Below, in pieces: positions 1-64,000 of a DNA stretch of 64,000 nt (position 1 is its first letter; every line of letters begins with the position of its first letter). The stretch is from the human T2T-CHM13v2.0 reference genome, Homo sapiens. Position numbers and translations under genes: made by a program. The notes beneath the pieces are model-generated. The model was not told the origin of the DNA and did not search any database. It saw only the letters and a list, made by a program, of their open reading frames with translations. Location of the stretch: NCBI RefSeq assembly GCF_009914755.1, contig NC_060936.1; one strand, written 5' to 3'.

Positions 1-1270
1 AATTTATAGGCAAAGAAGCTGAAACTCAGAGAAGTTGGAATTCCACGTGGCCAAGTAGCTAATAATGGAAGGGCTGAGATTCAGAATTTTGTCTGACCAT
101 AAGGTTCTTATCCATCATGTTAAATTTACTCTAACTTAGAAATAGGTCACAGGGCCTATGCAAGGGATGATGTTTTGGTCTGCAATACATACACTCCACA
201 CATGCCCTATAGTTGTCTGTTTCTTTACTCCAAACTCCCAGCAATTCTGCCAACACCGCAACACCACACAGTACCAAGGGAGGGCTGCAACAGCCAGCAT
301 CCATTCAACACCACTCCCAAGTCTCTTAGCTGCTCCCAAGATTTCTGGGCCACTCTTTCCATGATATACATATGCATGAAAAATCTCATATAAAATTCAC
401 ATGCTTCTGTTTTCAAGTCCCTCTATTCCCCATCCTTTGCTTTATTCCATTCCACAATAGTGCAAGTTCCTGGAAAAACGCAATAATGTCTTCCATCTCT
501 TTCATCACCTTCCCTTTTACCAAATAGGATGAGGAGCATGGAGTAGAATATCCATCCCTGTAATTATACCTAAAACACTAAAGATCAGTGAAGTGTGTAT
601 TTTAATGTTCTCCAAATAGTATTTAATTAGGGGTACTTGAATATATGAGAAATGTCTTTGCAAAGTAAATGTTTTACGTGCTTAGAGTTTTCTAAGCCCT
701 TGTGTTTCATAATGCAATATAAGCTCTTTATTAGTACCCTCTGGCTGAGATAAGATATTGAGCTGTGAAGAATTGCCCAAAATTTAAAACTTTTTAAAGA
801 ATAAAAAAGCTACCAAAAAATGTATGATTCCCTAAAATGTACTGCGATGTGAACTGCAGCACTGACCATTCTCCCAAATTTCCATCCCAAAACCCTGCTT
901 CTCATGAAAGAGAGAGAGAAAAATAGGGAGAAAAAAGCACATGCTGCATCTTACAAAACCAGATAGTTACTAAATGCTTGTCATTTGGTCCCCAAATTAT
1001 CCTTTCTTGAAATCCAAATCTTTAATATTTTAAAGAATAAATTGCAGCATTTCTGCCTTGAGGTTTTTATGTCATCTTCATAGGAATCATTTTGACCAAT
1101 TTTACATATAACTTAGCTAAATTTTTGTGTTAGATCTGAATCTTGGAGCATAACTAGTCTGTATTAGATGAGGAACAGTTGTCATTTTCAGTTATGACTC
1201 TCCAAACGTCATATCAGCTGGTGCTATGGCTCTGATTTCCTCTATCAGCAGCACCTCTCTCGGGTAATTT

Positions 1271-1562
1271 ATCTTTTTTTCTTTTTCCCCTTTTTTTTTT
1301 TTTTTTTTTTTGAGACAGAGTGGTGCGATCTCAGCTCACTGCAACCTCCGCCTCCTGGGGTTCAGGTGATTCTCCTGCCTCAGCCTCCCAAGTAGCTTGG
1401 ACTATAGGCATGTTCCACCAGGCACAGCTAATTTTTGTGTTTTTAGTAGAGATGGGGTTTCACCATGTTGGCCAGGATGGTCTCTATCTCTTGGCCTCGT
1501 GATCGGCCCAACTCGGCCTCCCAAAGTGCTGGGATTACAGGTGTGAGCCACCACACCTGGCC
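1271..1562 (-). mobile_element. AluSc-like with 30-nt internal deletion
   Basis: Alu body and poly(T); TSD tctcgggtaattt at 1258-1270 and 1563-1575. Confidence 0.93.
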
Positions 1563-4535
1563 TCTCGGGTAATTTCTGAAGACCTTGATTCTCACCACCA
1601 CTGCAAACCCCCAAACCCAACCCATTCTACCTGCTGGCTTGTGCTCCCTCTTCAGAACTTTCCTAATTTTGTGATTCTAGTTGCTGTTCAGTCCCCTTGA
1701 GAGGAAAAACAATGGACAAACTTAATTTAAATCTGAAATAACTGATTAGTTCAATGAAATCTCACAAACTGTGTTACAGATATTATTAAGACAAATTTGC
1801 AAATTAGGAAACTGAGACTCAGAAAGGCTAAGAAATTTATCTGGAATCATATAACTAAGGAAGTAATGGCCAAAAATTTAAATCAAAAGTTTGCCTTACT
1901 CCAAAGTGTGTGTTAATTACTATTTTAAAGTTCTGTTAAAGCAGGGACTTCATGTTAAATTCCTAGTATTGGGAGTTCAGGAAATGTTCAAGAAAAGCAT
2001 GAGGGTCCCTGGTAATGAACTTATGAAAGAAATGTATCATGTGAATATGGTGACTTTTCCTTTTTTAACAAATGGATTGAAGGTTTCCTGAAAAAGTGAT
2101 GAGGGATAACTTTAAAAGGTGCCTATTTAAATTAGCATACAGGCAGTTTGAATTCTAGTTCTTCCTCTTTTAGTATGTTAAAGGGAAGGAAATGGTTTAT
2201 CCCAGTGACTGCTACTCCATAGACACCTGAACTGAACCTGAAGGTAGAAAAGGAATGGGACTTAGCTGAATTTTAACAAGGATCATTTAGGCCAGGGCTG
2301 CTGTTCAGGGCACTGGGTTTGAGTCTGAGACTAGTATTTACCAAAATATGTTATACAAGTCATCAGGGGATACATTCATGGAAAAACTCAGTACACAAGG
2401 ACAAGGACCAAACCTTCTTTCAGATCCTCATGTTGAGCACATAATGAATTCAGTGCCCTGGGCTAGAATTTAAGTAACTGGGAACAGAAACCAGTTCATC
2501 ATGTGTAATTTCTATAGGAAGATAATGCTTCAGATATTGTGTGGTCTCCTCCAAGTGGAGCACAGCCACTTGCCCAGCCATTAGTTAGAGTGCCCGGACG
2601 AGAGGAGAGAAGCAGAGGCTGGGAACGTAACAGGGGAGTGCAGTTGATTGTTCCTCTCAGGGCCAAGATGAAGTGACCCACCGTTTCCCACCGCCCCTCT
2701 CATTCTCAGTATACAGTCTGGTCAATGTTCCCTAAGAAAATGATTCATTCAGCATGCCCCATTTCCAGTTGAAATCACATACACTTGACTTCAGAACTGA
2801 GAACGAAAATGGTTCTTCCTAAATGCAAGTTCTGGCATGCCTAAACAAAAATTTCATATATAGTAAGCTAAAATCTCCTAAAGAGTTTAACGCATAACTT
2901 ATTCAAACGTATTCTGAGACTGTGAAAATTGAGGACTCATCTATCCTCAAATGGAAACTGCCGCTGGCCTCATCTTCTGCACCTTATCTTTCCTTTTAAA
3001 AAAAACTCTGAGATTTACCACTTACATGCCTGCATCTGTTTGGATTAACTTTCATGTTCCATATATTTCTGTTTTTATTAGTTCATCTTTGTCCTCCAAA
3101 TGTGGGTCATCATACAAGTGATAAGTTTAAGTAAGATTTACATTCTCTTTGTTCTTATGAGTGTATCAGTGAATATTATTAATATTGCCTCACATTTGCA
3201 GGACACTTTAATGTGCTATGGAAGCCATTGGAACCCAGCCCCGTATTTCTGAACCAAATTCTCTCCTCCCTCAAACTCTCGGGGCGTTGGGCATTTCCTC
3301 AATTATGTGGCGTCTATGGCAGTTTCTAATCTGATTGGGGCTCTTAAAATAGAACCAGAATCTCTTTTTTGGAGTGAGAGAGCGCAGTGATGAGTATTTA
3401 TTAATTAAGGGAAAAGCCTCCACTTGAGGCAGCTGGGAATGACTTTCTGAAGACACTAAAATCCAAATAAAAAGAAAGACATTCAAATGTGGGAAGAAAA
3501 AGTAAACCCAGTAAGACCCTCCTGAAAGTGTTAAATGTTGAAACGATATCTGAAAGAACCAACTTCTTTGGAGGATTTTTAAAAATAAGAATTGGGGCAT
3601 GGATTTGTAGTCTTGCTTCAAGGCAAGGGAATAGACAAGGTGATCTCCCGTGGGATCTAACAGCCCTGTAATTCATCAAAGAAGGTATTTAAAAGCAAAG
3701 CCATGGGGGAAAGAGAACAGTAGCATCAATCTAAATCAAGCCTTACATGCATTTTCTCTCTTTTTTTTTTTTTTCACTTCTAATCTCTCCCTGCTTTTTT
3801 GTAAGACCTATCACAGCAGGACATACTCTCTACAATTACTTTGACAAACAATGGTAACAGCACTTGGGTTTTTAATGTCTTCCAAAGTAATCTATTTTTG
3901 ACAGTGAAAAGTAGAGGAAACTGATTCCTGAAGCTATGAACTAAAATGACAGATTTGGGGATCTGATTTACCAGAGTGGGTTTTCCATATATCAGCCCTT
4001 GCTGACATTCCTGGGCAAGTACCCACAGGCACAAACTCCCAATGGAAAGTCGGATAAATGTAACACAAACAACAGTCATAAGTTGACTTTCCTATCAGGT
4101 ACCTTGTGAAAAAATAGGTACAACATTTTATAAATCTTTTATTTTAATGAAGTTTACTTAACACCGAAAACGTCAGTCCAGAGATGTGAAATCTTACATT
4201 ATAAAGAATTATGGCAAATAGAAACACTAACAAACTGAGCCTTTAGCTGTCATATCTGAAATACTATACATACACATATTCATGGATGCCAACATGCTGT
4301 AACATAATTTTACATATTAAAATAGGCTCAATTTTCAATGATAATAAAATGGTTACTGATACTATGACTTCATGGAATATTAGATAGCCATTAGGCATAC
4401 TTATATGGAAAAATGTTTTAGTATGTTAAATAGAAAAAGCAAAATATAAAATTATATATAAATTATATATATATGCTTTTGTAGTGGGTTTTAAAAATAT
4501 TTGCATATGTATAAAAATAATTTGGGAATCCATGA

Positions 4536-4891
<356 letters not shown>

Positions 4892-6314
4892 TGTTTCCAT
4901 TTTCAATATACAAAAATACAAATGCACACACACAGGGAGATAACACATTTGATGTAACAAATGACCGTGCTTTCAGAATTCAGTCCAGTATATTATGGTT
5001 GAAGAACAGACTTACATTAAGTGTTCTGCCACGAGTTATCAGAAAAAGTCAATAGACCCACATGACCCCGCCTTCATTCCCTTTTCTCCTCTTAACACCT
5101 CTGCCAGCAAGAACACACACACTGAGTGGGCCATTGTAACTTAGATCCATCTGGTAAGATTCTTTTTCTTCTTCCAAATTAGTTTGTTCCAAAAATTATC
5201 CAGCAGATTGTTCAAGAGAGGCATTTAATATTTGTCTTTAAGAAATGAGAAAATAGGGAGGTCAAAATGAATTAGCATTTAAAAATAAGACCTATAGCAC
5301 CCCTGCGGTGCATCTGTGGGGTTTGAGATGTGCAGCATCATACAAATATCACTAGGAAACTGAGACATTTGGAAACAGCTAAGAAGAGCCATGTTGCTGG
5401 AAAAAACCATGACTGGCAAAAAAAAAGCTTTTTGTGAATATTCCATACCCTACAAAGAACGGGACAAAAATAAATACATAAAGACTTATACCCTGGAATA
5501 ACACAGCAGAAAATATCTTATTAAAAGGTTTTCACTACCTTTGAGATACCATGACATAATCATATTAATCCAAAATACTTCCTTGAAGCATGGATTTTTA
5601 AAGCTTGACTTTTTAATGCCAGTTGGGCTGTGTTATAAGTAGCCATCAGATTTTTTGTTTCCTTTTCCTGGCCAACTACCAAAAATCTTTGGTAGTTGGT
5701 GAGTTTGCTCTACTACAAGAAAACCTGGTAACCTTGGGATACTCTGCTGTTAATATCCGATTCCTATTCAAGTATCTTCCCAGGAAAAGCATGGGGGTTG
5801 CAGGGGGAGGCCAAACCATCTGCTTATTTTAACAAGGCTTTTGGCCAGCTTCTCATGGTTAAGGAGCGCTAACTCTCTGGCTAGCCTACCAGAAGCTCAG
5901 AGAATGAGAGTTCCTGGTATTTACAGTGTTACTTTTTAAATCAGTTTCAGAATGTGATTAGCACACCTTCCTAGGTAGGAAAAAGCTATGTTATGGCTGA
6001 AAAGAAAAGAAGCAGATACTCTTATTCTTGGTGGATGTGGGAAAACAAACAATTTGGATACTGAATAAAGAATAAATACTGTTAAGCACTTAATTTCATA
6101 CACAAAATATATAGAGAATTTATTTTAAGCTTTCAATTGCCTTTTAGATGCCAAATTCAGATCTATTTATAGATGCCAGCTTTGAGTAATTCAAAAATTT
6201 ATATAAAATCATTTCTGTGAAACTTACAGTTTATGGAAAACAGAGAAAGGTTTGCCCATTTCAGGTAAGGCCTATGATTTCCTCCTTTTACACTGATTTA
6301 GTATGGCTACAGAT

Positions 6315-6540
6315 AAGGTTCATGGAATAAGAAGGTTTTTGTAGTCAGACCTGGGTTCGGATTGCCTCTGCCATTCATGAGCCATGCAAACTTGAAGACA
6401 GCTAACCTCCCTGTGCTTTAATGTTCTCATGCATAAGATAGAGAATATAAAACCTCATCACAGTGTTATTGTAGGGATTAGATGAGATGCAATATGCAAA
6501 AACACCCAAAACTAACAAGTATGCAGTCAATATTAGCTCC
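6315..6540 (+). mobile_element. MIR fragment
   Basis: gtcagacctgggttc...ctctgcca...aacctccctgtgctt MIR core-like sequence; boundaries approximate. Confidence 0.65.
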
Positions 6541-8254
6541 CTTTCCTCTTTTCCTTCTTCCAGGCTCTTGGGCTACTGTAATTTACACATTAACTCATTC
6601 TGTAACTTTAATTTCCTACTACCTCTTTAAAATACAGACCATATTTATTGATGGGGGGAAAATATACAAAGCTTAAAGCATGTGCCGTAAAATAGTTCCT
6701 TAAAGGGTAGTACAGCAAAATGGAACACATTTTCTTGCCCATTCACAGGACGACTGTGAATTTTAGCATAATTATTGAAAAAAACTCAGCTACTCTGACT
6801 TTTTACAATATCTAGTGATCAAGAAAACCTTTAGATCATATTACTTTTCCTCTCAATGTTGTAGTTAGGCTATTCACTCAGAGAGGCCTGTGACAAGCTA
6901 TAGTTAATAAGTCTTCCATGGTGTCAAAAGTAATAATATTAACACGCCTTTGTGAGTTAAATTAATTTTGTTTTGTGCACTGGCCTGCATAAATGTGAAT
7001 GACATTTCAAAATATGATCAGGCAGAAGCTGAGAAGGAGCCAAGTGGCAAGGCAGAATGAGATGCGGTCATTAGAGCAGAGCAGCCAGCTGCAAGCATTT
7101 GTCAGTGCAGGCAAAGAGGTGCAGGATATTATTACAGCAAACTTAGGGGGTTGTTCTTTCAGTTCATTTTGCCCTTTGGAAAAAAAATACTGATTTTTGT
7201 CTTTAGAGAAAAATAGAGATGTTTGACATCCAGGCTCTCCATGTTTGGAAATGAAAGACCATCTTCCTGCTAATCACTGATTTCAAGTGTCTTTCAACCC
7301 ACAGATTTTTTTTCTCTGCCTGCGAGAGGCAGCTGATTGGTAATAGCTTTTAAACTAATGACCAAACAGTGACATTTTAAAGTCTTAATGGTTGTGTTTA
7401 TTTCAGAGACTTCTTCAGATTCCCCACCACCACCATACACAAAGGCATATACCTCCTGCAAATAGAACAAATAAATATGCTGTCTGTAAACAGTTAAAAG
7501 ATACAGGTTGAACCTAGGAAGAAAACACCTCAGGATGACTCAGGGATCAGATGACCAAAATGACTGGTGTAATAAGTTTTATACTTTTTACCAAATGGCT
7601 GGACAAGCCCTTTTCCACTTGAGTTCTAGTATTTTGATTACTGCAATCAGAAATCAAATTATAAGAAAAATGGAGATGTTCCTATTAAGGCAGTCACCGT
7701 AAACAAGAACTGGATAATAATTTAAGGGGCTCTGTACCTCTTCATATGTTAAACTTGACAATTTAGGCAACATCCCATAGTAATGAGCCTCTACATTTCT
7801 TTCATATATCTAGTATCACAATATTTTTGTCTGTTCAGAAGTACTACACATGCAACAAACAATTTTTAAATTTGTCTATAGAAGTTTCTCTATTTTAATA
7901 AAATGAAGAGCACTATATTCAGAACTCTGCATATTGTTTAGTATCCACAGCAATCCTACATGATATGAAAGCATTGTTATCCTCATTTCACAAAGGAAAA
8001 GTAAAGGAATTCCCTGAAAGCTATAGGACTGTTAAGTCACAGAATCTGTGTTTTAACTCAGATCAATTTCACTCCAAAGCCTGTGCTCTAGGTAACATAT
8101 AGCCAAAAATACCCATGCCCTATTTCCTTCTGGCAACCAATCCACTGTGACTTCTATGGTAAACAACTATGTTCTGTAGCTTCTGCATTTAACTATCTCA
8201 AATCAAAAGGCACCAGCAAAGGAAATGGCTTATTCTGGAAGATTTTGCATTAAT

Positions 8255-9015
8255 CTGATGATTCACTTCAACAAACATACATCTTCAGATCATTTCATGC
8301 TGGGCACTGGTGATGTAAAGATGAATTAGACAGTGCTAGGCTCAAGGACTTCATAGGCGATGAGGAAGGGATGATGCTATCTGGAAGTGAAGAGAGTTCA
8401 GAAGAGATGGTCAGAATGTAAATTTGAAATGAGTTCTAAAGGATGACTAGGAATTCAACTGATTGAGAATAAGGGCTTCCAAGAAGAGGAAGCAGGGAAA
8501 GCATTGGAACATGTAAAGAACAAGATGTCCAGATCTGATTATAATCTAGTACTGTACATGTGAGAGGGGAATGGCGTGAGGGGTAAGCCAGAAAAAATAA
8601 ATAAGGGTAATATTTTAGGGCCTTGAAGGTGGGAGTTAACATTTTAAGTCTCACATTTGGGAGGCAGGGAGGATATTAAAGCTGTCAGTGGCCACATCAG
8701 CTCTGTGTGTAAGAAAGCCAATTTTTTGGCAGTGTGAAGATGAATTGGAGGCTCTTGCCTCCATTTAGGAGTCCATGAACGATATGGCTGTGAAGACAGA
8801 ATGTGAACTAAAATTGAAAAAGTATTTTCAAAACAAGAATTTGCAGAATTTTGTTACTGATCAGATAGAGAGGTGAGGGGCAGAGAAAGCTATTGAAAAT
8901 AATTTCAATTAGTTTGGTTGACTGAGAAATGAGCAAACAGGACAATAAATGAAATTACAGGAAGATGCACTAATTTTAAGGGAAAACATTAAGTTCTGTT
9001 TTGGACATGTTCATT
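8255..9015 (-). mobile_element. L2 fragment
   Basis: attcacttcaacaaacat 3' end followed by purine-rich L2-like body; boundaries approximate. Confidence 0.6.
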
Positions 9016-9205
9016 AAAACAGAGTTCATTTCTATTTAAGATGATATTACATCCTTTTTTACCCCACCACAACTTGTTTTAATGTTTTATATGCAGTATT
9101 TAATGTTCTCCTAAATAGTACCATACCCACAGTCAAGGAGCATTATTTAATTTATCTGATTCCACTATCTCTTTACCAACCTAACACTTCTTTAAAATTA
9201 CTCAT

Positions 9206-9503
9206 GGCCGGGTGCGGTGGCTCACGCCTGTAATCCCAGCACTTTGGGAGGCTGAGGCGGGCAGATCACGAGGTTAGGAGATCGAGACCATCCTGGCTAA
9301 CACAGTGAAACCCCGTCTCTACTAAAAATACAAAAAATTAGCCGGGCGTGGTGGCAGGCACCTGCAGTCCCAGCTACTCAGGAGGCTGAGGCAGGAGAAT
9401 GGCCTGAACCCGGGAGGCAGAGCTTGCAGTAAGCCAAGATCACGCCATAGCACTCCAGCCTGGGCGACAGAGCGAGACTCCATCTCAAAAAAAAAAAAAA
9501 AAA
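9206..9503 (+). mobile_element. AluY
   Basis: GGCCGGGTGCGG start, gagatcgagaccatcctggctaac diagnostic, A-tail; TSD aaaattactca. Confidence 0.95.
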
Positions 9504-10149
9504 TTACTCACAAAGAAATCATAAAACCATGTTTTTTTCTTTCAAAAGAATTCCAAAGGAAAAAAAATGCCCTGAAGAATAGCAAGCATGGCCTTTATCT
9601 TTGCAGCTTAGGATGCTGCATTTTCAGGTTTCCTCATGGACTTTGTGATTTCCATTTCAACACATCCCAGTTAGCAGCCAGGTATAACAAACCGCTACAA
9701 TCATCCGCTCTTTATTGTGCTGATCCAAGCTCATGGCCACAGAGGGGTTAAGTGGAAAATGAAATCCAAACTGTGTTATCCAAGCACAAGATTCAGTGGA
9801 CTTCAGCTCTGAAAGACCCACTGGGTGAGGAGGCCGTAAGCAACCCTGCAGAAGGAGAGCCTTGGAAAGGGCCCAAGTGTGGTAAGATACACACCTCCAC
9901 ATAGATGTCTTACAAGGCCTCACTCCATGTGCTCTTCTGTGTGTCTAAGAAAAACCTGGTAAGAGAGCTGACTTAGGGGAATGTCTCTATATGAACACTT
10001 ACATGACATTATCTTTCCATTAATTAATATACTGAAAATATAAGTGTCTGCTATGTGCCAGGCACTAGCTGAGCAGGAAATACACAAAGTTGGATAAAAC
10101 ATTTTAAAATTATTCTTAATTACCTATGGATGGGAATGCTACTGTACTT

Positions 10150-10400
10150 GAATAATAATGAAATAACTAGCATGCATGTACACTTTCCACATTCTAGGCA
10201 CTGTTCTGACCACTTTATCTCATCTCATCTCATTTAATCCTCACAACCAGGTGAGATCAGTACAATTATTATCCCCATTTTATACAATAGGAAACAAGCT
10301 TAGAGAAATGAAACAATCTGCACAAGGTCACCTATCTAGTAAGTGGCAAGCCAGAGTTTCCAAGCTGTGTCTGTCTGACTTAAGGCTTCAGCTGCAAACC
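10150..10400 (-). mobile_element. MIR
   Basis: tcatttaatcctcacaac...attatccccattttata...ggaaac...aaggtcac MIR core. Confidence 0.75.
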
Positions 10401-11104
10401 CCTACTCTGTGTAACCTAACAGGTGCTTCACTCACACAGCCATCTCTACACTGTATCCATTGACCTTCAGCCATATGGAAATGGAGAAGATAGCACTTAT
10501 TGCTTGTTTAGAGAAGGTAGCTTGCTTTTATCTTTTTCTAATTCACTCCTTAAAATAATCCCTTTCTTGCATTTATCCCTCTTTTTTGCAGAAAGCATAT
10601 CTTTCCACCTATTTTATCGTATTTGACCTCATTAAATCCCTATAAGGAGAGAGGAATAAATTTTATTACCCCTCCTGAGTCAAGGCACTGTAATACATCT
10701 CCTCTTAGTCAATCTGTTTAACTCAGGCAACCTCAGGAATGTAAAGGAAAATCAGAAGCTTGTGTTTGGACATGATTCTGCTCCTCTGAGAAACCCTTTC
10801 ACCTCAACAGTCTACAGATTTCCATGGAAGACCTTGAGACGGTCATTCAGGAATTGTAGCCTGCTGTTTCCTGTGCATTCAGGAAGACATGAAAGCAATT
10901 ACAAATTGCTTAACAGACGATGCATAATATTAGAGATGAAGAATCTGGCTGTGAACACTTGCACCAGGGAAATTCTGCTGTGTGATTTCTCTTCCAGATC
11001 AGCACCTTGTGCTAACAGTATCGTACTGGCATGATGCTGAGTACTCCTAAATAATGATCCAGTATAAGAAGAAAATTAAAATTTCAGAAACTTTCACTAC
11101 ATAG

Positions 11105-11310
11105 AAGAAAGAGCATGGATGTCTGTGCTTAACAGACCTGTTTTCTGAGTTCTAATAACATTAGGAAAATTACCTCACAGGGCTGACTCTCAATTTGTTC
11201 ATTCACAAAATGGAGATAATAACTATATTTCAGGGCTGTGAAGATATGAAATAACTTACGTGAAATACCTAGCATATAGAAGCTGTTCCATAAGTGATAG
11301 CCTGTTGTTG
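11105..11310 (+). mobile_element. MIR (plus orientation)
   Basis: ctcaatttgttcattcacaaaatggagataataac...cagggctgtgaag core; boundaries approximate. Confidence 0.6.
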
Positions 11311-11317
11311 ACATTGA

Positions 11318-11540
11318 CTAACATTTATTGAGCACTTAGTATATGCCAGGTGCTGTTGTATGCACTTCATATGTATTAATCTGTTAAATCCACAGAACGG
11401 TCCTTTCACTTAGGTACTATTATCATTAGGATTTTCCTGATGAGGACATGAAGGTCCATAAGGTTTAAGAATATTACCAGATCACATAGCTAGTAAGTGG
11501 TAAGCCAGAATTTTTGAACCCAGGAGACTAACTGTAGTCT
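11318..11540 (-). mobile_element. MIR (minus orientation)
   Basis: taacatttattgagcactt...tgatgagga...atcacatagctagtaagtgg. Confidence 0.7.
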
Positions 11541-13752
11541 TAATTATGGCACTCACTGTCTCTAAAATCATCTTGGGAACCTAACATCTTTCAGGCATAC
11601 AGACTTAACTTCCAGTCCATTTTCGTTTCCTGCAGTTCCTTATTCATAAACCTAGGAAATATTTCTCAGTGACCCCAGGAAAAATTGCCCCAGCTTAACT
11701 CTGTAACCTGTTCAATTTTACCCTCACATGCAATTGAGAAGTGTTCTTAATTTATAACAGCAACAGCTTCTTTCAGAAAGCTTTCCCACCTAACTGTACC
11801 AATCTCACCTATAAGCGACATCATTGGCTCATTTCTCTACCTTGAATTTCACTCTGGATAAATTTAGAAGTCACCTTTTGTAATTTTACACATTTTCTTT
11901 AAATTTTTCCCACAACATAAACCTACAAGATTCTTCTTTTTTCTTAACAGCTTGCAAAAGTGGTCATATATATCTATGATTCATCTCCTTCAGCCAAATG
12001 GTCTGAAATATTCAAGGACTTCAACTGCCTAAAGGCTTTTTTCAGATAACACAATTGTGCATATACTCTTTTCAGCTTTAAATTCAAAATACTGTCCATT
12101 AGATTTTTCATATTCTCCTAGTTGAAAGACTTTTTAGGACATCTAAAATTTGTGTGAATTTTTAAATTTATGTCTTTTGAGTTATTTTCTTCTTTTATTT
12201 TGCCAAGAATTAATATGCATTTTAAAGCAATAGAAATAATTTGTCCCTTTGCAGCATTTTTTATCCCTTTGCAGAATTTATTAGACAATAGTTACTACCT
12301 TTATGAAGCAGATTTCCTGGACATCTACAAACTTCTTTAAATTACAGTGTTAGTAGTAAACATGCTTTTATGAGATTCCACATGTGGAAAAAAATAACTT
12401 TTTAAGAATGTTTAGTTTGATCTCTGCCCAATAGGATATCATATAATAAAATTATAGGTAAAAGCCACAAAAAAAAAATAAAGTCATAAAAAATGATAAA
12501 AGTTATCTGGTGAAATTGATTAGCAATGTATGGATCATTTTTCTCATTTACATTTTTCTAGAAACTTATTAATTTTTCTTCATCAAAATGTGATGCTCAA
12601 AAGTTGAAAGCCAGAATGCCATCACAAATAAGGAGGAAAATTGTCGTAGTTTAGAATGCCTAAAGTTACAATTGCATAACATATGCTGTTAAAAAAATAT
12701 ATCCTCTATTAGTCATTTCTCACAAAAATCTGTGATGAACTTTACATAACCAAAAAATCCCTGGTATCTCAGCAGGGTCACTCCAGCTGTCAGTGTGAAT
12801 ACATGCAAAATGAAACAAACAAGATATACCTATTTTCTTTCTTTGTCTGAAAAGGATGGCTTTCATTCAAATTCACATCATACATTTGCAGATAAACTAT
12901 ATTTTTGCATTGTGTGATTTAGTGACATCACATTTTCATGCAAAGGACCATTGAATTCCCTAATGATGTTCTGATTTTCTTAACAATGAACACCAGTGAA
13001 CTTTCCCCTAGGCAAACCAGATGGAAACTAAATCGTTTCTGCAGAATGAACGATTTGTGAAATCTTGGCAAATTGAATTCCAAATATACTTAGAGATGAT
13101 CTTGACTTTCTCTGTAACTCTACCACAACATGCAATACATTTAAGGCCTACATGGGAAATACACTAATTAGTTGCATAACCTTTATGCAGAAATGAATGA
13201 GAACAGAAGATCACCATCAAAGGAATAAAAGTCAATAACTCCGAAAAAGAAGTAATATGCAGATGGGACATCTTCACTAAGAAAGTATGAGTTTAATGTA
13301 GATATTGTGGGAGGTATTCCCTTGTCATCTTTGAATTGGTTCTTTTTAACCTGCTTTGTGAAGGAGGTAACTCATTAAGCACGTTTCTTTACATTGTTTC
13401 AAATACGTTATTTAGCTAGTTATATGAAAATCTGAATTCAAATTCTTAATCTATGTGTCTACATTTTCTACTTCACACACTCTCTTACCTATACCCCAAA
13501 ATGGAATTAAATGGACTGTGCATGAAAAAGATTTTGTTTCTATTACCCACAATCTAATTATATTATTTTCACAGTGACATTATGAAACTATCCAGTAGAT
13601 GCAACATGTTTGTCACACAAAAGATAAATTGTGCTTTCTTCTTTATTTCAAGTAAAGAATCCTTACAATTCTCATAGCATTCCATCTACAGAGGGTTATA
13701 ATTTCCCCAGATGTGACTAAAATGGCCATAGTTATCATTAGGTTTTATATCT

Positions 13753-14112
13753 TGTCTGAATCCATTTAGGCTACTATAACAAGATACCATAAACTGGGTG
13801 GCTCATAAACAACAAAAATTTATTTCTCACAGTTCTGGAAGCTGAGAAGTCTGAGATGAAGGTGCCAGCAAATTTAGTGTCTGATGAAGTCCGCTTACTG
13901 GCTCATGGTCTTTTCACCATATCCTCACATGTCAGACGGGGCAAAGGAATTCTCTCTGGCCTCTTTTACAAGGACTCTCATCCCATTCAGGAAGACTCAG
14001 CCCTCATCACCTAATCACCTCCCATTGGCCTCACCTCCTAATACCATCACCTTGGGAGTTAGGATTTCAATGTATGAATTCTGCGGAGGAGACACAAACA
14101 TTCACAGCACAG
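13753..14112. mobile_element. MaLR LTR (MLT1A-like)
   Basis: ggctactataacaagataccataaactgggtggc...atttatttctcacagttctgga...aggatttcaatgtatgaatt...gacacaaacattca signature. Confidence 0.8.
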
Positions 14113-14924
14113 TGTACCTATTCAGAAATTCAGATATTCCACCTCAGCTACTATGTCATCAAGTAATCAGGGCTTTTTTGCATTTTTACAAGGTTCACTC
14201 ATATCTAAATCTAAATCTAAAGAGGGTTTTTTTGCATCTTTACAAGATTCAGCCACTCAATGTCTTTAAAAAATAATGAGGCAAAGTCAGGAAAACGCTT
14301 TTTAGAAAGGGTTATTCTACTGGCATTAAACTAGCAAGAAAAAAATATTGGCATCTTTCATTTATAGAACAGGTTTAATTTCTCAACACTTTTATGTTTT
14401 GACTTGTTTATTCCTACCAGCTCTTTGTTATAAAAGATAGTTACATTATTATTTATAAATCTAACAACAAACAACAAACCAGCCAAATTCCCAATGTTGT
14501 TTATGTATCATTTTTCAAACCTATTCATTTTTCTCAAATTGTGATTGTTTTCTCTTTGTCTTGTTTACATTTTTTCCTGCCAAGTTAATTCTCCAATAAA
14601 CTTTATACATGGTCCGTGACATTGCTCCCCTTCTGGAAACATTGATACCCAAAATCCTACTTTATATTTTTACCTTTGCTTTTAATGAGAAACCCAAATG
14701 TATCTTAACTCTTCAAAAAAAAGTTACTGAGTATAAGCTATGTGCTAGGCAGCTTTTTCTTTTTAATATCACTATTGCCTGTAGCTTAGTTTTTCATTTT
14801 TACCTCATGGTCTTGACCAACTAACTCCAAACTTTTCTTACTGAGGTACAAACTAAGAATGACTATTTTCTCTGTCCTATGCCTTTCCCACAGTTAAAAA
14901 AAAAAATCTCTCTTGTCTGTAACT

Positions 14925-15250
14925 CTATATTCATATGGTGCACACTGTTAGGCAAACCGATTAAAACCCAGGACATATTTAATGAAAGAGGGAGAAAGGT
15001 GAGCAGATATTTACGGCACAATATTGCAAGTGCTATACTGAGGGTTTGGGAAGGTGTTACAGAAATGCAAAGAAAGAAGAAGGGCCAAACTTGAACGAGA
15101 ATGGTCAGGGAAAGGCTCGGCGAGGATATGATAGTGAGAAATAAGTAGGAGACCAGTAGGAAAACAAGGGAAGGGAAGTTGTACCAGGCAGATGAAGCAG
15201 CACGTTCAAAGGCTTGGAGGCACAAGAACATGGTGCAATCAAGAACATGC
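14925..15250 (-). mobile_element. L2 fragment
   Basis: caagtgctatactgagg...ggtcagggaaaggct...caaaggcttggaggc L2-like; abuts the 3' end of the ZCCHC3-like fossil. Confidence 0.55.
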
Positions 15251-17203
15251 AAGCATCCGCTCTCCTTGTTCTATTTCCTGCAACCCTATATGAATTTGCT
15301 TTCATGTAGTAAGATTTCTGTTGTGTAAGCTTAATCTCCTTTGATATTTCTTTGATAATACTTTCATCATTTTTCTTCTTATGTCCATAGACTTCATCCT
15401 CTACTCTGGCATCATCTTCATAGGTTGCCCTTTGTATTCTTAAAAATCTTTTCAAGTGGGATCACCTTTTCCAAAAGCCTGTCAAGAGGTCAGGTTATGT
15501 TTAACCAGGACCCTCCCATGTCTACTGTGTTAATCCTTCTTGCTTGCAAATATTAGGAGAGCCAGGAACATTCACAAAGCTGGTCTTTTTTATTTCTCAC
15601 GACACATTGACACATCTAACTCACTTTTTCCTTCTCCCACAATTCATTCCCCCACTCCAGGTGACATTCTTCCCCTACTGATGAGTGTCAAAACATCCCA
15701 AGCCTATCCCTTCAGGTGTGTTGACCTCCCTCTTTACATTATAGTAAAGTGCTTGTGCTTAATAGTAAATTCCATTCTGCTTCCAACACGGCAAGCAGTG
15801 CTTTCCTACACTTGTACGATTTTATTTAGGCCCCCAAGACCCTTTCAACTAGATCTTTCTTTCTGGAATCTAATGTCTCCTCTTGTCAGATAGTCCTTTT
15901 TCCTGGAACTTGGGTTTTATCCACAGAAAGCCTGTTATGTTTGTCTGTTTTTCCAGCCTTTCCTCGTATTTCTTCTGTGTGTTCTTATGCCTTTCCTTTC
16001 CTTGTATGCCTTTGCTTGTGTTCTCTGATGCTTTTTTTTTTTTTACTCGCAATCTTTTCTTTAATCTTCTGTGGACTTCAAACACAGGTCCGTGTTTGAA
16101 AAGGCAGTGGTTTCCCTTTCCTCTGCAAGAACCATCTTCTCCAGGCACCTTTATCTTGGCTCTTGCTCTTCCGACTAGCTTATTTAAATTCCTGCTGTAC
16201 CTTTCAATCCATTTTGAGAGAAGTATAAATAATATGTAACATTGATAACATTTTCCTCCATTCAATCAACAATAGTTTACCAACACACACACATACCCAA
16301 AATACCCAATGACAACCTCTTTTTAGGGTCCATCCATTCAAAAACACATACCCTGTGCTAAACCTCTCATGCTACCTTTTCCTTATCTGAGACTTTTCTC
16401 CAAGCACTTTCTTCTCATGTGATTTGTCAACACACATATAAAGGACATCTCTGGCTGTTCCAGCAACAGCCAGAACTTGTTTCTGTTCTGGATTAAAAGC
16501 AGCTGGAAAGTAGAATGCCCATGTTCACCTTGACAGCTTTCTGTTCCATACTTATGTTTCCCTATCCTAATGCCAAATTTCTCTGCTGCTGTTAATGAAA
16601 CTTTACTACATCATAATGGGATTTTTCAATGAAATTGCCATATGACCTATCTCCTGTGTTACAGTCTTGAAGAGAACTAACAGCCTTTGGCTTTAACTTG
16701 CTTGGGGAAATCACCAGTGCCTGCTGCTTTTTCTCCTGATACAGCCTACAAAATATATCCATTTTCTCTATCATCTGAGGTTCACATCAAACTCTTTATT
16801 TCTGTGGATTTGAATTACTGCAAATATGTCTCCTGGGTTCTTCCCAATTGAACTGATAATTAGGGTCCTGCCACATAGTCCCTCTCCAGGCAACAGCTCT
16901 CATCCATTATGAAGTAAGTCCACAAAAAAAGTCTTTCAAAATCCTTCCACTGCTTTCCCCACGATTCCTGAGTTGATTTTCCTTATCTTCTCTCTTCTTT
17001 CTGTCCTCTTCCTAATGGAAGATAAAATAGACAAATTGGCACTTTTTCCCCTTTATTCTCTTCCTCAAGCTTCTTTTTTCTCCTCTATATCTTTCTCTAT
17101 TTTTCCTACGGCTTTGCCTCTCTAACTGCAATTCTTTGCCTTTTTTTGTGTCTTCTCTCCTTTTTTAAGTGTCCCATTTGCATTTGCTGTTGACAGAGGC
17201 CAT
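15250..17203 (-). pseudogene. Degenerate ZCCHC3-like / Tx1-type ORF1 (CCHC zinc-knuckle) pseudogene with two tandem modules
   Basis: Manual minus-strand translation across frameshifts gives RLFLWTYFIMDESCCLERDYVAG, LIISSIGKNPGDIFAVIQIHRNKEFDVNLR, IEKMDIFCRLYQEKKQQ, KFGIRIGKHKYGTESCQGEHG and EQPEMSFICVLTNHMRRKC. These are collinear with the ZCCHC3 C-terminal half as recalled. A second, weaker copy lies at 16172-15590. Multiple stops and frameshifts. Confidence 0.8.
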
Positions 17204-17268
17204 GGCAAGCTAGAGCCAAAAGTAGAGAAGCTGGCTTTGGCCCCCTCTGACCTCCCTAACACTGCACT

Positions 17269-17612
17269 CATTCATTCATTCATTGAGACAGGATCTCAGT
17301 CTTTTACCCAGGCTGGAGTGCAGTGGCAATCATAGTTCACTGCAGCCTCCTTATAACTTCTGGGCTCAAGCAATCCTTCCACCTCGGCCTCTGGAATAGC
17401 TGGGATGACCGGTGCACACCACCATGCTGGGCCAATTATTTATTTTTTATTTTATGTTATGTATTTATTTATTTTTATTATTTTTTATTTTGGGGGGTGG
17501 AGACAGGGTCTTGTTTTGTTGCACAGGCTGGTCTCAAACTCCTGATTTCAAGAGATCTTCTGCCTTAGCCTCCAAAAATTTTGGGAGTACAGCATGAGCC
17601 ACTGTGCCCAGC
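17269..17612 (-). mobile_element. AluJ with (TTCA)n tail
   Basis: Diverged Alu dimer (gggctcaagcaatcc); TSD-like cctaacact on both sides. Confidence 0.88.
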
Positions 17613-18890
17613 CCCTAACACTCCTTTAAATAGCTCTTCTCTCCTCACCATCTTCTGTGTGACTTGCCTTAGTCTATCCCATGTCTTTCATGTCCTCCTT
17701 TTTGGTTCCCCTCCCCCCAGTGTTGGGACCCCTTGGCTCACAGATAGATTGTGTGCCATCCTCACTGATAGGTAAATAGACATTTACAGTCAATATTGCA
17801 GTAGACAAAGAAGATATTATTTATCCATTTTAATGGTGGGAGGAGAACATGCTCAGAGTGCACCTAGGAGCTGATTAGTGGCAGAACTCAGGTCTGCTGG
17901 GCATTCCCCACAGCTCCTCTTTTATGACAGCTCCCTGACAAGAAGGAAAACTTTCCTTGGGTAATGACATCTCCAAATTGCGTGGCCATTCCTATTCCCT
18001 CCAGAGATTTCTTCTTGGATACTATTGTCCCAGAACTAAAAAGAGAAAAATACTCTTTGGATAGAACAACATCCTAGCTTCTGAGCTTTCTGCATCAAGA
18101 CCCCATTTTCCCCATGATGTCCTCTCAAGTTAATTAGGATGCACTAGCAGAAGTAGCTACAGAGTGACAGAACTTCAGGATACAAAGTCCTTGCAGTCAT
18201 TGAGTATCATTAGTAAAAAGGTAATGCTGCTCTGTCAGGAAGCCTGTGTATAAATCATTCAGATACATATCTCTGCCACTAAAGATTATGCTTCTCAGAG
18301 TTAAAAGTACTAAACAATGCCTTCCAAGGTTTATCTGCCACTGTTTTTCATGAACGCTCCAGGATCAAGAGCACACTTTCTGGCATATTGCTTTAAAATG
18401 CCTCCTTTCTAACTGTGCAGGTCAAATCTGCATTGTTATTTAGAAATACATGTTGCCCATATTTCAAAATTACTTGGTATCCACACTTACATTTACATTT
18501 TAACAGAAGATAATACTGGTTCCCATAATCCAAATCACTATGAGGCAGCTTTATCCCAGAGCCTCAAAGTCAGGTGAGGACAGGAAAGTAGAATGTTTAA
18601 AATTGGATTTGACCCAGAAAACCGAGGACATGTGGTTGACAGAGGGAGAATGTTAAAGTGACAAAGCAACTTGGTAAAAGGTTTGTCTTTGGACGCCATC
18701 CCCAAACTGTTCTCCATTAGTTTCTTTCCACTTCGCATGTCCTTAGGCAATTGGCCATTTGCCTGGATTCCTACTTAGCCCTCTACCGAGAGCAGCACCC
18801 AAGCTATGGGGCTCACCTACCATCTTCCCCATTTTTCACCATTTCCATTGACTTAGAGAAATCATCCATATTCCAAGAAAATGTCAACTA

Positions 18891-19211
<321 letters not shown>

Positions 19212-19223
19212 AACTAAAATTTC

Positions 19224-21321
19224 TCTTTTTTTTTTCTTCAATCCCTCCCTGCCTCCCTCCCTCCCTCCCTTCCTTACTTCCTTTCTTCCTTCCTTCTTCC
19301 CTCCCTCCCTCCCTTTTTTTTTATTATACTTTAAGTTCTAGGGTACATGTGCACAATGTGCAGGTTTGTTACATATGTATACATGTGCTGTGTTGGTTTG
19401 CCGCACCCATTAACTCGTCATTTACATTAGGTATTTCTCCTAATACTATCCCTCCCCCATCCCCCGACCCCACAACAGGCCCGTGTGTGATGTTCCCCAC
19501 CCTGTGTCCAAGTGTTCTCATTGTTCAATTCCCACCTATGAGTGAGAACATGCAGTGTTTGTTTTTCTGTCCTTGTGATAGTTTGCTCAGAATAATGGTT
19601 TCCAGCTTCATCCATGTCACTACAAACAACATGAATTCATCCTTTTTTATGGCTGCGTAGTATTCCATGGTGTATATGTGCCGCATTTTCTTAATCCAGT
19701 CTATCATTGATGGACATTTGGGTTGGTTCCAAGTCTTTGCTATTGTGAATAGTGCTGCAATAAACATACGTGTGCATGTGTCTTTATAGCAGCATGATTT
19801 ATAATCCTTTGGGTATATACCCAGTAATGGGATGGCTGGGTCAAATGGTATTTCTAGTTCTAGATCCTTGAAGGAATTGCCACACTGTCTTCCACAATGG
19901 TTGAACTAATTTACACTCCCACCAACAGTGTAAAAGTGTTCCTATTTCTCCACATCCTCTCCAGCACCTGTTGTTTCCTGACTTTTTAATGATCGCCATT
20001 CTAACTGTTGTGAGATAGTATCTCATTGTGGTTTTGATTTGCATTTCTCTGATGACCAGTGATGATGAGCATTTTTTCATGTGTCTGTTGGCTGCATAAA
20101 TGTCTTCTTTTGAAAAGTATCTGTTCATATCCTTTGCCCACGTTTTGATGGGGTCGTTTGATTTTTCTTGTAAATTTGTTTAAGTTCTTTGTAGATTCTG
20201 GAAATTAGCCCTTTGTCAGATGGGTAGATTGCAAAAATTTTCTGCCATTCTGAAGGTTACCTGTTCACTCTGATGGTAGTTTCTTTTGCTGTGCAGAAGC
20301 CCTTTAGTTTAATTAGATCCCATTTGTCTATTTTGACTTTTGTTGTCATTGCTTTTGGTGTTTTAGTCATGAAGTCCTTGCCCATGCCTACGTCCTGAAT
20401 GGTATTGCCTAGGTTTTCTTCTAGGGATTTTATGGTTTTAGGTCTAACATTTAAGTCTTTAATGCATCTTGAATTAATTTTTGTATAAGGTGTAAGGAAG
20501 GGATCCAGTTTCAGCTTTCTACATAATGGCTAGCCAGTTTTCCCAGCACCATTTGTTAAATAGGGAATCCTTTCCCCATTTCTTGTTTTTGTCAGTTTTG
20601 TCAAAGATCAGATGGTTGTAGATGTGTGGTGTTATTTCTGAGGGCTCTGTTCTGTTCCATTGGTCTATATGTCTGTTTTGGTACCAGTACCATGCTGTTT
20701 TGGTTACTGTAGCCTTGTAGTATAGTTTGAAGTCAGGTAGTGTGATGCCTCCAGCTTTGTTCTTTTTGCTTAGGATGTCTTGGCAATGCGGGCTCTTTTT
20801 TGGTTCCATATGAACTTTAAAGTAGTTTTTTCCAATTCTGTGAAGAAAGTCATTGGTAGCTTGATGGGGATGGCACTGAATCTATAAATTACCTTGGGCA
20901 GTATGGCCATTTTCATGATATTCATTCTTCCTGTCCATGAACATGGAGTGTTCTTCCATTTGCTTGTGTCCTCTTTTATTTCCTTGAGCAGTGGTTTGTA
21001 GTTCTCCTTGAAGAGGTCCTTCACATCCCTTGTAAGTTGGATTCCTAGGTATTTTTTTCTCTTTGTGGTAATTGTGAATGGGAGCTCACTCATGATTTGG
21101 CTCTCTGTTTGTCTGTTATTGGTGTATAAGAATGCTTGTGATTTTGCATATTGATTTTGTATCCTGAGACTGCTGAAGTTGCTTATCAGCTTAAGGAGAT
21201 TTTGGGCTGAGACAATGGGGTTTTCTAAATATACAATCATGTCATCTGCAAACAGGGACAATTTGACTTCCTGTTTTCCTAATTGAATACCCTTTATTTC
21301 TTTCCCTTGCCTGATTGCCCT
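19224..21321 (-). mobile_element. 5'-truncated L1PA (about PA5-PA7), ORF2 RT/C-terminal remnants, 3' UTR and CT-rich decayed tail
   Basis: ORFs [14 protein letters not shown]..., [16 protein letters not shown]... and [14 protein letters not shown]; L1 3' UTR; TSD ctg(a/g)ccaacta(a/c)aatttc at 19206-19223 and 21322-21339. Confidence 0.95.
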
Positions 21322-21864
21322 CTGGCCAACTACAATTTCATACCATGATGGATGCCATGTTGCCCATTAGGGGGTGAAACAGTGTTTCATATTGTTTTAA
21401 AGGACCCATAGAGATCTAAAGCTTTAGCTAAAGGTAATAAATGGTAGAATTTCAAGTACCTCAGCACACTATAGCATAAAGAATCTTTTGACAAGGACAC
21501 TTTTGGAATTCACTTTTCCCTACTCTCCACTAAAAAGTCACAGTAGTAATTATTTACAAATTCCTCTACTTTCTCTATAGTGGTCCTTCCTAATACATGT
21601 TTCTATAATGACACCTACAATTTTATGTTGAATTTTTGTTTATATGCCTGTTCATGCCAGCATTGAAAAAGCTTCTTAGGGCAAAGACATGTTTTAATCA
21701 TCCTTTGTTTCTAGTTCTTTGTAGCATGACTGGCATATTGAAAACCCAACATAAGGGTTTGACATATAAGACTAAGCTTTACTCATTTTCTACAAACCAC
21801 AGATTTTTAAGTGGATCACTAATTATACTTCTGAAAACACTGTTTAGAAGTCATTTATTTATTA

Positions 21865-22557
<693 letters not shown>

Positions 22558-22860
22558 GTCATTCAGAAAGATGTGAAAGATGAGTGAAAGTTAACTAAGT
22601 AAACGGGAGGGTGGCAAGAGGGCAGAATGTCAAGCAAAAGGAACTGTTTATGTGAAGCCTCTGAAAGTGTAGGTGGCGTGGCACAGTTAATGATATAAAG
22701 AAGGCTTTCCCCTTGTGGCTGTTGCGCAGAGGGAGAAAGAGGCATTTGATGAGGCAGAGGAATAAGTAGGAAATAGAACTTGAAGATTATTCTAAATGAT
22801 CATAAGAATTTGGGCCTTTTAACTCAAGAGAGATAGGAGACCTACTTAAGGATTTTAAGA

Positions 22861-23165
22861 TTTGGTTTTTTGATGTTTTGTTTTTTAGAGACAGGGTCTT
22901 GCTCTGTTGCCCAGGCTGGAGTGCAGTGCCACAATCATAGCTCACTGAAGACTCAAACTCTCGGGCTCAACTGATCTTCCTGCCTCAGCCTCCTGAGTCA
23001 CTGGAACCACAGGCATGCACCACCATGCCCGGCTATTTTTTTGTTTTTTGTAGAGATAGAGTCTGGCTTCATTGCCCAGACTGGTCTCAAAATCCTGGTT
23101 TCAAGCTATTCGCCCTCCTTGGCCTCCCAAAGTGCGGGGATTATAGGAGTGAGATACGATGCCTG
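22861..23165 (-). mobile_element. AluJ
   Basis: Diverged Alu dimer inserted in L2-like sequence. Confidence 0.87.
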
Positions 23166-25091
23166 TTATTTAAAAGGTGACTCTGTCAATTGTATTCTAA
23201 GAGTAAATTTCAGGAAACCAATTAAGAGGGTATTGGAGTAATCTATATGAGAGATTATTTGATCACATGGTGAAGACTATAAGGATGGAAACAAGTGAAC
23301 TTATTGAGAGATTTTATGATAAATAAAATCAGAACTCAAAAGAAGTCAATGATCAACGATCAGTGATAATGCCCAGTTTTCTGGCTTAAGCAACCCCTTG
23401 GATGCTAATATCATTTGTTGAAATCGAGTGAACCAGATTTAGAAGAAAGATCATAAATTCAGTTTTTGGCATTCGAGTCTAAAACGAGTGTGAGATATTC
23501 AATGACTAGTGGACAGTTAGATATAAAAGTCTGGGGCTTAGAGAAAATATCTAAACTAGAGATACAAACTGGAGAATCACTTCCATATTATAACTAAAAC
23601 CATATACTGGGATAAGATTAGTTTATGAAGAAAAGAAGTTAGTTATAACTACACCCTGCAAAGGGAGACCAAGAGTGAGTGGCCAGGGAGGCAGAGAAAC
23701 TAAAATCAGGAAATCATTGTATTATAGAATCCAAGGAAAGAAAGGGAGTCAATAAATTCTGCTGAAAGTTCATGGAAATGAGACCTGCAAAATATTAATG
23801 GTTCGGTAATATGGATGTCATTTGAAATCTTAGTAGCAACTATTTTAATAAAATGATGGAGAGAGAAATCAATGGAACATGAAAAAATGGGGACAGTGAT
23901 TGTAACCAATTTCTTCAAGAAATTTGGCTGTGCAAAGGAGCAGAGAGACATGGCACATGTAGAAAAGAGGATAGTTGAAATAGGAATTTTGTTATGATAA
24001 TAGCGAACACTCACACAGTACATTTTGTGAGCCAGGAACTCTTCTAACTCCTTTTTTACATACTAACTGATGTAATTCTACTGACTCCATCACTATTCTT
24101 CCATTTTAGAGATTAGAAAAGTGAGGCACAGAAGAGAAAGTACATTGCCTGAGGCTTAGTAGGTAATAAGAAGCAGACTTGGGAATTGAACCTAAGTAGC
24201 CTGACTATAGAGTCCATGTTGTTACAAAGTCACTGAGGAATCTTCTAAGCATATTTTAATGTTGAAAGAAAGATCTCAAATGTTATTTTGTCTTTTGTCA
24301 GTAATAAAATATTTGGCACATACTCCCAATATTTCTGTCTTTCTATAAATCATATATATATTGTGCTATACCAATATATGATGTGTTTTATAAAACATAT
24401 AAATGAAACACAATTTTGAAAATATGGGATAAAAGTAAATATAAATAGAAGGTCTAATATTGTCTTCTCATACTCCAATGGATTATCTTATGAAATCTGC
24501 AATGAAGATAACTAAAGAAGAGAGGGAAAGGATAGAGAAAAAGAACTGAGTGCATTTACTGGTTTCGACTACATGTGCAAATTTCCACAAACTCCGTGGC
24601 TTAAAACACCCATTTATTAGTTCAGTCCAGTAAAACAGAGAGAAAAACTAGACAGGTAGCTCTAATAAAGTAAAATCATGGAAATATATGATTTCCCAGC
24701 CAGAAGAACCTTCAGGACTGTGTTATCCAGACCTGTTTTATAAAGACAAGGAAGGTGGATCCCGATGGTTAAGCAGTTGACCACATTTCACCTCCTTCAA
24801 ATCCTTCTTATACAGACATTCCCTGAACTTCCTGTTTCAAATTGCTATCCTTATTCCCCACCTACTTTACATGTTTCCACAGCACATACCTCACCAAACA
24901 TGCCTTTTATTTTACTGTTATTTTGTTGACTTTGCGTGTCTTACTGACCACTGTGCCCAAGTGCCTAGAACAGTGCCTGGCACAGAGGAGGTACCCAATA
25001 AATATCAGTTATACCAAAAAATAGTGAATGAATACACATGGTGGTCCAGTGCTCTTTCCACCACTCTATACTGTACTTTACTGTCACTTTT

Positions 25092-25394
25092 TGTTTGTTT
25101 TTGTTATTGAGACAGGGTCTCGCTCTGTCTCCCAGGCTAAACTACAGTGGCACGATCTCTGCCCACTGCAACCTCCACCTCTTGGGCCCAAGTAATCCTC
25201 CCACCTCAGCCTCCTGAGTAGCTGGGGCTATAGGCACGCATCACACCACACCTGGCTATTTTTTTGTATTTTTTTGTAGAGACAGGATTTCACCAAGTTG
25301 CCCAGGCTGGTCTCAAACTCCTGGGCTCAAGCAGTCTGCCCGCCTCTGCCTTCCAAAGTGCTGGTATTACAGCCATGAGCCACCACACCCGGCC
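25092..25394 (-). mobile_element. AluJ
   Basis: Alu dimer; TSD tactgtcactttt on both sides. Confidence 0.9.
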
Positions 25395-27831
25395 TACTGT
25401 CACTTTTAAGAAGCATTTTGATTTTCTATTTTCATCCTTATTTTGATCACATCAGAATATCTGCTTTTCTGTGAATTATTATTTCTAATGGGACCACAAG
25501 TGTATCAGTTAATCAAAATATAAATTATGGACATCATGAGGAAATTTTGAATTTCTAAATCATAAAGTGGAAATCCATTTTCAATTAAATTACATGAATT
25601 TTACACTTACAGAAGAGTAACTTGGTTTAAGCTGTTCAAGGGGTATAGTACTGTGTACATGCATTCCTGTGCCTAGAACACTCATGCCCTCTTGTGGACA
25701 GGGTTCATCCTGACTTCCTGCCGAACCTTCCTTATCTCAGCTCAGGTAACCGCTCCTCCAGGACACCTATATGTCCCCTGCCCTCCTCCTCCTCCCACAG
25801 ACACCAGCTCTGGTTAAAAGGGGAAAACTAGAAGGCTTGTCTTAAAGCTACATTTGCATGGCCAGCACATTGGTTTTACAAAGAACATGCATTTGGGGTG
25901 GCTTGCAGAAATTTATAACGATTATTGAGGGAATAAATCTCTAAAGTCCCCCTCTCCTTAGTTACTAGACCCTGGAAGGTTTCAATCTTCACCTCCTATA
26001 GCATTTGTGCCACTTCTGTAGTACAGTCAATGCATTATATTTTTACTCATCTAGGTATCCATAGAGCCTAGACTAGAACCTAGAAGAGTCTGTGGTGGAA
26101 CTCAGTAATTATTTTTTAATAAGAAATGAACGAATATAAACCAATGAGTTACAGAGTATGCCTAAAGAATAAGCATCCAAAGATACACTCTCTTTCACCT
26201 GAACAATTTACTATACATTTGTAGACTAGGCCAGATTCAGTCTTTCTAGCCTGAACACATTACACAGCAACATTTCACACTGTGACCATCTGGTCCATTA
26301 GATGTAAATACCGATTTGGCAGATACTTCAGGAGTATGAGAGTAATGCAGGAATAAAATGAAGTTGAAAAATGCTACCACCCAAAAGATATATTTAAAGC
26401 CACATATTATCTTATTAAAATTAAAAACCTAACATTGTCCTTCATATAAGTGAAGACTGTTTTAGTATTTTTACTAATGGGGACTATGCAAATGGTCTGA
26501 ATTTTCATTTGAGAGATAATTGGGTCTCCATTTGTATGTCACCTCTAAACAAGACTCCCAACCTCAGAGAAAAACCATCTACTCATCAAAGAATCTGTTG
26601 CCAATTTAACACATAGAAAAATCTTCTTACAATTAACATAAATAGAATGTCCTTTTAAAATGTCACAGCATTAATTCAGGTACTTTTGAAAAACTCACTC
26701 AAGAGTACAGTGTTTCCATCAAATGTATGAACTTAGCCCCATTTGCAAAGGTCACTAAAATGAACCCATCTTTTTCCACATAAAACGATGTATGGGGCTA
26801 CAGAGCCATTAAATAAATATTCATTTTAAATCAAGCTTTTTATTTATCCATTGGAGATGACCTCTGTTCTAATTATCTATAATGCTTTTCAAAAAGGAAA
26901 GGTATTTTTGTCGTTGTCTAGTAAATCATTAATTTGTGTCTATTCAATGGCTGCATTTTTTTAAAAATAATGAAATTATCAAGCTGCTCAGAACAAAGCT
27001 GCCTTCTGATTGTCAGCTGTATATTCTAAAAGAGCAGGTAAATTTCTCTGAATCTCACAGCTGGAACTTTTCTAACACTAACTGGCAGTTTCCACCTAGT
27101 GATCAAGGCAATTGACTAAAATAAATTACACATAAAGCTGAAATTCCTAATAGTAATAAGGCCCCTTCATGAGATAATCACACCAGCAAAAGCACTCATG
27201 TGTTGGCTGCAACCCTACAGGGTCTTGAAATTATCTTATAAAAGCTATACCTCCAGAAATGGTTTTGTTTCTAGTTTCATGACAGGGCTAATATGACAGT
27301 GTCCATAGCACTAGGTACAAAGGAGGAGCTCCAAACAAAATTCGTTACTTGACTGGATTAAAATGGAGACACTGTTGTTAAAGCACTAACATCAGTGCTA
27401 TTTACAAAGCAGATGACTGGTGAGGACCTCATTTCAATACAGTCAACTGACAATTATTTCGAAGCTTTTATTATGTGCCTGGAGCTAGGCATAGAAAAGT
27501 AGTATATAGTCCCTGCTCTTCTGGAGTTTAAGGTGAGTTGAGCTCACGTGTAAGAAATAAATAGGGAAAAAGTAATCTCGAGGCACCATTCTACCAGCTA
27601 TAAAGCAATTGCTAGCAGAAATCCAAGTGGGCTAGAATAGTAAGGAGGTTTTTTTGTTTGTTTGTGTGTTTGTTTTTTCTTTTTTTTTTTTTTTTTGAAC
27701 ATGGACTAGGGCTTAATGGTTAGGAGTAATTTGATTAGGCAGAAGGGAATAAAGGATTGCAGATGGATTTTCCAACTAAGCAAAAGTCTGGTAACTGGAA
27801 GGAATATAGCTCACAGAGAAATAGTGATTGC

Positions 27832-28256
27832 TGTAGCAAACTTCCCAATCTTTGTACCATCTTCATGACCAATGCATTTATTAACTGGGCTGTCAGGAGT
27901 GTTGATGGCTTATAGCTCATAACTGAGTTCCCCCTTCCTGGCATCACCCTCAGCTGAAAAGATGCTCACCCAAGATGTAGGAGCAGCCCACATCCAATGT
28001 TTGGGGGATTCAGGATGATAAAATCTCATCCTTGTTGCCCCATTTCCAAATATCTTTGAAGAACTCTCCCAGCTCCAGAGTTCCCCATAGAATTGACTGA
28101 GGTCTTGATGTAACTGTATCACAGCCCAACTTCTCAACCTGTGTAATCCTGATTCCCTCACTCCCAAAGAGGGGTTGATCTAAAGGACACACCCCTATAA
28201 ACCTCATGTTGAAAATCTGCCTGAGTCTGCTTCCTCAGAGAACTCAACATATGACA
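27832..28256 (+). mobile_element. ERVL LTR16-family solo LTR
   Basis: cagctccagagttcccc...gactgaggtc...aactgtatcacagcccaacttctc...ataaacctc...tgaca matches the recalled LTR16 3' half. Confidence 0.65.
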
Positions 28257-28953
28257 AATGAAGATGCTGAAAAGACCAACCTGACTTATTCAGTTGTAAG
28301 AAAGCTGCATGTTCTCATTCAGTAGGCATAGACACTATTCCAATGCTGGGAACACAGCAGTAAGAAAAACAAGTCTTTTCTCTTATGGATCTGATATTCT
28401 GGTGAGGAAAACCTAAATAGACATAATAGAATGTCAAGTAATGACGGGTGCTAAGACAAAAAAGAAGCAGGGCAAGAGGAGAGGTAATGTTTGTGTTTAG
28501 GACTGCATTGGACTACATTAGATAGAGTGGCCACAGAAAAAGTCCCTAAAGAGGTAACATGCAAGCAGAAAGCTGAATAAACTAATGAAACAATTCATAC
28601 CAGTATCTAGGAGAATATTGCTGACAGAAGGAACAGCAATGCAAAGATCCTCAGATAGAAGTGTGTTTGGCATGTTTTGGAAAGAGGAAGTGAAATCTGG
28701 AGAACAGTGGTAGGATACGAAGGGGGCAGATCATATCAGGCCTTTTAGTGTAAGGAACAGATGTTATTCTAAGTAAAAAGGGAAGATCTCAAAGGGCTTT
28801 GAGTAGGATTGTCCCATGATCAGATTTCCATTTTAAAAGGATCATGCTGCCTTTTATGTGAGAAGGAAACTAGAAAGGAGCAAGAAGAGATGCAGAGAGG
28901 CTATTATGAGGCTATTACAGAGGTCTAGGTCAGAAGTGACAATGACATGGACT

Positions 28954-29066
28954 TAAGGTTGCCACTGGTCATGGCTTGCCTGGGACTGAGGGGTTTCCCA
29001 GGATGCAGGACTTTTAGATCTTAAACCAGGAGGATCTTAAACAAATCAGGATGTTTGGTCACCCTA
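28954..29066. mobile_element. MER81-like hAT (Blackjack) MITE nested in L2
   Basis: TIR remnants taaggttgcca / tggtcacccta; 8-bp TSD catggact (28946-53) / cttggact (29067-74). Confidence 0.75.
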
Positions 29067-29496
29067 CTTGGACTAGAGTAATAACCCTATGAATGAAGGC
29101 ATGTGGTCAGGTTCAAAATATATTCTAAGGGTTGAAGAAGCAGTGAAACAAGAGCAAATGGTTTAGACATTTAGGACAGAGGCAAAATGTAAAACTTCTT
29201 GAAAGTCAGGAAGAGGGGTTCAGACCTTTCAAACATTCACTTGGCATTAGTATGTAGTATGCATTGAATTTTGAAGAGACTATAACTAAAGAGGTCTTTA
29301 ATCAGACTACTTCAGAAAATATGACAGAAATGTCACTAGGGCTTAACCACAATGGAACTGATGGTAAAAATGGAGGTGGAGGTGATTGAAATGGTGGTGT
29401 TGGTAGTAGCAGAGGTCATAGTGTAGGATGGTGAAGGTGGTAGTGATAGTGACAAGTATCATATAGAGATGGTGCTCATATTGACATGGATGTGGA

Positions 29497-29851
29497 AGTG
29501 GAAGGAAAGAAAGAAAGACAGATGAAAAAAGACAAAGAAAGAAAGAAAGGAAGAAAGGAAAAAAGAAAGAAAGGAAAGAAAAAGAAAGAAAAAAAGAAAA
29601 GAAAGAAAAAGAAAGAGGAAGAAAGAAAGAGAGAAGGAAAGAAAGAAAGAAAGAAAGAAAGAAAAAGAAAGAAAGAAAGAAAGAAAGGAGGGAGGGAGGG
29701 AGGGAGGGAAGGAAGGGAGGAAGGAAGGACGGACAAACAGGAGGAAGGGAGGAAGGTAGGAAGGAAGAGGAAGGAAGGAAGAAAAGGGGAAGGAAGGAAA
29801 GAAGGGACGGAGGGAAGGAAGGAAGGGGAAGGAAGGAACGATGGAAGGAAG
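29497..29851 (+). repeat. Polypurine compound microsatellite (GAAA)n/(GGAG)n/(GGAA)n
   Basis: Directly visible; preceded by a GGT-rich low-complexity tract (about 29360-29470). Confidence 0.95.
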
Positions 29852-30801
29852 GATCTAACTTGAGAGACATTTACAAAATGAGAAATATCAGGACTTGTGG
29901 GTTAAATGAATAAAGGAAAACAAAGAGAAAGGAAATGGAGATGAGTTAGTGACCCTGACAGAAAGATGTTGGAAAGAATAGTTGAGGGGAGGGATTGGTA
30001 TTGAACATTAATTTAGTTACAGATATAAAGTAAGAGTGGAATAACCAAGTGGATGGCCAGCTGGGATATTAGTTTCTATCATTCCAGACAGCAGTGTACT
30101 AGTAAAGAAAACTCATGATTTTGAGTTAAAAGAGTTTGCCCCAGTTCCTCTCTGAGACAGCTATGTAACCTACACCCTCTCAGTCTCAAAGTCTTTATAT
30201 ATAAAATGGACATAACAGTACCTCGTTCACAGGGCTATTCTAGAAAAAAGTAGACAAAATTGTCAAGGAGCAGCAAGGATATGACTTGGGTATCTTCTTT
30301 TTTCTTTGCAAATTTTCCAAGAACCCTTTTAGTCCCCATCACCATAATCCCACCAAAGAAAAACATTCTTTTTAATTTAGAAAATCTTGGTTTCTAGAAC
30401 TTTAGAGTGATAAATAAAATATTTATATTAAATGTTTATAAATTACTATGCAGCCATCTTTCTTCCAAACTGGCATGCCAAAACTATGAAATTAGAGTTT
30501 GATGTAAAACTGTTCATATAAAACTATTGGGTTCTTCTAATTCTTCTATGTTGATGGACAAGAGATATAGTAAAAGCTTCACATGCTAGAACAAGACTCT
30601 AGGGACAGAAGTGCTTTTCTTCTCATCACAGAAGTTCAGTGAAAGACTTCACTGAGGAAATGAAAATATTGGTTTCCAAAAATTCGTACTGGCATGAGTC
30701 TTTAAATCTGATTCAGGGTAACAACACTGGCTTACTATATAAGCCACAAACACAAGCCTTGTTTTGACTGGGGCAGAATAGAACACACCTTGTGGGGATG
30801 A

Positions 30802-31181
<380 letters not shown>

Positions 31182-34102
31182 CTCAGGATGCATATTCTTG
31201 CTCTTGTTTCACATAAACTTCAAGTCCCTCATCCTCCCCAACATGTGAGAAACACATGACAATCATATTTGCAAATATCCTAGATCAATTAATCTTGGAT
31301 CAAACCACCAGGTAGTAAAAGAAAGCTGCCCTAATTTTCAAACTTTTGGTAGACAATTATTAAAGCTAATTCTTAGGGCATTAGGGAAAGCATATACTTA
31401 AACCTCCAAAAATTTCACTAACAAGAAAATGGTTAGTATAAATTGGATATTTTCCTTGCCTTTTTCTGGAAATGAGTTTTTCTCTATCTTGTTGATGCCC
31501 ATAAAGGACACAAATTTCAGGAAAATCAAGGACTAGCTTTCAAATATCTTGGAGATCCAGAAGTAATAAAATGCTAAAACTTTTTGAAAAGTAACTTCAG
31601 TTAATTAATATAAACTACACATTCAATTTGGCATATCAATTACAATAATTTTATGAGCAAATGAAATTTTACATGTTAAAGTTCTTAAACTAATGAAGCA
31701 AATGTAGATCTGTAAAGGGTGCTTTAAAAAAGCACTTTTCCATATTTTTCTTTCTCCCAAAATGCCCATATTTTTCTCTTAAACACTCATTCTTCTCCCA
31801 TCCCATAACTTTAAAATTACAAGTAACATCACAGATTTCTCCTGCTTCCGAGCATGCTTTTTCAAACTGTACAAATACTCTCTTCTGAAGATAAATATTA
31901 TGTAAAATCTTTTAAACTTCCTATGTGTCATAAGATTGAGGAATAAAAGGTATTGGAAGAAGACATTTGTGACATTTCTTTGTTCAACACAATTGCAATG
32001 CCCCTAAATTAATCGTGGAATTAGATTATGGCCCATAAAGGGAGATGTTATTTAAGAGAGAGCAGTCATGTCTGAAATTCCTAATTAGAACAGTTAGAGT
32101 AACCTGATCCTGCAACACAATCAGTTCCCCAAGGAGGCTATTGTGGAAAATAGACAGAATTCTGCGAAAAAAAAAAAAAGAGCCCTCCTCCTAACGAGCA
32201 TTTTGAACAGCAATTTTGTTCATTTACATTTCTCTTGTCCCATAAAGTTCAGATAAATTTGTCCATATTTTATATTAATTTCCATGATATTGTCTCCCAT
32301 TCATTATTTTCAGATACTCTGAAGAGTAATTTATTCCACTAGCCTCTCCTGTTGTATAAATTAATTCCTAGGAGTGAGTAGGCACATCAGGTGAATTCAG
32401 CACATTAGAAGTAACTCTTTATTATTTATATTAGTGAAAGGGGGTTATGACCTAGATAATTCAAAACAGGTATTTTCTAAAGTTTCCACTTATTTAAGTT
32501 TTGAAACTGTGTGGAAAGTGATAATTTAATGATGGATCCTGTCTTCAAGGAGTTTACAATCATGTGGGAGAATTAAGACATATACACACTGAGACAAAAA
32601 CAGAGTTCTTGGTAACATAGAGATGTATGGTAAAATGCTATGGGGACTCAAGAAATGAAACACTTGGAGCCATAAACATATTTGGTGATGTTTCCAGCAC
32701 AGACATTACTTTAGCAGAAAGAGGCACTATTTCTCCCTCACACATTGAATGTATTACCTCTCAATTATAGAAAAATTACAATCTTTCTCTTTTGAAAAAT
32801 GGATATAATGAATACACCCCCCCCCCAAAAAAAAAACGGGGGGGAATTACATTTTCTTACCTGTTAAATTACATCTAGGCACCTATTTCCACACTGGAGA
32901 CTCTGGCTGACTTAACATATATGTCAAGTTATAGATAAAGACACATATAGTCATAATAAGGGTATTACTTGAAAGTGCCTTAGTATATGGCTTTCTGTAG
33001 CTCATTCCTATGTTAAAAGTCTATCTGCAGAAGTCTGACATAACTGTTGCCTTCTGTAGAATCAGAATTCACATTTTATTGTGGGAAACACTAAAATAAG
33101 TCTTGATTTGCCATATAGCTAATTCTGCATGTCAGAAAGCACTCTAGAGCCTCCAGTATCTGAGGGGCATACAACAAACTCTCTCTCTTGCACTCTCTCT
33201 ATCTCTATCTCATGCTTATAAATATGAATGCAAATTCTACTTATGTTGAACAATAATTTGGTTCTTAATTAATCACCCTAGAAAATAAAACACTTAAGGC
33301 AGGAGAATCAGTAGGAGTCTTTTCCGAAAAAAAAAGTAAAATTCTCTATACCATCATCATTGTAAACACTTGATCAGTTGTTCAAAAATGCCTGAGTACA
33401 GGACTGTTGAATGTTCTTTGGGCCTAAAGTATGGTTATCAGTGAAATAACATGAGAAGTTATGAGATGCATTTGCATTGTGTTACTATGGGTTTCAATTT
33501 TCTAGCCTGCTGCTCAGATTTTTAGAATTAGGAATAAAAGTTAGACCTCACTTAAGATGAGTAATACTAAAAGTGCGAAACCTTATACTTTGTTACATTT
33601 CAGCTATCAGGAATTCAGAATTTCTCATCAATAAATAGAATTTAATGACACACAAATGCAAGTCCTTTTCCCAAAAACCTAGAGTATTAGAGGTAATCCT
33701 ATTTGAAATGTAAAAGGACAAAAATTTAGGTCGATTGATTCAACTAAAGTGTTAGGCTTATTTCAAAGCTGTTTAATAAAAACATGAAAATTTTGCCAAG
33801 AGTTTTGCAGTGCTATTCAGAGCACAAAGTCTCTTTAAAAAGTCATGTTGTTCTCATTTCCTGCACCATTGAATTATAGATATATTTTGATGAACATTAA
33901 AGTATAGATGATCTTTGTTAAAAACTGAAATAGATGGTCTTAAAAAAAAAAAGCTGTTATCACTCTTGATACCTTAGTCAATGAAAGGCCACTGTGTAAA
34001 TGCCAATGGACCTACAATTTTCAAATTCTAATCAACATAATCCTCCTCTTGAAGAATTTACAATATATATGTTAAAACTCTATTTACTTGTATTTGAAAA
34101 AT

Positions 34103-34131
34103 TGCTAATACTTTCTTATTGGTTTTCTTAG
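34103..34131 (+). promoter_or_regulatory. Branch point, polypyrimidine tract and 3' splice site of the SYT1 exon
   Basis: tgCTAAT (yUnAy, branch A about 34108) followed by ctttcttattggttttcttAG. Confidence 0.7.
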
Positions 34132-34249
34132 CAAGAGAAATTGGGTGATATCTGCTTCTCCCTTCGCTACGTACCTACTGCTGGTAAGCTGACTGTTGTC
34201 ATTCTGGAGGCAAAGAACCTGAAGAAGATGGATGTGGGTGGCTTATCCG
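34132..34249 (+). CDS. SYT1: SYT1 internal coding exon (about Q271-S309 plus first base of D310; N-terminal part of C2B domain with Ca2+-binding loop 1)
   Basis: Translates to [39 protein letters not shown], matching synaptotagmin-1 as recalled. Acceptor ...ggttttcttAG (34130-31); donor CCG|GTAAGC; 118 nt, phase 0 to phase 1. No other SYT1 exon recognised in the window. Confidence 0.97.
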
Positions 34250-36423
34250 GTAAGCCTGCAGTGTTTATTGATTTTTTTCAAATGCTGTTTCGTCGTGGAT
34301 ACCAAATGCATGGCGCACATGCTGCGACTCCCCACTCCTTAATTGATCACAGTTCTCTTTCCTATGGAGCCTGGAAGCAGTCTCAGAATTCATCCCAACA
34401 CAGTGCCCCAGGAAGCCACTCTCAATTCATAGGAATTAGCATAGAAGATGAAATCTATTTTCCTTCTTTGGAGCCAAAGTATCAATTGTCTTTTTAATGG
34501 CATTGAAAGCTGAAAATGTTTGCTTCTTTTCTGAAAGAGAGTGTTCATGACAGATTATAATTTTGTTGAGCTTAGAGGGGGTTTTTGGTCAAAATTCACC
34601 CACGATATAAAAAACAATGTTTTCCATGAGACTTATTTATTAGGTATTTGATAGCCTAACATAGTTCCTACGATACCATTTATTAAAGACACAGCATTTC
34701 AATATATATGCATAATGAAATCTCTGTTTCAGAGTGAACCCCTATGGTAATGCATTTAATTCCACAGCTGACATTGAGGATGGGAGAGATGTGGGGATTG
34801 AAATTTCCATACAACCCAACCTTAGTAAAACGTGGTGGATAAAGTATACCCTGGCTCAAAAGCAAAGTCAACTCAAGGACTTGTCACTTCCACGGTTGAA
34901 CATAATTTTTCTTCTTCTGCATATGATTAAATCAATTATATTTTTAATTTTCCGCTAACTCATTAAAGTGTGAGGAATTTTCTTGATATGCCACAAGGTC
35001 ATCATAAATTGACTGCAGTTGTCATTGTTTGTGGCTGTGGAATTACAACTAACATTACTGGTTATTCAACACTTTCTTTAATAAAAATATTGCAAACTTC
35101 AAAAGGTCATCCTAAGGCAGCATGGTGATTTTTTATTCTAAAGCATAACAGCTAAAAAGTGCTACAGCTGAGCTTCCCCTCACTTACCCACTAATTTGTC
35201 GACCAAATTCTCCTGGTACCTGAGTGTATTTCTCTTTATAAATAAGTCACCTGGGGAAGCTGTACTAATTCTTTCATGTCATTAAGACCCTATTTAATAA
35301 CTTGCTGTTTTTATTGTGCCTAGCAGTGTAACACAGCAAATTTGAAGCAAAGAGCACAGTGTTCTCTAGAAGTATAGAGTATTTAATGTGACTATAAGTG
35401 AAAAACATGCAGAGAAATTTTTAACTACAATAACAGTTCCCTCCTAGATTATTACTTAGTTTCCTAAGGTAACTTCAGACACCTTTAACATTTCCCTGTC
35501 CTTTGGTTCAACAGCCAACTATCATGACATGATTTCTTTGTATCCTGTCTCTTATGCTTTGTCCCAAATATCCATGCCAACCATCCCCTCATAACCTATG
35601 TCTAGTACTCTGCTAGTCTTCCTAAGTCATCCTATCTGCTTCAGCAGATAGGATTTGTCCTGGCTTCTTCCGGGGTCCCAGAAATGAGTTCCCATCATCA
35701 TAGAGAGATATTTCAACCACGAGTTGTTCATCCCAGTTTGCTGTCTGTTTCCACTAGGACTTCTCCACCGTCTGTCCCCTTCTCGTTCAGTGGCATCAGA
35801 GAGGCTGGCTGCAGGCATTTTGGAACTTGGCTAAGGGAAGTTAGGTCTAGCAGGTTATTTTTATGGGGCTTACAGTCATATAATGTATAGTGAGGTTATT
35901 GCTAGCTATCCCAAAGAAGGAAGGGTACCTGCAATGCACTAACTAACTCAGCATTGTGAAATGAATAAGGAAAGGCCAAAGGTCATACCTAATTTTGTAT
36001 TCATAATTTTATATTCTTTGTTTCTGAAGAGAACCAGCAAAACCATATTAGCTTCAGGATCCTCACAACCTGGGTTCACCCCTACATTTGAATTACCTGG
36101 AAGGAGTTTAATTATTAAGTAAGAATATTTAAAGAGTAAATATCCTGAAAAGCCCTAATTTTAAGGGCTTCTCACTGCCTGTAGAATTAAGCCATAATCA
36201 CTCTAATCACTTGAGTCTACATAATGTAGATATGTCCAGCCTATGTCATGCCATATCTCATTTTCACCAAATTGACCAACACACTCTTTTGCAAACAAAC
36301 TATACAACTTTCTGCCTCTATTACTTGCTTAGGTCGTTTCCTTCACCTGGAATTCTCTTCCTTCCAACAATGTCTAGCCAATTCCTACCCATTCTTTAGG
36401 CCCAGCTTAAGTATTATCTCCTC

Positions 36424-36760
36424 CATTCATTCAATAAACATATATTGTGTCCCTACTTTAAGTCAACATTGTTCTGAGCACTAGGTTTACATTTGTGGAT
36501 AAAACAGTGCAAAAGACCCTCCCCTCCTGCAGCTTGCATTCTAATGTAGGGAAACAGAAAAGAAGCCAACAGATAGCAAAAGCATGAGTCTACCAAGAGA
36601 TAACAGGTGCTATGGAGCAGTAAAGCAGGAAGTAGGATAAGGAATATTGGGGATTCATCTTAAATGGGGTTCAAAGAAGACCTCTGAGTAGGTGGCATTT
36701 CCGCAACAACCTGGAAGAAGTGATGAATTGAGCCACGGCGCGTCTGGGAGAGAGAACAAC
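36424..36760 (-). mobile_element. L2 3' fragment (rearranged at its distal end)
   Basis: cattcattcaataaacatatattg L2 terminus followed by L2-like body. Confidence 0.65.
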
Positions 36761-36892
36761 CACGGGGCTTCTGGGAGAGAGAACAGCCATGGGGTGTCTG
36801 GGAGAGACAACAGATACCTCGTGGCTCACTTCTTCACTTCTTCCAGGTTGTTGCTGAAATGCCACCTACTCATGAGGTCTTAAGACCTCATG
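36677..36892. repeat. Compound inverted repeat (61/62-bp arms) enclosing a 3x27-bp tandem repeat, plus a 22-bp perfect palindrome
   Basis: 36677-36737 versus reverse complement of 36820-36881: 3 mismatches and 1 gap. Tandem units 36733-59, 36760-86, 36787-813. Palindrome catgaggtcttaagacctcatg at 36871-92. Confidence 0.95.
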
Positions 36893-37980
36893 GTTTTAAG
36901 ATCCATCCCAGTAGAACAAATCTTTGCCTTTTTTTAAATGCCATTAGCCATTTGTTTACACCCCTCAAACATCATGCTTCTCTCTCACTAGACTGTGTTC
37001 TGTATTTATCCCTCCCACAATGCTCTCAGTGATGGGTAGCACTAAGCATAGCTGCTGAATGAATAATGAATTATTTACAAAGGAGCTATGGCCTGAAAAA
37101 ACAAGTCTTGCATTTCAAATGTGTCTAACCCACTTACCATTAAAATAACTTTAAGCACTTGGATGGTCTGTCTCAAAGTAAGTTGACCTATGTACGAGGA
37201 GACCAAAATTATATAATAAGATCATTCCAGGTAATTCAAATGCCAAAGTACATTTGCTGGAAATGACTAGTTAATTGGAACCAAAGTGGGTTGTTTTGCC
37301 AGAGTTTAAACTCCATCTGCCACTAACTAGCAATTTGACATTGCACAAGTTATTTATTTAACTCTTCTAAGCCTCAGCTGCATTATCTATAAAGTGGGAA
37401 TAATGAGAGGACTTTGTTGATGATGCTATGAGAAATAAATGAAAGCACAGGGCCTGGCACAACTAAGTACTCACTAAATACTATTGTAGTCATTTCTATT
37501 AGTAATTTTATCAAATCTTGGGATAAATATGCAACATGGGAAAGCAACCAATGGATGATTTAACCAATTACTTGCTTCAATGGGGAAAAAAAGTTTATCT
37601 TATTGTTTGATGGAATTAGCTGATTAATTCAGGCAAACGTATCAGTAGGCCCACATTTTGCATAGACACTATAGTGAATTAAGATAATTAACAAAACATT
37701 TGAGAAAATAAAACATGAAAACATATGTAAAATAATTTTCTTATTGCTCTCCAACAAGGTTATTTCCTTCCTGCAGTATTCATTCAAAATGCATTGCACA
37801 AAGATTTGGCCTCTATTGTATATCCACATGCAAAAAATGCAAATCTCAGCCCTTCATACTTTACAGTGACAAGCCTAATTGGACTATGCACATCTCTACA
37901 GTAGATCCTTGCATTTGCATTCTTAATATCCCAACTTTCAAATGCTTGTGAGCAACAGTGAGGATTTCTGAATTTAACTG

Positions 37981-38294
37981 CAGTCATGTGTTGATTAACA
38001 ACAGGCATACATTTTGAGAAATGTATCATTAGGTTATTTGATCATTGCACAAATATCATAAACACAAACCTAGATGGTGCAGCCTGCTACACACCTAAGC
38101 TATGTGGTATGGCTTATTGCTCCTAGGCTACCAATCTATACAACATGTTACCATACTGAATACTGTAGGTAATTGTATTTGTGTATCTAAACATAGAGAA
38201 GGTACAACAAAAATACAGTATTATAATCTTATGGGACCACCATTCTATAGGCAGTCCATCCTTGACTGAAATGTGGTTACACAGGGCATGACTG
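37981..38294. mobile_element. Tigger3a/MER7-type Tc1-mariner MITE
   Basis: TIR ends cagtcatg...catgactg followed by TA; attataatcttatgggaccacc motif. Confidence 0.85.
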
Positions 38295-40547
38295 TATTTG
38301 TATTGAGATCTTGAATCTTGCAGGCTGCAAGACTGTTCTTCAGGAGCAAGTTGGTGCTGTAGAACATGTGTAGGACTTTTTGCCTTATACGTGGAGACAA
38401 TCAAGACTTCTGCCTCTTAAACATGTCTCAATAGCTTCGTTGCCTTTTACACATCTCTGTGTGGAGTAAATCTTCCTTCAAATAAGAAATGTTTTCTATT
38501 TGGGAAAATTGGGGAAGAGAATAAAGAGGTCAAAGTAAAGGCATTGGAAACATTGAGGCTTCCCAAAGGTATGAGGCTGTGTGTCTCATAGTTTTAAGCT
38601 AAAGTATATAACTTTTATTCTTAAATTTGTACCTGTGTAAACTCCTAAGTCAGAGACTAATCAGATACGTTGCTACTTGTCCCTATTTGTGTCATAGCAA
38701 TCACTTTCCTCAAGTTTGGTGTTTTGTTTTGTTTTTTGTCATCTCAGAAATTTGACACGTCTGAGTACAGCTTTAATGAGGAATGTCAACACTGTAAGTT
38801 TAGTTTAGGCTTTCTGTTGTAAATTAAATGAAATTCTGAAAGTTTTCTATTTAAGGACATGGCCGTTTAAAGAAGGAAACACTAAACTTTAAAATAAGCA
38901 AAAATTGAAGTGATTATAGCTTTTAAATTTTGATCTATTCCGTAGAAATTCTGTTTTTCTACTTCAATCTGAGAATTATTTTTAACTGTTAAAAAGTCAC
39001 ATTATCAGTTATAGAACACTTTCTAATTTAGAAATATTTTTTAACTTGGTTTTCTCATGTGGTTCTCATGATAGCCCTGTGAGATACTTTCTGAAGATAG
39101 CATTCTGATTTTACCAGTGAGAAAATTGAAGCTTAGAGACATTAGACAATGTCCATAAACTATCTTCCTGCATGTGGCACATAGATGGGGGTGTTCAATA
39201 CTTGCAATTGCTCTTATCACTACTGACATTTGATCTCAGCTGATTTGAGGGTAGGACTGAAGTTCAGATCCCCCCAGTTCTCAATGCAGAGGACTTTCTA
39301 ATATAGCATTCAGCCTTGCCCACACCCCTACCTTCAAGATGGGAGAGCAAGGATTCCTCAGCTCTAACCTGCGTGAGGTGCCTCCCCTGCCCAAAGCCGA
39401 AACATCAAGATGAGGTCGTCACAGTAGGGAAGACTAGAAATGGAGTCTTCATGGATTGTTGGAAATGGAGGGATTCTTGGAGACTGGGGAAAATGTTCGT
39501 AACTGTAAACCCTTAAGGATACTCCTAGTCAAATAGCTCCAGGGTGCCCCCTTTCTTGCCTTCTCAGAACCACAAATTGATTTTCTTGCTTCACTTGTGG
39601 TTTCTGGCAGATTCCTCTTCTTGCCTGGCCCAATATGAAACAGAATGTGATCTCACAGACATGTTCTACTTCCCTCATTCCCTGAAGCTAGCACCTAATT
39701 CTTCTGAGACTTTTTTCTGTGTTTGTACTGCTAGTAGCCATGGCAAATCAACAAGGGTAAAAAGTGTGCAGTTCTGCTCGTTTGATGTGGTTTGCATTCA
39801 CCTAAATTGGAGGAGTAGGGAACATAACAAAAGTATGTCAAGCATGGGGGCAAGCTGGAAACCCATATGGTAAAGGGCTGAAATCACATGTAGCTATTCC
39901 AGCAGCCTCCTGAACATCAAGGAGCTAGGGAGGTGGCTAGGAGGTGGGATCAGGTCAACAATGGTTGCAAAGTGCTCTCCTTCATCATTTTTCTGTCCCT
40001 TTCACTCTGTGTTCTATGACCCATCCCTAGTCCTCTTCCTGGCCATCCCTAGTCCTGCCTTGTTACTATGAAATGAAACCTGTACTGTGAAAAGCAACAT
40101 TTGGGGCTGTAGGAGAGTTCCTCCAAAACATCTCTAAGTCTCCAAAAGAAAAGGGAAATGAAATGTTTGAAAGTGGCAGCAATTACTTGAGGGAAATGAT
40201 AGAGAGGGAACAGGGGACTCGTGGTGATGAAGGAGTCACCATCACTATATGTCACACTGCCAGTGTGTGGATTAGCTACTGTGACCTAGGCGAGCAAAAT
40301 TTACCCTGTCCCCCTCCCTCCACCCACACACACTCTGTTTTCTGGAAGATGCCATTTTTTAAATGTTAATCATGGGTTTGTCTTTTCTCTAGCTCCTTTT
40401 CTACTGTCCTAGAAATGTAATTTGGGAAATGCAGCCAGATTTAAATATTTGAGATCATTTAGGAAAGAGCAACTCACCCAACCTCAGGTAACTACTAGAT
40501 TCCAAGGAGAAACCATGAACCAGCAGAGGTAGGTCATTCCCTCAGGC

Positions 40548-40757
40548 GATATTTATCAACATGTGATATTTTGCATAACCCCATCAAAATCACCTAGGGT
40601 ACTTATTAAAAACTAAGATTTCAAGGACTAATTCAAACCAAGCTGTGACTGAGTATCTAGGGGTGGGAACCTGGAAATTGCCTTTTAAACAGGTCCTCCC
40701 CGTCCATACACACATACCCATGTTATTTTTATGCATCTTAAATTTGAAAACTACACT
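40548..40757. mobile_element. MER5A-like hAT-Charlie relic
   Basis: atcaaaatcacctaggg...tctaggggtggga...ttttaaacagg...aaatttgaaaactac; boundaries approximate. Confidence 0.6.
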
Positions 40758-41183
40758 TCAGAGGCTTAAAATGCTATGTCATAATTTTAACTGAGGCCTA
40801 GGTCAGCCAAGTTCCAAGTTAGAATTTTTTTTTTTTGGGTCAGTAACATAGAATACATCTTTTGCTTTATATAATGGAATTTCCTCAAATAAGAAGTTCT
40901 ATTTCTTTCATCAGTCCAGTATCCTCTTCCCTGAAAAATACCTGGCCCACATGTCTAAATTATTATCTTTTTTTCTTGAGTCTCCTCCACTGAAAGAGGA
41001 AATAAAAGCAATAGATGTTTCCTTTGTACATTCTGAAGTTGTTTCCTAGTACCCTTGACTACCACCCTTATCTGTCCTTCCACTGGTGCTGAAAGCACAA
41101 CAAAGAAAAACACTCCAAATTCAATTGATGTGAACTAAAAGCCACCAGTCTGGGAGCCGGGCCAATAAATAAAATGGCAAAAA

Positions 41184-41321
41184 CTTATTTGAACCAATTA
41201 GACAGGGATATGCAAATTAATTGGCCATGATATCAGGGTCAAGCAATAATATGCAAATAAACTGGCATCTTATTGAGCTAATGGGACAGGAATATGCATA
41301 ATAATTTGGCTGTGATGTCAG
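41184..41321. promoter_or_regulatory. POU octamer cluster (candidate enhancer)
   Basis: ATGCAAAT at 41210 and 41251; ATGCATAAT at 41294. Confidence 0.4.
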
Positions 41322-41779
41322 AAGCTTCATCATAATTTTAGGCATGAATGTTACAATATAATATCAATTCTGGGATACTTCAAAATGCTTAATTACAATA
41401 TTGATAAAATAATCTGAATTCGTAAAACATGAACAGATTGGTCTAAAAAACAAATGACAAGTCTTGAAACTGGATCATTCTAGAAAATGAGTAATTAGAA
41501 AGGATTATAGCCAAGCCCGGTACAAGTTGGGACCCAGGCACAGTTATCCACAGAATGGATAGAAATGCTCTGCCTGAAGGACTAAAAGTTTTAGAGAAAT
41601 GAGCAGATGTGAAATCAAGAGAAATAAGTGATAGGCTGTAATGTATTTGTTCAGAAGAGTTAGCCCAAAAACTCCTAAGTAGATTCTTTAGCCAGCAGGT
41701 ATATATCCAATCAGTCAACAAACATCATGTGAAAACTCCTCTGTGCCAGGCACCATGCCAGTCCTTGAGAATATGAGTA

Positions 41780-42012
41780 AAAACAGCAGACACTTGCATA
41801 GCAGAATGTGAGCCCAGACACTGTTCTAAATGCTTTACATATGGCTAACTGATTTAATCCCCAGTACAACCCTATGAGGTAGATACTATTTTTAATGTGA
41901 TTTTATTGATGATGGAACTGAAGGACAGAGAGGTACATAACTTACCCAAGGTCACAGGATTACTATTTGACAGAGCTAGGATGTCAACCCAAGCAGACTG
42001 TCTTCAGACTCC
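41780..42012 (-). mobile_element. MIR
   Basis: tttaatcc...aaccctatgaggtagatactatt...aacttacccaaggtcaca core. Confidence 0.75.
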
Positions 42013-44070
42013 AATGAATAAAACCTGATGTCTAGGTCCTTATCATTGCTCAGCAGGTTCAACCTGGAGAACAGGTGGATAACTACATGCTGCAGTTTGA
42101 AAGATGTCCAAAAGTGACCTGATTCCAAATATCCTCTATACTCAAGCTAAAATTCTATCATGGAACTCACTAACATAAATCAGTTGGTTGACTGTTTAAT
42201 TAGTTCTTCAGCTACTTAGACAGCAAAGGTGAGATCAACAAGTCCATAACACCAGACATTGAATAGTTATAGATGATTTTTATGCTGGAAAGGACTGTAT
42301 CAGTTTCTCCCTAATGTACAGATTGGTATGTTATTTTAGTGACTTATTCTTCACACACAAAAGAAGATGAGACACAAAACAGTGACATTTCAGCTGTATC
42401 TGTGGTACAGAAGAGAGGTTGCCGAACATGGTAGAAGAGAGTCCAAGTTTAAGGGATTTGAGTGCCTTTTAGAGATTAAAGAAAAATTTTACCTACAACT
42501 AAATTTTAGCAAGGGCTAATTCTGTAAAGGAGTATGTGATATTATTGGGAGAGGGGCAGTATGATGTAGGAGTACAAAAGCTTACTACCCTTGTAAATTG
42601 TTATGGGACTCTTTGGGTCAAAATTACATATATAAATACTAAAATTAAAGAAATTTGAATTGCAATAGACAACTTACCAGGAAAACACATGTCAGCTAGA
42701 TAATTTTAACAAGAGAAATCTACAGATGAAGAAGTAGAAACAGGGAGTTCCAAAGAGGTCTGTTCTAAGGCACTTTCACCAGTCACCTTAAAACTCATAA
42801 TTCTGAAGATAAGATAAACGTTTCCAGCCATTGAAATGCAAAGCTCAGTGGTAAATTTAAAAAATCTAGCTAAGCTGAGTAAGCCAAAAAATGTGGTAGA
42901 TGTGCTTCATTTGGGTCAAGCTAAAAAATAATACACTAAAAGGAAAACGTGACCCAATTTAGAGTATAGAGTAATAGGATCAATTATAAATCAAGAAAAA
43001 TGTCACATAGAACCATCCATTGAAGACATTCACCAAGTGAACATGTCTTTTTTGCTACCCCAAAAAAGGCTTGATGTTGTCACAGAAGATTTTATAAATA
43101 AAAGGGAGGGAAAATCTCCTACCTTTGTCCAATTCCAGAGCTCATTCATGTGTACAACACACAGAGTTTTGGTTGTTCACCTCAGAAAAGACAGTGGTAT
43201 TAGATGACTATCTGCTGGAGGAAAGCAGCTACAATAAAGGGATGAAGGGGCCGTGTGTGAGGACAGGCTAGGAACAGCGGGACTTTGTGGTCTGAAAAGG
43301 ATATGATGAAAGTCTGAAAATCATGAAAGGTAGAGCTAGAGTAATACCTACCTATTTATCACATCCCACAATACTAGAATCAGGAAGTCACCTTGATGTT
43401 TGAAAGAGAATAGATAAAAGGGATAGCTATTCAGGATGATCTCAAAGGCACCTTTCTACTCAAAAATTCTTTGTCAAATTTTCTTTACTACTTTACATTT
43501 GGGTTGTAAATACGTGTTGCTCTAGGAAATGGAACAGATTGAAATATAAGACTGAGATAAGTGTAGGTCTGTTTTGTGTTATAGGCTTACAAGGAGACAT
43601 CTCTAAACCTTTGTGTTGTCTTGTAGGAACCCCTCATGCCTTTCCATGGGTAACCATAAATAGCCCACAGCTGCATATCTCACTAATCCAACCCAGAATG
43701 CTTACATTTGCATCCTTCAGTTGGCCACTTCTATTCCCTTCTCTTCATTCAGTATACAGAAAAAAAAATAAGGAGGGTCAGAATTTCTAATAGGTAATTG
43801 CACTGGGAGGAATAGAGTCCCCACAAATTCCTATTTTTAAAAATTATGTTTAGTGGGTTCTTTCAGGAGATATTTGGGAGTTTCTAATAAAACTATTAGA
43901 AACATGTAGCAAAAGTCGGTGCTATTCCCCCTTCCTTTTACAAAGGTATAAGATTCCTGTTAGTAAAGCCTATAATAGGTGACAAAAGCATGCAAAGTTT
44001 TGAGTCTCAAACACTATAATAATGCTCAGAAATGGAAACATCAAAGACAGTCTTTTAAAAACAACTGTAC

Positions 44071-44379
44071 TGGCCAGGTGCAGTGGCTCACACCTGTAAT
44101 CCCAGTACTTGGGCAGGCCAAGGTGGGAGGCTCGCTTGAGCCCAGGAGTTTGAGATCAGCCTGAGCTGCATAGTGGGACCCCCATCTCTACAAAAAAAAT
44201 TAAAAAAAAAAAAAAATAGCCAGGAATGGTAGCGCACACCTGTGGTCCCAGCTACATGGGAAGCTGAGGTGAGAAGATCTCTCAAGCCCAGGACGTCAAG
44301 GCTGCAGTGAGCTGTGATTGTGCCACTGCACTCCAGCCTGAGTGACAAAGCGTGTCCCTGTCTCAAAAAAAAAAAAAAA
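44071..44379 (+). mobile_element. AluJ
   Basis: cgcttgagcccaggagtttgag J diagnostics, A-tail; TSD-like aa(c/t)tgtact. Confidence 0.92.
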
Positions 44380-45789
44380 TTGTACTTTATTATAATCACT
44401 TCTGCTTCCAAAAGTATATACTGTTTCTACTTGGTTCCTTAATCCCTTATTCTTAATCTCAGTTATAAAAATATCATTCTTGTTCCCTTTTCACCATAGT
44501 CTTGCCACTTGCTGCACCATGAGCTACTTTGAGAGCAGGGATTGTGTCTACTTATGTCTGTGTTCTCAGAGCCCCTAGCATATATGCTGAAGAAACAGAC
44601 CTTAATATACCCTGCCTAAACAATCAGTTTTAAATTTTTAAATTCCACTAATCTAACTGATTATTTTGTCTTCATCTTCCAAATGATCTGACTTAATTTC
44701 ATCACTTAATGCAATTATTTTGGCATCATATAGTAGTAATCCTATTATAATAGAAATATCGGCTCATAAATAAAAACCAGACAATGGAATTCTTAAAACC
44801 AATTGGTTATTTTAGCCATCATTTTCAGAAGATTTTACTTCCTTCCTTCATTTCCCCCCTCCCCACCCCCTTTAATGGTTAAACGAAAGAAAAACAGACT
44901 ATCTCCAAGAGATAAAAGAGAGTGACACAGAAATGCACACATTACTGTAGTTATACCTCAACGACAGTCATAAAGGCATTTTCAAGGGAAAAAGTAAAGA
45001 CAGAGAATGATCCCTTGGTCACCTTTTGCCCAGCATGAACAGATAAGGCAATGATTCAGCATCTTACTTGTCCACTGTTTTAAAGACTAACTCCTTATCA
45101 AAGGAAGTCAAAAGACCATACCGGCTGACAGCCTTTTTAAATTACTAATGGCCTAAATTTTGCGGTACATCATTTTCAATGATGACTGGACAACTAGGAG
45201 GCTTCCTATAATTTTTTCTTTCAGAAATAAATGATTTTATTTAACTTAAAAAAAGAATTAAGCGCATTTATTTTATATCCTCAGAACCACTGAAACTGCT
45301 TTTAGCCAAAACTAAAGCAACATGATTAAGAAATTAATAGATTTCAAACTACTGATTTCAGTCAACAATATGACAGTGTAATTAACTAATAAAGTGTCCC
45401 GTTAACAAACAAAAAGAGCCGAATGCACATTTCGTGATAGTGCACTTGCAGAATTACTACATATACTACATATACATATGAAACTGCAAGATTACTCAGT
45501 AATCTACTGACGCAGCTGTCATTTTTAGAGAATATTATGAACTTCCATATCCTTATTAAGGAAACAAATGCTTTCACAAATAGCCCTGTGTTTAAATATT
45601 TATCTAGAATTTTAGTTTTAAAATTATAGGAAAGCTCAAGAAATAAAGTTAATCCACAACCCCACCACTTCTTTTCATACATAAGTAAAAAAGTAACTCA
45701 AATCAGCCCCCTCTAATCCTTTCCCATTCCTCAGAGTTAATTGACTCAAGGAAATAATTTGAAATTTCATATCCTTCCAGGTTTTCTTT

Positions 45790-46250
45790 CTGCTTATATC
45801 AATTCTATACATATATATACAAATATATATACATTTTACAAAATGGGATTTTAAACACATTATTCTGTAATTATTTTTAACCTACCAATATATAATGGAG
45901 ATCCTTTGGGCCAACATATAGATCTGCCATATCTAGTGGTTGCATAGCATCCCTTTGTTCGAATGTATCATGGTATATTTAGTAATTCTCTTATAAATAT
46001 AACTATGAGAAAAACTATATAAATTCACTGAAAGACTTCAAATGAGACCTAAATAAATAGAAAAATAACATGCTCTTGGATAGGGAACAATATAGTAAAG
46101 ATGTCATGCTTCCCAAATAAATGCCATAAATGAATTTGAAAGATGAGTAACACACGAAAAGAAAGCTTTGCCTCACATAAACAGATCAAGTATTAATATC
46201 CCTGTAATACAAAGAGTTTCTACATATCAGTGAGAAAGAAAAGCAATAGG
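45790..46250. mobile_element. Old L1M fragments
   Basis: L1 3'UTR-like minus fragment followed by ORF2-like plus fragment (agacctaaataaatag...catgctcttggataggg); boundaries approximate. Confidence 0.5.
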
Positions 46251-47519
46251 AGAAAGTCTCTATTTTATTAATGTTCCTAAAATTTACTTGCTGCTGCTTC
46301 TACTACTGGCTGCTGTTGCTGAGAAGTAAAATGTTACATTTATACAATGTCATTATGCATCTAAATAAGAAAGGATTTTAAAGTAAGATGCAATTACCCT
46401 AAGTTCAAAATCTAAAAATGTGTTGCTTAAAAAGACAGCCTAGACTGATTGCAAAGAGTACCAGAAAAAAAAAAAAAAAAGCAGGTCATTAGCTTGTAGA
46501 TTTTCATATTTTCATCAACTATATTTGCAGGAGTCTGAATCCATTAAAACACTCAATCCAGCAGCATTATTATGATAACAACTTGAAAAGATATGTGACA
46601 GTCACTAAAAGTCAAAGTAAAAATACATACCGCTATGAAAGTCATTTTGAAGGGAAGTTCCCAATTTCTAGACTTTATAAAAACAATTAAGCATCTGAAA
46701 GCTACTTTTACTAAAAGTTGCCAATTCGTGTATCTAGAAAACACTCCTGCATTTTACAGCACTGTCTTTAATGTAGTGAAAATATTGCAAATGAAACTAG
46801 CCTAAAGGGCAATAATATATCACAGTATATCTCCAGTTACAGTAATTAGGAATCTATTCTAATCTTACCTGAAAGATATGTTAGTGTTTTATGTTTATAA
46901 GGATTTCACCAAAATTTTTTAAAAATAGCTTAGTAGAAGAGATTTTAAAAGAGGCAGTGAATGTTTATGAATTATGCAAGTCTGAACTTTCATTTTAATA
47001 ACTCCATTAAAATATAAAAACCTTAAAAGCCTCCCATCAGGAATTTAACTTTATAGAAATGCTTTATATGTGCCCTGACCTTGCCAAGAGGCAGGCCTAA
47101 GGCATGATTTAACAGTTACTACAAGGCAAAGCCTAATAATAAATACCTATCTGAAAATGCCAGCATTTGTCCCTGCCTCCTTGGCCTCCAGTGGAGTTGC
47201 AACTCAGCCATAAACAGGCCCTCTCCTGAGAGACAGCAGGGCGCAGCAGAAAGGGAGCAGCAACTGGCCCTGGAAAGCCTGGATCGGAAGCCTTTAACCT
47301 TTCTGATCCTCAGTCTGTTCATCTATAAAACTAGGGTATTAGAGACAGCCATATTGTTGAATAAACAAATGAGATAACATTAGGTGAAAGCTCCAGGTAG
47401 AAAGCACTATATAAATATTGGTTATTTCTAAGCAAAAGACAGTTCTTGGTTAACTCTTAATTTTTGTCACCATATCCTGGCTCCAGGAGAATGTGTGTTC
47501 CTATATGGCTGATATAAAT

Positions 47520-47524
<5 letters not shown>

Positions 47525-47576
<52 letters not shown>
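47525..47576 (+). repeat. (TG)26 microsatellite
   Basis: Directly visible. Confidence 0.98.
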
Positions 47577-47578
<2 letters not shown>

Positions 47579-48392
47579 CAAAGAATGCCTCTTCATTATT
47601 TGGATGGCAGTTAACTGCTTTGGCTAACTTATGTTGGCATCCTGAAGCTAACAGCAAATCCTCCTCCCATCTCCTGTAACTTGTGGCCACAAGACCCAGC
47701 ATATTTTATAAGAAATCAGACCAGTAGTATATTTCTACGATCTTCAGTTTGTTAAGCTATTTATTTGAGTTAAGACACCGAGTTGTCTTCCAAGTACTTC
47801 TTTTATGATAACAGATCCAAGACAGACACAGCTAATTTGGGCAACAAGTAGGGACAAAGAGGAAGAACAGAGCCTCTGTCATCCTAATTATCAAGTTAAT
47901 GCCTGGTTGCTGGACAAACTCTCCCTCTCTCTAAAATGAACCACCGCAAGTTGGAACCTGCTGTTGCAATGTTAATTTGACTAGAAGTGGCAGGACCTGG
48001 TCCCAGAGCAGCTCCTGGTTGTCTTTCCAAATAATTTTGCCCCAGGTAATAAATACCTAATTGATGCAATATGAGTCAGTATTTGTTGTTCATTGCTACA
48101 TAATTGAGTGGTCAAGGTTTCATCTTTCACCTGTCTCTACAAATTCTTAATCTCCACAAGTAGTCAACATTAAAAACAAGAAAGTTACCCATGTAAATTT
48201 CTACATGCTTGCATCCAAACACCCTTTGACTCTCTTCAGCTTGCTTTCCTCTCGATGAAATTTCATTTTCCATATTAAACATATCTCCAGGCTGTGCCCA
48301 TCTTGGCATTTCAAAAAAAAAATAGAAAAACCTGGTTGGATTATACGTCTGCCTTCTCCTTAAATCAGATGAATTGCTCCACTTGCCGGTAG

Positions 48393-48468
48393 GATAAATA
48401 GTTCAGTTAAAGCATATACTAAGAATCTCAGATAAGTAGCTCAGTTAAAACATATACTAAGAACCTAG
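48393..48468 (+). repeat. 2x38-bp imperfect tandem duplication
   Basis: gataaatagttcagttaaagcatatactaagaatctca / gataagtagctcagttaaaacatatactaagaacctag. Confidence 0.85.
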
Positions 48469-48522
48469 GTAAGAAATGTGAAAAAAAAATATTGCTTATT
48501 AGTCCTACAGCAGAGATGATAC

Positions 48523-49638
<1,116 letters not shown>

Positions 49639-49828
49639 TTATAACACTTTGATTTGTCATTTTACTAATTGCTAAATTTGCCCATATCAGTCATGTTGAA
49701 CTGTGCCTCCCTCAAACAACTAGCAAGACTGATCTGAGGTTGAACCAATTGCTTAGGAAACATCCTCTATGAAGCTATAAACCTGAAACCTATCTATATT
49801 CAGTCTCTGGAGATGAAAGTGTCAGAGC

Positions 49829-50116
49829 TGGCAGGGCATGGTGGCTCATCCCTGTAATCCCAGAACTTTAGAAGGCTGAGGCAGGAGGATTGCTGGAAAC
49901 CAGGAGTTTGAGACCAGCCTGGGCAACATAGTGAAACCCTGTCTCTACAAAAATTATTAGCCAGGCATGGTGGCATATGCCTGTAGTCCTAATTACATGG
50001 GAAGGTGAGGCAGGAGGATTGCTTGAGCCCAGGAGGCTCAAGCCCATGATCACTCATACTGCCACACTCCAGACTGGGTGACAAAGCGAGACTCTGCCTC
50101 AAAAAGAAAAGAAAAA
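49829..50116 (+). mobile_element. AluJ
   Basis: Diverged Alu; TSD gaaagtgtcaga. Confidence 0.9.
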
Positions 50117-51110
50117 GAAAGTGTCAGATAAATTTAAGAGGTACATTTCAGCCTGATCCATATTGAGATTAAGGGCTGCTTTCTTTTTAAATAAAGATAT
50201 GTTTAGTATTTCTACAATAGGATTCAATACAATAGAATTGAAAGTATGTGTAAGTTTAGCCCAAAGCTAAAGAGAAAGATACTATTCTCAAGCCAAATTA
50301 CATACAGTATGTAGATGTACCTGTATCTTTATCTTTTTTTATTTTTTTTGAGACAGGCAGATATATCTTTTAAAATTGACTTGGCCTCATACTTTTATAG
50401 CACATGCAGATTTTGATTCTTGTAACTGTCACTTGAAATTTTGTTTTTTAAAGCTAAATTAGTCCAATCATCTTGCATGCTGCAAGAGGAACTAGTTATT
50501 CAAACTATGAGAATTTAGTATTTGCTTACAAGCAAGATAACAAGAATGGAATCTTTTTTATCTTGGGTGGGTCAGTGAGCAAAAAGATATTTCTTTTTAT
50601 TTCTGTGTGCTATTAATATGGGTGGTTCTTATCATTGCCTCTCTAACTTTCCATTTAAATTTCAAAATGATTTAATCTTAAATGTAAAACAACTGTGAAA
50701 TCTTATTACCGAGATTATTTATTTCAAAAATGAGTCTCCGGCAACAGAGTTCCTATACTCTATGCTGAGAGATCTGGAATATTGCATTCATTTCTGAAAA
50801 CACACTTAAGAGGAGAGACATTAACTTTCTGAAGCAAATTCAGCAGGAAATCAGGGTCATGCAGAGGGCAGATACAGTCTCAGTTAAGGAACAGTTCAGG
50901 CAATTGGAGATGTTTAAGCTGCAAAATACAGAATTCAAAGAGGACATAACTGTCTGAAAAATGTGAGAAAAGAATTGAACCTACTCTTATTAACTATAAA
51001 GACCTGAACTGGGATCCATGAGTATAAGTGATGGAAATCCATACTTGGTTCTTCCCATTTTAGTTCCCAAACAAAAGCTAGAGGAAAGTTTATCAGAAAT
51101 ACTGAGTTAG

Positions 51111-51482
<372 letters not shown>

Positions 51483-54400
51483 TTAACCTATTAAATCCCT
51501 CCAATCTTCTAAAGTTTCATTTTAAAACTCTAAAAGATCATGCCCAGCCTAAAGACAACATCAGCCCATGGAAGAGCACATCTATTAAAGACAAATGTAT
51601 CCTCACCAAAAGTGATTATTTTATTTTTTCCTTAAGATAATACGAATGAAAGACTACTACTGCTAATAATAATTATAGTTATAATCTAGTCAGTGCTTTC
51701 TCTGCTGTGCATTTACTAATTTCGTCTTGTTTAATCCTATTCATACTCTCATGAGGTAGGTATGGTTATCCCCATATATGAATGAGAAAACTAAGGTTTG
51801 GAAAAGAGACTCGCTCAAGGTCACAAGGTAAAGAAATGGCAAAGGCCCAGCTCCTCACTCCAGCTGCATCTGTTACCTAAGCCTGCCCACTTACTCACAG
51901 CTTCCCCCACCTAGACAGTGCACACTGTAATTTCAATTGGCCATAATCCCCAAATCATAGAAACCTCAACTCTAGAAGATAATGAATGCTCTTGAGCAGC
52001 AAAATGATCATCAGTTGACTCACAATGAATACTCTCTATAGATTATTTTGACAAAGTAACGCTATCCAACTGTGCCTGCAAATGCCAACACATGCAAATC
52101 CCTGCGACTTCATAAACAGCAAATGCCCTAATGAGCTAAAGAAACAATTGCTCTTTATTCATTTTCTTCAGTGTGTTTCTTATTTCTGCTGGAAAATAAT
52201 GTCCAGAAGGAATTTGTGTTCTATTCAATGACTATAAAAAAGAGGAAGGTTAGTGTTTACAAGTTTACATAATACAAAAAAGAGTGGCCGTGAAACAGTG
52301 AGCTGTGGCTTCCTGGTGGGAAGACACTCACATGCAGCCTGTGACTTCCTGGGCAGTTTTAATTTACTTTTAATCATTTCAGAAGTCATGCCTCAGAGGT
52401 TTGAGATAAAAAGTTTCATAGCATCTTACCTTTTTCTTTTCTGCCCCTCCTTTTTTAGTTTGGTAAAATGTAGTCCAGAAAAACAGGTGGAGGGGGAAGA
52501 GCCAGTTTAAGTATTTGCTCCTCCAGGAAACTTCCCACATATCCTAAACCCATCTTTGTTCTTCTTTACCTTTATACTGTCCACGTTTTTTCACTTGATC
52601 ACTGACTGTTGTGTTTCTTCAACTGTGTTCTGTACATACCTTTTCTCATTCATGAGAATGAATTGTTTAATCATCAGGGTTGCCAACACCCTCATTATTT
52701 CTTTTTCTGTGTTCCCATGGTGCACTGGAGTTATCTCGTCCCATGATTTATCACACACTGTAGGTATTCGTGGCTCTTTCTCTGTGAACTCCTTTAAGGA
52801 GACCAACTTAATTCACTTTTGCATAACCGTCATCTAGCATCGCCTAGCACATTGTAGGCCCCCATGAAGAAATTAAATTAAATGAAAACTCGAATAGTTC
52901 ACTTAATCCCCAGTGTTTAACATATAGTATGAACTGAATTGAAGTAAAGTGAATTAAATTCAATCAGAACAAATCAAAATGAACTGAAATGATTATAAGA
53001 CATTATTATGTTGGATAAAGTTATCCAGATTATATTTATAATTTGTAGAAAAATTGATTAGCACAGCCTAGCTATGTTGTTGTGTGATTCCTATGATGGA
53101 CACTCAGGATTGCCCATTATGTTACTACCATAGAAAGGTCAGCAGCCTTTAGGCCCAATATTACAGCTAGTTCTTTAAGCTGAGGCCATAAGGGTAGACA
53201 CAGTCTAAATCACTGTGTATTGGCTGAGAAATGTAGACCAAACTCCGGAAGGCTGACAGTATTTCTGAACAAGCAAATGATGCTTAAAGTGAACTGAAGC
53301 TGTTGATTATACAGGAGGATTCCCCAACAAGTAGATCTAAAATTTCATTTCCAGGGCTAAGTCACCTTCTTGGTCCATGGTTTGCTGTGATCTCAGAGGG
53401 AGAGGAAACCATACCCACAACAGCCCCTCATCCCTCCCCTCTCTTCTTATCTCTAGCTTCTAAATAGTTGTCCATCAGCACGCACTGTGCACCCCATCTG
53501 AGTTCAGCTGTGTGTTAGGCACCTGAAATTCAGTCAATACCATGAACATTATCTCTCCACTTTTGGGTCCTAACTTCTCAAAAAGGAGACCAACAATAAG
53601 TAAGTACCAAAAATATTAATCATAAATGATCACAAATTCTATCAGGCTGTGAAAGAGAGAAATGACAAGATATTTCCCTCATCCAAAAATGTAGACTCTG
53701 ATTTAGGAGTATAGGCAATTCTTTTCTCAAAATTATATCTCTTTTCATCAAAAAAAGTAATTATTGGTAAACCAGATAAATAAGCATTTTGTAAAAATGA
53801 AAATGATTGGGGGAGAGAGGAATATCCTCTCCTACAATTTGTGCTTAACTAGCTTAGGTTTGTCCGATGAGATCAGACATCTTTTAATGTTGATGATGTT
53901 CACCTATCAGTAAAACTTTGGGAGCACATTCCTCTTTATACATTTACTTGTAGGTTTGTAAGTGTATATAGACCACTATAGTAATATAAAATGGACATTA
54001 TAAACTTAAAAGTCAAAAAATGTAAAAGATAAAGCAAAAGTAAACATTTTACAATTTGCTTTATGAATGATAAAAATGTTATTCTCCCTTTAAAATATAA
54101 TTACTAATTTGTTAATAATAAATATGCCTCACTTTTCTTTAAGATATCTGTTTAACTTTGTAATGTAGCAATTCACAAGCATAATATTAGATTCCATTTA
54201 TTTCAACACTTAGTTTTATAGATGGTCACATCAAAAAAATGCCTCACAAATGCACAATATTCATAATATTTAATATGAACTTAGTTTGGAATTTACAGAA
54301 AATATGTCAATATATCACATCGACTGAAGTTTTTTATTTTTTTTAAATCAAAACTTTTAAAAGCTTAAAACTTTTAAACTTTTAGAGAAGCTTTTAGCCA

Positions 54401-55513
54401 GCTTCTCTAACCTGAAATAGATGATCATTTTTACCTGTAGGCATGACTGACAGAGCACAGCTGAAGAAGAGGTACCAGCTGGGTCATATTCTCATTTCTC
54501 ACTCGTGTTTGCATTATCAAGTTTTCTTCAAGCCACAGTTGTTGTTCAGGACTCATTTTAGGCAACATGCTCATTTTGTGAAGAGTAGTTTGGTTACAAT
54601 TAAATAACATAATCTATAAACCAATTTAACTGGGCTCACATAAAGCGCAATACATAGAAAAATGCTAACAGCAAATAAAGTGCAGGCCCCTCTGGCACCC
54701 CACCCCACGGTGGCGCTTCCATGCCACCCTCAGGAAACCTTGAGTACTGCGTGTGAATCATGCCAGAACAGGGGCACCTCTGTGATACTGTACATCAGAC
54801 CTCAGTAAATTTCCAATCCTTTATTTTTAGAAGAAGAAAATAAAGTAGAAACTCTGGTATTTTCTTCTGGGGTGCCAGAAGTAAATATTTGAATTTCTAC
54901 TTTATTTTTTCCACACTGGAGATCAGAGAAACTAAAGGTTTCAAGTTTATAAACCAAAAGTCGGCCAGCAAATACATTTTCCTTTCCTTTCTCTTACCAA
55001 AGAGAAAAAGATGATATCATGTTGATTAAGTTTTGTCTTTATAGACCAACTATTCATTAACCAGAAGGACAGATCATTGTTATTTATTAATGTGATACCT
55101 AATTTTTATTTTAAAAGGGTACACATTCTAACAAATGGTAATTTCTTCATAATTTTCAAAAATAATGCCGGGTTTTAAAAAGAAAAACAGATGATGTAAA
55201 GAGGCACTAAACCAGATTAGTTTCAGGACATTCAATGTCACCAGAAGGATAGGAATGGCTGGATGTTGCACCTATAAAGGGAAACACTGGATGGGTAGCA
55301 GGATGGCTGCTCACAAGGATTTGAAGAACTACCCTGTGGACAAAAGTATGGAATCACATATTCAGCAAATATGTATTAAATGCCTACTTACTAAGTGCCA
55401 CAGTGAGGAGCTGGAGAGCTGGTGGTAGTGAGATGGATTTTGTGATACCTGCCTACAAAGAGCTTGGAACGAGCTCAGGGAGATCCACTTTAAAATACTG
55501 TGTGATTTAGATT

Positions 55514-55834
55514 AGGAGTAAACAAACTTTTTTTGTAAAGGACCAGATAGTAAATATTTTAGGCTTTGCAGGCCACATGGTCTCTCGCAACTAAATATTC
55601 AACTCTATTGCAACACAAAAGCAGCCACAGACAGTCTGTAAGGAGTAGACATAGCTGTGTTCTAATCAAACTTTTTATTTATGGATACTGATATGCAAAT
55701 TTCATGTAATTTTATATGTCATGAAATATTAATCTTTTTTATTTTTTTCAACTCTAAAAATGTAAACATTTTCTTAGCTTACGACCTACAGAAACATGCA
55801 GCAGCCAGATCTGGTCCACAGGTAGTAACCTGCC
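55514..55834. mobile_element. MER58B-like hAT-Charlie MITE
   Basis: aaacttttt..gtaaaggaccagatagtaaatattttaggctttgcaggccac start with the longer B-type internal segment. Confidence 0.8.
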
Positions 55835-56764
55835 GGGAGCTAATTAACAGGATTTCACAAGAGCTCAGAGGAAGAGTACTTAACCTCCACTGGAGATTTC
55901 GTGGGCGCTTCCTGGAGAAACCAAGAACCGGGTTGAGGGATTGTGCAGGGCAAAGGGATAGGCCAAAAGGACAGTGAGAGCTAAGGCCTGGTTGTACAAA
56001 ACAGATCGTGTAGTGTAGAGGAGCTGCTAAGAAATGAAGTTAGAGAGGCAGAGCCCAGTCAGGAAAGTTGAACTTTATGTTCCAGAGGTGGTGAGTAGCC
56101 ACTGCAGGGATTTAAGCAGGGAGTTTGTGCTGCAAACTGTAACATTAATTCCAGCTCAGGCTGTGGAATCAAACTGACATGATTAGGATCCCAGTTCTGC
56201 CACTCACCAAGCATCTGAATTCAAATCATTTTCTTATCCTCTTCAAATATCAGTTCCATCATCTGAAAACCAAAGATAATCCCTACCTTGCTCTTTGTTA
56301 TTCTCTATTCTTGTACCTGTCTGCTTCACTTATTGCTCATAGTGTCACAACTGGTAATATAAATTTCATTGCTAACTTGTTATTTGACTGATGCCCCCTC
56401 TAGATTGTGGGGCCATGTCATCATCCATATAAACCAGGTACCTAGCAGGGCGCCTGACTCAAAAGTACCTGATGAATAAATGGAAAAAAAAAATCAACTC
56501 ACAATGATAAAGCCAACCATCTCCCACCTTGTAGTTCTATCACTATCCATGCTTGCTTCTTGCCTTACAAGGATAAATATGTTGTATCATTTATTTAAAA
56601 CTTGGAATAAAGTCATAAAGAAAAATGATTAATCATTTCTATACATCTATCTTATCCATAATGTTTATTTTCTTGAGCAAGTTCTCATTACACTTCATTT
56701 TGCCACATGGCTTTTCCTTCTTCCACTGAGACGCACTTCCTCCAAGAAACTTTCTTAATCTAAA

Positions 56765-57317
56765 TGTTACAGGAAAGGGGTCCCAATCCAGACCCCAAGA
56801 GAGGGTTCTTGGATCTTGTGCAAGGAGGAATTCAGGGCGAGTCTGCAGTGCACAGTGAAAGCAAGTTTATTAAGAAAGTAAAGGAATAAAAGAATGGCTA
56901 CTCCATAGACAGAGCAGTCCCGAGGGCTGCTGGTTGCCCATTTTTATGGTCATTTCTTGATGATATGCTGAACAAAGGGTGGATTATTCATGCCTCCCCT
57001 TTTTAGACCATATAGGGTAACTTCCTGATGTTGCCATGGCATTTGTAAACTGTCATGGTACTGGTGGGAGTGTAGCAGTGAGGACAACCAGAGGTCACTC
57101 TCGGCGCCATTTTGGTTTTGGTGGGTTTGGCTGGCTCCTTTACTGCAAACTGTTTTATCAGCAAGGTCTTTATGACCTGTATTTTATGCTGACCTCCTTT
57201 CTCATCCTGTTACTTAGAATGCCTTAGCCGTCTGGGAATGCAGCCCAGTAGGTTTCAGCCTCATTTTACCCAGCTCCTATTTAAGATGGAGTTGCTCTGG
57301 TTCACACACATCTGACA
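56765..57317 (-). mobile_element. MER41A solo LTR (ERV1)
   Basis: Minus strand TGTCAGA..GAACCAGAGCAACTCCATCTT...GGGACCCCTTTCCTGTAACA, 553 bp, TG..CA ends, 4-bp TSD taaa; lacks the GAS-containing insert of MER41B. Confidence 0.88.
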
Positions 57318-57697
57318 TAAATGGGCAATTTTCTAGTTTACATTGCAGTGAGCTGGAAATGAAGCAAAATCTTTCCAATGCATAATTCAGGCTAACTTTT
57401 AACTTAAATTCACAGGTAGGGTAAATGGCCCATTTCATTAATGATTTACAAACGTCTGCATGCCTCCTTATCTAAATTGCCAAAATACCTTTATATTTCA
57501 CTGCCCGATATCACATTATAAATTGTAAATATATGACTTATCTATTCATTAGATTTCCAGAACTCTTATTCTAGGGCAAACAAGAAAGCAATAAAATCCA
57601 TGTTGAATTTTAGCTCATATTTCTCCTTATTGTTCAATTTCATTCATTCGTTCAACAAGTATCTATTGAATGCTTACTGTGTGCCATGTATTGTTAA

Positions 57698-58017
<320 letters not shown>

Positions 58018-61000
58018 GTAACATGTGTTTTAAGGTGTTTATTTTCTAAATAGCTTAAATCTTAACCACCAATTTATTTTTTTCTTCTATATGTGTTGGT
58101 AATTGTGGCCTAGATAAAAGCTCTAGCAATTGTAGTGACAGGACAAAATATAAAAATTCTCAGGGCTATTTAAATTATAAACAGATTTTAAGAAGCACTG
58201 TGTGGTGTTTCTGTTATCCTTCTGCTTTCCAAGAGAATATATCTGCATCCTGAAATCTAATCACATTTACTTCAGGCAGAGTTGCTTTTGGAAATTCAGG
58301 CTTTGCCCATATTGTCTTTGTTGTATAAACAACTTAGCTTCCCTTTCTCCCTTTTGTTCTAGAATTATTTAGTACTAATTATAGATTGAGAATATCCAGG
58401 GTCAGGAAGACCTAGTCCAGGTCTAGGGAGAATCCAGGTTCAGGAAGAGAGGAGAGCATGGGCTTGGTTAGGGACATATTAAGCCTATGACACCAATTAA
58501 GACAACAAATGGAGATGTCTAATATGCAGTTAGTCCACCAAAATTATATTCTTATTTCTTAAGTTTTTCAAACTGCCATGGAATAGTCCCTTTTTCATTA
58601 TCTCAACCATGACAAATTTCTCATATTTATCACTCCCAATACATTTAAAAGGTGTTAGCTAGAGTGTGTTTCTCACTTATTCCTCATACTATCTAATTCT
58701 TAAAGCTCTTAACTATATAAAATGCAGGCCATAAGCCATGGAGTTTTCACTCATCCTTATTTTTAATTCACTTGCTAGATTATCAAATTCAAATTCTCTT
58801 CTATTAGAAATCTTTGCCTCACTAACTGGAAGAAGCTCAAGTCTTGATTCCTTTATGCAATCCTTCCAATCCAACCCCAGTTTACAGATGTGTGCCTTTT
58901 TCCAGGATAAATTTGGAAACCTTCCGAAATATCACAGATATGACCAACTTTTGAAGGATCTTCTATTGTGGTTATGTAATCTGTGTCACATAAACACAAC
59001 TCTTAAAATTTCAAAGAGAACAGTCCACTGGAAACAACCTTTTTGATTCTTCTTACTACCAAACAGGCTAGATTACGTAGCCCATGAAGCCAGTTTACAG
59101 AAATGAATTTGTAAAGAAAATCGCTTTTAAAGAATCAACTGAAGAGAGGTTAGTTTAGTGGCCTCACAGACTTCATTAAAAACAAATCTTGCTCCTGATT
59201 TGGCAGGGATTTTCAAACTATTCTGATTCAAGAACCACTTGTGAAGGTCAAAAGCACAATTTACTAGCCTCATTGGCTATAAAAAGAAACAAAACATGAC
59301 CCCCAGTGGGGTAAAGGCTTCTGATGAGACACTAGCATTAAATTGCTAACTCATGCCAAAAACAAAAGTATAAAGATTGGAATCTAGGTCAGTAGTGATT
59401 AATCCGAGGAACAGGCTGGAATGAAACAACCTAAGGACCCTACTTGGGGAAGCATTAAATGTCATAAATAAAAATGGCCATTAGATGAATTTACAGCCCA
59501 AATTAGGAAAGTTTTTCTATCAGTTACTTGCATACAGAACTTAGGAAATTTATGGAAGACGTGACAGTGACTTCCAAAATCGATAGAAAAATTAGTACAT
59601 GTTTGAAAACAGACTTTGGGTCAAAGTGTTTCTTTTCAAAATAGGGGTGGGAGTTGGGGATGTGTTACCCTCTAAAATCTTCCATAGTAATTTCCTCCTG
59701 AGAAAAGAAATTCATTTCATTTTAGTGTTCCTATCATGTTTTTGAGAATTTCCATCCTCATTTTCTGTTCTGAGAGCATGGTTTAGTAAATAGTCCTCAG
59801 ACCCAATAAACATATCAACAGAGAATTTTTTAGCAAGTTAATCAAAATATGAGGAAAACAATGGGATATGCTTGAAATAACAAGTCACTTGATTACTTAA
59901 TTAGGTTAACAAGACTGCCACAAATTGAAACCCTGTCGTTTTTTAAAACCTCGGTCGAAAATATTTCTGGGTAATGATTCAAGGAATGAAGAAAATTGGC
60001 CTTTTTGAAGGTTACCAAAATGTACCAGCTGTGTACCATTCCAAGGAGTCCTCTGAGAACCCTGAAAATACATACGGGTTTTTGTTAATCATTTTAAAAT
60101 CTCAAAGAGCAGTCTGTGCTACACAATAATACACGAAATCCACATGAAGCCTCCCGGTATTTTATGGCAAGTCCTACTTAGGCCAAGCTTTTTGGATTTG
60201 CTTCAGATCTTTATTTCCAAGCTCAGTAGCAAACTCCTGAAAGCTTTGATTTCAAATAAACATCTCCATTTTGTCTTTTGCCTCTTCATGTAGTAATCGT
60301 GTATATGTTTATATACTGAAGAATCAATCATCCAATAGAAATCTAGCTTTGATAACTATGTTTACTAAGAGGATACTAAAATTACCCATAAGGTAATTTA
60401 AGGGAATTCATTACCCAAATAAAAGACTATGAGCATAAAAAACTATAGATATTGCTGAGAGTTTACTTACTGTGCTTAATACTTCACATGTACTATTACG
60501 ACTAATTTGCCTTCTTGAAAAGATGAGGAAACAAGCCTAAGGAAATTAAATAATTTGCTGAAGGTTACACCCGAGAGCAAGCAACTGAACCAATCATCTA
60601 ACCCAGGCCTTCTAACTCCATTTGGGTCATCTTTTCTGATTTGTGGCTCTAAAACCCCCTTTCCAGAAACAATCTGACATTTTTAGAAACCTTCTTTTAG
60701 AATTGACGTATTTTACTGAAAAAGATTCCATTTCTTTTGAAGATTAACCAGAGATTTTAAAGCTAATCTTGGCTTTTCTTTCAACATTTCTTCACCACTG
60801 CCACCCCCACCAAAAAATAAGAGAAAATGCAGTTTCTGTCATTTAGATATTTTGAGAAAATATTAACTGCAGAAACAAATTAGCATGCTCTGAAAAACAA
60901 GTCCCAGAGTTTAGAGAGACTCTGACAAAGATGCAATTTGAGTGTGTTCCTCAAGCACATTCATTGCCATTTATACCTTATTCACAATCAGCAAATCTGG

Positions 61001-61019
61001 CTGTGCCTGGGATGAAGAA

Positions 61020-61317
61020 TTTTTTGTTTATTTATTTTAGAGACAGAACTTTGCTCTGCCACCCAGGCTGCTGCATCCTAGGTGATGTAGCCTGCTACAT
61101 GATCATAGCTCACTGAAGCCTCGAAACTCCCCTCTTGCCTCAGCCTCCCAAGTAGTCGGGACTACAGATACACACCACCCTGCTCTGCTAATTTTTTTAA
61201 TACATGGGGGTCTCACTATATTGCCCAGGCTGGTCTCAAACTCCTGGCCTCAAGCAATCCTTCCACCTCAGCCTTCCAGGTATCTGGGATTGCTGGCATG
61301 AGCCATCATGCCCAGCT
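61020..61317 (-). mobile_element. AluJ (diverged, with indels)
   Basis: Alu dimer remnants. Confidence 0.82.
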
Positions 61318-62375
61318 AAACAAGTTCTTCCCTAAAAGTGAAGAGGGCTTGTTTAAAAGGACTGTAATAAGCTTCCCTTGCAATTCCCCAAGTGGACTTT
61401 GCAAAATGTCCTCCTCCCCTCAATTCTTCCACCTCCTAGAAACACCTATTCATGCCTTCTTCCTTCCTGGAAGCCCTAGGAGTTTCCTGGGGTTCCTTGA
61501 GCTATGGCAACCCCATATGTATGATTCCAAATTTAGACAGAGGAGTGTAACCTGTGTCCTAGTGTGCAAGCCCAGGAAAGAGAATTAGCACCAATATGTG
61601 ATACTAAACACTTGACAATCTTTCCCTCATTTAATTCCTACGACAAAACTAGGTAATACTGTCATTATCAACAATTTGCAGATAGGGCTTAGAGACTCTG
61701 AAATCTGAAGTCCATGCCTTTGGCTACTCCACCATAATTTCTCCTAGGATTTAGTAGTTTTTATTCCTTGAAACATTGGCAACGAATGGCCTACTATATT
61801 ATTATGCTGAATTCCCTGATTCCTACTTTAAAACACAACCATTTCCATTTTCGAAAGATTATAGATCCATCTCTTGCTTGCCTGAAAGTAACACATTCTT
61901 TCTTCAAAGGTAAAACTGTACACCTAAACTTTGTAAAACTCTGTAGTTGAGACTGTCTCAAGTTCCTGTTGAATCAGATAATTGTTATCAGATCCCCTTG
62001 AAAAAGATAAAAGGACCACCACTGTTACAAAGTACAGAGCAACAAAAGCCAAGGCCCAGTTAACAGCACTTCATTGAAATGCAAGAGGCATCTCTGTGTA
62101 CTTACTTCCCATCTTAGACACAGGAGAGCAGGGGGTTTGAAGGATTTGAATTCTGAATTTCTGTTAGAATAACATCTGCCAAGAATAAGCCCTGAATGTA
62201 CTACTTTTACCTGTAGAGAAAAATGAGCTTATCACTCAGGTCTTTGTCGAGATAATACCTACACCTGTTGTCAGGCTAAAGATTTAGATAGTCCTGGATG
62301 AAATTCCAGGTCTGCTGTGTGAGTGTTAGGGAGCATGGTTGAGCTACAAATTGCGTGGAAGCAAGCTGATTTTAA

Positions 62376-62389
62376 GTTGCCATGGCAAA
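62376..62389. promoter_or_regulatory. RFX X-box motif
   Basis: GTTGCCATGGCAAA, 13/14 match to the palindromic consensus GTTGCCATGGCAAC. Confidence 0.5.
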
Positions 62390-63715
62390 GAAAATGCAGA
62401 GAATGAGCAGCTTTTACATTAATGTTTTCTACATCTTGTTAGGATAGGATTGTCCAGCTGAGGGGTGCTTTTTTTGTGCTTCTACTGACATGAACAGATA
62501 AAATAATAAACACTAATTATAGAGTATTATAATGATTTCTGGGCTTGCCTCAGAGGGGCGTCTATCTGGCTAGGTAATTACTTCCCTGACAGATAGGTTT
62601 TTACGTGAGAATGGAGCATGATGAGCCTAGTTTATTGCCTGCTGATGAGACCACGGGGGAGGAAGGTCATGCGGTATGCTTATTAAGACCATTTTAGTCA
62701 ACGTGTTTTTCAATCAGTCGTCAGGGTACCCACCCCTGGTTAAAGAAACGCTACAGATGAAAATGACACAGTGATTCTCAGTCGTGCGAGTCTGTTGCTT
62801 TAGGGAAGTGACTAAATGGTAAGAGACTTCTCAGGTTGAAGTGGAAGGCATTTCTTGAAAATATGATGCCTTTGCCTATAATGCTCTAAAGTTGATCCCT
62901 AGTGTGAAAGAGAGTGCTGCTTTCTGTATGATACTTCATTCCCTGAAAGACTATTTTCCCCAGCTAAGTCAGATTCAAGTTCCTACACAATTCTGGATAA
63001 TGTTTAGGAGGTATCCTGACTTCAAGGAATTTATATTCAAAAATACACAAACACATGCACTCTTCTCCCTTCTCCCGTAACCTAATTGAGTTTGCCAGGA
63101 AAAAGGGGCAATGATTTTTTCCCCTTGTTATTTACTAATAGATAATAAAGAATATATACTAGGGGTAAAAAAGACAGAAAATCAGAGAGTCCAGAGAGGA
63201 AAGGAAGTTAAAAAAAAGAAAAGAAAAACTAAATGAAGCTTTTACAAAAATGCGATAGTGTACACGTACTGCCCTTCTTGAAATGATCCATCTTATTAAA
63301 TGATGTGGTTTCAGTGCTTACCTCTTAGTCCTGCTACACCTATGGGAATTTGGAAGAAAGCTAGGTTTTTCACTTTTTAAATGATGGCAAATGTTACGTG
63401 CTCCAAACGCTGAGTAGAGATTCTTGGATTGTGATGAAATATAAAAATATAGTGCAGTCCCCACTTTGAATTACTAAACAAACTCAAATATTGTAAAAAG
63501 GCAGGCATTTCTTGACTGCTCATACAACATAAACTTTTCTCCCAAGTAGTCTGTGTCGTGTGTGAAACTGTAGATAATAAATCTAGGCTTGTTTGCCATG
63601 TCTTCTATGAATGCTCGAAGGAAGTTTATCCACACCTAAACGTAACTGTTGAAATATTTATTGGCATGACATGCTAATAGAGGCCTTATAGTGCTTTGTG
63701 GAACAGACACATATA

Positions 63716-64000
63716 CAGTCACGTGGGATACAGGTATGTTTTGAGAAATGCACAGTTAGGCAATTTCATCATTGTTGTGTGAACTTCATAGAGTGTATTT
63801 GCACAAACCTAGGTGTTGTAGCCTGCTACATACCTAAGCTATAGGGTATAGCCTATTGCTCCAAGGCTACAAACCTTTAGAGAATATTATTGTACTGAAT
63901 ATTGTAAGCAGTGGAAACACAAAGGTAAGTAAGTATTTGTGTATCTAAAGATAGAAAAGGTACATTTAAAACACATCATTATAATCTTACAGGACCACCA
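63716..64000. mobile_element. Tigger3/MER7-type MITE (runs off the window end)
   Basis: TA-cagtcac start; homologous to 37981-38294 and in the same orientation. Confidence 0.85.

What the first reader, a model, noticed from the sequence alone, without database searches (positions are those of the whole stretch)
16370..16934. Hidden ZCCHC3-like (Tx1/L1 ORF1-type zinc-knuckle) fossil gene antisense within a SYT1 intron
Seen: minus-strand reading across several frameshifts gives ordered blocks. RLFLWTYFIMDESCCLERDYVAG starts at 16934; LIISSIGKNPGDIFAVIQIHRNKEFDVNLR spans 16863-16774; then IEKMDIFCRLYQEKKQQ, LVLFKTVTQEIGHMAISLK and SHYDVV; KFGIRIGKHKYGTESCQGEHG spans 16580-16518; then FPAAF; EQPEMSFICVLTNHMRRKC spans 16460-16404 (CX2CX4HX4C with the first C changed to S). 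Knowledge, from memory: human ZCCHC3 reads RFLVRICFQGDEGACPTRDFVVG-ALILRSIGMDPSDIYAVIQIPGSREFDVSFR-SAEKLALFLRVYEEKREQ...FILFRNETVDVEDIVTWLKRHCDVL...DRFGIWTGEYKCEIELRQGEGG..LPGAF...GQPKTCFKCGSRTHMSGSC. ZCCHC3 is a nucleic-acid-binding innate-immune cofactor (cGAS, RIG-I/MDA5) that resembles Tx1-clade ORF1. Inference: this is an old paralog or ORF1 relic, not a recent retrocopy, because it is AT-rich and highly diverged. The ORF track captures only a 60-aa piece of it.
Basis: partly seen in the sequence, partly recalled or inferred. Interest (0 to 1): 0.88.

Follow-up and report, generated by a model that had tools for sequence, protein, structure and literature searches.

The report
Ancient ZCCHC3-like gene fossil in SYT1
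A badly decayed, very old copy of the RNA-binding immune gene ZCCHC3 lies backwards inside an intron of SYT1; it is one of a few dozen such dead copies scattered over the human genome and is most likely inert.

Summary
On the minus strand, about 17204..16279 (robust core 17118..16377), the window carries a frameshifted, stop-ridden copy of almost a whole ZCCHC3-type coding sequence. A frameshift-aware alignment to opossum ZCCHC3 scores 290 against 39.9 +/- 5.5 for shuffles. Pfam RBD_ZCCHC3_1st is hit above its cut-off.

It is not unique. The human assembly holds about 27 similarly decayed copies on many chromosomes. All 17 copies examined score better against mammalian ZCCHC3 than against any other family member. 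No young copy was seen. No reverse transcriptase or endonuclease relic follows 11 of 11 copies examined. DNA homology between copies is confined to the coding part.

Best reading: an inert fossil of an ancient burst of retroposition of the ZCCHC3 lineage in stem mammals. The source was either an ORF1-only retroposon lineage that also left the living gene, or the host gene itself. The Tx1 label could not be tested.

The single locus is ordinary. The family-level pattern is moderately interesting.

The parts
16279..17204 (-). Whole extent of the ZCCHC3-like coding relic as given by the frameshift-aware alignment (opossum ZCCHC3 aa15-333). Both ends are soft.
   Evidence: score 290 against shuffles of 39.9 +/- 5.5; 10 frameshifts, 6 stops, 124/289 identical.
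16935..17204 (-). Relic of the basic, K/E/R-rich N-terminal region upstream of the first RNA-binding domain. It includes a short motif shared with opossum ZCCHC3 and with two other human relics.
   Evidence: a single tblastn match of opossum aa40-180 to 17118-16720, E 2.2e-13. N-terminal part alone z 4.6 (0 of 200 dinucleotide shuffles); the same motif is seen in the chrX:149.5M and chr12:70.63M copies.
16721..16934 (-). Relic of the first ZCCHC3-type RNA-binding domain (RBD1), split over three frames. This is the best preserved part.
   Evidence: PF23057 at 28.5 bits (cut-off 27); 31.2 bits in the genome-wide family search; collinear tblastn matches; the only part that aligns at DNA level (71-78%) to most other copies.
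16495..16680 (-). Relic of the second ZCCHC3-type RNA-binding domain (RBD2), split over four frame segments.
   Evidence: human aa282-350 to 16601-16398, E 5.6e-4; opossum aa231-302 to 16586-16377, E 7e-5; alignment. DNA homology to the chr7:146.7M and chr13:104.2M copies. Pfam PF23058 itself was not hit on single frames.
16404..16460 (-). Degenerate first CCHC zinc knuckle. The first Cys position reads Ser and the second Cys is kept out of register.
   Evidence: No zf-CCHC Pfam hit.
16279..16403 (-). Place where knuckles 2 and 3 should lie. No detectable similarity remains.
   Evidence: z 0.3, 65 of 200 shuffles reach the score.
16032..16044 (-). Run of 13 A on the relic's strand, about 890 nt after the start of RBD1. 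It could be a poly(A)-tail remnant but is not shown to belong to the relic.
   Evidence: A-runs in the other copies lie at inconsistent offsets.

Best explanation
This is a dead copy of a ZCCHC3-type gene: a basic N-terminal region, two ZCCHC3-type RNA-binding domains and the first CCHC knuckle. It was inserted antisense into what is now a SYT1 intron and has drifted neutrally since.

It belongs to a set of about 27 dispersed copies in the human genome. They contain only the coding unit and are all decayed to a similar degree. All are nearer to therian ZCCHC3 than to any other member of the large vertebrate ZCCHC3-like family.

The most likely origin is retroposition: an mRNA-like transcript copied into DNA by a LINE enzyme acting in trans. 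This would have happened in the mammalian stem lineage, before the marsupial-placental split, during a burst of amplification of an ORF1-only (half-LINE-like) lineage of this family. On this reading the living gene ZCCHC3 on chr20 is the one surviving, domesticated descendant of the same lineage. The copy has no present function.

Shown: homology, extent, decay, copy number, closeness to therian ZCCHC3, and lack of a detectable ORF2.
Inferred: retroposition, the date, and that the source was a self-amplifying element rather than an ordinary host gene.
For: Homology and decay.

Copy number:
- The opossum query finds the chr20 gene plus 23 relic loci at E <= 0.01 among 69 candidates.
- Four more loci are supported by DNA or profile matches.

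All copies are old. In some searches nothing lies between the gene itself and matches of at most 58% amino-acid identity. No copy matches the chr20 gene at DNA level.

Relationship to ZCCHC3:
- 17 of 17 relics score higher against mammalian ZCCHC3 than against about 155 other family proteins.
- 14 of 17 score best against opossum.
- At 38 columns where therian ZCCHC3 differs from the wider family, relics carry the therian state 160 times and the wider state 31 times of 369. Retention at fully conserved columns is 284/581.
- At one such column the relics keep the wider family's Trp (5) rather than the therian Leu (2). This places the sources at or just before the therian ancestor.

The wider family behaves like a mobile-element protein. 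There are 1772 clusters (50% identity) at E <= 1e-3, and 20 of 22 close relatives of one coelacanth member come from that one species at 43-61% identity.

DNA homology between copies is limited to about -150..+600 of the RBD1 start, that is the coding part, and is strongest in RBD1. Flanks match only through Alu-like repeats. This pattern fits sources that had diverged under selection for coding capacity.

No ORF2.
Against: - No feature proves retroposition. No target-site duplication was sought successfully. A-runs lie at inconsistent offsets. The parent gene is single-exon, so loss of introns cannot be used.
- Nothing separates an ORF1-only retroposon from a host gene whose mRNA was retrocopied many times. 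The tree is a near star with long terminal branches.
- The relic rows used were aligned with opossum as guide, which biases them toward therian states. One search does not have this bias.
- The ORF2 test is of limited sensitivity. For 8 copies only stop-free fragments of 45 aa or more were scanned.
- The taxa of most wider-family proteins are unknown. The 50% clustering of the library could hide non-mammalian orthologues. The claim that the gene arose in mammals is therefore open.
- The date rests on substitution levels and on one ancestral residue, not on orthologous loci in other species.
Confidence: 0.5

Rival explanations
1. These are ordinary processed pseudogenes. ZCCHC3 was already a host gene, and its mRNA was retrocopied by LINE enzymes about 27 times in early mammals. 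The SYT1 copy is one of these pseudogenes.
For: - All relics are nearest to therian ZCCHC3 and share most of its lineage-specific residues.
- The units contain only the coding sequence with no ORF2.
- Several copies lack the 5' half, as 5'-truncated retrocopies do.
- Younger ZCCHC3-like copies exist in other mammals, for example Peromyscus paralogues at 86-88%.
Against: - The human genome shows no young or intermediate copy. That is odd for a gene prone to retrocopying, given what is generally known of continued L1 activity (recalled, no call).
- Similarity between copies is uneven along the unit. This points to diverged sources, while the host gene has been very conservative: 96-100% identity among most placentals over 244 aa.
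- The wider family looks like a mobile-element protein.
Confidence: 0.3
2. This is the ORF1 of a full-length Tx1-like or other L1-superfamily LINE. Its ORF2 has been deleted or has decayed beyond detection.
For: - The architecture of two RNA-binding domains plus CCHC knuckles matches the 'Type I ORF1p' class reported for Tx1 and non-mammalian L1 (PMC5203782, passages read).
- L1-Tx1 polymerase fossils exist in the human genome (PMC9004415, tables 4 and 5 read in passages).
- The family is multicopy.
Against: - 0 of 11 copies examined has an old endonuclease or reverse-transcriptase relic within 4.5-7 kb downstream.
- The window, read through in 3 frames, gave 0 Pfam families at E <= 1.
- The chr11 and chr8 copies showed only mammalian L1 insertions that are not in register with the relic.
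- 0 of 146 stop-free fragments from 8 further copies hit such a family.
- 0 of 17 long family proteins carry such domains.
- The reverse-transcriptase domain is normally the best preserved part of an old LINE (general knowledge).
- No Tx1 ORF1 sequence could be compared.
Confidence: 0.12
3. The stretch is functional today, either as an unannotated coding exon or gene or as an exapted regulatory element of SYT1.
For: None from these tools. Old protein fossils that survive are sometimes exapted (PMC9004415, abstract read).
Against: - 10 frameshifts and 6 stops within 925 bases.
- No RefSeq gene or functional element lies at this place in the hub's table.
- No Rfam family in 14000-19000.
- Decay is similar to that of the other copies.
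Confidence: 0.04
4. The match is chance similarity in AT-rich DNA.
For: Only 1 of 6 single frames hits Pfam, and single tblastn matches are modest.
Against: z 45 and z 41.7 against shuffles, and the reversed protein scores 46 against 290. Independent DNA-level matches link the same segment to other ZCCHC3-like relics.
Confidence: 0.01

Closest known systems
ZCCHC3 (human chr20 gene; Pfam RBD_ZCCHC3_1st PF23057, RBD_ZCCHC3_2nd PF23058, zf-CCHC PF00098)
   Same: Same domain order, collinear over almost the whole protein. It is the nearest relative of the relic among all proteins compared.
   Different: The relic has 10 frameshifts and 6 stops, 43% identity, and no detectable knuckles 2 and 3. 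It is AT-rich, with no DNA-level match to the gene. It is a fossil, not a gene.
Ancient 'protein fossils' of the human genome (Frith 2022, PMC9004415)
   Same: The same kind of object: an old, frameshifted coding remnant that can be found only by protein-level, frameshift-tolerant alignment. That study reports 27,240 host-gene-derived fossils, of which 4,303 were new (section 13 read).
   Different: The main text does not mention ZCCHC (0 occurrences).
Type I ORF1p of Tx1 and non-mammalian L1 LINEs
   Same: RNA-binding domain(s) followed by CCHC knuckles, a multicopy family in non-mammalian vertebrates (PMC5203782 passages).
   Different: No ORF2 was found next to any human copy examined. No sequence comparison with a Tx1 ORF1p was possible.
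L1TD1, a host gene derived from L1 ORF1
   Same: A precedent for an ORF1-type protein kept as a host gene (PMC4161310, only the start of the abstract seen in the listing).
   Different: L1TD1 comes from the Transposase_22 type of ORF1. ZCCHC3 has a different fold family.
HAL1 ('half-L1') elements
   Same: An ORF1-only unit amplified in trans. This is the model I propose for the source lineage. (Recalled from memory; no call.)
   Different: HAL1 encodes an L1-type ORF1 and is a recognised repeat family with defined ends. No shared ends were found here.

Membership tests
ZCCHC3 family (protein) | First ZCCHC3-type RNA-binding domain (PF23057) above the curated cut-off | tested here: met
   28.5 bits against a cut-off of 27 on frame 16771-16899; 31.2 bits in the genome-wide family search.
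ZCCHC3 family (protein) | Second ZCCHC3-type RNA-binding domain (PF23058), collinear after the first | tested here: inconclusive
   No Pfam hit on single frames, and the window is not among the PF23058 genome hits. Collinear tblastn matches do cover it (E 5.6e-4, 7e-5), as does the frameshift-aware alignment.
ZCCHC3 family (protein) | Three CCHC zinc knuckles | tested here: not met
   The first knuckle is degenerate. Knuckles 2 and 3 are not detectable (z 0.3).
ZCCHC3 family (protein) | Intact open reading frame (a living gene) | tested here: not met
   10 frameshifts and 6 stops. The longest piece is 75 aa.
LINE of the L1/Tx1 group | ORF2 with endonuclease and reverse transcriptase downstream of ORF1 | tested here: not met
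   0 Pfam families at E <= 1 in 7 kb downstream, 3 frames read through. 0 of 10 other copies have such a relic. Sensitivity is limited for the 8 copies scanned as fragments.
LINE of the L1/Tx1 group | Specific sequence relationship of this ORF to Tx1 ORF1p | not testable with these tools
   No Tx1 or Repbase/Dfam sequence is held. No paper in the library joins ZCCHC3 and Tx1.
Interspersed repeat family | Many dispersed copies that are homologous at DNA level | tested here: met
   About 27 loci. DNA identity is 68-79% (mostly 71-78%) over about 60-170 bases of RBD1 in most pairs.
Interspersed repeat family | Shared element ends (UTRs, tails) beyond the coding part | tested here: not met
   nhmmer all-against-all of 17 copies finds homology only from about -150 to +600. 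Outside that range only Alu-like matches appear.
Processed pseudogene of ZCCHC3 | Nearest relative is the parent gene | tested here: met
   17 of 17 copies score best against mammalian ZCCHC3.
Processed pseudogene of ZCCHC3 | Poly(A) tail and target-site duplication | tested here: inconclusive
   There is an A13 run at 16032-16044, but offsets across copies are inconsistent. Duplications were not sought, since none is expected to survive this much decay.
Processed pseudogene of ZCCHC3 | Loss of the parent's introns | not testable with these tools
   The parent's coding sequence is one open frame in the genome, so this feature carries no information.

The most novel reading that the evidence does not exclude
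ZCCHC3 is known as a co-sensor for cGAS and RIG-I-like receptors and as a strong restrictor of LINE-1. The novel reading is that it is the sole living descendant of an extinct ORF1-only retroposon lineage that amplified in stem mammals. The roughly 27 decayed copies in the human genome, including the nearly full-length one in SYT1, would then be the fossil record of that lineage. A LINE-type ORF1 protein would have been turned into a defence against LINEs. The searched open literature does not describe this origin.
Probability: 0.35. Interest if true: 0.7.

Novelty: new member of a known kind. Interest (0 to 1): 0.42.

Why it matters
By itself the locus is one more dead gene copy in an intron, and nothing suggests it affects SYT1.

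The set it belongs to is more interesting. ZCCHC3 binds the L1 ribonucleoprotein and suppresses L1 (PMC10351740, abstract and passages read). Its wider family looks like a mobile-element ORF1 family. The human genome also keeps a burst of old copies that branch next to the living gene.

If the burst proves to be the trace of a mobile ancestor, ZCCHC3 would be a second, independent case beside L1TD1 of an ORF1-type protein taken over by the host, here for defence. Dating would be possible from the orthologous loci of the fossils.

Tried and rejected
- Recent retrocopy: rejected.
- Chance: rejected.
- Living gene: rejected.
- Search for ORF2:
  - Read-through with X worked for the window and two copies.
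  - I then sent stop-free fragments of 45 aa or more: 146 of the 267 fragments listed, covering 8 of 14 copies. The other 121 fragments were not sent.
- Fused ORF1-RT forms:
  - 0 of 17 long family proteins carry RT or endonuclease domains.
  - A word-index search for longer relatives found none at E <= 1e-10. The tool itself calls that weak evidence.
- Solved structures: only zinc-knuckle matches (Air2, retroviral nucleocapsids), nothing for the RNA-binding domains.
- ESM Atlas: only ZCCHC3-type and CCHC clusters, none with RT.
- Coelacanth-type relics in human: none beyond the same loci.
It gives a near star that cannot order the copies.
- Poly(A) remnants: inconsistent.
- Rfam: nothing.
- Literature:
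  - No paper holds both ZCCHC3 and Tx1.
  - Nothing on domestication or exaptation of ZCCHC3 was found.
  - No paper holds 'ZCCHC3P', 'ZCCHC3 pseudogene', 'ZCCHC3-like' or 'ZCCHC3 homolog'.
  - A search for orthologues in chicken or fish gave only noise.
- Earlier findings were not open.
Full report
**What is there**

The minus strand between about 17200 and 16280 reads, across three frames, as a decayed ZCCHC3-type protein. To avoid sequence from memory I took human ZCCHC3 from the assembly itself. The Pfam family search of the window's own genome found the intact gene on contig 20 (93.9 bits), and its 403-aa frame was read from locus L005. Pfam on that protein gives RBD_ZCCHC3_1st, RBD_ZCCHC3_2nd and zf-CCHC.

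**Is it more than chance**

- tblastn of that protein on window 12000-20000 gives four collinear minus-strand matches covering aa174-350 (E 5.7e-7, 0.046, 5.6e-4).
- Pfam hits RBD_ZCCHC3_1st above its curated cut-off on one 42-aa frame (28.5 against 27 bits). The other five frames hit nothing.
- Opossum ZCCHC3 (P0054, named by its source) aligns better. aa40-180 match 17118-16720 in one piece (E 2.2e-13), and aa231-302 match 16586-16377.
- A frameshift-aware local alignment that I wrote gives score 290 for opossum aa15-333 against 17204..16279. There are 10 frameshifts, 6 stops and 124 of 289 identities. One hundred shuffles give 39.9 +/- 5.5, and the reversed protein gives 46. Human ZCCHC3 scores 229.
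- With 200 dinucleotide shuffles the core has z 41.7 and the N-terminal basic part z 4.6. The place where knuckles 2 and 3 should lie is indistinguishable from shuffles.
- The relic thus covers nearly a whole coding unit with little net length change, but it is thoroughly broken.

**It is one of many**

- A DNA search of the assembly with the relic found three other places that match its RBD1 segment at 71-76% and did not find the chr20 gene.
- Family and protein searches added more. With the opossum protein as query, 26 rows at E <= 0.01 among 69 candidates correspond to the gene plus 23 relic loci.
- Four further loci are supported, giving about 27 in all. The tool states that such counts are lower bounds.
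- All relic matches but three short ones (chr8:21.65M, chr6:37.15M and chr3:155.6M) carry stops. None is more than 58% identical to the query, so there is no young copy.

**Relationship to ZCCHC3 and the wider family**

- An exhaustive HMMER search with human aa160-403 found 1772 clusters at E <= 1e-3, 720 at 1e-10 and 161 at 1e-30.
- The word-index search found 66 proteins. Those that carry a name are all mammalian, and only the last (27% identical, unnamed) is not ZCCHC3-like. Most placentals are 96-100% identical over 244 aa, and opossum is 71% identical.
- One of the best non-mammalian hits is from coelacanth. Of its 22 close relatives, 20 are from that same species at 43-61% identity. That is what a mobile-element protein looks like.
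- No protein between about 71-75% and 44% identity to human appeared. However, the library is clustered at 50% and most rows carry no taxon. I therefore do not claim the gene is confined to mammals.
- blastx of 17 relics against all 226 fetched proteins gave a mammalian ZCCHC3 as best hit in 17 of 17, and opossum in 14 of 17.
- There are 38 alignment columns where placentals and opossum agree with each other but differ from the majority of 36 other family members. There the relics show the therian residue 160 times and the other residue 31 times of 369. They keep 284 of 581 residues at fully conserved columns.
- At one column the relics keep the wider family's Trp (5 against 2).
- A FastTree of 17 relics, opossum, 4 placentals and 36 others shows the relics radiating from the node beside therian ZCCHC3, far from the coelacanth and other clades.
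- Caveat: the relic rows for searches were built with opossum as guide, which favours therian states. One search is free of that bias.

**Is it a LINE ORF1 with an ORF2 behind it**

- In the window, 7 kb downstream read through in three frames gives no Pfam family at E <= 1.
- Downstream of the chr11 and chr8 copies the only hits are mammalian L1 domains. These are Transposase_22 and partners at 61.9-180.9 bits, and RVT_1 at 44 bits.
- The chr8 reverse-transcriptase hit adjoins DNA that matches the window's masked repeat at 20413-21326. In the window that repeat lies on the other side of the relic, so these are unrelated insertions.
- For eight further copies, 0 of 146 stop-free fragments within 5 kb downstream hit a reverse transcriptase or endonuclease family. 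Ten weak unrelated hits all fell below their cut-offs. I sent 146 of 267 listed fragments.
- None of 17 long family proteins carries such domains.
- nhmmer and blastn all-against-all of 17 copies find homology only from about -150 to +600 relative to the RBD1 start, peaking in RBD1. Everything outside is Alu-like.
- The units therefore look like coding sequence only, and their sources seem to have differed outside the conserved core.

**Age**

- Against the human coding sequence, codon positions 1+2 of the window's relic differ at 37% of sites (Jukes-Cantor 0.51). Position 3 differs at 69%, which is saturated. The other copies give 31-48%.
- Part of this is change in the living gene and alignment noise. 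Even so, it is at or above the level I recall for mammal-wide repeats such as MIR and L2 (recalled, no call).
- Together with the retained ancestral residue and the better fit to opossum than to placentals, I infer insertion before the marsupial-placental split. This is inference; no other vertebrate genome could be searched.

**What it most likely is**

It is an inert fossil made by retroposition of a ZCCHC3-lineage transcript. I favour a self-amplifying, ORF1-only source lineage (probability 0.5). My reasons are that the family is mobile-element-like elsewhere, the human copies form one old burst with no later copies, and similarity between copies is uneven along the unit. Ordinary pseudogenes of an already domesticated host gene remain a serious rival (0.3). 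A full LINE whose ORF2 is gone is less likely (0.12).

**Literature**

- Type I ORF1p (RRM plus CCHC) is described for Tx1 and non-mammalian L1 (PMC5203782, passages).
- Frith 2022 found L1-Tx1 polymerase fossils and 27,240 host-gene fossils in human (PMC9004415, passages and sections 13 and 17).
- Searches for a link between ZCCHC3 and Tx1, domestication, exaptation or pseudogenes found nothing. Subscription journals are not covered.

**Limits**

- No repeat library, no other vertebrate genome and no conservation track were available.
- The Tx1 label, the date and the choice between retroposon and pseudogene rest on the steps listed as decisive.

Noticed in passing
window 17262-17579: An Alu-like repeat just upstream (on the relic's strand) of the relic. 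It matches many places in the other fetched loci at 68-82% and is masked in the hub's table.
   Followed up: no
window 18881-21323: A masked interspersed repeat, 92-93% identical over 1-2 kb to copies in the chr3:120.78M and chr11:10.42M loci and 72-77% identical to others. In the chr8 locus the homologous DNA adjoins an RVT_1 hit, so it is probably an L1 fragment. It is unrelated to the relic.
   Followed up: partly
window 15870-16265 (-): A 131-aa stop-free frame in purine-rich DNA just downstream of the relic, rich in K/R/E. It has no Pfam family and no similarity to ZCCHC3 beyond chance. It is probably a chance frame.
   Followed up: partly
G000:C8:21653229-21653569 (locus L013): The best preserved piece among the other copies. 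It has stop-free frames of 114-116 aa and is 58% identical to opossum ZCCHC3 over 50 aa of RBD1.
   Followed up: partly
G000:C7:146713117-146713449 (locus L041): A copy that keeps RBD2 and recognisable remains of all three knuckles, but no 5' half. It looks 5'-truncated.
   Followed up: partly
protein P0055 (unnamed source): A 245-aa database 'protein' that is 75% identical to human ZCCHC3. Its substitutions look like a translated decayed copy of the placental-type gene. A younger retrocopy therefore seems to exist in some other species.
   Followed up: no
proteins P0045-P0050: Peromyscus and Onychomys carry 'ZCCHC3-like' paralogues at 86-88% identity beside the orthologue. This suggests recent duplication or retrocopying of the gene in these rodents.
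   Followed up: no
G000:C23:72738044-72738235: The coelacanth family member matches an open 191-aa frame on the X chromosome through its knuckle region only. It is presumably another CCHC-knuckle gene and not a relic of this family.
   Followed up: no
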